Origin: Haplodiscus bocki
Taxonomy: Eukaryota
DNA: 64,000 nucleotides
Direction of reading: 5' to 3'
Assembly: GCA_965655095.1 (NCBI GenBank)
Contig: OZ296652.1
Coordinates: 106,020,001 to 106,084,000, forward strand
The position numbers were made by a program, and so were the translations under genes. The notes under the pieces are model-generated. The model did not search any database. It saw nothing but the letters and a program-made list of their open reading frames with translations, and was not told the origin of the DNA. Position 1 is the stretch's first letter, and each line of letters begins with the position of its first letter. Of this stretch, positions 1 through 64,000 are shown piece after piece.

Positions 1-519
1 CGAGCAACTTTTTGAACGCTTTTGAACAATGTGGGACCTGCCTTTTGCGTTTTGCTTGTTGAACTTCTCAAGTCACCTTCCGTCAAATTCTTTTGGCTTC
101 AATGTTAATAGGATGTTTTTTCAAACTGACCATCAAATTCGCTAATCACACGAAGCTCTCAACAACATCCCTAAAGAAACAGCAAAAATTTTGCGCCCTC
201 CCTGCGAAGTAGAACTGACAAGACACCAACCCAATGCCCGTGTGGGTCTTGTTGCCTTCGCTGCCTAGGCATTTTCTGAGTATCTGTTGCCTTTAGGAGG
301 TTCTGACTCCTGCAGCCTCTGCGAGTTTTTGCAGGTTGTCATGATCAAGCGCGAGCTAAATTGGCAAAAACCCGCATTTTTGAGACTACCAAGGCGATCT
401 AACGTAGTTTGTAACAGAACAATCCAAAATAAATTTCATCGCAAAAATGAATTGGCCACCCTGAGTTCAATTGATGTCGAGATGGCATCGAATGAAAATG
501 GAAACTAGGCAATTATCCA

Positions 520-2250
520 AAAACAATTTATTATACTTGAACAAAAATTTCAAACTCTCCGGGATTGTAATCAAATCTTGTTCTCGTTTCAACAACTAAA
601 CTTTAACTTTGACATTTTGGCTTCACTCCTCGCAACGATTCAAGCTGGTATAAAGTGTTCTCGGTCAGCATTGTTCGCCTTCCTCGTAAAAATTCTCAGT
701 TCTATCTCTGCTCTTTTGCGAAGTCATTTGCCTATGTCGCTACTTCCTGTAGCGTCGCTCTTAGTAGTTTTGGAAAATATAGCATTAAAACAGAGTGAGG
801 GCGAAGATCGCTTTTCTCTGTTCTTCGGAAGACCATTCGTTTAACATAGTAGGATTTGCGTTTGCTCTACGATGCTATAAGGGTACCATAAGGACCCTTG
901 TTGACCCTTAACTTCTCGTTGGTTTTTCAGCAATCGGTTTCTACGTCTCTTCAGGCTAATTTGATACCTATGCTTCATCCACATGATCTTGGTTCGGTTC
1001 GTAATTGGAACATTGGAGCTCCATGTCAGCTAACTCTGAAGATCCAATGGAATCCTATGTGGTATCGTCTTAGGAGATTGAATACCTTCTCGGTTCGTTC
1101 GAAATCCCAATTTTGTTCTAAAGTTTTTCCGACAGAATTAAGACACTCTTCATGCGTCGCTATCTTGTTTTTTAACACTTGTGTTTATGCTTTTGCAGCT
1201 TGTGATACTTCACTTTTTTCTTTACCAGCTAATGAACGAGCCGCAAGACTAGGTTTTGGAAATTGACCTATAACATCAACTTTTGACGACTTCAATCTTC
1301 GTGATCTTCAAGCAACATCTTCTTCATCAAAAACGTATTCTTTTGTTGGCTTTCCCAATTGCACCATCACACTTGAAAATGGTATAAAAACCAAGATAAA
1401 GGACATAAAAGATCAACCTTATCTTGTCAGCTACTTTCAGGTTACAATAATGAAAATGCGCGTATCGCTGCCTCATCCGTTGGCATCACTTTTCATGCAA
1501 GTCCACCACTTAGACTAGTTCTTTGTGTACGAATCAGAAGCAGAAGCATGAGTGAAGCTTTTAAAAGCAGTCCGAAAAAAACTGTTACACAGTCCGAGAG
1601 TCCGTGAAGTCAAACCACTTGTAAATAAAGCACGTCTTTTGGCGAGTGATATGAAATTTTGGAACCCTCGCTCACTCACGAGTTCAACTAAAATGTCCCC
1701 ATCAAAGTTTATTTCTTCCTCACTGTTACTTTTTTGTGGTTTCAATAGTATCAAATCTGATTTTCATGTTTGTTTCTCATCTATACCAATTTGCAGATCA
1801 ACTGTTTCCAAAAGTAGCTGAAGCTGATAATGGGAAAATAGTGGTTGAGCCAAAGGTTCATATTCCCGAGGAACACCTCGCAGTACTACCAGCTCTTCAA
1901 TCAAACAAATTGGACACCGCCTTCACGTTAATCAACCTAATGATTCTCCTGTCCTAAAGGAACTTGCCGTGTCTCTGGCTCAAGTAGTCATAATAGCAAG
2001 TTGTTTTGCTGGATTGACTACCGCAGAAACCGACGCCCTCAAAAGTGCAAACAACAGTTTCAGGTCATCAATTTGTCAGATCCACTCAAATCAATCTTAA
2101 AATTGAAAACGCATCCACAAGCACTTGATTGACTTCACGTCTCCTTTGTTTAACCATGCATTGCCAAAACTGACTTCAACTTAATCTTTTTTCTGAATGA
2201 GCTGAAAGTATAAAGGTAACAAACTTTTAGCTATAATACAAAACAAGAAG
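520..2250 (-). pseudogene. Polinton/Maverick-like major capsid protein remnant (heavily decayed, apparently interrupted ~900-1350)
   Basis: Minus-strand segments LINVKAVSNLFD...FGNS*SANW, ALFTSGLT...SASDSYTKN (ORF 1515-1754) and NGLP...LCFNAI...KLKFSC resemble successive blocks of Polinton double jelly-roll capsids in the expected order. Many stops; recognised by eye only. Confidence 0.4.
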
Positions 2251-2499
2251 AAAGCAACAACTTGGGACTGACACAAACAGCGACATCACAACATTATCAA
2301 GTGACAAATTTGGGCAATGGGCAATGGGATGCTTGTTCTGGCTATCTCTACTTTATTCAACTTATATTTCTTTATGGATTCTTCGTACTTATCTGGGAGC
2401 TTTTTGGTTTCATGCTGTCTTTCTGACCTACTCAACTCAGGCGTTTTAGTCATTTGAACAGCTGCACTGGTTTCCTCCAAGCACGGTTACTACAGGCCG

Positions 2500-3070
2500 G
2501 AAGAGTGTGAAAATGACTAAGTGTTATGTACTGAAACAGAATGCTTCAGTTGAGGACAGTTGAGCTTGAGTTTCAAAACCAGAATTCCTTGACAATTAAA
2601 AAAAATTACAATGAACTTCAAACAATTCAAGGAATTTTCTCATCATGTTTATTTAATGGACAGAATTACCGAACGTAGAATACCAGAAGAGTAATAGTTT
2701 TTGATAATTGAAAGTTTTGGTCAAAACTAACCAAAAGTATTGTGAGGCAAGGAAGAGAAGCTCTTGTTAGCTCTACCAAAATCAGTGTTCTCACGCCATA
2801 AAATAAAAACAATCACGAACTGAAGGACAAGTTTTCAAATGCATTGTCGAGTGAGACCCTGATGTGAGAAGTTCAGCAGTGCATTTTGGAAAGAATCGAT
2901 TAACAAAACAAACCACACTAATATGCAATTTTCGGCCATTTCCACCATCAAGTTTAATTTTAAGAGGACCAAGAGCAAAAATTAACATTGTTTTTGCTAG
3001 TTTGTTTTTGCTAGAATTAAAAATATTGACGGAAACTAAATTAACTGAAATGCAGCTATTGGTTTCCGCG
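2500..3070 (-). pseudogene. Polinton-like minor capsid (penton) remnant
   Basis: ORF 2791-3165 contains ISVNLVSVNIFNSSKNKLA...IKLDG, resembling the penton N-terminal pattern (F.I.L.SN.S..IFP.N.L..F...L...I.L.G.W). Confidence 0.4.
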
Positions 3071-3074
3071 AAAG

Positions 3075-3750
3075 GTAGGTTTGTTCGGGAGAGAAAATTA
3101 GACTTTTTCCACATTTTCAAAATCGGTCCGTCAAGTTCGCGGTGCAAAGACGTTTTCTCGGACAACTATTTCTGAAGGTTGTTCCGAAGATGGAGTTTTT
3201 TGATTGCGGCTTTGACATGTGCAATCGAGACGGTTATTTTCAAGGGAATCGAGACTGTTTATCAAGACGGATCTTACAGTTCTGCTTTTTTGGCAGTTTC
3301 AAGGTATCAGGTTTTCGTTCCCAGGAAGGATGTGCAATATTGGAAAGTCGAGTAGCATTTTACAATGAAAAAACTCAACTGCGACGTCGATTGAAGGAAG
3401 GTAGCCGGGAGTTCTGGAGACTTTTGTGTTAGAACTCGTGAAAAACCCATACTATGCGCAAGTTTTGGCCAACTCGTTCTCGTTGGTTCCAATCGAAAAA
3501 CCGGCGCTGACGTTTTTTTTGCTGAAGAACGTTTTGACAGTAGAAAACCCTCAATTAGTGCACTGACGGAAGTATTATAGCAAGGTAACTTGACGGAAAA
3601 ATAGTCTGACTGTCGAAGTTCGTCGTGCGTGAACTCACTTTCTGCTGATTTTGGTCACAGGAGCGAGCTTCTATTGGAATGGTCAAATTGCAAAATGCTT
3701 TTTTTAACACTTTTTTCAAAATCACAAGTGTCAGTAGTCAAGAGAGACGT
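3075..3750 (-). pseudogene. Polinton-like retroviral-type integrase remnant
   Basis: Minus-strand VFRLEPTRTSWPK...GFSRVLTQKSPE resembles the SR.LRV.P.K.K...F..M....PEK block of Polinton integrases; lies next to the penton and capsid remnants. Confidence 0.35.
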
Positions 3751-4429
3751 TGATTGAAGACAATGGGCAGGCAAATTGGAAAAAATTTCCTTCGACTTCG
3801 AATTGAAAAACTTACCTTTCTAAAACTTTTTTGAACAGAAGTAATCTTTAATTCAGATGCCAAGATTTTAAATTCATTTATCTCGATAAAAAGGACCTAC
3901 TACGGTTTGAAAGTTGTAGATCATGACCTTCATGGAAGAAATCTACTGAATCGCTTTGGAGAAAACTGATTTGATTTTTAAAAATCAAAATTTTTCAAAG
4001 CCTGGTGTGCATCCAAGGACTATAGAACGTACACACTGACGTAGTCCTGGAAAAATTTCACCCGATAGTCCTTTTTGGTGTTTGAGGTCAGAATACGAAA
4101 CTATTTTTCAGGTACTCGAGGAATTTCTTCACGTAAGAGTTCAAGTTCTCAAAACGGAATTTGTTCACAAACAACGGTATAGTTTTCGGAAAAATGAATA
4201 GTGTCAAGAGGCCCAAATTCATTCCCGATATTTCTGATCCAATTGACAAGTTGATTTGAACATTTCTTTTGGAAACAAGGGGTTTTTCCGAAAAACCGCA
4301 AAGCCCGAAAGTATATCAAAGACACCTCTTATCAGACAAGAAGGTTCACAAAGTGTACAAAAGCTTCGGGTGACAAAAACAGGTTGCAAAAGAAGTGATG
4401 CGTTCTAAGATGAAGCTGCGTATATATGG

Positions 4430-4899
4430 TGACAACACATATATGTATTACAAAAGAGGCAATTGTAAATGGAACACGCAGTTCGGGTGACCTTGGCAAG
4501 TACTGGATAGAGAAAATACTGCACTACTGAATAGAAGAAAAAATTAAAGAACTTCCATTCGGAAAATTTGTGGACGGAAACTAAATTAGGCTGAGAACAG
4601 GCTAAAGTAGAAACCGATCAACTGTCTGGTGAGAAAACATTGTAAACCCTACGTTTATTACATATATGTGTTCTAATGACAACACATATATGTAATAAAC
4701 AAGAGGTAATTGTGTATGGAACACGCAGTTCGGGTGACCTTGGCAAATACTGGATAGAGAAAATACTGAACTACTGAATAGAAGAAAAATTGAAAAAACA
4801 TCCATTCGAAAAATTTGTGGACGGAAACTAAATTGGGCCGAGAACAGGCTAAAGTAGAAGCCGATCAACCGTCTGCTGAGGAAACATTGGTAAACCCTA
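4430..4899. repeat. Tandem duplication of a ~247 bp unit with ~20 bp terminal inverted repeats (second copy truncated)
   Basis: tgacaacacatatatgta...ggaacacgcagttcgggtgaccttggcaa...gtaaaccct starts at 4430 and again at 4677; the first unit ends in gtttattacatatatgtgtt, the reverse complement of the sequence near the unit start. Confidence 0.9.
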
Positions 4900-7388
4900 G
4901 AAGGGCATTACCAAAAAAACGTCGAAAACTTTTTGTATCACAGTATCAAAGAATTACCAAGGGGTAATGGGGCCCACTTTGTGTTTCTGGAAAACACTGA
5001 ACCTTTCTAGCACTGCCCAAACCTCGGGTTCGATGAATTTGGTGAACCAAGGATGGAGGTTCGCAAAAAGATGTCAGAGAACATTTGTATCCCTAGAAAG
5101 ACTCTTGTTGGCGTCCTTTTGATGTTTGTGAAAGCCCCTGCTTTCGAAGCACTACACGTAACTGATTGTCACAGTTTTAATTCGTAGTTTTTTTGGCCCA
5201 CAGTACCGGAAAGTTTTGTAGTGGAACCTTCTTCTGTTTCTGAATACTTCTGGTATCGAGAAGTGTAATTCAAGAAAAGGGTTATAACAAAAATTCGTCG
5301 ACATTTCATTGTCTCACAGTACTGAAACCTTTCATGAAAGAGACTTTTAGTGCTCGCGAGTATTTGCTTGTTCTTGGCATATACTGCACTTCCAGCATGT
5401 CACGTAAAATTTTGCGAAAGTTTTTTAGGAAAAAAGTAGAAACTGGTAGTTATCTTGATAAGAAGAACAATGGAAGGAGAACTAAGTACTTCTCCAGAAT
5501 GAGCTGAAATGTCGAAAGTTTACATCTGTTGTATTTTTGCTGTTCCAGCCTGCTTCTTTTTTGGATAAAGTGTATTTATTATCTGAAGTGCCGGTCTTGC
5601 TTTAAAAACCCTCACTTTGCTTATAAATTGACAATTTTCTCCAATTAAAAAATCTATTTTTCCCAAGAAAAGCAGGAACGGTCCACCGAGGGTACTGAAG
5701 AACTTTGATAAATCCACAGAGGGTACACAATGGTCCGTCGACCCCGACACACAAACGTTTGAAGATAGTTTGTACCAAAGGCGCAAAAAGTAAATTTTTG
5801 TACCGAGAAAGCTTTTCTTGAGGCTTTACGTCAGAGTGTGTTTATGCCTACGACTCTTCAACCTGAATTTTTCTCTCTAGGTTCTAGTCTTTTTCAGACC
5901 TTATTCCGTGTTGTATCCTATTATATTAGGAGCGTCTTCATTTTTTTCAAGTTCTTTCTGTTTTAGACTTGTTTGATACCTATGCCTAATTGGTTTTTTT
6001 ATAGGCTGTAACTGTTACGCGGACAGAGACTATCATCTTGCAGTATTTGATTTTCTGTGATCATTCGAAAAAATCCTGTTGAATTGTTATCTACTAATTC
6101 TGCTCATTGAAAACTATGAAATCGAAACTTTCAACCTCAGGTCAACCAAACTTGGTTGCTTCTGTTATTTACTAGCTGTTGCCGAGTACCAAGGGCTCCA
6201 AAAAAAGAATCTCGAGTCAAAAATTGACTGACATCTTTATTGCGACGGGTGGGTAATGAAGAATGGAGAATGTCGACTATGTTTTCTGCCAGACGCTGGA
6301 GTAGCGATAGCACAAGGATGTTGGGAAAAACGGAGATTTCCCAAAAACTATAAAGCTCTGAAAACAGTTCGGGCCGTTTTTGAGGGAGCTGCCTATTAGG
6401 GTTCTGTCTACTTGGGTCTGCTGCCTCAACACGATCAATATGGTCTTGTTTAGTAGTAAAAAAAACTGATAGTTGTGATTACACAACAAATGTAAATGTT
6501 ATTTGTGCCAGCTCACTCAGAGGAGCACTTGACAATCTTAACAACGATGACAGACAGCCATCGGTTTTGGAATTTCAACACTTAGTGTTAACTTTGTAAT
6601 TACAACCAGTTTTAGCCTATCCTATCCTTTCGAAGCCTGTGTTTCGAAGGAGAAATCTGTTTTCGTCGTCTGGCACGAAGCCATCAACAACTCAATTGGG
6701 TTTCATCACTCAACACACTTAAACTACATCACTACCAAAAATCTTGTTACCCTTTTTTTGTAGTCCAAACTCCGAGTTGCAGCTCTGGTACAATTTCAGA
6801 AAGACAACGCACCCTATGTTTTTGAAGACCTACGAGTCTTTGATTTTGCTTGGATCCTTGTAACAAAAATTATACTCTCGAGGCGTTAACAGGAAAACAA
6901 TTCCTTGCCTTTCAATTACAATGAAACTGCATCAGCCCCGATGTTTGGAGATCAAATCTTTGTTCATAGCATTAAATCATCAACACAACCTGAAAGTTTT
7001 CCCTCAAAACACCTGAAGGAAGTAAAAAAACTCCTCCGAGCTGAAAAAAGAAAAACAAAAACTCTCACAAAAGGATCTCTTTGGAGAATTTTGAAGTCAA
7101 TTCTCCTTTTTTTCTCCTGTAAGTAAGCGTTTTCGGGGTGGTCACTGGACGATTAGCTCATCAGTAGCCAAGCTGAAAAAAAGTGTTGACTTTTTCAAAA
7201 AAGTAAAGTAACAGACAGGTTTTTTCCCCAAGTTTACTTCAATTTGGTTTGGTCGTTTGATTTTTGTCTCACCGGTGGCCTAAAGAAGGCTGTATGAAGT
7301 TTTTTTCACTACCGCATCTCGTTTCCATAGCTTACATAAGGGCGGAAGAATACTCTTCTGGAGCCACAGAGCCCTTCAGTTATCAAAA

Positions 7389-10300
7389 ATGAATCACCGT
7401 GGTCCGTGGTGGCTCTAGATGTCATTTCCTAAAGTTAGAGAAAAAAGCTGATGCTTTTTTTTCAAAAAAAATTTAACAGAAACAAGATAACTTGAGGGAG
7501 AAGCTTTGCTCAAAGCTCTCCAAGAGAGAGTAATCATGATCCAAAAACTTGACGCCGAAATTGAACTCTCAATTGAAAACCAAAATGACCTCACCACAGA
7601 ATTTCATGAATCCACAGACTTTCACACCGCAGTGGATAGCACCATGGCTGAAGTATCAGCATTAATTGACAATTACAAGCAATCGCCTGACGGTCGTTGC
7701 AGCCCTTCTCATCACTGTCAGCAAATTTGAACACTTCACATAGCAAATTTAGATTACCGAAAGAACAACTTCCATCCTTCACCAGTTCCTACAAGGATAA
7801 GATGAGTTTTGTGGACTGTTCAAGGCAGCCGTTGACAGCAACGTTGAACTGACAATTTCTGAGAAACTAAACTATATGAAAGCATGCGTTAAAAGGGACG
7901 CCGCTCGCTTGGCTAGTTCGATTAGCATCTGTGATCGAAACTATTCCATTGCCATAGACTTGCTGACTGACTGCAACGAGAATAAGCGTAGTATTGTGCG
8001 AGCTCATTTGCAGAAAATTCAGACACAGCTTCATTGAAAACAGAACCCGGCAGTGGTCTGCGTAAACATCTTGAGACAACTAACGAGTGCTTATAGTCTT
8101 TAGCGGAAAGTGATAAGTTTGTCCACAAGTGGGACTCTATTTCATTTTTTCTTCTCTCAGAAAAGTTTGATTAGCAGTCCCGCAAACAATGACAAGTAGA
8201 CAATCCGGAGACAGATTATTTGTCTTGAGAAAAACTTCGCAATTTTTTAGATATTCTTGTTCGTGCCATGGAATCCGGCAATGCTAAACCAATCGATCCA
8301 TCCGCTAGGAGGACTAATGCTCAGCTCTCAGACAAACCCATCCAACCAATTTCCGCTTCCACATCATCATGTGAACTCTGTCAAATACCTCAGAACCTTT
8401 ATGTAAGTCCACAGTTCAAGCAACAGCCATTAGCAGAACGACAAAAATTATCCAAAAAGAAAAATTTTTGTTTCAATTGCTTCAAAACAGGGCAATTGTC
8501 CAACGCGTGCAGAACAATCTTCACCTGCAAAATATATCAGTTGCGACATTGCGAAGTCGTACACCGTTATAACAAAAGTCCACATGTATCAACTGGTGGT
8601 AACAAAAACGGAAACTCTTCGTCAAAAAACACTTCGCGCTTAGAATCAACTACGTAGGAGTCTACTCGCAAAATCACAACAGGACCTTTCAGTACACAAG
8701 GCACTGTCAACAGTGTTCAGTTGTCAACTGCCTAATTATCCAATCGTAACGCTAGCGCGACGACTGCTTGTCGTAAAATTGTCACTAGTCGTATGAAACA
8801 TGGTAACAATTTGGATCCCTCTAGTCCACGCTTCAACACAATTAGAAAATTTGACATCCGCCGCGGCGCCGACATTTTGGACGGTATCTTTTTTGAACAA
8901 CATGTTCAAAGACAATGGTTTGCTTCCGATGGAATCATATTTCGGTTGGTTGCATCGGGTGCTGCAGTCGAAAACGCCAACGTTTTCCATACAAATTTGC
9001 AACAAGCCTGACTTCAAATGATGCTGAAAACATACTATGCAGGTACTCCACAGCGTAAAGATAACAGATGAACAAAAAATGTGCGAACAACATTTTACAC
9101 CAAGAACAAAAACAAACTTAGAAGGTTATTTAAAAGGTAAACTAATTTTTAAAGGAAGGCCTACTTCTCTCGGTCAAGGCAGAAAAAAGGCAATGAGAAT
9201 GTTTATGAGGCATGAAAAACACTTCACAAGAACGCGGAAATAATTGAAAATTACCGGGCTTTCCTTCAAGAAGTTCTATCATTAGGTCACTCGAAGAAAG
9301 TTTTTCCCGGTGAACAAGACGCTTTTCTTGGCAGATAATTTCTACTTGGCACATCATTTTGTTGCTAATGAAAACAGCACGACAACAATGTGCGTTTTGT
9401 CTAATGCCAGTGCAAAGCCAATATCTCTGGTCTCTTTCTGAATGGCTGACTCAGTGTGGGTGCAAAAAAAAACAAAATGATAATGTTGACAACTTCATTT
9501 GCATCAAGTGTTTCAGAGTTGCAATGTTCAAAGACGTTTCAAACATGTACAGACAAGTAGCGTTGGCATAAGAAGATAAATATTTTGACTTACGCTTGTG
9601 AAGAATCCATGACACACAACCTGCCGATATTTACCGTATGCCGAATAATACTTCGGTAAAACTATTTCATGTCGCTTTTCGATTCGATCTCTGACTAACT
9701 GTGCAGGAGTCCGCAATGTTCCGCTGCTGGTACAACAAGCAATTCGACGCTTTTTCTAAAACGATGACAACTTCACAGGTGCAAACTATGTCTCTGAAGC
9801 TAAAATGTTGCAAACAGGTCTCAATGACATCTTAAAACAATCCGAGTTTGATTTCCGCAAGTGGAAGTCAAACACATCTTCAATCTATCTTGATCTTCTG
9901 GAATTGTATCGCAAAGCTAATAACTTTTTTGCTTTTCTTAGTATTGATCACACCATAATTTTCTAGGGAGAATTTGGAATCCTTCATCTCACACATTTTT
10001 TCCTCAAAACTTCGCACACTGATGACCCACTTTTCCCAGGTAAACACAAAACAAACAGACAAATGCTCAGTGATATATCGAAGAGCTTCAACCGCTGGTG
10101 GGGCTATCATCCGTCACGATTGTCGTGAAACAGTTAATGCAAGAGTGCTGGAAAACCAACATTGATTGACATGACAAAATATCACATGATTCATTTTTAG
10201 TATAACTTAGCTGGCAGTCTTATCTAGTGAGCCCTAAAAAAACATATTTGAACAGATTTTTTTTAACCACTGGTTCTTCTTACAAAATACAGTCACTTGT

Positions 10301-12400
10301 TTACAGGTAAACTTCTGGAAAGGTGTGTGCAGCTGGTGTGTAAATTGTTGAGATAGATTTTGACGGCAGGCGGCATTCTCCATTGCTTCCAGAAAAATCG
10401 AAAGTTGTTTCATTGAAAATGATGAAGATACCAAAATTAGAATTCTGCGACGCTTCACTTGGCTTTCGATGAGAGAAATTACTTTCGGAATCTCTGCAAC
10501 AAAGAAGCAAGCACCACAATTGATTCCATCCAAGGGTAGACTGATTCAACAATTGACTTTTTTGATTACCATGAGAACCAAGAGACTGGTCGATGGTTGT
10601 TTCTAATGGAAGATCAGAATAACAGAGTGAGCCGGGATTCAGCTGTCAACACGTTTTTGGGAAGAGAATCCCGCTGATCCTGCTTCAGTTATCTCGGAGC
10701 CGCAATTATTGAAATTCATTGACATTTCGTGAGACGAACCAAAAAGGCTAGTCAGTGGAAATCTTCCAGATCCACATCCGACAAGTGATATTGAAGAGGA
10801 AACATAATGAAGACAAACGTTTTTAATTAACACAATCATACACAATACCTGAACGAGACGTAATTGATCTCACAAAGTACAACTTTCTTCAAAAAATTTC
10901 CGCATAATTGGTCACATGGAAAGGCTTATCTCACGACTTAGAAAACAAAACAGAAAGTTTCCAATTTAAAATTGGGCCCCTGAAATGTTGGATTCTGCTA
11001 TGACACTTCTACAACAGGAGAACTGGCAGTTTTTGCAGAGGAAATTGAAACACTCCAAATATCGCTACAAGTCAATTTCATGAGTAAAATACTCAACCTG
11101 TACCATTTTTCTTATAACATCGTTCTTTGTGTTGGCGGATAGTTGGCGCATGTAAATCTTCCCGTTGAAACAAACCAAAAGCGATTTATACCAAAAGACA
11201 AAGAGCTAGCATAAACATTGGTTTTCAGTGCACAAATTCCAACAAAACACGGTTGAAACCATCAAACTGTAGCATTCATTAGAACTAGTTTTTGGATTCC
11301 AAGTTGTCGGGACTGATTGAGAAAAACAGTTTTAGAAGGTTTGAAGTGCAATAGATTAAAAGTGAAAAAAATTTTCCCTCGAGTGGGCAATGTGCCAAAA
11401 AAACGAGTCGGCCCTCCATCAAAAACATTTCAAAAAGCAAACTTAGACCTTGCAAGACCATTTTTCCTCAAAAATGCGCCAAAAATTGTTCGAAAACCCC
11501 ATATGGCACTCTCAGTCTGCTTTGCGAGCGAAGCAGTACACACTGAAGCAGTAAAAAACAGCACAGCGCCGGCTTGCATAGCTGATCTGCGGAGGTTCGC
11601 TTCTCGTTGAAGCTATCTTGCACAACCGAGTACAGACAATGCAAGCAATTTTTTTGCTGCAAACTAAATTTCCAGGAAAATAAAGGGTTCTCGACTCAAA
11701 TCATGCTGACAGTAAATTTATTAGCGCAGAAAAATAACTTCTAGCAGTACAAAAGGTACTCGAAGCAAATCATGCTGACTAACTACAAACCAACTCAGCT
11801 GGTCTCAGCATGATTTGAAATGTGATACCAACAAAAACACAATATATTGGTGGATCATGGGAATCTGGCATAAAGAGTGCCTAGCGTCACCTTGGAAGAA
11901 TAATGGGGAACGGAGTTTTGACTTGTAAGGAGTTAACACCTTTTTTTTGGCAGAATTTGTTAGTGGTCAATTCTCGTCCGAAATGTCAAATTTTAGAAGA
12001 CCCGAAGAAGTCGGAAATACTAACACCAGCACACTTCTGTCTGGGTGGTAAATTTGAATCTCGCCCTCTAATAGAAAGTGACGACAACAACACAAAAAAT
12101 ACATGTTCAATCAAAAAAACTTCCCAACTACACTTTTTAAATATCAATTTATCGAAAAGATGGTCAAGAGAGTATGTATTTGCTCTACCGGAACATACGA
12201 ATTGGAAACAAGAAACAATCTATATGAAAGTTGGAGATGTGCTTCATATGTCTGATGACAATGTCCCTGCACTAAAAAGGCCAAATTCTAAAATAATTTA
12301 CGCCTAGAGCGGTCACAATCAAATTGTGAAAGTAGTCAAGATAAAAACTGCTCTTGCGATATACAGTCTCCCGTACATGAATTGAGGAATTTGTTTGATC
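7389..12400 (+). mobile_element. Degenerate BEL/Pao LTR retrotransposon (gag-pol polyprotein pseudogene)
   Basis: DUF1759-like gag RLPKEQLPSF...KLNYMKACV (~7750-8010); triple Cys-His knuckle CELC..CFNC..CKIY..H (ORF 8268-8657); RT remnants DVSNMYRQV and NDDNFTGAN; integrase LDLARPF, EAVHTEAV, LRRFASR, DNASNF, VNSRP, LTPAHF; DUF5641-like KRWSREY...VGDV. Many stops and frameshifts; LTRs not recognisable. Confidence 0.9.
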
Positions 12401-13399
12401 TTAAAGATGCCGCTAAAATTGAAAATACTTTTGATTTAACATCTTGAGGGAAACACTTTGCATCCTATTTTTTTGATTTGTCTGTCAAATCGAAACTGGC
12501 GAAAAGTTCACAAAGAGCTGAGTTCTCAAAGGTTTTACTTCATTGTGAAGTTGTTATTCCAGCACGAATCTTAATGAATACCGTGTACTAACAGTTGTGA
12601 TCTACGTTTTTCTGGTACAAAATATTTTCGGTTTACGCTTGGATGAGGTACAAGCAGAAGTTCAGGCAGACCCTTTTGATCTGAGATAAGTCAAAAAGTG
12701 AGGTGTATTGTTATCGACGAGCCTGCAGATTTCAGCTGAAGACAACCGCTGGCCTCATTGTCTCTGATAAAAATTGAAAACATCTTAACAGTTCCAAAAA
12801 GGTTTTATGATTTTCAACTCAAACGTTCAGTCGATCCTTTTAAATTTTTCCCCAACATGAAGCATGACATCAAGATATAAAATAACTGCCTTTGACAAAA
12901 GAGATTACGTCAATTACCCAAAAATTGTAGAGAATGGAAAATTAAACAGTATCACTAAACAGAAGAATTCCTCGTTGCATATTTCAGAAAGAAAACAAAT
13001 TCCATCACCTTGCCCATCTGAAACCCAGAAAAGGTGTCACAAATCCTCCAGTTAACCTTATCAGGACTCAGGAGAACCATCTGGACACCAGTTGTTTCAG
13101 TAACTGGTATACGAGGACCACGGCAAAATGTTTGTGACTCCACAAACAGAGCTGCTTGATCTGATCAAATGTTCTTTTTTACCGGTTTTTTGCATATTAC
13201 CATCGCATTGTTAAAAATTTATAATTTTTTTGAGGATGAAAAACGTATTTTCCGTGAGATAAGCAGGAATGGGCCGCTGGAAGGTACTAAAGAACGCTCA
13301 TGAAGCTTAGGCGCTTACAGTACCTGCAAAAATCAGCGTTTATTGCACAAAATAAAGAAAAAAGACCGACGGTATATATATTTTTGAAAATAGTTGAAA

Positions 13400-14300
13400 A
13401 CAACCCTCAAAGTTCAATGTCGTAATGATGGAGTAAAAACATGTGGAAGCTGAGATTTGGAACTCTACTTTGCGCTTGAAAACCCTGTTGTTTTACCAAC
13501 TGTGCTATAGGAACCATTGGAATTCTGACAATTATCAGCGAAATCATGAAAGATAAAGATACTTTAAAATTAGATACTGCTTCGGAGCACGTGAGTTGGG
13601 ATAAATTTGGTTAGTAACCTCAAAACTAACAGTAAAGATTCAGAACAAGGGGTCCATCTTGCGACTACTCTGCAAATTGGCCTGGACAAACGGACTGGAC
13701 CATCAATCGCACCGTGACTCCACAGAATCCAGTTCAGTTCTTTTCTTTTCTGTTTTCTTATTACTTTGTTTGTTTCTTTCTTTACTACATGATAATAATA
13801 GTTGCTGCAAGTTCCTTTTATCATTCACTGAGAAACTCGGACAAAAGAGACAGGGGTCTGTAGACGAGCTTTTATTTTGTTCGCAAAGCCTGAGTTTCGA
13901 TCCCAACATCTGTAACTGCGTTCTTGACCACCCGTAGTCTCCTTCCTGTGAAAGTTGTCTCATTGTGCTTTGACAAGATTTAAAAAACATTACTAAGAAA
14001 TCGCATCCGAAAATGATGAAACTTCACCAGACAGTTGGACCACTTGTTTCCTATATCTAAACACTCCGAAACATATATTGTGCAAACGTTTTTCAAAAAG
14101 ACGGAGCACCCCCTATCTTCAACACGCTCCACGAATCCCTCAACTGTTACGCCACCGACTTGACAATGCACATAATCAGTGCCTCCGAAAAACTTGAAGA
14201 AGCTACGTTCATCGAATACAAAAAGTTATACCTGTCACCTGAACTTGAACTTCGTTCACTCGAGGTTGTTATACAATACTCCCCCAACACCAATCGGATG
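13400..14300 (+). mobile_element. Probable Penelope-like element remnant (RT C-terminus plus GIY-YIG endonuclease)
   Basis: VTAFLTTRSL (cf. V.FTTRKL), TYIVQT (cf. YIGQT) and KLEEATFIEYKKLYLSPELELRSLE (cf. L.LEA.YI...KP.LN...E.RS.E) occur in the expected order; very decayed. Confidence 0.4.
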
Positions 14301-14479
14301 TTCAAAACAAGAGGAATTAAGAGACAAACAACTGGGGAAAAGGGGGAAGCCAAAAGAAAACGCTAGCAGGAAGAAGTAGTCAATCAAAGCTAGGGTAAGC
14401 GTTGGTTTGCACTGGCCGACCCTTATTATTGAAACAGTGTGCTTATCGAGTCTCTGGCTCTGAGTTCCCTAAAAAAATC

Positions 14480-14790
14480 AAAACATAACAACGGAAATCT
14501 AAGCAAATCAACACCTGACTACTGTAAAGCGTGTTCCAAAACTTTCACAAAAAACGAGAGCTCTTTTGATTGCTTGATATGCGGCTCTCTAATGCATCTT
14601 GCAAAACAGTGAACATGCCTCAGCAAAGACGCAATCAAAGGCCTTATGGCACTTAAGAAGAACGCCTTCCCAGTGTATGACGCAAGCGTGGATTACAAAC
14701 AAGCCGATAAACTCATCAAGGAGCCAGAAACGAAAAGCTAGGAAAACCACCAACTACAAAAGTTTGAAAAAGAAAGGGCTGAAAAGAAAA

Positions 14791-14832
<42 letters not shown>

Positions 14833-17800
14833 ATCGAAACATTCATGAACCAAAACAAACTTGAAGACCCGTAAGACACTAAAAACGTTGATAGTGGAAT
14901 ATGGAACAACCCTGCCAGAGAAAACTTGGACTAAATTCGAATCGGAGGAATCCTCGAGTTCGAAAATATTGATGCTCGCTCCCGGCAAAGGAGCGACTTC
15001 AATGAATTTGAAAAAGTTTTGGAACACAATAATGTTGAGCTGCAAAAAAAGCGATGCCACACGACTCGGCAAAAACGATACAAACAAATCTAAGAAGGTT
15101 CTCCACAAAGGGCCAAACGCATACCAAAGACGCATGATTCCTTTATCAGCTCGCAAACTGTAGTCTTTTCGGAGGCCCGTCTTCCTGAGTAGGCAGTCAT
15201 CCAAATAGGAAGCAAAACGCGAGACCCTGGCTCTCATCAAGAGACGCCAAATGTTACAGCAAGGTGAAAACCCAAGACGCCCAAGAGTACGCGACGGTGT
15301 TCTGTACATACATGACGGTAACAAATGGACACCTAACGTAGAAAACAGTAACAAGTCGGGCACTAATACTACCTGATCCTCTATGGTCTTCAACCAACTT
15401 GTATTTAACACGTAAGGATTATTGACTACCAGAGAAGAACTAACTTCTCAAACGCTTTCCAAACCGAAAACTGCTACCGTAACATCTGCTTCAGTGAGAC
15501 TTGGCTGAAAGAACACATGTCGGACTCTGCATTATTCCTACCAAGATATGAGGAACACATATAAGACAGATCTAGAGACAGCGGCAACACAAAAGATGGA
15601 GGCGTGCTAATTGCTGTTACCAAAAAACATACCTAACATTGAAATCGCATCTGACTTCGAAAAATGCAAAATATTCTTCCATAACGAAAGTAGCCGAATA
15701 GTTATATACTGCCTCCATAATGACCCAAACACCAGTCGCTGCTCATGGACGACTGAATAGCTTCAGGAAGTTATCTAACTCTTCAGACTAACCCAACTCC
15801 GACACAATGCTGCCCGGGCCTGGAGTGTAGGAGACACCAATTTTGACTCTCACTGTCCAACATTCTTATCATCTTTTGCAGAAGATCAACCGATAACCAA
15901 CAGTCTTTGCGAACGACATTTCCAACAACTCATGTTAACCCGACAGGGAAAAATCTAGACGCCTGCTTTTGCAACATACCGCAAAAAAGCATCAGTGTAA
16001 ACATCGATAACCAAAAGGAACACCGGTTCTCATCTGACCACTCCGCCACTCCGCCTTTTTCGCCAAAAGCAGCACGCACAGTCTTCCAACTGAAACAATA
16101 ACTTAAACCACATCGAACCTAAACTACGACTTTGCATCAATTGCGTACAAAAATGCAAACTGGAACAAAGTCAACCAATACATAATTGGTCACCCTCTTG
16201 ACCCCAACTGCAAAAGCAACGTAGATCTAATGGTAGATCTCTGGTACGAACGGTTTTATGAGATCCTGCAAGATTTTTCTCCCGCCAAAACGAAACACTG
16301 CGTTACTTTAGCCTCTTGGGTTGGGAACGAGTGGTTTCAATTTATAGAGAAACTCAACACTTTGCAGAAGATCTGGAGAACGAAAAGCAAACTTACCCTG
16401 AAAACCAAAGTTGAAGAAACTCACACAAATTTGACATTATCACTAAAAAACGACTACTTCAACTATCAGGCAGAACCGTTCCACGAAGGCAAGTCTTCGG
16501 TCCTCCAGAGGTAGCTGAAATCAATTTCAAAGGCAAACGGTCCAACATTTAAATTCTACTTGGAACAAGGCGTCTCGAAAGATGACTATGAAAAAGGTGA
16601 ATTTTTATTAAGTAGTTTCAATTTGTTTTTTGGCGAAATGACAACCAGGCCTAAAACGAGCTCAAAAAGGAGCCAAAGTTGAGATGCCCATACTTCTCCC
16701 CGAGCAAATTTTAAACAGCAATCTTGAAATTAGACGAAAACAATGCGCTCGGCTCGGACAATAACAGCAATGCGCTCCTCAAAAACCTCGCTGAATCGTT
16801 ACCAAAATCCCTGAGCATGAGTTCTAATCGTTTTGCAAGCAAGGATGCTTCTCCGGCGAAAGCGAAAGTGAGTGTCATAGTCACCTTTTTCAAAGAAGTT
16901 GATACACAAGACGCATCAAAATACAGGGTCGCTAACTTTCTTTCTGCAGTCTCCAATTTCCTAGAAAAAATTATTTTTTAAAAAAAATCGCCCCTAATCC
17001 ACTCAAAGCTATCCCTAAATCAGCATAGCTTCAGACCAAAGATATCTACCACCTCAAATGTGAGCGAAGTTTTTCACCATCTTTATAGTCAACTTGACTC
17101 ACAAACTGTTCAAAATTAACTGCCTTCTATTTCGACTTCCAGAAAGCCTTTGATAATGTTTCCCAACAACGACTTCTCGAAAAACTCTCGAAATTTTTAA
17201 ATGGGCACAATAGTTTCAACCTAATAAGCAGCTACCTAGAATAACAGAGACGAACCCTGAAAGTCAATCATCAAAACACAAGCGAACTAGCAGTACCGAG
17301 CAGGGTCCCAGAAAGATCCTTGCTCGGCCTTCTCTTCTTCCATGTCTACATAAACTACTTGCCCGACATCCTAATGTCAACCAACTTCGGCTACGCAGAT
17401 GACTTCCAATTCAGTGGAGATAACCCGGTTACACTGAATATTGACGTCACATGGCTTTATAGATGGTGTTCCGGTAGTTTCATGACAATGTTTTTTGCGA
17501 AAACCAAATACGGCGCTATCAAAAGCTGCGCTTCAGTATCCTTGTCCAATTACACTTCCGAAAAAGCTAAGACAATGAACGAACTTAGACTTCTGTTTCC
17601 TGAAAAACTATCATCGTCACCTCATGCTTCGAAAAGAGCAGAGACAGCTATCAAAGCCCATCACACTCATAAACTAAACATATCAAAAGCTACACCAGTC
17701 AATCGAAAACAATGCATATGTCTCTTAGTTGTTCCAGTCGTCAGCTACGCATCGATCTCGTGGATGTCCAACAAAGGAGACCTGAGGGTGATCGAAAATG

Positions 17801-18332
17801 TGCAGCGGAAAGCCGTAGCCTGGATACTGGGACCAAACGGGCTCACTTACAAGGAGAAATTGGTTACCCTGGATTTTTCACCTCCCTCGTTATACCACGA
17901 ACTCCCTTCAATCCCAATACGTGCCAAAATCATGAACGGTAACGACATAGACTGGACGATTTATATGTCAAAGTTAGACTACGGAGGTACAAGAAATTCA
18001 CGAACTCGCAACTTTGCCGCCAGACCCATGAGATTCAAAAAATGTGAATCCGACTTCTTGTTTCGAGCCTGCCATCTAGGCAACGTCTTCAACGACTATT
18101 CTCTTCAACGCGAACCACAAAAACAAACTTCTCCAAGTCTACAAAGCCTTTTTGCGGCAAATCCGAGAAACCAACCCCTGCACCTGTCGATTTTTATGTG
18201 ACTGCAGCACTTCTCAAGAAACAAAGAAACTGTAAAAACTCGAACTACCACTGAAGCATTAAGAACAAGCATACGAACGGATTCTTACCAAACCCTTGGA
18301 CATTTGTCCTAAATACTTTTATTATTATTATA
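14480..18332 (+). mobile_element. Near full-length degenerate L2/CR1-type LINE (PHD-finger ORF1; APE endonuclease plus RT ORF2)
   Basis: ORF1 PHD-like CKAC...CLICGSLMH (~14520-14610) and RLGK motif; APE motifs SETWL, GGVLIAV, GDTN, SDH; RT motifs QHSFR, DFQKAFD, SRVPERSLLG, YADD (ORF 17320-18201); 3' (ATT)n tail at ~18321-18332. Confidence 0.9.
14794..14829. repeat. (CT)18 microsatellite inside LINE ORF1
   Basis: Direct read. Confidence 0.95.
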
Positions 18333-19228
18333 AGGCCCGGGGGAAATTGGAAACCGGACCAACTGCTCAAGAATTTTTTGTTCTCTTCTGTGACTGCCGA
18401 GAGATTATATTTAAAAGTAGAAATAGTTGGCAAAAATATTGATAAAAAACGAACCAACTGAATGAAATTTTCTCTCACATACTCAAAAATATGTGGCGAA
18501 AAACAATAAGCAGAAAGCAAATCGAAAGCTAATTGAAGGAACTATAACTTACTTTCAATTTTTAGTAGTTCGTTTTCCATCATTCTCTAAGAACTCTTGT
18601 TTAAAACTCCGAAAATTTGTTCTTGAGTGCAAAAGAACGAAGAGCTTGAAAGAGTTTTTTCTGTCGGGTTTGGCTGTAGATGCATGTACAAAGTATAGGA
18701 AAAGAAAGTATAGAAATGGAAATGAAAGAAATCATTTAACTCATGAAATAATAATTTTCTTTCATTTGATTTCTGTACTCAAAATTTTCACCTTACTTGC
18801 CGTAGGATTGATTTTTCGTCAATGTTGAAAGTTCCAGATTGTCATACGGAACGGAAGCCCAAACACACTTTGCTTCCAGAATGCTTCAAAATGTGTCCAA
18901 CCAGCGACATCTTTGAGATCTTACATTTTATCGAAGGTTCAAAGTTTTCGTTTATCTCCTGGGCGGTAAACAGTTCAGCGAACTTCTTTTCAAACATTCA
19001 GATGAAACTTGTGAGCTTCGTAGGCTATTTCCTTGGTCCAATTTGAACTAAACTTTAAAGCGCGGCGCGTCTACAGAAAACTTTACCACCATTCAATCTA
19101 AGGAACGTCTTGTACAATCAGCTACGTTAACTGGAGGACCATTACAATCAAGTGCCGAGCTCATTTGGGTATAGTTGACAATCGAAACGGTATCAGTGCA
19201 TATTGCACCATCTGTTGTACTAGTGGTT

Positions 19229-19240
19229 GCAGCCATTTTG
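19229..19240 (+). promoter_or_regulatory. YY1-like motif upstream of ADK
   Basis: GCAGCCATTTTG about 250 bp upstream of the ADK ATG; a short motif that could be chance. Confidence 0.25.
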
Positions 19241-19487
19241 TTGAACTGATAAATCTGTTGACCTTTCGTAGTTTTCAGATTCGAACTTCCCTTGATTTTC
19301 TGGGCAGTGGCGATCAGTTGACAGTGATGAGATAGATAAGTTCAACGCATCAAAACAGAAAGAACCCAAATTCAGACCCACTCAGCCTGCGATTGGATAG
19401 AAATCAGTCCATCTTTGAAGTCAACCACCGCCTACGCAGAACATAACTTCCAGTTTGTCACAAAAAAGATCACAAACCTCATCAATA

Positions 19488-19719
19488 ATGTCCTTAGTTG
19501 CCGAAGGCTGTATTTTTTCTCTGGGAAATCCTCTGTTGGATATATCTGCTGAGGTGAAGAAGGAATTTTTGGAAAAATATGAGCTGAAAGCGAACAATGC
19601 AATTTTGGCAGGTGATTTGCATCAACCAATGTACCAGGAGATGATTGAGAAGTATGACTGTCAATTCATTCCAGGTGGTGCCACGTTAAATTCAGTTAGA
19701 TACTGCCAGTGGTTGCTTG
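19488..19719 (+). CDS. ADK: Adenosine kinase, exon 1
   Basis: MSLVAEGCIFSLGNPLLDISA...KYELKANNAIL...PGGATLNS...QWLL matches the ADK N-terminus (GNPLLDIS, GG.T.NS); donor G|GTTAGT, phase 1. Confidence 0.95.
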
Positions 19720-20537
19720 GTTAGTTTACTTTCTTTTTTTTCGAATTCCGTTCAACCATCCGAGGGTTTTCTGAAAGATGACGGTGGTATGAAGTAGAAT
19801 TACAGTTATCAAGCAACAATAGAAATATGAGGAGCACTCATTCGGCAATATTTTTGCTGCAATTAACTCAAGCAAAAATAGTTGAAAATTTAATTTTTTT
19901 GTTCAAAACCGGGTCAAAGTATCCTTAGTTGTCGAACTGCTTGATCCCAACAAAAATACCTTAAAACCTTAACTTTGGAATGCCAAAAATTGTTGGGTAC
20001 TTTGAAAAAGATTTTCTCGATACGTTTCCAGTGAAATTGAAATTTGCCGTGGAAAGCGTATATGATCTTAGAAAATGCAGGAAAAGTAATATCGAAAAAA
20101 GTGAAAACTTTTCAGATGAAGTTTTTGGTTTTTTTTGTGAAAATCATAGTAAAAACGAATCGTGTTCAAATGAAGCAGTCCATTTTGAGGAAACAATTGA
20201 AATTTAAGTCTATATCTTTTAAAGAATTTACTTTTTTCTCCGCACTTTGCAAACGTCTTCGTGATTGACCGACTGGGCGAGACTGATCGGTAAAGTAAAG
20301 GGAATGGCACCTGCTTAATATTTACTTTTCTTTTTTATTTACTTTCTTCGATTCCCCTAGCTGGAGCGAGAGTCACTCTTTACTCTTAGATTTCGATTAC
20401 TTGTCGTAGTCTGAGTTTTGATTCAAATATTCAAGTACTGAGATTCAAATAATCTCAAATTTGTCACAATAATTGGCATCTTGTTTTTCGCTTTCGCAGA
20501 ATGCTGACCATTCATCGAGCCAAATTTTGTTGATTCC

Positions 20538-20695
20538 CAAAGCGTCGAAAAATTGCAGTATTCAATACGTCGAAATTGACCAGTAGACCTTTGTATGCTC
20601 CGAAATTTTCGACGCTTTGCTTAGTGTCCAGTTTTTCGACGCTTTGCTTAGTGTCCAGTTTTTCGACGCCATGGGAATTTTTTTGACGCTTTGAG
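20538..20695. repeat. 27 bp tandem repeat with an inverted copy of its core (intron 1)
   Basis: ttttcgacgctttgcttagtgtccagt at 20606 and 20633, partial at 20660; inverted caaagcgtcgaaaa at 20538. Confidence 0.8.
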
Positions 20696-23600
20696 TATTC
20701 TGCAGTTCTTTGATGCGATGAGAATTTTCGCTAAATAAATGTTTATTTAAATTTAGCTTTTTTTGAATATTGTGAATTTCTTAGCGCCTAATGCCTAGCA
20801 CCCTTGATCTCTATTTTTTTGTCCTTGGACAAGACGCAGGTAGTCAAATTTGCTTATATTGTTCGAGTGGATTTTCACCAGCGTGATTTTGTGGCTTTTT
20901 CAAGCAAATGCGGATGAATATGATATGACAAACTAAGATATCAAACCAATGCACTTCTTTAGATTGATATTCCGAATATTACCAAAGTTTTGTGTTCATC
21001 GTCTTCAAAACTCGCTTTGCCGGAGACCATTTGATTGCATTGAATCCAATTGTTTTCCCTAAAAAGTATTAGAAGCATAGGTTCCCTTGAGCGCTATTTG
21101 GACTATTCGTTGCCTGGGGCTTCTCTCTTGGAGCAGGAAGGTCTTGGTTTAGTCGTACTTTTATGGTGAACTTTAATTGGAAAAATGGAAAAGTTTTTGC
21201 TTGCGTCTTGTGTTAAAGGAGTTTTCTTGTCAAGTAGTTATCAAATTGCGTCTCTTCGAGGGTTTTTCGAGTACTCGCTGCCTTGAATTTTCAGTAAGGA
21301 GATTCCTAATTGAAAAATTGGAAGTTTATTACGTCTTTCGTCAGTTGTTTCAAAAAAAGTTTGTCGCATTGCGTCCACTCAGCTCTATGTCTAACGTAAT
21401 TCAAATGCGCTATGTAGAAGCTCCACAGATGGTGTAGCCTATACTTGTTCCTGGGAGAAATTTGGTTGCGATTGGAAAGTCAGTGAATCTTCCTTGCTTC
21501 TCGGATTGAGCCTGTTCAGCAGTGTGTCCATTTTTAGACTTCTTGCTGCCTAAAAAATCGATGGAGTCGTTTAGATGATCTGATTCATCTTTTTTCCACA
21601 GAATTTTCTGGCTCGTATTCGGAAGTCGAAGAAGTTTTCACTTGTGTCCTTTGTCAAAATTGTTTTTCTTGAAAACACTATGGGGCCAGACTTTGTGCAT
21701 ATTTAGTAAATTCGACCACTCACTGCACACGGGCTGTGTAGAATAGCAGGTAGTGCTTTACTATACATCCTCGTGGATCATATGAACTTGGTATTAAAAA
21801 TTACTTTCACTAGCGGGTTTAGAAAGTGTTTTCGAATACTATTGATCCAATCCAAGTTCTTGCGCCCTGCTTCATCACTTAACTTATAGAACTTTAATGA
21901 ATGGCATGGTAATCTTCCATACTGTGTATGTGAACTAATTGGAACGTCGAGAAAATTTGCTGGCATTTGTTAGTTTTGATATAACCTTTAGCTCCCTATG
22001 ATGTTTTCATAAAAGTCAAGCTCTGTTTTATAGTTGCTATAATCTTTTTTCCGCCACGTTTCTTCCGCCTCCCCCTTCCAACCTGTGTGACAACTGTGGA
22101 GGAGATTGTGAGTTCGAATCCTCATTCGGTTGGTTTTGTTATTTTCGATTTTTTTGTGATAATATTTCCCCAGTTGTTTGTGCAGCACAGTTTCGACTGT
22201 GAATGTAAAAACTGTTCAACTGCTTGGGATCGCACCACATGAATTTTGGGACCATTGTTGTAACCTGAACGTCGTTGACTGAATGCAACGTCATTAACCG
22301 CTGCAACCTGTGCTATTTGGTTTTCAGGAAAAGCGATAGTTCACACCGGCGTGAAGCATTGACAAAATCGGGGAAAACAAAAAACTCCCACTGAATTTAA
22401 TGGTATTTCATGCAGTACATTGCAACGAAAATTTGGAAATGTTTGGTTAAAGCTTGCTCATGTGTCGTGCAATTGTTGCAAGAAACTTCAACAAACAAAT
22501 TAATGTGGAAATGTTTTTTTTTCGGCTGAGTTTCATCGAAAAACTGTCTGTTATAGTCAGCCTTTTCTAGAAGAAAAGTGCCTGACTTTAAGTTATTTCC
22601 TTTTAAGGACCTCTGTACTCGGCGGAAATAAAGGACTGAAGAGTCGCGTCCGAACGTATAAAATGTGGACAAGTGTGTATTGGACTGTACTGTAGGTACT
22701 ATGAAGTTTTTCCATTTGCATATAAGTAAATACCTTCTCTAACCTTGCATAAATCCAAATTTTTCGTCACAAAAACCGAAGATTTTCCTCACAAAAACCG
22801 AAGATTTTCCAATAACCTGTATTATAGCTTTTATTCGGGTCCTCTGTGCTCCCTATTTTTCGAAACCTTTCATTTTGTTTTATCTCAATAATGACTCAAA
22901 TCAAGAGTACTTACTTGTTGCGCTTTCTTTGAACTCACGATTGTTCTCTCCATAAAATGCATCTCTTGCTTAATTTGGATTTATCTTGGAATAGTTGTTT
23001 CTCTTACTACCTTTAATGAGTTTTGAATTGATAATTTCGAATGATGTCAGGGTTGCATAATCATAAAATTCATTTGTATCAATCTTGTGATTTTCAATCT
23101 TTCTTGATTAAATTTTGAGTATTATTCGGACTCATGCAGGTGCCTCCTTTCCTGAAATGCTAAAATGGAAATGAGAAATGCTATAAGTTAGCAATAGATC
23201 ATGCCATGCGTAAACCATTTAGATTGTGAAAGGATTAAGAGTAGAGAAAATGCATTTTCTGTTTCAAATGCATTAAATAAACAGAGGTGACTTCGGCACC
23301 ATTAATTGAATCTACCAAGTCAAGGATGTCCGAAAGTTTGGATCGATTAAAGTATCGTTTCTGTCAGACCGTTTGTCAACAAAAAACATTCATCGTAAAA
23401 TTGCACGAAACTTCTTTCACTTCAACATTTTTGGAAATCAAATTTTTACGGCGGAATTAATGAAACTTTCTTGGTTTCTGTTGGGATCTTTTAATCGATC
23501 CAAACTCTCGAATCCACCATACTAATTACTTTTATACTTCGATCACAAATATTGGATTGCGTTGCTCCTTCAAATGAGCTCCAACGGTCCATAGATTGTT

Positions 23601-24066
23601 CACACAAACTCCAATTTTGGGTCCATCAGAGAAGCGAAGTCTCTATGGTCGAAGTGATGTATCAGATGAGACATGACGCGTTTACATTAAATCTGTCACT
23701 AAAGGCTGTCGAAGTTTTCTTCATCATTTTACGTGCGGCTTGAAATTATTGATGCATACACCCTCGACATTATTTTTATGAATGAAGCTGAGCTTCAGAA
23801 CCATTTGTCAATTTTGATGACAGCGTGTAATTCAGGGTTGAAATTTCCAGCTGCTTGTGACTAAAAATCCTTGTTTATGCAGACGACATCTCGTTAGCAT
23901 TTAGTCAGGAGATTTAACATGAAAGCAATTTGAGAGCGCTGCATTGGAAGGTCTTTGAGGAGCTTAAAAGATGGATTTATAATGTTAATTTCTGTGTAAC
24001 GTAGTTTCGGCGGATTCTTTTTTTGTTGTATAAGCCTGTGGTTGAATTATTCGGTGTTAATTTGAG

Positions 24067-24458
24067 GTGACAAGCAGAATAAAGCGTGTACGTATGTGGG
24101 GTGCGTTGGGAAAGACGAGTACGCCCAAAAATTGAAAGGTTTATGCGAGTCTGATGGGGTCAATGTAAATTTCTACTCGACCGAACAACAACCGACTGGC
24201 ACTTGTGCGGTGTGCATTACTGGACATGACAGATCATTAGTTGCAAATTTGGCTGCAGCTAATCTATACAGCAAGGACGAACATCTGAAAACTGCGCCAA
24301 TTTGGGCTCTGGCTGAGAAGGCAAAAATGTACTACAGTGCTGGGTTCCCTTTGACTGTGTGTCCTGAGGGAATGCTGGCATTGGCTGAACATGCAAGTCA
24401 GAACGACAAGATATACTGCCTCAATTTATCAGCAGAGTTCATCTGCCAATTTTTCCAG
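24067..24458 (+). CDS. ADK: Adenosine kinase, exon 2
   Basis: GCVGKDEY...PTGTCAVCITGHDRSLVANLAAAN...YSAGF.LTV.PE...LNLSA.FICQFF; acceptor tttgAG|GT restores phase 1; donor CAG|GTGAGT, phase 0. Confidence 0.93.
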
Positions 24459-24629
24459 GTGAGTTAACCTGGCAGAGCAATGCGTGTGCCAAATTCTCTA
24501 ACTGATTTTGTCCTCACTAGTTTATTGCTCTAGTTAACATTTATATTACTTCAAGGCTGTCTGAGACTTGCAGTTCTCTTCCCGAGAGAGACATGGAGAG
24601 AATGAAATACATTTCCATATAATGTTGAA

Positions 24630-24870
24630 GCAGTTCCCTGGTTAATCTAGCAGACAAAATTTGCAAGATCCTTGGAAGTTTTTTGCAAGAGACTTCTGGT
24701 TTGTTCGTTCTTATTGCAAGAGATGTCTGTCAAGTAGATCAGACGTTTCCTTGCAAGATTTTTCTGTACTTACAAGATGACTCCGTTCTTGTAAAATTCT
24801 TACAAGTCTTCTCTGGTGCTAGCGATTTTTGCATGATTATCCAGGATTTACTAACTGTCATGGCCAATTA
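24630..24870 (+). repeat. Dispersed repeat rich in TTGCAAG motifs (copy 1)
   Basis: gttccctggttaatct...ttgcaaga..cttggaagttt is shared with 60318-60600. Confidence 0.75.
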
Positions 24871-27244
24871 ATACCCATAGCCCACCTGTGATTTATTGTT
24901 GTACATTATAATTATAATAATAGACAGAAATTCACTTCATATAGTGAATCTAAAGTTGTGCGGAGTCGCAACCAAAAATAGCATGACTTATTGACTTTTG
25001 CATGAAAAATAGAGACCAAGTCATATTTGTGTCTCTACTGGTACTATGGCAAAGTAAGGTTAGGCTAAAGAAGTAGGGCATACACAAAGTAGGTATTTTA
25101 TGGACCATGCACTGTGTGGTATCTTGGTACCATTTTTACTGCCTCAAGAGTCATTTGGAACAGAAAAGTAATCCGCGGAAGTAGCTAATGGTTGTAAGTT
25201 CTTGCCTACATTAGAGCTGAGACGTATATTGCAGTATCATTGAAATGAAAAAGCCGGAGAAACCGGTCGCCATGTAGATGGAAAATGATTTATTGGCTCT
25301 TTTTTGCCGTCGAGGTCACATTTTTGAAATCATGCAGTAATGGTCTGTTAAAAGTCGAAAGTATAATTCTTTGTGAGAAATTGTCACCTGTTTTTATTTA
25401 AGTTGCACATTTTGTTGTTCATGAGCAACGAAGTTGAAAGCCTTCTCAGATTATTGTAAAACAAGACGACTCAGGGGTATTTTCTGCGATGCAAAATTAC
25501 TATAAATGTGTTGAAAAAACAAAGGAAAGAACATGCTTGTATGTTTTGAAAAAAATCAATTTGTTGACAAAAGTGCATGTTAACAAAAGCATTTTTTCGA
25601 AAAAGTATAAGTTTCCTCTTTAAAACATGTCTTTGTGAAACAGCTCCTTTTATTATGCATTCTATTTTGGTACCCTTTCCCCCCAAAGAAAAAGTTTCTT
25701 TGAACTTGAAAATTACGATTTCCATTTTCGAAAAATAGGCTAGAAAATGATTGTTTGAGAAAGGCTATTGTATTAAACGCATTCTACGGCAAAACTGGAA
25801 CCATTGGGCCAAAAAATATATGATCTTCCGATTTTTCTTATTGTTCAGTCGGCAGATACCATGTGAAGCGAGGCTGAAACGGCCAAAGTCGGTGCCGCTC
25901 GTAAGGGCAATATACTTGAAAGGGAGAGCCTTGATGTTGTTACACTTGTGCAAGCAATTGTTATATCACAGGCTTTTGACTTGGCCGATCCGTTCACATG
26001 TCGCATTTGCTCCTAGATTCAAATGTTCGTTGATTATGTTTATGCGCTCTCGCTTTCTTGCAAAACCTTGTTCATGCGCTCTCGCGCATTTGCAAAAATT
26101 TGCTCACCTGACCTATTTTCCGGCCTCTGTGCTTATTTTTAATTTATATCCAATTAATTGCTATAGCCGTTCGTACTTGTTCGTTGTATTTAAGTTTATA
26201 AGAAAGTTATTTATTTTCTCTGATTTTTTATTCAGTAGTTACTTCAGAAGTTACTTCACAGTTTTAATCAGAAGTTATTAGTAGTTTTCACTTTCAAAAA
26301 CCGTGTTTCATGACTAGTCGAAAAATTATTTGTCTTGCAATACCGAATAACTCCGTAAGGGACCGATAATTGTCCTCAAAATTTGCACCGTTTTTTTCTG
26401 TACCGGTTGGTACTAAACTGCATGGCCTTTTTCATAGCCACTATTGTTTTTGGTGTAAACAGAGTTGATGTCGATTTTCATCGAATACAGGGGAAAACAA
26501 TGACAAGGCGGGAACGGCCTGAGTCGATGCTACGCGTATGGCTCAAAATGTGTAAGGGGGTATCACTGAAATTTTGGTACTTGGTTTTGGAGAAAATTAT
26601 TGAGATTTTCGGCCTTTTTGTATTCCGTTGAAATTTATTACGTTTCCGGCATTTAAGCTTTTTCCAGGACGAGCAAAACCTGAGACCCCCATGATAGACT
26701 TCAGACTTTTTTTAAAAAATCGTCTATTTCGATGACTTTTTGAAAAACAAAAGCGTGGGTAGTGGTCGGGCACTTTTTCTGAAAAGCGCCGGCTGAAAAA
26801 AACGTGAATGTTGAATGAATGATTTTTTTATCATATATGAAATTTAGCCGGAAAATAGACAGAGGCGCAGTAGCACTTGGATATTTCGCGACCACATTTG
26901 CTCAAAGACTGCAAAAATAAACAACGTTGCCAAAAAGTTGTTACCTGCGATTTTCCTCTTGATCAGAGACAAACTATTGCAATTCCACAGCTATCCCGAA
27001 AAGTGCCAAATCTACTGTAGTTTTCAGACAGCACACTTCGGAAATGTCGATTTCTTTCTAGTTTTCTCCAGGCAAAAAGAATATAGAAACAAGACGGTCG
27101 GCTAGCACCGGCATATTTTCCACCCACCAATATTGATAAAGATGCCTTTTAAAAGAATGCAAGCGTTTCTTTTGAAATACTGTTTCTTGGAAGTGTACTT
27201 TTTGAGGAAAAGTTTTTTCTTTGAAAAGTATTTTTCTATAATTA

Positions 27245-27400
27245 TTTTTGGACCTTGGGCGAAAAATTTTTGGACTTCCGGCGAAGCAGTTTCGGCAGGG
27301 TTGTGAAAACTGCGTTCCGTGTGTCCAGAAGATTTTTTAAAGTTTTCAATTTTTTTGCCAAACGTGAACGAAATTGGCCAACATCGTTTTACGGGAACGC
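27245..27400 (+). repeat. Dispersed satellite-like repeat (related copy ~31050-31200)
   Basis: ttgggcgaaaaattt...tttcggcagg..tg.aaactgc.ttc...gtgtcc occurs at both loci. Confidence 0.65.
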
Positions 27401-27659
27401 AAATGGCAAACATTGGGAAAAAACGCACCCTTTGAGTGGACGATTTACCTTCCATATTTTTAATATTATAGCGACCCTGCTTTGGGTGCAATGATTTTTG
27501 TAAGTTATATTTGCTACGAAAGAAAATTTTGATACTTGCAAGAAAAGAGTTAAATAGTTAAGTTAAATAATCAAAATATTAAAAGTTAGGGTTAAAAAAC
27601 AAAGCATTTACTGGAGTGAATAAATATAAAACACTAACATTATTTCTTTTCTTCGTGAT

Positions 27660-27661
<2 letters not shown>

Positions 27662-27722
<61 letters not shown>

Positions 27723-27727
27723 GAGAG
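27662..27727. repeat. (AG)n microsatellite
   Basis: Direct read. Confidence 0.95.
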
Positions 27728-30700
27728 GAGAAATTCCAGATTATTTTCTTCTTAATGAGAAGAGTTTTTTTTGCTGTATAGATGAGCTGCTGTTCACCGC
27801 ACGAAACTATTTTTACGATTGTTAAAACAGAGGCGAAGGAAAAGTGCGTGATGGGAAAACAAATCTCTAGATGGCGGCTATTACGAAAATGTCTACTTCA
27901 CTAATCGTAGCTGTTAACGAGTGATGACTGATATACTTCATCACTCGTTTTCTACAACGAACAGCTACGAAAAACGAATTATTTACGAATTACTCTGACT
28001 GTGATAACGAGAGGTTGACTATTACTGGCCTAGAGAGCCTAGAGAAAGTGAAGTGAAAATTGAGTACAAATTTTACAAAGGTCAAGAACTAAATGCAAAA
28101 AAAAATGAAAAATATTAAAGAGTTTTGTTTAGTTTGTTATAATATGGTCGGAAAATAATATTCTGATAGATTAAGAAGTCTCAAAATATTTGTGGAAACA
28201 ATTTGATTCAGCAAAAAGTCTTACAATAGAGAACTGAAAAGAATTTTTGTGCATTTTTTTCTCTTGAAAAGCTAGCGGAATCAACTGTAACAAAAATTGT
28301 GGGACCGTCTTTGCTTGTAATTCTCACTCAAAATTGAAGTAAATTGAATGCTTGGGAGTGTATATAGGCAGTTTTGAAAACAGCAAGGTTTCTGTTAGAA
28401 GTCAAATTTTTCAGTTTGACTCTGTCAAAATGAAAGTAGAACCTACCTGACCAATGAAAATGCATCATAGAACATATATTGAATCTAGGCAGTTTGTCAA
28501 GTCTTAATTAGAGTTGATTGGAACTTCATGTGATGTGAGGCACTTTCGTTAATGCCTCAAAATGTGAACAAAATCTGAACCACTCAGTTTTTTGTTCTCT
28601 GGAGAAGAATGAAGAGAAGCTGCCGCAACCGCACAGTCAGCCAACTTTCCTCTAGGTTTATTTCAGACACGAAATTGATGCCGATTGAACGCTCGTTCGT
28701 AAGATAGGCTGTTTTGAAAATAACGAAGTTCTGTAAATGTCGAATTCTTCGATTTGTCTCCAGTCAAAAAGCGAATAGAAACTGTCTGAATACTTGAGAA
28801 ATCTCGTAAAATATAGGATGGGGTCTCGGCAATTTGTTCGGACATAGTTAGAGCTCATTGAAAACCCATGTAATGTGACGTATATTTGCTAGAACAGCAA
28901 AATTGAAACATTCTGAATTACGGTGATTCTTGGATTCTTGGGCCTTTTTGTCATCGAACGCTTACAGGAAAAATGCCGAAACCCTAAAAAGAACTCTTAC
29001 GTTTCCAAATCTATTGTAGTTACACTGAGCACGCAAAGATGAAGTAAATTGAACGTTTGAAAGTTAAGATAAGGCGTTTTGAAAGCAGCAAAACTCTGTA
29101 AAGTCGATTTTTTTCGTTCTCTCTAGCCAAAAAGCAAATAAAAACTCTCTGATCACTTGAAGATTTACATGTTAAAATTAACAGCTTTGAAGACAGCAAT
29201 TTTTTGTACAGGTCGATTTTTCTCTAGTTTTACTCAGTGGGAAAACATAATTTCGAAGACTATGTTATCATCTGTCAAAGATTGATTTGATCGAAAAGAG
29301 ATGTAAATTATGCGCCCAAATATCAGCAGAAAAACCGAGAATTGTTGGAATTTAGTATTTCATGGCTCTTGCCTGAAATATTTTGGCATACATGAACAAT
29401 TACCGACCTTTCAATTAATCGAAAGGCAATTCTACTCGTGTAGTTGAACGCTCTGTATCGGAAAATTTTGCAACTTCTCGGGGGTAATGCGAAAAATTTT
29501 CGGCTTGGCGAAAATGCTTTTCCCCTACTCAAGTTTTCAAAAGGTGTCGAATTCCCATAAAAACAGCAGTCGCACTGTGGTATTTTCCCTAAAAGGGATG
29601 TAGAGTTGATTTATCGATGATACAAAGCTTTACTTTCACAAAATTTTTCACTAAATAGAAGTTTGTCGATTGAGACCTTCTTGGAGCAACACAAACCGAG
29701 AGTTTAGAAAATGATGATTTGAATATCAAAATAACAATAACGCACTTTCCGGCATTTTCGACCTATCTCGAAAATTCTGTTGCTTGTGCTGAAAATCAAG
29801 GAGTTTAAATTCGAAGACCCTTCAACGGACAGGAAGCTGTTAGTTAATAACTTGATGGAAGAAATCAAGCGGAGAATTATGGAGGTTCATGAATTTCATT
29901 ATCGGGATTTATCAAAAAAATATCATTTTTTGGCATTATTGGTCTGTCAGGATTCCGATGCTAGGATCTAGATCCTTGATTTTGTTATTGAGTGGTCCTC
30001 CTCAAGTCTAGTCGTTTCGGTTGAGCCCTTGATGGAAGAATTGAAGCTGGTGTTTTAGAAAGTTCGGAAGCCAAGATATGTAATTTTTGAACATTTTTGG
30101 CCTTTCAATATGCAGACGCAGAGATTAACATCGATTTTTTGAAAAGTCCTGCAATTAAAATCTTTCTACTGAAACCTTTTTGAAAGAATTGAGCTATGTA
30201 GTTCTGAGAGAATAATTTCAACATCCAACAAAATTAAAACTTTTCGCTCTTTTTGGCATGCGGACATGACAAAACAAGTTGTTTAAGCAAAATAAGTTAT
30301 AGAATTTTTCTGATTTTGGTTTCTGAGCAACCAGAATAGTGAAAAAAAACGGATACCGAAAAGCAAAAATAAGTTTAATCATTTGTATTATCAATTAATT
30401 CTCCAAGATGTTTTTTTTTCACTGGAAGATTTTGTTAATTTTCCTAAAAACCAATGAATTTTTCAAAGTAGGCGGCAAAGACAGAGTTCTTGTGAAAATA
30501 ACTAAATTAGATAGAATTGAATTTCGTCAAATAAACCTCGTTCTACCGCTGTTCAGAAATAGAAGGATGAATACAAGAGTGAAATTGTGTAAAAGCAGTA
30601 AGTAGACTGCGCAGGAATAATTCGATTTCGCCACCTGTTATTTACTTTAGCGTAGTGTAAGTATTGAACAAGGTGTGCATATAGCAAGCGAGAGTACTCA

Positions 30701-30834
30701 ATAATCCTCGAGGAAATTCAAATTTGAAAAAAAAAATTGCGCAGAAAAAGTCTCCGAAAAGCCGAAACTGAAATTCTGCGAGGTAAAACATTTCTTCGTA
30801 GAAGTCGATGAAAACGCAGAGAACGATTTTGAAA

Positions 30835-30900
30835 GTGCTACTAGTGGGGTTCGAACCTGGGCACTGGTTGTCCGAACCTCGTCTATTGCCAATAACCAAT
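30835..30900 (-). repeat. Possible tRNA-derived SINE head
   Basis: Minus strand has B-box GGTTCGAACCC at tRNA-like spacing from a TGGTTATTGGC A-box-like motif; no complete cloverleaf. Confidence 0.35.
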
Positions 30901-31649
30901 ACACTGAAGAAATCAGGTGGGACGTGGATAAACTGAAAGAACAAGTTACTTGATTGAGGAAAGAAACAAAGAATTGGCAAACTAGCAGAGAAAAAAAGGA
31001 GCGAAAGATTTAGCAGAGAAAAAAAGGAGCGAAAGATTTTAGACAGCGTTGTCAAAATTGCATTTTGTCCTGAGGAATTTTTTTCAGACTTTGGGCAAAA
31101 AAATTCGGATTTTGAGCGAATATTTTTCGGCAGGTTTTCTGAAACTGCATTCTACGTGTCCGAGGAATCTTTTGGTGAATACATTTTTGCGGAATTTTCG
31201 CAATTGACGTAGCCATAATTGGCAAATCATTCGAGAAAAAAAAAGTCCTAGTGAGAGAATAATTTTTCTTTCGTAATATTGTACGTTAGCAAATAACAAG
31301 GTTTAAATTTTGCTACTACAGTAATAACAAGAAGCACAGCAGTGCTGAGATGTTTTCCGTCTACGGTGGGCCAAACATCTCTCAAAAATATATTTTTTGA
31401 GACCTTTATGAAAAACATAGGCACCCTAGGGTGACAGGTGGCTCGGCCTGAAAGTACATTTTTAGACAAAAACTGGTGTTCTCAAAACTGATTTCTACGT
31501 TTCCAGGGGAACATTTTGAGCGATTTTTTCAAAAACAAGACATTTATATATTTTCGGACCTGGAACGAAAAATTTCGGGACGGAAATTAACAAGCAACGT
31601 AGTATATACGTTATAGCTAAACTATAACGTGACTGTCGATGTGTGTTTT

Positions 31650-31653
<4 letters not shown>

Positions 31654-31688
<35 letters not shown>
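31654..31688. repeat. (TG)n microsatellite
   Basis: Direct read. Confidence 0.95.
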
Positions 31689-31691
<3 letters not shown>

Positions 31692-33581
31692 TGAATTCAC
31701 ACATGCAGTGGATGTGAGCTTGATTAAGGAATTGGGAAACAGCTGGAATCGATGAAGGAAAACAGAGAATTGAAGAATATGCTCTATACTGAAGTATAAT
31801 CGGAAAATAAAAATCCGTAATGTTGGATGAATAATTTTCCTTTCATAGGAAATATGAGCGAAAATGATAACAGAGTCATTTGGGCGGATATCAACGTTTT
31901 CAATAGCTTTTTTAAATATCGAACGCGAAAAATATTATAGGTACGACGTTGATCTTTTCCGAGCGTCAATCGGACACTGCTTCGCTTGATTGTTGTGACA
32001 TCACCACTGCTGCTTGCAGTACAGATGCCTCATGTGGCCTATAGAGGGCTATGATAATTAGTTTCAATGCAGTTTCTAGACCGCCTGACGTTTATTCTGG
32101 CATTTTCTTTTTCAAATATTTCCAAGTGAACTTATCTCGCTATATTTTACATTTCCCTAAAGTTTCCGCTGTTTTGCTTTGCGAAATATCTTTTTAAGTT
32201 CTCTTCCACCGTAAGTAGATCTGAGTTTTCAATTTTAGAACAGTTTCTCTGAGAATTTTATCAAAAATGCGCATTTTAATGTTTTAACTAACATTATCTA
32301 TTTTCGTATTGTTTTCAGAATTTTCGCTATTTTATCTTCTTTAATTAACTTGCTCTTAGTCAGAAGTAATTTGATAAGGAAAATCAATCTGATGAATTTG
32401 AGCAGAATTTTCCCAAAATGATTCAATTTTGAGGATTTTGCATGGTTTTATGTAAGGAAGAAATAGCTCCGCAATCAAATTTCCGCTCTTTTGCTGTATA
32501 ATTCTGGTTTTTACCTAGATGTGCAATGAAAAATACAAAAATTTTCTTCCAAAAGAGTTTTTTAAAAGAAATGTTTAAAATAAATGTTTTCAAGTCATCG
32601 AGAATAGCGACTTTCGCATAATTTCCGAAATTCTTGTTTTTTAGTCTTCCAAATCAATTTATGACTACACATCTAGCCCACTTCTTCACAAGGTGATACA
32701 ATTTTCAGGATTCTGAAACTTCGTCCAAAATGGTATTTTGGTGCTGTTCCATAAAAACTTTTCAAGTCTTTTGCCTTCCAAATCAACTTCTTTAGCCACA
32801 AATGTAGCATGAATCAATAGAATAGATTGAATTTTGAGAAAGCCCTCTTGAAAATAGTGACTTTTGAAAATAGTCTTTTTTTGGTGTGTATAAGTGTATC
32901 AAAACTCGCCATTGATGCGGATTTTTGAACTTTCGACAGCTGAGTCAACTTTCTAGCTACTAAGCCATATCAAATCGCAACAAAAACATTTTGCCTAGCT
33001 CAACAATTTTTTTTCAAAAATGATGTTATTTGAGTGCTTTAAAGTTATTGCGAAAAAGATGAATTTTTATTCAGGAATTTCTGATCTTTTGTCTTCCAAA
33101 TTTGATAATCGTTTTTTGCCACATCTTTTTTAGAAGCCAATGCAGTTATAAAGTTTTGCCCATGTCCTCGGAGTGTAATCATTTTCGGAAAAGCAACGTT
33201 TTTGAGAAGCTCAATTAACTAATTTCGCCTTTATATACTGAATTTTATTTTTCGTTTTTCTAAATCAGTTTTTTTAGCTGTAGTTGCATAATTTTGAAGA
33301 AAAACGCTAATGCTACTAATACAAATCCCCACTTCAACGGTTGTTTCAAGCTTTAATTATGTTAAAGGATCTGCTTTTTGAAGCAAAAGCGACCCTCCCC
33401 ACGTCCTAAGGTGCCATGTTTTTCATTTGGTGGCCTCAAAATGTGGTTTTTGATTCTTGTGCTTCCATATTCGAGCCCCGTCAAGGGTCTATTTTTGTGA
33501 ATGTAAATTTGGTACCTGAGGGAAATTCTCATCTGTGAGGCGTAATATTGCTCTAGAATGCCGATTATCTTCTATCTTTAG

Positions 33582-34022
33582 GAGCCGATGTCCAAACTGC
33601 TTCCTCATACTGACTATTTATTTGGAAACGAAACGGAAGCAGTGAAATTTGCGGAGGCTAACGGTGGACCCACGTCAGATTTGAAAGAGATTGCGAAATG
33701 GGCCAGTCAACTTCCGAAATCCAACGAGAAGCGAAGCCGTTACGTCGTTTTCACCCAGGGACTGGAGCCAACTCTGGTTGCTAAAGATGGAAGAATAGTT
33801 GTGGAATCTCCTGTTGTGAATCTAAATGCCGATCTAATAGTTGATACTAATGGTGCCGGTGATGCCTTTGTCGGTGGCTTTTTGGCAGCCTTGGCTCAGG
33901 GTCTAGGTCTGGAACAGTGTGTGACCTTAGCACAAAGTGCTGCTAAGTATTGCATCCAGAAACCTGGAAGCGTGTTTGTTGCTTCAGAGAGAAATCAAAT
34001 TGCGTCAGCCATTCTTCAATAA
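33582..34022 (+). CDS. ADK: Adenosine kinase, exon 3 (terminal)
   Basis: Acceptor tctatctttAG|GAG; LFGNETEA, VVFTQG and PfkB signature DTNGAGDAFVGGF; spliced CDS is 232+392+441=1065 nt, i.e. 354 aa plus stop. Confidence 0.95.
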   Translation, partial: EPMSKLLPHTDYLFGNETEAVKFAEANGGPTSDLKEIAKWASQLPKSNEKRSRYVVFTQGLEPTLVAKDGRIVVESPVVNLNADLIVDTNGAGDAFVGGFLAALAQGLGLEQCVTLAQSAAKYCIQKPGSVFVASERNQIASAILQ

Positions 34023-34599
34023 TTGTACATTTGTCTTCGAATATATTTCGTATTTCACGTTGGGTCTCAGGACTCCGATGTTCATATTTGTATTTGCACT
34101 TGTTAATATTTTGTACACCGATTTGGGGTTCGTTGTGAAAGCTGTTATTGGACTAAAAATTTTTTATCTCTTTTTCCTCTTGTGTGGATCTCAAAATCAG
34201 AACGTTTTGAAAACGGACAGGTGAAAACTTATCCTTTCGGACAAATATATGGGAAAACGACAAATTTATAAGAAAACGTAGGATGGATATGATAACGCGA
34301 AATTACGAGAGGGGGGTTAATAATCGATTGAATCTACCAAAAATTTTGGCCGACCCCATATTCAAACCTGCGCAGACGGCGGATTCGATTCTGTTGGCCG
34401 GAGGTCATGGTCCTATCCACTTGGCCATCGCACCACCAGTTAGCCATTGAAGTTGTTTGTATTGTGTCAACTATATGAACAGTCGCTTTTCAGCTGCAAT
34501 GACAGAGACAGGTTGTAGTAGTTCGAGTTGCATTAGCTACTATTTCAAATGACCTGGGGTTTTGTGTTGATATTTTGGGACCAGAGTTGATACATCACG

Positions 34600-35900
34600 T
34601 CATTGATTCTTCCAATGACTAATCAAGTTTATACTCAGAAATTACTGACATTTGCTGTTCCGACAACTGGAAAAGTTATTGTCTGAACGAGATACTTTGT
34701 TCCGAAGACGCCAAAGGCCCTGTTTGCATTTGCAGAGGAGTATACGGAGGAAAAAGATGTGACAAGTAGATGTAGTACAATTGAGAATGGCTTTTGAGTT
34801 CTAAACCGAATCCTCTGTGGAAAAAGCGCAGAGGTGGGAGAGAAAACATTACTTACCGGCACATTCACAGCAAAAACGACAGAACAGGATTCCCCAACCC
34901 TTTGTTGCAGCTTTATGTCATATGATTTTGAGAAAAACTGATGGCTTCAACAAAAGCAAGTGAAAATTTCACATGAATCTTTACATAAGAAATTCAAAGT
35001 CTACCGTTTTCACTCTCACGAAGCGACTCGATTAGTTGCTCAGCACAACAAAGAAATTGAAAGAGTAATCAGTTTCCCAACTACTGTGCAGTAAGTACCG
35101 TCATCTAACTTTTTGTTGCTGCTTCCAACTAGCATTGAGATTCGAACGCATTTTCCCAGAAGATTTCGCTGCAATTGATTCCTGAACCCAATTGGCATCA
35201 CCAATTCGAGTCAACTGTCTTGTTTCTTCTCATTTTTCACCCATTTTGATTCTACGAAGCTAAAACCAATTTTGTTTCAAGTATAGTCAAATATTGTGGC
35301 AGAGACCAGAGAATGCATTCTACTTTTACTTCGTTAGGAACATCCTGATGCAATTGATTAACCTTTTGGGCGTACTTAGACTTCTGGTTTCAGCCTTCGT
35401 GCAACTACGAGCTTAATATTCCGTTTCTTGGTTCTTGGTAAATTGCAATTTCTCAAAGGATTAGTTCACTGAGTCTGGTTGGATGTGAAGGCAGACCAAC
35501 TTTTATGTATTTGCAACAAGTCTTTTTGGATTAGAACTCTCAAGTGTAAAGTTCACTTCTTTGATCAGAAATTTAATCCTGAAACGAACAAGATATCAAT
35601 TCTATTTATCGATTTGAAGGAATTCTTGAACAAAAACCGAGCTATCGTTTTCATGGATTTGCGTATCAGCGCAAACCACAACAACAACAATTTTTCCAAA
35701 GAACCGTAGAAGTTATTTTACTGAACCAAACAAAACAAAAAGACCTAGGCGGCTGACAAAAAATTGCACAGTATCCTGTAGGAAGCTGGTACAAACGAAT
35801 TCGTTTTGTTCAGCATGCCCATGGTTTTTAAGATTCGATTCTCCTATACTCCAAAACTTCTAAAAGCAAACACAATTGCTGTTCTTGGAATCTTTATCCC
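34600..35900 (-). pseudogene. Polinton-like major capsid remnant
   Basis: Minus-strand fragments HENDSSVFV..SFKSINRIDIL and GNPVLSF...CR*V resemble capsid blocks (cf. N.VIF.NN.LHSLF and GGQPIVDFD..DNCRLYV). Very degenerate; supported mainly by context. Confidence 0.35.
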
Positions 35901-35944
35901 TGCTGTTATAAATTTGGACAGTCTTGGATGTCCCAAAGCGTCAG

Positions 35945-36900
35945 AACTGAACCCCTCTTTGAATAATATTTTCCCTATCTATCCATTTACCCAACATTCA
36001 TGTTCAAATTTCGATCACTGTACGAATGGAAAATTTGACATTTTTTTACGACTGTCTCTCCAGTTACTATCAAAACGTGTACTTTGAAAACAATTGCTGA
36101 AGAGAAAAACAAAACTGACAACTTCCGATCAACCCAGTCCCCGGAATTAAATCTCGTAAATTTAACTCTTTTTTGGGCCAACCTCTTAGCAATGAGTCTC
36201 TGATCAGACTCGTCGAAAGACTACAAGCGAGCAAAGACTACAATCATAACTTTTTGAGAAAAACCCTATTTCAAATGATCCGAAATGAATTCTCGTTGCT
36301 GAACGCCAATCTCAAATCAACAGGTAGCTTCTTTCAATATGTATGCAACTAACAAAATGTCAAACAGATGCGTCAAAAATCTGATGATGGAACGAAAGAT
36401 TGCTCCGCTCACACTACCCGCGAAGTACTCTACTCGATGTGTCTTGACGAGAGTCACGACCAACTGCTTCCAAAATTGATCTGAGGAGACTCGCTTGGGT
36501 TGGTTCACGTAGAAATTATTCTGCAAAAGACGTAACACCCACCAGCGATATCAAAGAAACGAACCAAGAGTAACCACAAAAACTGTAGTGTTGTTCTGCA
36601 TTTGTTGCTTACGTGTTTTAAGGTGCAGTTAGAAAGTAATCCCAGATCCGTTTTCGTGAATTTGCTTTCTACAAATTTTAGTTGAAGTCTTTGATTCGCA
36701 CTCTTTTTTTCGAAAAGACGGAGGAGCATACACTTGAGTTCGTCGACACTTTTCAAGCTGAGGACTCGATTTTTAGGCGAAAGATCGTCGTGGAAATTTT
36801 GTAGTCGAGTTACAGTGTCACGGTCTGAAACATCGTTTTTCACACGAGTCAAACTAGTCTTTTTAAAGTTATTGTTTGTTTACCAAAAAAGTTAGGATCC
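35945..36900 (-). pseudogene. Polinton retroviral-type integrase remnant
   Basis: VKNDVSDRDTVTR (N-terminal), QPKRVSSD...FRSIIRFLTHLF (cf. PKKVWSDKGTEF...AERNIRSLK), RFNSGDWV (cf. KF.VGD.V), GKYY (cf. GKFY) in order. Confidence 0.6.
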
Positions 36901-36976
36901 GCTGCCAAGTGGAAAAAAATAGTTTAGTTTTTGCTTTTCTTGGCACAATTGGTTTTATTTTTCAGAATCCAAAATT

Positions 36977-38400
36977 ATGGAGAGGGCAGCGTTCATGAAT
37001 GGCCATGTATTCACGTCCTTGGTTGGTCAAGGTGGTCCTATGAAGAAGCATTTGATTTATACAACGCTTTCCTCGCCTACCACTTTTCATCCACCGATAG
37101 ACCAAACTCTTTACTCTTACAAAGGGTATCAACTTTTTTTCAAAAAATTGGTGGAGAAGTTGAACATTGGCTTTTTCCCTGTTTAGATTCTGAAACAATT
37201 GAAAATCCGGAGATCTGCCATTTCGTATCTGATTTTTTTTGCGATGAAACTTTTGAACAGAAAAAGCTTGTCAAAACTGCTGTTGCCGGTAACTTGAAGA
37301 GATTCTGTTTTTTTTCGACGAGGGCAAGTTTTGTCCTCAGTCACAGGCGAAATATTTCTCCGAAGAATCAATCGCCCGTGCCTCCGCTTTTTACTACAAG
37401 GAGTGCTCAATCATTGTGTACTTTTCTTCAAACTCCGGGAGCTTCCCACGGTTGCCAAGTTTCTTAATCGTTTTCAGACGCGGCGTTAAGTTGCAGCTCA
37501 AACTTTTGAAGTCTTTTGCGTGTAGTTTATACAGTTTGGGTTTAATTAGTGCCCACAATGAGTGCACGAGAAATTGCTTTAATACCCAAAGAAAACTGGT
37601 AAGACACAATCAAAAGCATCGGAAGTGGTATATGATCCAAACGTAACGCTAAAGTCGCACTATCTAACACTTCTACAACTTCCTACAGACACCGAGAGGG
37701 AGGAAAAAATATGCAGAAAGAAAAACAGACAAATGTAAGGAAGCAACTGCTCCAGATGAAAAAATTGACGCTTTTGCGTGCGCTCTCAATGCTTCAACCT
37801 CTTCAACTGAGAAAGTCTGAATTGATGCTGTAAAATTTCCAGGAGCACGCAGTTTTTTAAACTAATAATGAAAATGTACTGACGATTTGTGACCGTCCAA
37901 TGCCAATTGAAGCACTAACTTTCCTTTACTACTTGCAACAAAACAAAGAGCAGCTGCCGGTCGTAGACTACAAACTATTTTTAGAGAAATAGGACTTTTC
38001 TCTCCAAATAGCCGCAAACATCTGGGCCAGGCTGATTATCGAACCAAAAGTTGCCACAACAACTAGTTTGTCTCTATTTAAACCCACACTGCGAAAACTA
38101 CCCCCACTAAGCTTCAAAAGGATGAGCCGCAACTTGACACCGCGTCTGGAAACAAAAAAGAATTTTGGCAACCATGAGAAGCTCCCGAAGTTTGAAGAAA
38201 AGTTTGGGAAAACATTTAATCAAGTGGTTTGGTTGATTATAGAAAGTTGATGAACCTGCAATGAACTAGCAAACTCCGACATTCGGAAACCGTCATTCCG
38301 TTGAATATTGTCGATAGCTTGTACGGAAATTTCCTCGATTAAAAAACATTGCCGACAACGTTGACGATTTTCGCTCAATGGACGTGTCTTGTGTTAAAAA
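36977..38400 (+). pseudogene. Polinton A32-like packaging ATPase remnant, split by a MITE
   Basis: FTSLVGQGGPMKKHLI (decayed Walker A), TTFHPP, YKGYQ.LF, CHFVSDFFCDE (Walker B region), KTAVAG; similarity appears to resume after the insertion with FGKTFN. Confidence 0.75.
37419..38203. mobile_element. Non-autonomous DNA transposon (MITE) with ~125 bp imperfect TIRs
   Basis: acttttcttcaaactccgggagcttcccacggttgccaa...tgggttt (37420-37543) is the reverse complement of aaaccca...ggcaaccatgagaagctcccgaagtttgaagaaaagt (38080-38203). Confidence 0.85.
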
Positions 38401-38899
38401 TAGACCATAGAAGTTTTTGTTGTCAGAATTTTGTTGCTTTGAGTCCATGTGTTATTGCGTTTTTTGCGAGTGCTACCAATGCGATCAAAAAAGCCCATGA
38501 CGCAAGTAAAGCTTTTGATAAGATTTATGTACGATTCCACTCCCAGAAAGTTTGGCTCGACAAGAGAACAGAACTCAAGGAGCTTTCAAATCGTTGTCTG
38601 ACAAGAAAGGCAACGACATATGCACAACAGCCAGCGAAACAAATTTTGCATTCGCTGAACAGAACACCGGTTTACTTAAAAACATTATAAACCGAAATTA
38701 GCGATACAAATTGACCTATCATTACATCAACCGATTGCAGTTATCTGTCAAGTACATCAATTCTCAAGTTACACGTGTTATTGGTTTATCGCCAAACAAA
38801 GTTACAGAGCGACTTATACTAAACTTATTTTGTCTAGCTGCAGAATAGCTAAAGGGGTTTATCAACAAACCAATGTACTTTAATGGTAATAAAGAGCGA

Positions 38900-39905
38900 A
38901 GAGCTTCTGAAGATTTGTTGTTCAAAAAAAGCTACAAACAAAGTTTTAATGACAAATTTTTACACTCATTCTACTTGCCACTTTCGACCCACCAATATAC
39001 AACTTGAGGGAAAAAAATTACTCTGAAGGGGAAATCTCACTGGCCCGAATTAACAAAATTAAATGGGCGAATTTAACTTTTACAGCGAATCGACGGGATC
39101 GATGAATTTTTACACAGAAAACACAATGGCTGTCTGTCGCAACTTACTTGTACATTAAATTCAACTAGAAAGTGATTGAGGTGTGGCTTAGGCTGGAAAA
39201 TTATTACCCACCCGTTTTACAAATTACAACAGTCGAACATTTTATACACACTCCCAATCTACCAATGAAAATGTTTCCGAACCAACGTCGGATGCAAATT
39301 GAGTATCGCTCGGGAGCTGGGAAATAATGGCATTTTTCCATTTGGTGAATTGAAAAAGTAAAACACATCCTAAACGTAATGAAAGTGGAAACCTGTTTAT
39401 GAAAAACCCTTCGAGTCATGTTCATTCAACGACGAAGGGCAAGTAACGCAACTTTTGTGTTTAAGGAATTTATGTTATGACGTTCCTTGACCGCCCTATT
39501 CGAGTCGTCTTGCGATTCAAGTGCCAGCCGACGAAACACCGAATTGGAGCTGCCTTTGTGGACAAGTTAAACAAGAACAACCAATCTTGAATGAATATCC
39601 TTTAGAGTTTTCGGCCGGAATAAAAATGTTCTTTGCAAGCACGAAAATCAATGAACAACGAAATGTTACAGGTGTCAAGGCATCACTGTTGTGAATCATT
39701 GATAGTAAAATGAGCGTCAAACAACCTAGAATATACTTCAACAACAGTTCATCAAACTTCTTTGGAACCCCAATTCAAAGAGGTAAATAACAGCACCATT
39801 GAGGCAATTCGAATCGATTCTGTTATAATCACTAGTCAAAAAGTTCAATTTGTTTGTACTGGAAAAGCTGCATTGACATTGAAATTCAGAAAATTTCAAG
39901 AAACG
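38900..39905 (+). pseudogene. Polinton minor capsid (penton) remnant
   Basis: NIQLEG...EIS near the start; FSAGIKMFF...QRNVTGVKASLL*IIDS (cf. Y.DIIE.Q.VGD.KAPLLR); VQFVCTGKAALTLKFRKF at the end (cf. VPF..GK..LTL.F.K). Confidence 0.65.
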
Positions 39906-40323
39906 AGAATTTTTGTTCGCAACGGTTGGCTTTGCTCCAATTTACGGGTCCCACGAGAGAAAAAAACACAGTGATTATGATTCACTAGCTTTGTTCGAAT
40001 AGCCGTAGTTTTAGCGGAAATAATTTCGCTCTCTGCAGTCAAAACAAAAGGTAAAGAACATTTTGTGTAAACTCTACCAAAATAGTTTCAAGTTGCATCG
40101 ACGCGGAAGTCAATCAAACAAGCCGCAAACCAACTTTAAAAAATTATAAAGAAACAAGTAGGTGGATCAGGAAAAAACTCAAATTCATTGAATGCAAAAA
40201 TCTGTCACAGAGCAGTCGGTCGGATTTCTTTTCAAGAAGCAAAAACGTTTCCTGACATTTTCTATCACTAAGCATCTCACAGTTTTTCGACATTTTCGAA
40301 AAACTTTCTCTACTCATCAAGTT

Positions 40324-40893
40324 TGACACTATAACAAACACAAACAAAAAAAACATTTCTGATTTTATTTACGCAAAGGTCAAAATAATATTTCTTTTCG
40401 GTCATTTATTTTTCTCAGCGCACATGTATTTCCAGGCCTGCCATTTTGTAATGCTTAAATTTCCTTCGTATCTGATCGTGATGCAGTAATATTAATCACC
40501 CCCTCGTATCACCGCGACTCTCTAATTTTGCATTTATTGGCTAAGCTTGCGCTGAATATTTGTTTTCGTTTAACCGGATGTTCAAGTCACGCCGCCTATC
40601 GGCAGTTTCTAATGGATGAGGAGTACATTTATAATCGGTCCCAATAACTTTTGAACAACTCACAAATTGCAATCGTTTTAATGCTGTAAACAATTTTGTT
40701 GAAAATCTTTGTAATCATTCCGCTAGAAACCTTCTTCTGAAATGTGAGTTCCCGTAAAACAAAAAATTCAACTCTTTATACCTGCAAAAAATACATTTTC
40801 CGAAAAAAAATACATTAGAAAATTAGCCGCATAATTCAAGTTTTAGCCAAAATTAACCAAAAGGAATAGCTCCCCACGCTAACGGATGCTATA
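40324..40893 (+). repeat. 5' LTR
   Basis: Direct repeat of 52508-53059 (about 10% mismatch in a 165 bp stretch counted by hand); begins TG, ends gatgctata; left edge uncertain by a few bp. Confidence 0.9.
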
Positions 40894-40898
40894 GAAAT

Positions 40899-40910
40899 TG
40901 GTGACAGTGT
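40899..40910 (+). promoter_or_regulatory. Primer binding site
   Basis: TGGTGACAGTGT 5 nt after the 5' LTR; TGG complements tRNA 3'-CCA; primer tRNA not assigned. Confidence 0.7.
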
Positions 40911-41748
40911 GTTTGCGAACCTGTTGCATCCAATTTTTTTAACCTTTTTTGTTGCATTTGCAACTTCAGGCACTATTTGTTTATGGACTTTTCTGAATTT
41001 TTGAGAAAGAAATTGAGATGTCCCCGAGTCTTGGAAATCTGAACCGCTTTTAACTAAGTGAGAACAGGTTAAGTCCTGCTTTTTCAAGCATAGTACCGCC
41101 ATTTGAGCAGATGCAATTCAATTCAAAAAACATTCACGTAGCCGATTTCCATTTCTACCGTACCAGAAGAGCTAGGTTAAGGCTAAGCGTAGTTCCAGTG
41201 TCTTCACTGAGATTTTTGTCTTAAGTTTAACGCAAGTGCCTGTTTAAACTTTCCAACCGTCGTTGCGACGTGGCTCTATTCGTCTCAAAACCGTGACCTT
41301 TTATGTTTTTCACGCAATAATTTCCGCTTTCGTCCGGTCCCGTCCCACTCACAATCCCGTGTTAATTTTGTCAGCTTGTTCAGACGCAAATTCCGCTCGA
41401 TGCTCAGTGAGGTTCCGGTCAACCGGTCCCCGCATCCATTATTTTCCTTCACACCGAATTTCTTGGCCAACATTACGCTAACCATTTCCCAGAATCACTC
41501 ACTTGGCCCTGTTTGCAGTTTAGTCCTCCCGTTTTCGCGAAAGATCGCCAACATTTCTCCCTGCTAGCTGCTGCCTGGATAATTCAATTGCGTCTTTTGA
41601 CTTTGAATCAACGCCTAGCGACTGTCTTGCCGTCCCGTTTGTCCGCTCCGCTCGCCATTCCGCCCACTTTTGCCCCCGTCCGCACCACCTCGACGTTAAG
41701 TTCCGTAACCATCACGCCCGCTCCGTCTCGTTAAACGCTCTGCACTTC

Positions 41749-41985
41749 ATGCCAACACCTCCTGCAGAACCAGAGTCGCCTCCCCGTCCCGTTTTGTCCC
41801 GCATGCCTCCACCTGTCTACGCCGAAGTTTTTTCAATCTCGGAAAACAACTACGCTCCCGCTCAATTCACATTCCAATCTATTGACCGTTTCCTTCTCGC
41901 AGCTTTGTGTATTTGCGTCATCTGTTTTCTCCTTCTCAATTTGACTTTCGCGTTGTACCTCTATTTTCAATATTTAATTCTCTGA
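41749..41985 (+). CDS. Small leader ORF: Pro-rich, PPxY motif, C-terminal transmembrane helix (78 aa)
   Basis: ATG-initiated open ORF MPTPPAEPESPPRPVLSRMPPPVYAE...FLLAALCICVICFLLLNLTFALYLYF. Confidence 0.5.
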   Translation: MPTPPAEPESPPRPVLSRMPPPVYAEVFSISENNYAPAQFTFQSIDRFLLAALCICVICFLLLNLTFALYLYFQYLIL

Positions 41986-42316
41986 TGGTCGGCACTACTG
42001 TCAGTCCTCTCAACTTTCGTTGGCTGCCTCCTCATCTCCAGTTCCCGGTATCGTCGATGAACTCCAATAAGCAACCGATGACTCTCCGTTTCTTCTCCGC
42101 CTCCTTCCAACTATTCGTTTGAAGAAAAACTCATTACACATTTACCCAAACACTTATGCCTGGACCGATCTTCATAATTGCCTTCATGTTTATCGCAATG
42201 AGACTGTTTTTGCTGGTGCGTTATACGAACATGAATTCGCGAAGTACTTGACTATATGTACTTGAAGTTGTGCTAACTGTCGCATAAACGTGTTGTTCTA
42301 AAACCATTCTAAATTA

Positions 42317-43311
42317 TTGAGATTGACTGCACCCGCTCCTGCCCCTAACTATTCATGCCTTCTTCCGGCATCCTTCACAGGTCTTACCGATGTCGAAGAC
42401 TATCTTATACAATTTGAGGCTGTTTCCACGCTTTCCAATTGGGTCGCTCTGACTTCCGACCCCGCCAGCATTTCTTTTCTGCTGGCCTCACCGGAGATGC
42501 CCTCACTTTTTAACGGTCCCTCACCACTGCCCAAAAGGCGACTACGATGAACTCAAGCGTCTCTTTCGGCGATGATACAAACCCAATGCCGACGTTTTGA
42601 AGACCCAAGTGAAGTCCTAATGCCAATTATCTGGCCAAGATGTGTCCGTTTTTTACCGGATACTCCGTGACCGCAGGAAAAGCTTATACCGACAATGCCG
42701 TGCGCAATGAGCTCCTCCACACCACATTCATCGAAGGGTTGGCCAATTCCGTCGTTCGGTGGGGAGTCCGAAAAGCGAAACCAACAGTGGTTGAGGACGC
42801 ACTTCGATTGGCACTTGAAATGCAATCCTGTTTGAACCTCCATGGCCAGCAGTCCGACACTCCAGCGGCGTCTATTAACAATTTGACTGGTCCTTCGTCG
42901 TCCCAAAGTGAACTTTTTTCAGATCTCATTTTGACCATCAAGGAAGAAGTTAAACGAGTCGTACGTTAACGAAGTGGTCCCCCGCAACAAGGCCGCAGTG
43001 GTCAACGTGCTACCAGCAGCCGATCGCAACAATCGGAGTCGAACAACCATACGAATCAAAATCAGCGCCGCACTTGGATCTCAAACCAAAGAAATTGCAC
43101 CGATAGCCGGGGTAACACCCCCAATAGAAGCCAATCGCACTATTCCAAGAATCGCATGAGTTTCAACAATTCTGGCACCAACTCCGCAAAAGAATGCCAA
43201 CGTTGTCATCGTAAGAATTTTGACACCAAAGATTGTAAAACCTGCTTCAAGTGTGGGCGCGTGGGACATTTTTGGCGTGACTGCCGCAGTCGGTCCCAAC
43301 CTTTAAACTAC
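42317..43311 (+). pseudogene. gag: gag (capsid plus CCHC nucleocapsid), frameshifted
   Basis: FTGLTDVEDYLIQFEAVSTLSNW, FIEGL...ALRLALEM, knuckles CQRCHRKNFDTKDC and CFKCGRVGHFWRDC. Confidence 0.85.
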
Positions 43312-43361
43312 AGCAACCTGCGCATGAGCGAGACGGCTGCGCAGTGGATCCCCATCGTCTC
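43302..43361 (+). promoter_or_regulatory. -1 ribosomal frameshift signal: T TTA AAC plus H-type pseudoknot
   Basis: Heptamer 43302-43308 in gag phase; stem 1 CTGCGCA/TGCGCAG (43318-24/43338-44); stem 2 GAGACG/CGTCTC (43330-35/43356-61); the -1 frame is open through to protease DTG at 43455. Confidence 0.8.
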
Positions 43362-45740
43362 ACCAATGAACCAGCGATTCTCAATTCTGTCATAGACAAC
43401 AAAAGTGTCTGTGTGAATCTTGAGGTCTGTAGCTCCCCAGTTGGAACAGTTTGCGATACTGGCGCTAGTGTGTTTAGCTAACGTTAGCATTAGCTAACGG
43501 CTTTTGAAACGACTTCCTGTCAACTTCCAGAACCAGCTTCAACCAGCCCATCGTCGACTTTTGGCCGCAAATCAAGCTCAAATATCTGCTTCGGGTACAG
43601 TAACTTTGCCTATATCACTCGCTAGCAACCGATACCAGCAACAGTTCATTGTGTTGGAGTCCTCAGAAGCTGATTGTCTTCTTGGTTTAGACTTCCTTGA
43701 AGACAATCACTGTGATGCTCTTTTCTCTAGCATGCAACTCAAGTTCCCTAATTCTCAGACAGTTCCTTTATTTCATAGCCGCAAAGCTCTTTGGGATACT
43801 TCTCCTGAACAAGTTAAGGTAATTGCACGAGAAACCACACTCATTCCAGCTGGTCATGAGGCTGTGATCCTGGGTGAGCTCCTCACCCAGAGTTTTCCGG
43901 GGAAATCCGAGGGTACTTTTGAACCATCACCCGAATTCTGCGACAAACACCGGCTATTGGCCTTCAGTTCTCCTTGTGAGTCTTGAGAGATGAACCGGCT
44001 CGCCTCATTAATCCTGTTGAAAATGTAACTCCTTATAAGGGCATGTCCCTGGGAAGTTTCTCCGCGGTTAGGTCTGCAGAAGTAGCGGCAATGAATCGCG
44101 TCATCGCAGACCAACCTGACAACCCCCAGAGTCAAATTCCTGACAAATGCGACGTTAAAGAAGTACTCAAACAAACTCAGTCTTCCATGGATCCACAGAT
44201 TCGTGCACAATTCGCGCAGCTCCTTCGTATATTTTCCGATGTGTTCTCAAAATTAGAATGGGATATTGGCAAGCGCGACCTTGTTCCGCACAAGATTGAC
44301 CTTTACCCGGGCTCGAAACCGGTCAAGTTACCCAATCGCCGGATGCCCATGCATTTCAAAAAGGATCTACGTCAAAAGATCAACAAGTTCTTAGAACAGA
44401 AATTGATAACGCCATAACACAGTTCCTATGGCTCACCAGTTATGTTGGGCCCGAAGAAAAAGGTAAACTCCGATTGGTCATTGACTATCGACAACTGAAC
44501 ATGCAAACAGTTAGATCTTGCTGGCGATTGCCTTCTGTTGACGAAACTTTTGACAATTTGGAAGGAAGTTGCTACTTTTCAACTATCGACATGTCATGGG
44601 GTTTCTACAAGCTCCCTTTAGAAACTAGTAGTCAGGATTATACAGCATTCAGTACTCCGTTTGGATATTTCAAACGGCTTGTTATGCCAATGGGACTCAC
44701 CGACAGCCCTCCAGTTTTCCAGTCTCTGATGGAAAAAGTCCTAGTCGTCCTTACTTGGAAAACCATCATCCTGTACTTAGATGATTGAATTACCTATTCT
44801 CGAACTGCCGAAGAACACACTGAGAAACTTCGAGAGGTATTCCAACGATTCAAAGGTGCGAACTTAAAAATCAATCCGCTTAAATGTGAGTTTTTCCGAC
44901 AACATGTGCTTTTCCTGGGTCACATTGTTAGTCGAGATGGGATTCAAGCCGATCCAGCTACAACATCAGCTGTGCGCCAGTATCCAGTACCGAAGTCGGT
45001 TACTGAGGTTAAAAGTTTCTTGGGACTCTGTTCTTAATACCAACGGTACGTTCGCGATTTCGCCGCAACTGCTCGACCTCTTCATCAGCTAACAGAAAAA
45101 ATGAAAGAATTCCACTGGCACCAACCCGAAGGCCAAAAGGCTTTTGAACAACTGAAAGATTGTCTCACGTCAACGCCCATTTTAGCCATCCCTTCGATGA
45201 ACAAACGAGCCCTTCATCCTATACATTGATGCAAGTCAATTTGCCATCGGCGCTGTCCCTGCCCAAGAACAGAATGGCTTCGAGCGAGTCATTTGCTACG
45301 CCTCCAAACCTCTCAACAAAGCTAAAAGTCATTACTCGACAACCAGGCGAGAACTTTTAGCTATAGTCAATTACACAAAACACTTCAAGCACTAGCTTAT
45401 AGACCGACGATTCAAGATCATTACGGACCAGAGAACGCTCCAGTGGTTCCATAATTTTAAGGATCCCGACGCCTTAACTGCACGCTGGCTCAAAAAACTC
45501 GCTGCCTTTGACTATGAGATTGAACATCGAAGTGGTAAAAGCATTCGACATGCTGACTGCACGTCACGACTCGCGGTAACAACCGCCGCTCTCAACATGA
45601 CTGCAACCATGGATGTTAACGCTTCCGTAGTTGGTCAGCCGAACCATTCCTCGCCAAATCTTCCTTCTTCTAACAGTCTCACCCCACCAGCACAACCATC
45701 GCATAGCACCACCATACCACGGGAAACCGTTCAAAGCAAT

Positions 45741-45919
45741 CAGACTGATGATGAGCAGTCTGGAGTCAAACACGGCCACGAGGCCAGCGCAAACAACAGT
45801 AAGACTGATGATGAGCAGTCTGAGGTCAGAAATGGCAACGAAGCCGTAGAAAACCCGAATGGTCAGACTGATGATGAGCGGTCTGGGATTACACACGGCC
45901 ACGAAGCCAGTGCAAACAA
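45741..45919 (+). repeat. Three in-frame 60-63 bp tandem repeats in the pol linker
   Basis: Units at 45741, 45801 and 45864 encode QTDDEQSGVKHGHEASANNS / KTDDEQSEVRNGNEAVENPNG / QTDDERSGITHGHEASANK. Confidence 0.9.
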
Positions 45920-45932
45920 ACTGGTATCACAA

Positions 45933-46346
45933 TTCGCGGTAATCGAACACCAAGGAGGGTTGCTGGATTTTCCAAACTCAATAGCCCACTGTATTTCCCT
46001 TGACTTTAAGCTGGGGGCTGGTCTCGCAAAACAAATAAAAGAGAAGTTTCCAAGTTATTGCCCGACGAAAAAGGAGTACAAGCAACAAGTACTGCACGCC
46101 CAGTAGTTGGGTCATGATAAATTTGTTTTTCACTTGATTGTGAAACCTCGCTTTTTTCACAAACCTACATACCGCTCCCTGAGAAAAGCCTTTCTGGCTT
46201 TGCGTGATCATTGGAAGTTCTACAGAATCGACAAAATGGGTATTTCACATCTATCATGTGGTTTAGATAAACTTGATTGGACTGAAGTACAAAAAACTAT
46301 CCACGAAAAATTCAGGGATTCCAAGCCCAAATTAACTGTTTTTACC
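45933..46346 (+). other. TARG1/OARD1 (Poa1p-like) macrodomain embedded in pol, one in-frame stop at 46104
   Basis: SIAHCISLDFKLGAGLAKQIKEKF...FVFHLIVKPRFFHKPTYRSLRKAF...LSCGLDKLDWTEVQ...LTVF aligns with TARG1 SLAHCISEDCRMGAGIA..FKKKF...IYYLITKK...HKPTYENL...IGCGLDRLQWENV...ITVY. Confidence 0.9.
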
Positions 46347-48674
46347 CTGAAAACTCCGTTCGAACGCCCCACGTCTGGTGATCAAACTACAGAAGTCGAT
46401 GTACAGAAAGCACAGACAAGCGATACTGGTATCAATGAGGAACTTACTTGGCTACGCAAGCAATCTCGTCCTCCCTGTTCCCACTTACAGGGTCTCTCTC
46501 ACTATGTATGGAAGATGTGGAATCTTTTTGATTAGCTGACAATCCGTCACGGCAAATTTGCCGGAAGCATGAAAATCTCAAAACCGGTCAAATGATCTTT
46601 CAACAAGTCGTCCCACCTGCATTAGTCCAAATTATCATCTCTGCTCTCCACTTTGGTCAAACAAGTGCCCTTCTAGGAGTCACGAAGACTTTAGAAAAAG
46701 TACGATCCCGTTTTTACCGGCCCGCTTACAAACGCGACGTTGAAGTGTTTGTTGCCAGTTGCTTTGTTTGTCAGAGACGCAGCAGTCCCAAGAAGAAACA
46801 TATCCATAATCTATGGGCATGGAAGCCCAGTTTTCCATTCTCCACGGTCGGTATTGGTTTCTTAGGCCACCTTCCGCCTTCCGCCGGAAATCAATACTTT
46901 CTTCCGATCGGTGATCTTTTCACCAAGTGGCACGAAGCGATCGCGCTACCAGATCAGTCAGCTCTGACAACAGCTAAAGCCCTCATGGATCATTGGATCA
47001 CCCGCTTTGGCTACCCCGACAGCCTTCAATCCGACCAAGGACGTAATTTTGAAACTAAACTTTTCACAAGTCTTATCACACTGCTCCAATTAGATGAAAC
47101 ACGCACAACCTCCTTTCACCCACAATCCAATGCAGTTATTGAGAGGACAAAACGTACACTACTGAAAATGTTGGCTAAAACGACGTATAAAAATCAGCGC
47201 AATTGGTCTGAATTGCTTCCAAATGTAATGCTTGCATATCGCACATCTGTCCAGGAGTCAACCAGCTACACGCCTTTTTCCCTACTTTTCGGCCACGAAG
47301 CGACCCTCCCAATAGTCTTCCAGTTCCCCCCGCGCAGTGACGCTACCTGGAAAATTTATCATGAGTACGTGGCTGAGACACGGCTCCGCTTTCACGCGGC
47401 CTATAAACAGGCCCGTTAGTACCTAAAGGGTCAACAGAAACGTCAACATGCGCTTTATAACGCTAAAGTGCATGGCTCCACATACACCGAAGGTCAATTG
47501 ATACTCCTCCACAATCCGTCAACCCCAAGACGCAGTCCTAAACTTCATTCTTTTTGGCGCGGTTCATACAAAATCACACAAGTCATCAGTGAGATGACTT
47601 ACAAAATTCGTGAGATAGAAACTAACAAAGAGTTAATCGTCCACTACGATCGCATGAAATTTTTCCGTTCGACTCCTGGTGGTTTTGTACCTCCAGCGAA
47701 CACAATTTTTGCACCAATGCAACCGCCCAATGAGCTCGCTTCCAATTCTTTTCCTGCGAACTGTCATTCTTCTTTCTGTGAAGCCCCAGTAACTTGTACT
47801 TCAACAGTTTACCCAGTTCCTGTATCAAGTTCTGTCCCATTAATTCAACCAGCACCGCCCACCACTTTTGCGTCGTCACCAGTTGCTAACGACAATTATC
47901 CCGAGCCCTCTGTGCCGCTGGAGGAAGACACATTTCCAAACCGCTCATCTGATTCCACCTTGTCTTATTCCTCTCATGTTCCTGAAGTCGTTAACTCCCG
48001 AAATCGTTCCTTCAACACTGCTGTTTCCTCCACGTCTTTTCTTGATGACCCATTTCCGGAGCAGCACATCGTCGCTCCTCTTTCCCGGTCCGTTTTCCCC
48101 ACAAATACTTCAACACCAACCAAAACCCTCACGCAACGGCCACTTCTAACTGACGCTCTCCTTAATCATGCATCTTCGCGCATGACCACACTTTCTCCAA
48201 TACGCTGTGCTGATGATAATTGTCCCCGTCTATTACGCAGCAACACCGTCAATCAAAGGCACGCCACCGCTCAACGCATCCTCAATAAACAACTCCCGCA
48301 CGAACTCAAGAATGAATTTGAACTTGAAACAACGCAAACCGCGGGATCTAGTTGTCAATCGATTGAAACAACGCAGTTCACGTCAAAACCGCTGTGCGCA
48401 ACCGTCCAATCCGTCGCAAACTCCATTTTTGCTCATTCGGCAAAAACAATGGTCCAAAAACCGGTCACAAATAGCCAGCGGACCAAACATACAGAAAAAA
48501 CATGTCTTCCTTTTCGTCGGTATCATTAAAAAACGGTTCCCCAACGAATCGGATTGCTTACACTTTTGTACCCATACTAATCAATTCATGCATTCTCTTG
48601 TTTGTACCATATCGGTCTTCTGGTCTCTTCACTCAAATGTATCGCCGTTTTTATTGTTTAGATGTCGCACCTTT

Positions 48675-51002
48675 ATGCTCACGTCCTTTTTGTTTTGTTT
48701 CCTTCTCGCATCCAATGTCCCTGCGAGACAGTTTGTTCGCGATGGTCCTCGTACAGATGGCACTCCAAACATCCAAAGGGCTCTGCGTTCATTTATAACT
48801 ATCAAGCCGTCACTTCGGGAAGTGAAAGCAAAGTCCGTATTTTCTCTCCTTTTCCACGGCCGCCACCAGTTGACTTTACAGCAGTCGATTGGCCTATTAA
48901 TCTTGTCAGTAATATTCAACACAAACTAACCTTTTTGCCCTTTCTAGAAACAGTTGCGTCCGATGAGCTATGCCCAATTGCTATATACACCTCCCAGGAT
49001 CGAGCCAATGGCCTCCGAGAAAGTATTGAATATCGTGTCCACCTGATTGCGGATGAGCGTTCTGCTATTGTACAAGATTACGCTGAACTCTTACATGTTG
49101 CATTTTCGTTTGCACCACTCTCAAGGCAGCCTGCTTCTTTTGGCACTCATCATCATCGACAACAACGACATGTTCCCGCACTCATGGCAGCCTCTGGTGT
49201 GGCTGGCCTTGTTCTAGGAAACCCGATACGAAATGCTGCCTGCAAAGCCTTTTCCATCTTTAGTTTATGTAGTGATAACTCCGCTTTGAAAAACAATGTG
49301 CGCAATCTACTTCAGCGTCAGGCTACGTTTGAGAAAAGTCTCCATCTTGTTCAAGAAGCAAATGCCGAGAAATGTTTCCTTCTGGGCACAGAAATCGTTT
49401 ATACCCAGAAAAGCGTTGAAGCCTTACGAGACGTTGTCGATGCTCATTTGAACGCTACAGGAGAGGCCATTCGTCAACTCGATTCCCGGTCGATTAACAT
49501 GAGTAATTGCATGAGTATCCAGCGTCAATTCGAAATCATTGTAGACAAAGTCCACAATTACACGTCCTACTTGGACCTTGCTTAAATGCAATTGAAATCT
49601 TATCGTGCTTCATTTGTGTCATAAAAGACCTCCATGTATTCCGCGGTGTCCTCGCTTTCTTCTGGATTTGCTCCACCTAATTTCCTCATACCCGAGGAAC
49701 TTGCTGCAATCGTCGAGGACCTTTCCGCCGAAGAGATCCGCCGAGGTACCAAGTTGACGCCCGCGGTTCAAGTTGGTTTTGGTGCTACCTACTAGGAAGT
49801 CCAAATCGTGCTCGAAGTCACTGTTTTGCGAGAAGGCTCCTCCATTGTCTTAGGTATACCGGTGAACTCAAAATCGTCCACCTTCGATGTCTATCGCGCC
49901 ATTGATTTGCATCAAGCTAACGAGGATGGCACGACAGCTTCGGTTTATCGTTTTTCTCATGAGTTAGTGGCCATCGCTACTGATAACTCAAAGTATGCTG
50001 AATTCAGTGCTGCCTTTCTCAGCCAATGTTTTGGAACAAGTCGACCTAAATTATGCCCTAAAGGTTTTTCCACCAAAACGGATGAGACTCGTCTTTGTCT
50101 AACTTCTCTATTTTATGAGTACAACATCCCAGCTCTTCGCAATTGTTTAGTGGCCTCTGTCTTGTTGCTTGAGGCCCCGCAAGCTTCGTATTTAACGGAT
50201 GGTCTTAATCGCGTCATCTCTCGTACTGCACGTTTACAGGTCAAAAACGATACCGATGGTTTACCTGTATCTATATCCACACTCCAGTGTCAAGCCTGTC
50301 TTTTTCGACCCAGTTGTTCGTCTACCCTCACCTTCAATCATGGGGATCTTCTTCTTAGCCCCGACAAAGACTTTTGTGAATTCCGACCCGAGCCGTTCGT
50401 TGCATCTGTCAAACTCACACTTTCTTTGGCTGCAGTCTCTAATACCCTAACTCCTGCCAGCGCCGATTTGAACGTGTATTCATTTGGCGAAGCCCGCAGA
50501 TACATTGTTTCTAGCGTACAGTTGGAGCTGGCTGGCATCCTTGACTCACGTGAAAACAATGACCAACGAGGATCTTCGCACAGTGTCCCAACCAATTTCA
50601 CACTACTACACGACAATTTCTCCTTCCACCAGCCGTGCTTTAGTAGATAACATGCCTATGCGGATTGCTTTCTCGCTGGCATATGTATCCATGACTATTT
50701 CTGTTTTGTCTTTCAGCATCAGTTTTACGCTCTTCCGGCGTCAGTGGCAACGTTTCTTTGAACAACCACAACGGTTCTTCCGCAGCACGCACGGCCGGTT
50801 CCTACACACTGTTCCTAACCTCAACGGCGATGATAACGATGTAACAACAGCTTTCCTGTACATGACGGATGCTGAATTCCTAGCTATCAAAAGATTGGCC
50901 CGCGAAGTCCATGCTCGAAGTGACACAGAAATAACCTCATGCGTTCCTCCTCGCAACCCTTTTTATCCTGACTTAACTCATGTTTACACCTCGGCGACAT
51001 AA
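48675..51002 (+). pseudogene. env: env: class I (F-protein-like) fusion glycoprotein, several stops and frameshifts
   Basis: Signal peptide MLTSFLFCFLLAS; RQQR cleavage (49157-49168) then fusion-peptide-like HVPALMAASGVAGLVLG; heptad region; Cys-rich region; TM IAFSLAYVSMTISVLSFSISFTLF followed by RR; cytoplasmic tail. Polypyrimidine plus AG acceptor at 48645-48661. Confidence 0.85.
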
Positions 51003-51054
51003 TTTCAAACCTCTACGTCTATCATTTACCCGTGTTCAGCCACCGAGATCAGTT

Positions 51055-51369
51055 TTCCGATACCTTAGTATCGAGTTTATTTTTTTTTCACGTATCCTAC
51101 CGATGCCTTTTCCACCGAGAACAGTTTAGGTCCACAGTCTTAGAACTGTGAGTGTAACATCTGAATTAGGTTTCCCTTCTTGTCCTCCATCTCTGCTAAA
51201 GAGGTTTCAGGCTTTTCCGTGGTTTTCCAAAAGTTTCTGCTGGTTTTCAGTGGTTCAGTGCGTAACCCCGCTACGCTTTCCGTGTTTTAACACGAGACTG
51301 TGCTTCCGTAGACTAATTCTACGAGTTTAAGCGTTCGCAGCTCTGCTGCCGTTCCGTGTTTAACACGAG
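51055..51369 (+). promoter_or_regulatory. Array of ~6 short hairpins with shared flanks TC-C[stem-loop]G-AG
   Basis: CGATAC/GTATCG (51055-75), CACAGT/ACTGTG (51131-52), degenerate CGTGG/CCAAA (51215-33), CGTGT/ACACG (51278-96), CGTAGA/TCTACG (51304-25), CGTGT/ACACG (51352-69). Confidence 0.65.
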
Positions 51370-51576
51370 ATAATTTTTGCTTCCTTCTTTTTTGGCACCC
51401 ACCTTTATGTCGTTTGAACGATTTGAATATGCTTTTGTTTCACGTCTTCTTCTCTTCCTGGTGCCTCTTCTGTCGCCGAGGCCCGGCCTGGATCTATCGT
51501 CTTTCTTCTCGACCCAACCCCCTATCGTGTTATATGATGCAACAGCAACTCCGACAGCCTTCTAGTTTTTCCTGAC

Positions 51577-52443
51577 ATGGGCAATAAACGATCTAGTTTT
51601 TTTGCTCCAAAGTCAACCGTTTGGTCCCCTTCCAAACCTCTCCAATCACTGGCCGTCAACACTGAACCCATGGTATGCAACGCCCCTCTCTAACCATCAC
51701 CGATGCCTCCGCCTATCTTGCCTGACATCACAGATGTCGGTGTCTTAACATCGCCAGTTCCGACATCTACAGTGTCCTGTCACACTGACAGCTTTGCTGA
51801 TTTAGATTTTGCTGCCCTGTTAGAAGAAAACGAAGAAGTAGACTGTCTCCAGCAGACCCTCACAGCCACACGAGCAGAATTAGGAAAGCAAAAGGCTTTG
51901 TTCATCCGTTTAGAGCGTGCGTTCAACAAATTGAAGGAAAACTACGAGCAAATCAGTCAATCGCTTATTGCGCAAACCCGCGAAAACAAATTGGACGCCC
52001 GAAATTTTGCAGACCTCAAGGACACCATATCTGACCTCCGCAAACAAAACGCCCTGCTCCAATCGGACCAACACGCTCTCCCAATACTCCATCAGCTTTT
52101 GGCTACGTTGACTGCTCCAGATATAGTTTATATGGACAATGTCAATCCCAGTACATTCCGCTATACAGTTCTGGCTTCCCAGCGCTCCACACCCGGACCT
52201 GACCTCAAAAAAAACTACTTAACATTGATGTGTTTGTGTCACCTGGATCGCCATCCCGGTATTGATCGACATATATCTCAACAACTCATTGCCGTCCATA
52301 ACATTTTAACTGACCCTGTGACTCGAGATATTTACGATTGCTGTGGTGTGCGTGCTGTGACGCGAAAAGATACTACCCATTTTTGCCACCTCTGTAATCC
52401 CCTCCCCCATCTTTACGAAACCCTCGATGACCTTTGGAAATGA
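51577..52443 (+). CDS. Accessory ORF: MGxxxS N-terminus, coiled coil, C-terminal DnaJ J-domain (open 51703-52443; in-frame TAA at 51691)
   Basis: YTVLASQRSTPGPDLKKNYLTLMCLCHLDRHPG...HNILTDPVTRDIYDCCG aligns with DnaJ YEILGVSK...EIRKAYKRLAMKYHPDRN.G...YEVLTDSQKRAAYDQYG; heptad-rich segment precedes it. Confidence 0.8.
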
Positions 52444-52498
52444 CTTACAACCTGCAAATCTATCTCCACTCATGACACAATGCGCGGACGCATTCTTT

Positions 52499-52507
52499 AA
52501 GGAAAGG
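52499..52507 (+). promoter_or_regulatory. Polypurine tract
   Basis: AAGGAAAGG immediately before the TG of the 3' LTR. Confidence 0.75.
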
Positions 52508-53059
52508 TGTAATATTACAAACACAAACGGAAAACATTTCTGATTTTGTTTACGCAAAAGTCAAATTAATATTTCTTCCCCGTCATTCAATTTTCTCAGC
52601 ACACATTTATTTCCAGGCCTGCCATTTTGTAAAGCTCAAATTTCTTTCGTATTTAATCGTGATGCAGTAACATTATTCACCCCTCGTATCACCGCGACTC
52701 CTTATACTGCATCTTTGGCTAAACTTGCGCTGAATAATTGTTTTCGTTTAACCGAATGTTCAAATCACGCCGCCTATCGGCAATTTCTAATGGATGAGAA
52801 GTACATTTATAATCGCTCCCAATAATTTTTGAACAAATCACAGTTTGTAATCGTTTTAATGCTGTAAACAATTTTGCTGAAAATATTTGTAATCATTCCG
52901 CTGTAAACCTTCATCTGAAATGTGAGTTCCCGTATAACAAAAAATTCAACTCTTTATACTTGCAAAAGATACGTTTTCTCTTCGAAAATTAGCCGCAAAA
53001 ATCAAGTCTTAGCCACAATTAAGCAAAACAATTAGCTCCCTACGTTACGGGATGCTATA
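52508..53059 (+). repeat. 3' LTR
   Basis: Starts TGTAATA after the PPT; direct repeat of 40324-40893. Confidence 0.9.
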
Positions 53060-54120
53060 TTACGTTATTTGAAGGAAAAATGATCCCGTTCTCGCTCCAA
53101 GTGGATCAATAGCTCAACCTCGGAAACGGTACACCTAACAATCTTCATCTTTTTTTTTGAATCATGAATCCAATCTTTTCTGAACAAAAACTGTTCTGCC
53201 ATTGAGTACAGACCGGAGAAATATTGCAACAGCTTTGTACAGTCAGGAATTCGTGCAAGCAGGCGAAGTGACGAGAACGTTAACCCAAGTGTCGTCACAG
53301 AGACAAAGAAGCTGCTAACCAAAAGCTTCCTTGGTTACCGGATGATAGACTCCAGTCAACACACTACTACGAAACACCTCAAAGTCGAAAAGACATTGGC
53401 TGGTACTGTAAGTAAGCTGTTTAGGACAAAAGATCAGGTGAACAATGCATTATGTGAAGTTGATCCCGCCAAACCACATATTGGACAAAATGAACTAACC
53501 ATCGAGCTTTTTTCTATTACCAAAACAGTGAACGTTGGAATTCGACTACAAATTTTGAGACTGACTTTTGTGATTTACATTATATCGTTTAGTTGGAAAT
53601 GGACATAGAATCTCTTTTCTTGTATCTTGTTTTTGCCATAAAGGACTTGGAAGACTTTTTTCGACCGGAGTTAAAAAGAAAGGGGAAGCGATTGCGATCA
53701 AAAGACTGCAGGCATAGTTTACTTGCTGATGCAGCTGGATTTTTCTTCCCTGAACGAATTGTGCAAAACACAAGAAACATGACAAGTGAGAGCCTGGTAT
53801 TTTCAAGGAAAATTTCTGATGTGCAAAGATGTCTCGTTGATGCAGCAACATGAACTGCTGCTATAAAGTTACCTCGAGCGAAATTAACTTCAAGAAAAAA
53901 AGTTTTACTAAAGGTGAGCTATAACAGAAAAATGATGAACCCCTGGAGAAATACTGCCTCGTCATGGATGCACAAGTTAGTTCTGCGATTAAAAACAAAA
54001 GTTTCCGGGCAATTAATCGCACTGTTGCTACATATGAACAAATTAGGAAATGATTGACCAACTTTCATCTCAAAGGCTTTGTGAAGAGTGATGAGATCGC
54101 TATCAACTTTTCAATTGGAA
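53060..54120 (+). pseudogene. Polinton protein-primed DNA polymerase B, C-terminal remnant
   Basis: CNSFVQS...RRSDEN, motif B KLLTKSFLGY (cf. KLLANSSYG), motif C EMDIESLFL (cf. MDTDSLY), EPGLFK-like block and ATYEQIRK near the end. Confidence 0.85.
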
Positions 54121-57100
54121 ATTTCGTTAACTATTCAATTGTCATGTTTCTTCTCGTTTTTTTTCCCACTCCAAACAACCATTTTAACTGTTAACCTAAA
54201 TTCTTTTACATTGTCTTTGGAGTAAACAGTTTCTGCAGGCGCTGTAGTTGACCGCTGGTAAAATATTTAGTCTCGCTGCCTAATAAATATCCACAGGGGC
54301 CCTGAAAAAAAGTTCAAAAAGACTGTCTCGGTGAAAACACACAGTGCTAAAAACAGTCACTAAACCCCACCCCGTGCCTTTATTCATTTCAAAACACTAA
54401 AGCTTCTTCTACTGCAATGCTGAATTGCGTTCCTTGTTTTAAAAATTTACCGAATATTTGGAAGTCGAGCGAAAACGCGAAATTGCCGGCAGCTAATCAA
54501 AATCGAGCAAAATAAAAATCTAATGTTTCTCAGCCAATCGGAATCAAGGATTACGTGATCTGGAATCAGTTGATAGCTCTCGGCTGGCGTTTCAAATCCT
54601 TCTCGGCTCTCATATCCAATTGGCTCACTATAGCATATCTCAATGCTTAGGGTCGTCAACCCCCTTCCCCCCACTTAATTAACTCACTCTTATACCCTTG
54701 ACCTGAGAAAATGAAATAACACGATCGGAAGACTCATCATCAGCATTGCGCACCCTTCTCCGAGGGTGACGTGCCTTGTCAAAAACATAAGAAACAATCA
54801 TCCTAAAAATTTTATGAAGCGTTCGAAAAAAAATCTCCCCACCTCTGAGCAGGAACATACTGAACTCTTGTGACACTCAGTTTTTACCAGTTTTTGTGCG
54901 AACCGTCGCTTTTTTCATGGAAAACACCAAGAGAGCTCTAAGCTGAGTCTGAAGTGCAATTTCGACTCTCAGCTCTAGTCAACTCGCTATAGCTTATCAT
55001 AAAACAAGGGTCGCTAAAGAACAATTTCTCAGATTTCGATCAAAGGGGAGGGAGTAGCCTAGGCTCAAACTTTGGATCGTTTGGGCCGCAATCGTTTTTT
55101 CTAACGACTGCGCCATTGTTGTTTGAGAATCAGTGTTGGTTTTTAAAGAATGAAAGGAAAGAAATTTTATAGCGTCTCCTACTTGAATTTAAGCGTACAA
55201 AACTTAACTGAGATCCGTTGCACTTGTTTTCAATTGTATTCATATTATCGTGGTCGCTTTTAAAATCAGTTATTTTCAGTCATTTTGTCAATTTGTATTC
55301 CGTTGGCGCAAGTGTTGCAAAGCACAGCTTCGTCTCCTTGTTAAAAAACTTTTTTTGGATGGTGAGTGTTTCTTTTTTAATGTTAATTACCCAGTGAATA
55401 AACTGGAAGTCCTTCTTTCGCTTTCGGATTGGCAAATTTAAGTTGTAGGTGATGAGAATTTCCATTTTTTTATATTAGCTGATATTGGTGAAAAGTCGTC
55501 GGAAATTTCCTTTAATTTGTTCTATCTTGTCTCCTGAGCATCAGAAGTGACAACAGTTTTTATCAAGGCGCGAATGTGACCTGTTTAGTTTCAGTTTGAG
55601 ACGATTGTTTTTCAAAAATTGAATATAAAATAATCACATTGCCACCCACTTTCTTTCAAAAAGGAGGCATCAATTTTGGTGCTTCAAATAGAAATACGTC
55701 AAATTAAAGGAAACTTCAGACGCTTTGTTAACCAATGTCAGCTAGTTTGAAAGTCGATAGTTTTTGCGCTCACGGTTTTTATAGGTCCCAGTTTCTGCAT
55801 TGCATTTTGCACTTTGATGTTTGGAATATTTTTCAGAATTTTCCATGGCTGACAATTAAAGCCAGAAGTTCAGGAGCATTTGAACAACCTGCTTACTAAT
55901 ACTCAAGCATCAGGAGCTGAAGAATTAGAATATACATTGTTTTGTGGGTCATCGAATACATTAAGTTTTGCATCTCAAGCATAAATTGCAGATTTTGCAA
56001 CGTCATGCATATATTGGGCATGCGAAGTACTCGTTGCATCCAGCTCGCGAAGTGGAAAACTCTTCGCATAGTAAAATGGCACCGAAACAGATTCGTTGCA
56101 AATTTTAAAGCGCAATCTAATTATTTCGAAATTTTTCGTTGAAAATTAGATAGGTGTTATTTTTGATATAACCGTATGCAGCAAGAGGAGTAGGAACGAC
56201 CCAAATGGGACACTGTAAGTGAGGCTCGAAGTGCCCTTAAAGAGAGCCTTCGAGATTTTAAAAAGCTTTGGTCTTCAAAAAATTTTCTCTGCTCAGAATT
56301 TTGGACTACACTGTTCAGTACATGTCCTGAAGATCTAGCGATTGACGTCACAGCCAGTTTAACTTTAGGTGTAACTACTCGATCCATCGCCGTCAAAACT
56401 GTGCTATGAACCCAATTTTCGACCGCAACAACGCTATCTCGTTCCCAACTCTGTCGGCAGTACTTCCTTCAGTTACTTCAGTACGACTTTCGCTATTTTC
56501 ACCAGGCGTTTCACGCCCAAAAAAATTGCTTCTGAATTGGTCATCGTTCTGAGTTGCTACCGGCTCATTCTCAGCTACACCTGGTTGAATATTGCTACCA
56601 TTGAGAGAATCGTTTAAAGACTAATCTGGTTTGCTGAGAAGCCTCTTGTTCTGATGCTTATTTTTGAGGGTGGAAACTATGTTTGTATTAACAATTGATT
56701 TGAGTTCAAATATTATAAAATCAACAATTTTGCAAAAGAGTGAATATTGAAACAAACGATCAGCAAAGGGAAGCTTATGAGTTTCAGACAAAGCAACCGT
56801 TCAGTATGATGGTCAAAAGTAAATATGTTTTTTTTTCTGGTCAGCTTCCGGTCGTGGATCTTTTGGGTGACCTCGTCTGTTGTTCAACAATCAGCATCCT
56901 GACAACGTAACAGAGGGACTATAGTTTACGAACTTCAACCAATTCTCAAGATTGATTTTCAATCTGATTATTATCACAACACTTGTGAAAAATTCACACA
57001 CAAGTTAGTTCCATAATACTCAATCAAGAATAGTTTGATTCAGTTGGCATAGTGACGTCACTCACTCGTAACACTGATTTTGAGCTGCTGTTTTTACTTA

Positions 57101-60100
57101 AGTAAGTAGTTGGAATGTTACGCGTTTTTTGCTGAGGTCATAGAGTCTAGAAGCCCATATAGCATATTTTAAAACCAAACATTCATGTTCTTCATCGAAC
57201 ATCAAAATGGAGGTGGGATCTTCTCAGTATACTCCTGCCCCCCCCCCCCCCCCCAAGCGCCACATAACTTTTCTCGGATTAGCTATTACGCCGTTTATTA
57301 CTTTACGCATCCCTTATTGCGTGGGGGAATTAAATCACTGGAGGGAGGGTTTGCAATTTACAGATAAATCCCAAAGCGAAATTGATATGATGTATCGGAA
57401 TTGTATTAGTGTAAACTTTCAAAATGACCAGAACATATTGTTTATCCCACATGAACATAAAGTAACAGTGCAGGTTTTGATTTTTCAAGTGTTCTGCAGC
57501 TATTCGAATTCATGTCATGACCTTAGATTAAACGCAGGTCTGCGCAGATGGCATTTTGCAGTATTGTCTTCGTGTTAAAAGATGGGGCAAGTATGTGTGT
57601 ACGTTTTGAAAGTCACATGTTAGCAGTTGCGGAAATTGTTTTGATTAAACTCTCAAAAATTTCAATTAATCTCATGTCCATAGTAACAACAAAAGTACAT
57701 AAATGTTTCATTTGCGATATACCGCAAGGAGGGCATTGGGAAACTAGCTAAAGCTTTTTCGCTCCCATGTTTTGATAATGCTCATCATAAAATTCATGGC
57801 AGAGTGCCTGTTTTTGCTGCTCTACTGATGCATGTACAGTTGATAGCAGCGATACCTTCACATTTATAGTTAACTGTTCGATATTTTTCAATTCACATTC
57901 AGAGATTTTGTTTTTCTGGAGCTTCTGTTGTTGAAGTGTATGACAAGATAAAAAGTTAATTAATGCACTCAGTTATCAGGGAATCAATCGACTCAGGTAA
58001 GATTGCATTAGCCATCAGCTGTACGATTTCAAAAATCTCACTAATATTCAAAATCACTGTCAAGACTTCTGAAGGATTGTTTGAATAAAGTAACATAAAC
58101 TTTGTTTGAACGGCTGGCATTGATTCTTTTTTTGTAGATGCTTCATCTTCATGTCAGGAACCAGCAGCAATTTCTATTTCTAAAATCGTTTTAGGTTGAT
58201 CATGATTAACGTTGCAATGCTGGAAAAGTCGATCTGTTATTTTGGCGAAAGATTGAATTCTTTTCATCTTAAGGTAAAGTGATTGAAAAATTTCATGTAA
58301 TTTTTTGGATGAAAACATGCGAAGAATTAGTTTTTGCAACTTGTAGGGAGGCAATGGATAAATTATGACTGTTTTTTTGTTTTTATAGTGTAAGAGATAT
58401 TACATTTACTTATTTTGAAAATTCCGATATTTGCAAAAAAAATTCATTTCCTTATTCAAATTTTATTCATGTATATACATGTTACATTTGGTATCGCATG
58501 ATTTTCAGTTGCTTTTCAAGATGAAAATTTTCAGTTTTAAACAACATTTGAAACGATCTCGTTCACTTGTGAACATAGATTAGATTTCTGTACGTTTAAT
58601 AGAAAAGTAAACGAGTGCGGTTTGGTTTCCATAAATTACGCAGCCGAACTGTTATAATAATATTTATCAGATGTTAACAAATGGAGTAATAAGATTTTAT
58701 AATCTGGCTTGGATGATCGCTGGCCATTTTTTCAATCAAAGAATCCAAAATATGCGAATGACGAAGGCAAAAGTGTTCAATTTCGGTAGATTTTGGAAGT
58801 ACTGGATTTTTTGCGTTGTTCATGTGTAGATATGGTGGTATCAATTCTTGCTTCACTCGTTGTTTGTGTGAACATTTAAATGTGTTGGGCTCTTGAAATG
58901 CACATGTCACTGTATACTCCTTATAGAGAATCTTGGCTCAACTTCCAAACGTTGCCAAAGCCATTGGTTGTCAACACAAGAACTAAAACAAAATTTTTCC
59001 TATCTTTGGTCAGCTAAAAAGCATTTTCTCCATTACATTCTGTTGAATTGTTCAAACACGAACAATCAATTGTTAACTGTTGATAGTTAGCATTTACTTA
59101 TTTGGCATTGGAATTTATTATTAATCTACTACTAATTTATATGTGGATATTTTGTTACCTATATAGAAGGAAACGAATTAATTGGTAAATTGAGAGACGA
59201 CCCTTATAGCCCTGGTAAGGTGAGTCTTGACTTAAAATATCAAAAATTGGTAAAGGTACACGATTTTTTTCCACAAGAATCAAATGCAAAACGTATGATG
59301 TCCACAGTATATGCATAGTAACCTTAATGTGGGAGATGGGTTTAGAAAAAAACTATGGATGGCAAGAGTATCAGAAGAGCCATGCACTCTAAGTATTGAG
59401 TTTAATCAATTTTTGAAGCTCTTGCATAAACGAGGTCTCTGTCAGATGGCACAAAGGTGACAAATAATTTATGAGTATGTCAGACTGCTGAGTGCAAACC
59501 AGTTAAGGTGAATTGAAATTAAAGGTTATTCTCTGACCATCTTAAGTGAGACTCAAGTTGAGATATTTGGACCCAAAAAAATACTTGAGCGAATATTACT
59601 TGGGCTGAGCCATCCAAATGTTACAAATTTTACGGTTAACAGTTTCGAGCGGTCTACGTTGAACTGAAAAGGTGAAAAAACGTCTCACCTACTGGACTAT
59701 TGATGAACTAGAGTGTGAAACATGGGCTGCTATCTTAGTATAAGCAAAAATCATAAATCGGACGTATTTCAATTCGATTGCAACCCAAATTTCACTGCTG
59801 ACTGTGCTGAGTATTCATAAAATTTGAGTTCAAAATGCAGGCAAGCATCGTTTTTTAATTGGTGGAGCAACATACAGTGCACAACTGAAAGTCCGCGCTG
59901 CCCAATAAAAAAGTCAGACAATAGTTGGAAAGCAGATTTGGCACTTTGTTGTGATTTTTGTGAAAAAAAAAGAAGTATGTACTGGTTTCAGCTTCTTCTA
60001 GAAAAGGGCTGACTAAACAGCATCAACTTCCTGTAATAGCGATACTGAAAAAAAATCGGTTAAACACGGATGAAATACAAGATAGTTTTGTGACTAATTC

Positions 60101-60317
60101 ATCGGGTAATTGCGAAGTCAACGAGCACTGATGAAAGCTTTACAAAAGTACCAAATCCAGGTAACGTTCTCAATGTTTTGTCACGAACTAACTTGGATTT
60201 TAGTGTTTCCTTAAAAAACTTTCTTTAAACTATGCAAGCCCAACACCTCAACACTTAAAGCGCTTTATTGCAGCTTCCGCGGATTTATTTTGAGACAGTG
60301 TAGCAGACAGAACCCTA

Positions 60318-60600
60318 GCTGTTCCCTGGTTAATCTGTCACAGAAAACTTGCAAGAGTCTTGGAAGTTTCTGGCATGATCTTCCAAGATGTGCAAGAAAT
60401 GAAAAGATCTCGGAAAATTCTTGATAAAGAATTCCGATTTGTTCAATTTTCCTGCAAGAATTGTCGTTTAGTAGATCAGACATTTTCTTGCAACATTCTT
60501 TCAATGAACCGGCAGGATTTTCCTGTACTTGCAAGATAATTTCGTTCTTGCATGATCCTTGTAACTAAGTATTCTAGCATGATAGTTGCAAAAAATCTCA
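60318..60600 (+). repeat. Dispersed repeat rich in TTGCAAG motifs (copy 2)
   Basis: Same start and motif order as 24630-24870. Confidence 0.75.
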
Positions 60601-62543
60601 GGAAGATCATTTAGGGCTTTTAGGCTGTAAAATTTTGAATCTTTTAAGAAACGACTACCAAACCTCGCCAAAAAATGAGCAGAATTTTTACGCAAAATGA
60701 AGAGAGAAAAGTGCGACTCTAGATAATTGCTCCCATTTTGTCTGGAAAAAAATTAGCATGTTTGATTCAAGCTTTTGAGGTTTTTTGTGCCTCTTAAAGC
60801 CAAACGTGAATTACAATCCTTAAAATATATATATCTAGGTAGCAATAACTTCGTCATTAATTAAAATTTTCTTGAAAAAACTGTCGAGAATTTAGTTGGC
60901 TCTAAGGACAGACTGCCAAATGTAGCTTGAACATTTTCATTTTCCCCGTGTTTTTCTGTTTTTAATAACGTCATAGAAGCTCATGACATCAATGTAGAAA
61001 TGAATTTTTTTACTGATCAACTTCGTCATTATTATCTTTAAAGTTTTCAAATCGACAGAGATTTTTTCATGTTTTCGAAATTCATTTTGGGCCACAATTG
61101 TGCACATGCTATTTCAGTTGGTCTACAGGTTAACTATGAAACTCGGAATGTCAGGGTTGACGGATGTTCTGTCGCTCTGAATAGTTTGTTGCTGTGCAGT
61201 TTTGTCGCAAAAGAATCTAACAAAATTTGTTGCAAACAACTCGTCGCATACAGCTCGTCGAAAATGAAAAAGCAAAAACTTGTCGCAGAGATGAATAAAA
61301 AACTCGTCGATTATATTTACATGCTAGCTTGGTTAATTGCTGGTCATTTAGAAAATTACTCTAGATGCAAGACAAAACCGCCAATTTTAAATTGGGACAA
61401 AAACCACCGACTTCGAAAACGGAACAAAACCTCCGGTGTCAAGGGTGAAACAAAACCGCTGATTTGTAAAAAAAATTATCAGTTTCATCAGTCGTTGCAA
61501 ACATAAAAACTGTTCAATATAAAAGCGTCTTGTTATATTTATCTAAAATTAGCAAATTAACTTCCAATATACTAATGGAACAACAATGAACTGGAACTTT
61601 CAAACTTTCACCTACAGACACAAGTATAAATTTTCATAAATTTATGGTGTCTCCCTTCCATACACTAATGCGGAAAAAAACCATGATAAGTTTTTTTAAA
61701 CCTTTTCTTTATACCAATTTGCTCACACTGATCAAGTTCCTAGAAAAATAAGTACCGAAAATCAATGTCCATAAACGAGAGTTAGTGGTATTATCCGCAA
61801 TATACTATATTATTAATTGTGAAGTCACTAGGAAAAGTGCTTATGGTGTAACCCCACCTGCTACATTGATTATAACAAAAATTTTCTGGAAAACGTGTAT
61901 CGCGTTACACATAACGTTTAAACGTTAAAAAATTGAAATATGATTAATTAATTAAAGCTAACCTTTTCTGGAGGGTGGAATAAAAGTAAAAGAATATAAA
62001 AGCTGATGGAAAAAAACCCTTGGAGTTTCACAAATAGTTTTAATAAAAAATTAAAAAATTCTACCGGGAGCTATTTTCCTAGTGGCTCCAGCTGCCAACC
62101 ATGACTGTTACAAGCCTTTTTTCAATTGGTTGCATGAAACGACAGCATGTTGTTTTTCTGGAGTCGATCTGGGAAAGGGACTCGCTCATTATTCGCTTTC
62201 CTGCTTAACGGACGGGACTCCTTACTCCTCTTCTGACTTGCTCTTTTTTACTTCTGATTTACTCTCCTTCTCCTTTTTTACTTGGACAAATTTTTCAAGC
62301 CAACTCCCTTTCTCCCTTTTGCTTTTTTGGACAAAAATTTTCTAAGTCCAATTCCTCTTCTCTCTTTTCCTCGGACAGAAAAATTCTAAGTCCAACTTCA
62401 TTCTGCAAAAATATTCTGAGACACTTTCAAATTCTGCCTTAGCCGCAAAATCATTCCAATTTCGCAAAAATATTTCAAGTCTAATTTTTTTCTGACTTAG
62501 AAAATTTCCCTCTTTTTTGCTTACACAATTCGATTTTTTCTCT

Positions 62544-62782
62544 CTGGAGTCTAAACGGTATCCACTAACGCTAGCTTCGGCATTGGCGTGTGCTGATTCC
62601 GTAGATGAACTTCGGTTCTAAAACAAGAGCGAATCCAAATTTGCACAACCTTTTATTTATTCTATAGTCTTGCTGCTGGAGTCTAAACAGTGTCCACTAA
62701 CGCTACCTTCAGTATTAGCGTGTGCGGATTCCGCTGACGGGCTCCAGTTCTGAAGCATGACTGGATCCTAAACTGCACAACC
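62544..62782. repeat. Diverged direct duplication, period ~132 bp
   Basis: ctggagtctaaac.gt.tccactaacgcta...gcgtgtgc.gattccg...tgcacaacc at 62544 and 62676. Confidence 0.8.
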
Positions 62783-64000
62783 CTCACGAGGTCCCTGGAA
62801 AAGGGAGTTGACAATACATAGATCAAATCTCACCTTGTCTGCTTCCGTGGTATTTTGAATTCATTCGAAATCCCGAGATATGGATTAAAAATGCAGAAAC
62901 CGCCCGTCTTTGTAACATTCGAACAGTTCCATTCATTGCACTATTTTGAAATTTCCCATTCAATTTCTTTACAAGTCAGACTTATAAGAGGAGAGTCCCA
63001 GAGTTACACACAGATGACCCGACTCTATCAACGGTATCCGTTAGTTAAAGAGTTTTCCAGCTCAAAATGAGTATATCTCTCTCATAAAAACTAATATTTT
63101 ATAAAACCCTTCCATAAAGTCCGCTAGACAAAAATCTCGGTTGGAGAAAAAGGGACCAAGAGAACATCACCAGGTTGCCGCTAGAAAGTGAGTTTTTACC
63201 CGAGTATTAGATAAAACTTAAAACAAAACAAACCCCGCCAATAAATCCGGAGACTTATTCACGGTTTGGAAACTTGGGGAAACACTAAGGAACGACGACT
63301 CGTAGACGGCGATTTGCCAGTTACGGAGTATAGACAAATGGATAAGATTTTATTCATGACATAAAATTAACAACTAAAAAAATAAAATTAACAAAAAAAC
63401 TAGACCCTATCATAAAAACAGTGCTAGAAAATTTGGAGAAAAAGAATCTCCTTGCTAGACCAAAATAAGAGGAACTCACTAACATTACCCCAACTTCTTT
63501 TTTAAACTACCCCAACTGATTATTTCTGAGGGTTTCCTAAAACTTACAGTGTCTTTTTTTCTGAGTTTAATCCAATAGCAACATTCTTGTTGAATTGTGA
63601 GCATTTTACATCATTTGTATTTTGGGCTAATATGATCTATTCTTGCTAGTTTATTAGCTTTTATTGTTAATCATTGGTCTATCTATTATTGGTAATTCAG
63701 TATCCGGAATAATTCACACGATTGGTAAAATTCAGATCCTTGAATATAAGAATATTGCTCGTACTTTCTAACATTTTCTGACAAGTTGATAAATTTCGGG
63801 GCTATATACACTTTGGGAATAAATATATGTCGGAGGGAAATTTTGATATTGGATTCTATTATCTGGAATTATTAACAACCCTCTCTTTGCAAGCTTAATG
63901 GAATAGACAGCAATTTCGTCCCAGCTCCCATTTTCGTCGCTCAAAGACACACATAACTCAGTTCCCAATTTGTGCCGTTTCCTTTTCCTTTCATTTGCAT

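Follow-up and report, generated by a model that had tools for sequence, protein, structure and literature searches.

The window, a 64,000-nucleotide stretch of the Haplodiscus bocki genome (genome size 1.5 Gb), carries an array of small RNA hairpins between a broken env gene and the signal of a 3′ splice site. The array's existence is confirmed, and its extent exceeds that first described. The comparative evidence presented below marks it as an uncatalogued, selected RNA hairpin element in a layout akin to that of complex retroviruses. Our preferred reading, to which we assign a probability of about 0.45, is that the array is a multivalent response element for the fourth protein of the retrotransposon in which it resides, and that it controls splicing and/or export of the element's RNA.

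The host of the array is a decayed 12.7-kb env-bearing Ty3/Gypsy LTR element, and all genes of the window copy are broken. As its LTR pair is only ~90% identical, the insertion is old. With errantiviruses the element shares LTRs, gag, the pol order PR-RT-RH-IN and an F-type env after pol. Its parts, in window coordinates and with a slash marking splice junctions, are as follows.

40330 to 40893, + strand: 5′ LTR, identical to the 3′ LTR at 449 of 499 aligned sites (~90%)
40742 to 40749, + strand: predicted splice donor AT/GTGAGT in the LTR; second copy at 52920–52927
40899 to 40907, + strand: PBS-like sequence TGGTGACAG, identical in 7 of 7 leaders read
41040 (approximate) to 41212, + strand: C-stem-AG hairpins in the leader, intact at 41196, with two decayed ones upstream of it
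41749 to 41985, + strand: small open reading frame upstream of gag, read by eye; PPxY-like motif, hydrophobic stretch or helix at the C-terminus
42330 to 48530 (both approximate), + strand: gag (zinc knuckle) and pol (PR-RT-RH-macro-like-IN), with stops and frameshifts
48662 to 51002, + strand: env, an F-type class I fusion protein, broken; stop codon at 51000–51002
51030 to 51369, + strand: hairpin array, between the env stop and the 3′ splice-site signal
51030, 51058, 51101, 51133, 51185, 51218, 51281, 51307 and 51355, + strand: nine C-stem-AG slots
51260 and 51337, + strand: two unflanked hairpins
51370 to 51443, + strand: pyrimidine tract and 3′ splice-site position, decayed in the window copy
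51444 to 52443, + strand: second exon of the fourth gene (SH3-like barrel, Pro-rich linker, coiled coil, J-domain, Cys-rich tail)
52510 (approximate) to 53059, + strand: 3′ LTR

A young copy of the element contains the same gag and pol domains and a weak Macro match; the macro-like domain lies between RNase H and integrase (~45900–46250; its Pfam Macro match in L129, a young copy, has E 0.018 and is below the cut-off), and three 57-nt repeats are found upstream of it at 45740–45919. The env of a young relative matches Baculo_F (E 4.5e-7), and its neighbours are paramyxovirus-F-like clusters (score 0.92). Open reading frames similar by eye to the small one preceding gag are present in families A, B and D of related elements, and its product could be a budding or cell-fusion helper. 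Several of the LTRs L121–L126, the ends of which were mapped inexactly, start with TATAAC or TGTA and finish with TATA or TTA(A), not TG...CA. Family D (L117–L119) contains an extra 1.2-kb stretch between the fourth gene and the LTR with an open frame of 200–260 codons. Outside the element, the window contains a 318-codon open frame (17245–18201) without a Pfam match and a 220-nt direct repeat (4430–4896).

Five hairpins with TC-C...G-AG flanks are perfect in the window (at 51058, 51133, 51281, 51307 and 51355) and have the stems originally reported for them; a sixth, described as degenerate, was located at 51218. The array had been thought to comprise six hairpins within ~315 nt, and this is where its description changes: it extends over 51030–51369 and contains nine C-stem-AG slots, five of which are intact in the window copy, plus two unflanked hairpins. 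The 'ccaccgag' repeat noticed among the hairpins is present and represents the 3′ arms of two further hairpins (51030–51045 and 51101–51117). The C..AG flank of each of the nine slots is kept in 20–28 of 29 sister copies, slot U7 of the sister-copy alignment, which was mis-registered, not entering any count. Some units have A at position −2. A bulged C below the stem, as originally proposed, is less likely than a C(−1):G(+2) pair around a bulged A, or than unpaired flanks: mean-field probabilities in a young family-A copy are 0.02–0.74 for C(−1):G(+2) compared to 0–0.10 for the bulged C.

The density of flank-matched hairpins, for which the original prediction had proposed a comparison with shuffled sequence, is far above chance. 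The interval 51003–51442 contains 5 such hairpins, while 2000 dinucleotide shuffles of the same interval gave a mean of 0.002 and a maximum of 1, with none reaching 5. When the post-hoc choice of signature was corrected for by accepting any shared 3+3-nt signature, the shuffles gave at most 2. The signature is strand-specific, with 7 occurrences on the + strand and 0 on the − strand of the whole window. Where sites were chosen by flank alone, a 5-bp stem was present at 5/51 sites in the spacer versus 4/1027 in the rest of the element, and at 9/62 versus 2/963 sites in a young copy. The folding z of the array region is −2.8 for the + strand and −1.6 for the − strand, and the region folds as separate short hairpins. 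Plain hairpin density is raised modestly (8 vs 6, 6 vs 6, 7 vs 6 and 5 vs 5 for the array bin versus the best other 400-nt bin), such that the array bin ranks first or tied first, narrowly, in all four young copies. The special feature of the array is its recurring signature, not hairpin density. A 14-bp long-range helix around the array (50989–51002 with 51468–51481) was rejected, as its 3′ arm differs in all 17 sisters, of 29, in which it was located.

The stems had been described as covarying. This is true between units and between families, but not in homologous alignment columns: two Watson-Crick types are found in 1 of 62 stem columns among the 29 sisters, and compensatory changes in 3 of 71 columns, one of them probably misaligned, in 13 hairpins of 38 family-A spacers. 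The suggested covariation check across family copies was thus nearly blank because the sisters represent one burst in which stems are conserved rather than swapped. The 29 sister copies are 84–89% identical, and their private changes are scattered, with almost no compensatory pairs.

Selection on RNA structure, which the original prediction had put forward, is nevertheless borne out by two other comparisons. First, a divergent group of six copies differs from the reference copy at 2/171 stem and flank sites versus 82/250 loop and linker sites (p 7e-19), whereas private changes, which serve as a neutral control, amount to 0.045 and 0.057 per site per copy in the two classes, respectively. The window's own subfamily differs from the reference at 8/150 versus 21/204 sites, which is not significant (p 0.12). 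As judged from these substitution patterns, stems and flanks are under purifying selection between subfamilies. Second, in an arm-swap test of loop-type units from related families, whose cores were picked regardless of their outer pairs, 49 of 54 outer pairs were Watson-Crick compared to a mean of 30.5 after swapping (0 of 10000 swaps reached the observed value). The diversity of stems is found between units, with 20 distinct basal 4-bp stems collected, although these were chosen for pairing.

An array was found in this position in all seven families examined by representatives (A, B, C, D, D2, F and G). The six further families were reached via env and fourth-protein searches, of which the top candidates alone were scored; their env is 57–63% identical where measured, and in each of them hairpins occupy ~400–500 nt ahead of the fourth gene. 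Family B carries C-stem-AG units (6/37 vs 5/970), family C carries C-stem-UGU units (4/38 vs 0/281) together with loop-type units, and families D, D2, F and G carry CG-UNUC-CG loop hairpins. Signature types therefore differ between lineages inside one host genome. The commonest loops (TTTC, TGTC, TATC and TCTC) are also the top 5′ flanks of the flank-type units, from which we infer that one UNUC/CG junction is presented in two pairing registers. A strict scan found no intact unit in 5 of 41 loci (L064, L090, L093, L096 and L097), of which the inspected ones are truncated or decayed. At three loci (L062, L071 and L128), near-identical arrays and env genes precede fourth genes that share only 56–70% identity. 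This pattern points to recombination at the acceptor and to rapid evolution of both the coiled coil and the J-domain. A metagenome scan for relatives in other organisms gave 5 weak coiled-coil-type matches, and scans of viral contigs gave none.

The array is bracketed by splice signals. In all 7 LTRs analyzed (5 families), the last 250 nt contain just one GT[AGT]AG, and AT stands directly before it; in element bodies, AT stands there in 6/43 cases. On the acceptor side, YAG/G is found in 23 of the 28 sister copies with a match. Among 39 other family-A loci, 20 have AG/G, 10 have AG/A-ATG and hence their own start, 5 have other AG/A, and 4 lack the AG. AG/G is also present at 19/20 loci of families B–D2 and at 31/31 further loci, in frame in 30 of them. 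The frame of the fourth gene begins one base past the acceptor; most families lack an ATG ahead of the first protein domain. If splicing takes place as these signals and their phase predict, the LTR donor AT and the acceptor G would form an AU/G start codon of the fourth gene. A start codon completed by splicing to AU is described for the env of the springer subclade in the available text of 10.1101/2023.08.03.551782, and candidate env acceptors were found in three of the four families checked here (AU/G in frame in two, AG/ATG in the third). With the donor in the LTR and the acceptor behind the array, the array is predicted to be present in genomic and env RNA and absent from the fourth-gene mRNA. 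Four sequencing runs behave as genomic DNA, their contigs continuing into the flanks at LTR ends; none of 15 joints inspected in them, of 55, connects donor and acceptor, which speaks neither for nor against splicing.

The splice layout seems to extend past the families read. Five database proteins (P0062, P0041, P0071, P0052 and P0019), 39–51% identical to any fetched locus, have F-C-F-R just before the barrel; F-C-F-R is the in-frame reading of the acceptor, and a loose version of it occurs in 24 of 40 barrel matches. A start at the first ATG (51578), which would give an N-myristoylated MGNKRS, was considered and rejected: the reading frame upstream of it is both open and conserved, and this Met is missing from another subfamily. 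In 3 of the 7 LTRs L121–L127, the donor is located ~20 nt ahead of AATAAA/ATTAAA. The LTR donor may thereby keep 5′ polyadenylation in check, and host genes could acquire the AU exon from solo LTRs.

The fourth protein is 310–370 residues long and, in the window copy, its gene is interrupted by a stop near 51691. Nine representatives are 22–70% identical to the first; all nine match Pfam DnaJ, and eight have the HPD motif. The structure model comprises an N-terminal beta barrel, a 107-residue helix and a J-domain, and J-domains are at the top of the fold search with this protein. The 55-residue barrel, modelled alone (pLDDT 74), matches SH3-like folds, among them Spt5 KOW (Z 7.4, rmsd 2.8, 56 aligned residues) and NusG (Z 6.8). 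KOW and Tudor domains are small five-stranded barrels of this type. The Z of 7.4 is middling, and Tudor and chromo domains, which bind proteins, tie with KOW. A PDB profile search with the barrel gave designed-repeat matches only, and an atlas search gave no usable match. Within families A and B, the barrel is more strongly conserved than any other domain (73, 79 and 43% compared to 51, 71 and 31% for the J-domain). In the protein tree, a branch with 99/97 support separates the C-stem-AG families from the rest, but as the tree contains two label changes only and kin share labels, this is clustering and does not demonstrate co-evolution. Public collections also contain relatives that are <55% identical to any retrieved sequence.

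Combining these observations, we propose the following model. The single LTR donor would have two alternative partners, one at env and the other being the acceptor behind the array; with the second, the AU/G join would create the start codon of the fourth gene. The array would be retained in genomic and env RNA and lost from the fourth-gene mRNA. The N-terminal SH3-like barrel of the fourth protein would bind the repeated hairpins, with the coiled coil providing multivalency; the idea of a multivalent cis-element, part of the original prediction, finds support in the repeated, selected hairpins. Bound beside the pyrimidine tract, the protein would damp its own acceptor and/or license the export of array-bearing RNA, and its J-domain would recruit Hsp70 to remodel the complex. 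A bolder version of this model, which is possible but doubtful, holds that an env-bearing retrotransposon lineage evolved a complete Rev/RRE-like switch without any input from retroviruses. In this switch, a J-domain protein that recruits Hsp70 would read a lineage-specific hairpin code located ahead of its own splice site, and the code would have changed by re-pairing of UNUC/CG from loop into flank, separating the regulators of co-resident families.

The partner of the hairpins could instead be a host factor. Host proteins assembled on the hairpins and pyrimidine linkers would constitutively weaken the acceptor, export the RNA in the manner of a CTE, or block nonsense-mediated decay of env and genomic RNA. 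The RSV stability element, which is located behind a stop codon, shields RNA from nonsense-mediated decay. The array starts 28 nt 3′ of the env stop and has U/C-rich linkers. The UNUC/CG junction is common to the families, and loop- and flank-type units share their top 4-mers, as a shared host binder would have it. MPMV CTE and RSV direct repeats, which resemble the array as cis-elements at the env 3′ end, are 3′ export elements with host binders (PMC12789967, available text). Yet the signature type shifts between lineages within the same host, and the array has no CTE-style long rod with internal loops and no Rfam match. This reading is unlikely but a serious rival.

About as unlikely, and likewise a serious rival, is that the array is a packaging or assembly signal, in which the Gag nucleocapsid binds the hairpins and the leader and 3′ copies act jointly. 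Gag does bear a zinc knuckle, and the motif directly follows the PBS in family A (up to 3 copies: 3 each in young L121 and L122, 1 in L127, and the window copy at 41196) and in family B (2 in L123). Families C, D and D2, however, have 0 leader copies, and loop-type cores extend by two pairs in 21/23 cases inside spacers but in 0/36 outside. Retroviral packaging signals lie in the leader and occur in unspliced RNA only; here, leader copies are present in families A and B, and the main array is 3′ of env. The array would sit on env mRNA too, which is normally not packaged. The UUYCGU loops of coronavirus SL5, a proposed and unvalidated packaging signal, are similar in being repeated small hairpins with a UUYC/CG-like motif (PMC7925004, available text), but they belong to an unrelated virus, are located 5′ and are hexaloops, making this a resemblance only.

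The remaining readings fare worse. That palindromic or TTCCG sites act at the DNA level, as an enhancer or internal promoter of the fourth gene or as ssDNA hairpins during reverse transcription, is very improbable. TTCCG, which we take to be an ETS-like core, recurs in both motif classes, and internal promoters are described for Tor elements (PMC4402516, available text), but half-sites match within units and differ between units, the flanks are strand-asymmetric, and transcripts from an internal promoter would lack the start codon's AU; G-U pairs outnumber A-C mismatches inside helices by 7 to 2, counts too small for a test. Still less probable is internal initiation or reinitiation at the downstream frame, which the original prediction had entertained. 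The array does lie between two open reading frames, and one subfamily (10 loci) has an ATG just past the acceptor, but the conserved acceptor right behind the array separates it from an open reading frame that is open from that acceptor onwards, and most families encode the barrel ahead of any in-frame ATG. Some units, such as both CGTGT/ACACG ones, are plain duplicates, but the notion that the array is a neutral by-product of local duplications has a negligible probability given that it is contradicted by purifying selection, by different stems under one signature and by recurrence in 7 families.

The preferred reading, a response element for the fourth protein, draws a parallel to HIV-1 Rev/RRE, HTLV Rex/RexRE and MMTV Rem/RmRE in its predicted layout. 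In these systems a structured cis-element is contained in unspliced and env RNA, and the regulator is made from a fully spliced mRNA (PMC12789967, available text). Unlike the RRE, which is one branched domain, the array consists of independent 13–20-nt hairpins, is non-coding and lies behind env. The fourth protein, in turn, is composed of a barrel, a coil and a J-domain with no kinship to Rev detected, and its binding and export functions are predictions. The MPMV CTE is a single 234-nt stem-loop in all viral mRNAs and is bound by NXF1 (PMC12789967, available text), whereas the array would be spliced out of one mRNA and displays neither a long rod nor NXF1-binding internal loops nor a match to an Rfam model.

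The closest precedent among Ty3/Gypsy elements is CERV of C. elegans Cer1, an extra protein made from a spliced mRNA and required for genomic RNA export, with a Cys-rich loop and a proposed multimeric state (PMC10309623, available text). CERV has exons in common with Gag and contains G-like and M domains, and Cer1 is without a real env, whereas the window element combines a candidate RNA element with an F-type env and a J-domain. Term searches of the available text of that paper gave no stem-loop or response element. The 'ancient' errantiviruses of PMC13524379 are alike in their LTR-gag-pol-env order, PR-RT-RH-IN arrangement and F-type env, to which the window element adds a fourth gene, predicted to be spliced, and the hairpin array; 'DnaJ' and 'J-domain' have 0 occurrences in the main text and 7 supplementary files of that source.

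Iron-responsive elements possess a bulged C, a 5-bp stem and a CAGUGN loop, while the loops of the array vary in length and sequence. With E up to 5, the Rfam search suggested originally matched no family in the array region, nor any in 7 relatives with E up to 2, and gave chance-level matches outside the array. In the literature covered, which excludes most subscription journals, no report of the fourth gene or the array was found.

How retrotransposons export unspliced RNA and balance it with spliced mRNAs is understood for few LTR elements, and in the case of Cer1 the protein is known but its RNA target is not named in the available text (PMC10309623). Here, a candidate cis-element and a candidate trans-factor occur together in at least 7 families with different signatures, and cognate versus non-cognate binding is accessible with short RNAs and a 55-residue domain. 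Even with a host protein or Gag as the partner, the array would be an uncatalogued selected RNA element. If the proposed reading is true, these retrotransposons would represent a convergent complex-retrovirus-type switch with a chaperone domain, and would offer a natural set of orthogonal hairpin-protein pairs.

Follow-up and report, generated by a model that had tools for sequence, protein, structure and literature searches.

The window, meaning the whole 64,000-nt stretch analysed here, contains a decayed Ty3/gypsy retroelement of the env-F kind, in which an accessory gene with a DnaJ-type J-domain (hereafter the J gene) lies between the broken F-type env and the 3' LTR. Its features are as follows.

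40330..40893, forward strand: 5' LTR, 86% identical to the 3' LTR over 564 columns
40742..40749, forward strand: predicted splice donor of AT/GT type in the 5' LTR, which would supply the AU of a split start codon
40899..40909, forward strand: primer-binding-site-like sequence, a TGG-initial motif directly after the LTR that is common to young elements
42302..43395, forward strand: gag, in pieces (zf-CCHC; an intact relative has Retrotrans_gag)
43498..48529, forward strand: pol, broken (PR, RT, RNase H, macro-like insert, IN; from Pfam)
48662..51002, forward strand: env, F-type fusion protein, broken (an intact relative scores over the Baculo_F cut-off)
51436..51443, forward strand: predicted splice acceptor of the J exon, its dinucleotide lost in the window copy
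51445..52443, forward strand: J accessory exon, ~330 codons, with in-frame stops at 51535 and 51691 in the window copy
51460..51630 (approximate), forward strand: predicted N-terminal SH3-like (KOW/Tudor-type) beta-barrel, from AlphaFold strands, containing the Met at 51577
51799..52110, forward strand: predicted long helix or coiled coil (helix 119-216 and 113-198 in two models; pLDDT up to 94 in the second)
52162..52338, forward strand: J-domain, with HLD at 52240-52248 in the window copy and HPD in the family
52339..52395, forward strand: C/H-C-G...CxxC tail, a putative metal site, present in 12 of 12 lineages
52499..52507, forward strand: polypurine tract
52513..53059, forward strand: 3' LTR, carrying the donor motif again at 52922

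The element shows the LTRs, the gag zinc knuckle and the order PR-RT-RH-IN of env-F Ty3/gypsy elements. Twelve types of such elements, lettered A to I and K to M, are compared below. The env of an intact relative reached 29.3 bits against Baculo_F, above the cut-off, and matched the PDB "fusion protein" 9w4c at E=1e-5. By lineage, Baculo_F was above its cut-off in C, weak in I and without a hit in D, E, F, G, H, and L, in all six of which an RxxR-like site and a hydrophobic peptide were recognised by eye.

Several further features of the window were recorded. A macro-like (ADP-ribose-binding) domain lies between RNase H and integrase (window ~45950-46350; residues 924-1024 of pol in locus L049); Pfam Macro was at or above its cut-off in D, E, I, and L, weak in C and not listed for K, and the insert is possibly a second counter-defence module. 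Upstream of it, pol carries three in-frame repeats of 60-63 nt (45740-45919). A small leader ORF of ~74-78 aa with a hydrophobic C-terminal stretch precedes gag (window 41750-41985; L049:2873-3097); it is open in copies of types A, B, and C and has no Pfam hit. Outside the element, two exons of a host PfkB-family kinase, which we take to be adenosine-kinase-like, lie at 24066-24467 and 33582-34022 on the forward strand (Pfam E 7e-21 and 6e-28). Decayed retroelement remnants occupy 8229-12307, with DUF5641 at 11885-12307, and 16107-18201; the former is presumably BEL/Pao-like, and the latter is LINE-like and without a Pfam hit.

An earlier note, made from the sequence alone, had described an accessory gene, combining a coiled coil with a J-domain, at the retroelement's 3' end. 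This description was borne out by Pfam, PDB, and fold matches and by sister copies, and its J-domain part extends far beyond one element. The details it gave are present in the sequence: an ATG at 51577 that opens MGNKRS, a single TAA at 51691, a 246-aa ATG ORF at 51703-52443 (249 aa from stop to stop), the HLD triplet, and a CHLC motif at 52384-52395. Both reading frame and conservation reach 44 codons upstream of the ATG at 51577, and the extra in-frame stop at 51535 falls within these codons. Counting the splice-acceptor dinucleotide lost at ~51443, the two stops and the HLD motif, the J gene is damaged at four places, and this copy is an old pseudogene.

The window J-domain matched Pfam DnaJ (PF00226) at E=1.3e-4 to 1.7e-4 with 22 bits, below the cut-off of 27.8, and intact relatives reached 46 bits (type B) and 53 bits (type C). 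Against the PDB, 25 of 27 rows were labelled DnaJ- or Hsp40-type, the best being DNAJC5 (E=6e-4); the other two were a J-domain by name (C. elegans dnj-12 or HCG3-type) and the unrelated NrnA. Six of the 12 lineages exceeded the Pfam cut-off, the remaining four being D (34.5 bits), E (33), F (42), and G (29.9). The A representative (24.5) and K (21.4) fell under it, and H, I, L, and M gave no hit at E<=1e-3. HPD was present in 11 of the 12 lineage representatives. J-domains also headed each fold search, being the top matches for models of two types (ERdj5, Z 10.4, rmsd 2.2).

To place the window copy among its relatives, we searched the 1.5-Gb genome that contains it. With the best 150 of 1170 candidates scored, matches to the window J protein fell into groups of ~85%, 66%, and 50% identity, corresponding to types A, B, and C. 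We fetched 57 A/B/C loci, which as top-scoring hits are biased to well-kept copies; 54 were covered at the stop and acceptor sites. HPD, which the earlier note had placed one CpG transition away from HLD, is the family state, being found at 42 of the 57 loci (one not covered; 19/27 in A, 5/5 in B, and 18/25 in C). The stop at 51691 is private to the window copy (1 of 54 covered loci). Because HPD is the family state and this stop belongs to one copy, it is plausible that the J protein recruits Hsp70.

Young B and C elements have LTRs that are 99-100% alike and long open frames. Further multi-copy J families came from a genome scan with PF00226 (best 150 of 666 candidates scored) and from searches with distant database relatives. 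These yielded nine further whole elements (D, E, F, G, H, I, K, L, and M), each carrying the J gene in addition to gag, pol, and env, and with LTRs 99.5-100% alike. The gene order gag-pol-env-J was the same in all 12 young elements examined whole (LTRs 98-100% alike). Among the 12 types, RT identity ranged from 71 to 100% and J-protein identity from 24 to 70%, and the RT and J trees agreed at deep nodes, both recovering the groups A/B/C plus E, D/K, F/G, and H/I/L/M. The J gene is ancestral to the clade in this genome. In a J-domain tree, 19 element J-domains lay on one side of a 100/99 branch from 13 host J-domains, a separation to which the tail may contribute, and no host donor gene was resolved among those 13.

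A profile search of 1.84 billion representatives recovered 47 proteins at E<=1e-30 and 179 at 1e-10, and the ten that were looked up were all ENA or Logan entries. The best identities of three of them (P0057, P0080, and P0162) to this genome were just 42%, 56%, and 34%, indicating that the J family is also present in DNA outside it. The ESM Atlas gave no match above 0.80 for the J protein, none of 35 IMG/VR candidates was confirmed as a relative, and phage records and Rfam were without a match. Two arrangements in this genome stood apart. Locus L115 (G000:C10:69549000-69558999) is a tandem array whose ~2.7-kb units each hold a type-E J frame that is truncated at its N-terminus (267 aa, HPD present), and additional units lie near it. 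A 2.3-kb match between the two halves of L033/L034 suggests a tandem element with a shared LTR.

Substitution patterns place the J gene under purifying selection, with pN of 0.20-0.31 against pS of 0.74-0.84. We considered whether the gene might instead be a recently captured fragment of a host DnaJ gene, carried as a passenger without function, as the four breaks in the window copy could suggest. However, J frames are open in young copies of all 12 lineages, synonymous sites are saturated while amino-acid divergence is low, J co-diverges with RT, and relatives exist outside this genome. Together these leave a functionless passenger scarcely credible.

The earlier note had gone on to reconstruct a 288-aa, N-myristoylated, membrane-anchored Nef-like protein beginning at the MG methionine, and this part did not hold. 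MG, with Ser at position 6, is found in type A at 19 of 26 covered loci and in type B at 4 of 5, and two database gene calls (P0005 and P0019) begin there. By contrast, type C has Phe at this site in 22 of 23 covered loci, and the nine further lineages have no MG within the first 80 residues, so that the motif is limited to 2 of 12 lineages. Moreover, the 44-45 codons upstream of MG are 77-84% identical among A, B, and C with dN/dS of 0.07-0.13, which makes them the best-conserved part of the J protein; the coiled coil reaches only 51-64%. The models predict that these codons form most of the barrel, with the MG methionine inside it, and a start there would split the predicted fold. No lineage has Gly at predicted residue 2, after the Met that splicing would create. 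The MG methionine is therefore internal, and a myristoyl anchor is not supported. That translation from MG nevertheless yields a myristoylated Hsp70 recruiter, perhaps a minor product of leaky scanning confined to A and B, is very improbable.

How, then, is the J frame started? In all 12 types, conservation begins at a pyrimidine-rich YAG in one codon phase. The acceptor AG is kept in 47 of the 54 covered A/B/C loci (57 examined) and in 12 of 12 lineage representatives. The first base of the exon is G in 11 types; type C has A, and an in-frame ATG immediately follows its acceptor. The env genes of D, F, G, H, I, K, and L have a YAG/G acceptor in the same phase as J, placed before a hydrophobic, signal-peptide-like stretch. 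The env genes of A, B, and C have their own ATG at an acceptor-like site, and a YAG/G-type env acceptor was not found in E.

On the donor side, the window LTR site scored best among 113 GT sites in the LTR and leader. A motif, ATGT[AGT]AGT, lies 141-264 nt before the LTR end in 5 of 5 LTR types, a count made post hoc at a shuffle rate of 0.014-0.04 each and for types among which A/B and C alone share a 95-nt end. In six LTR types fetched later, the strict motif was found in five and a relaxed motif in all six (P ~1e-7 if independent, although the LTRs of H, I, L, and M are partly alignable and so not independent). Overall, 10 of 11 LTR types carry the motif, and 2 of 11 have it on the minus strand too. 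Alternative leader donors exist in D, F, L, and M, and D and F have a second AT/GT candidate. No spliced retrocopies appeared among the top 40 + 40 D-type DNA hits, inspected by eye, nor among the 54 covered A/B/C loci; none are expected, because RNA spliced from an LTR donor would be without the primer site. The LTRs of L039, L043, and L049 are mosaics, that of L043 combining an A/B-type 5' part with a C-type donor region.

From these patterns, it is probable that the J protein is expressed from a subgenomic RNA that would begin in the 5' LTR and be spliced, at a donor ending in AU, to the acceptor of env or of J; the first G there would complete the AUG. Splicing of this kind has a precedent in the springer-subclade env of Drosophila, which is described as spliced "from an AU dinucleotide" (PMC12992720) with a donor, GTAAGTG, 43 nt after the LTR (PMC13097621). 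In the parts of these sources that describe it, springer shares with our elements AU-dinucleotide splicing and a GTAAGT-type donor near the 5' LTR; the donor predicted here differs in lying inside the LTR and in that it would serve both env and J. Alternatively, a functional J gene could be expressed without the LTR donor, through an internal promoter within the 350-500 nt that follow env, another upstream exon, or a fusion with env or gag. The leader donors of D, F, L, and M and the non-coding spacer between env and J would allow this. Yet an in-frame ATG before the barrel is absent from most lineages, the phase and the initial G are conserved, the donor prediction was upheld out of sample, and no longer fused J form was found among 8000 scored (weak evidence), which together make expression without the LTR donor quite improbable.

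The J protein consists of a predicted SH3-like barrel, a proline-rich linker, a coiled coil, the J-domain, and a C/H-C-G..CxxC tail. In AlphaFold models of types C and D, of moderate confidence (pLDDT 58 and 68.5, pTM ~0.3), a beta-domain of four strands stands at the N-terminus; it is followed by a disordered linker rich in proline, a helix 85-100 residues long, and a J-domain of four helices. In the whole-protein model, the beta-domain resembled the Spt5 KOW region with a middling score (VIA Z 7.5, rmsd 2.5 over 58 residues), and its likeness to Tudor domains was weak (Foldseek E ~0.05). With regard to the aromatic cage of methyl-reading Tudor domains, only one Tyr and one Phe are conserved in the alignment. 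We also asked whether the barrel derives from the SH3 domain at the C-terminus of integrase and found no support for this (hhalign probability 1%, little above the 0.1-0.5% of three RT controls). In all 12 types, the tail's C/H-C-G ends the J-domain and CxxC follows 8-16 residues on. The first ligand is Cys or His, and this exchange suggests a metal site.

The J gene has not always stayed with its backbone. Between closely related types, synonymous differences were far greater in J than in RT (RT and J, respectively: A-B 0.12 and 0.79; B-C 0.00 and 0.74; L-M 0.14 and 0.84; F-G 0.15 and 0.75). The B and C backbones have identical RT and an env synonymous difference of 0.002, yet their J proteins are only 56% identical. 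In five aligned pairs, identity dropped from >90% to ~50-70% at 100-250 nt before the acceptor. Between A and B, identity of 95-97% is restored early in the LTR, which makes the J exon, rather than the promoter alone, the swapped unit. Judged from these alignments, the J exon has been exchanged as a cassette between near-identical backbones. Loci L036 and L042 carry the same env deletion, with a 7-nt microhomology (L036:1997-2003 and L042:2004-2010), one with a type-C and the other with a type-B J; both J frames are open and the LTRs are >99% alike. The shared deletion is a direct sign of recombination, and J has been kept without env. Seven of the 57 loci, as well as L042, have the pol tail right beside the J region. 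Old J alleles on young backbones fit either interchangeable function or diversity driven by conflict.

Taken together, this env-F Ty3/gypsy clade probably encodes a fourth, accessory protein that acts as a class-C-like J-domain co-chaperone. The product would be a soluble protein of ~320-370 aa, not myristoylated. By analogy with known J proteins, a likely division of labour is that the barrel holds a specific client, dimerisation occurs through the coiled coil, and cytosolic Hsc70 is brought in by the HPD J-domain to remodel the bound client, in the way that SV40 T antigen acts on Rb-E2F. J proteins stimulate Hsp70 in an HPD-dependent manner, with SV40 T antigen an example in the relevant part of PMC7356129, and the host genome has an EEVD-type Hsc70. 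The client could be the element's own Gag/RNP particle at assembly or uncoating, which we put forward tentatively; the conserved barrel would suit a conserved client, such as Gag or RNA. With a little more reserve, it may be a host silencing or defence complex, a target suited by the free swapping of J on identical gag-pol-env. Some other client is doubtful. We regard as speculative, and on balance doubtful too, a fuller scenario in which a split LTR AUG in a retrovirus-like clade feeds two alternative 3' exons and J is an Hsp70 adaptor that dismantles a host defence complex, with many ancient swapped alleles as in a counter-defence arms race.

A real rival arises from the J-domain itself. Helix II has only 1-2 Lys/Arg residues in 7 of 12 lineages (D, G, H, I, K, L, and M), compared with 4-7 in 12 of 13 host J-domains (2 in the other), and four lineages escape Pfam DnaJ. 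Helix IV is fused to the tail, which none of the 13 host J-domains has. The domain could therefore be a decoy or repurposed module that keeps HPD and binds Hsp70 without productive stimulation, blocking host J-proteins in, for example, small-RNA loading, or that makes some other interaction with the Cys/His tail. Against this, A, B, C, E, and F retain 3-4 basic residues, helix II of A-C is canonical and KKxY-like, and HPD has been retained over deep divergence. A decoy is thus unlikely, and productive recruitment of Hsc70 remains our preferred reading.

J-domain capture is known in DNA viruses and pestiviruses, and pestivirus Jiv is another parasite-encoded J-domain that recruits host Hsp70. 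Lentiviral Nef is a spliced accessory gene at the 3' end next to the LTR; the element J gene shares this place, but no sequence or fold link to Nef was found. Polyomavirus T antigen (in the part of PMC7356129 concerned) and the giant-virus and phage DnaJ proteins among our BFVD matches are parasite-encoded J-domains for recruiting host Hsp70, as proposed here. However, viral J proteins belong to another class of parasite, their likeness is confined to the J-domain, and in the element protein this domain is C-terminal, behind an SH3-like barrel and a coiled coil.

Among retroelements, the closest counterparts are the env-F Ty3/gypsy "errantiviruses" (Metaviridae), which in the portions of PMC13524379 ("ancient errantiviruses") drawn on here likewise have the layout LTR-gag-pol(PR-RT-RH-IN)-env-LTR, an F-type env, and multiple young copies. 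Compared with them, the window clade adds a fourth gene after env and a macro-like pol insert; the terms DnaJ, J-domain, and macro had no hits in the main text of that paper, nor did DnaJ, J-domain, and Hsp40 in seven supplements. The ORF3 cassettes of bdelloid rotifer LTR elements (GDSL, DEDDy, coiled-coil, TM), as presented in the accessible text of PMC5408684, are also modular, spliced, non-env 3' genes on gypsy-like elements. There, ORF3 fills the env slot, whereas the J gene is additional to env, and DnaJ had no hits in that text. The accessible part of PMC8616336 mentions only a host J protein. In the literature searched, to the extent of its accessible text, we found no earlier report of an LTR retroelement encoding a J protein; repeat databases (Repbase, Dfam) and subscription papers lay outside the search. 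The J accessory gene is real, conserved, and apparently undescribed before.

That a dedicated co-chaperone is kept clade-wide implies that targeted Hsp70 activity is required at some step of the element's life cycle or of its conflict with the host. With the start codon predicted to be split, one sharp splice prediction covers two genes, and at solo LTRs a donor in this position might also be spliced to host genes, as in springer. Finally, the repeated swapping of an old J cassette on identical gag-pol-env offers a natural experiment in the evolution of accessory genes in invertebrate endogenous retroviruses.
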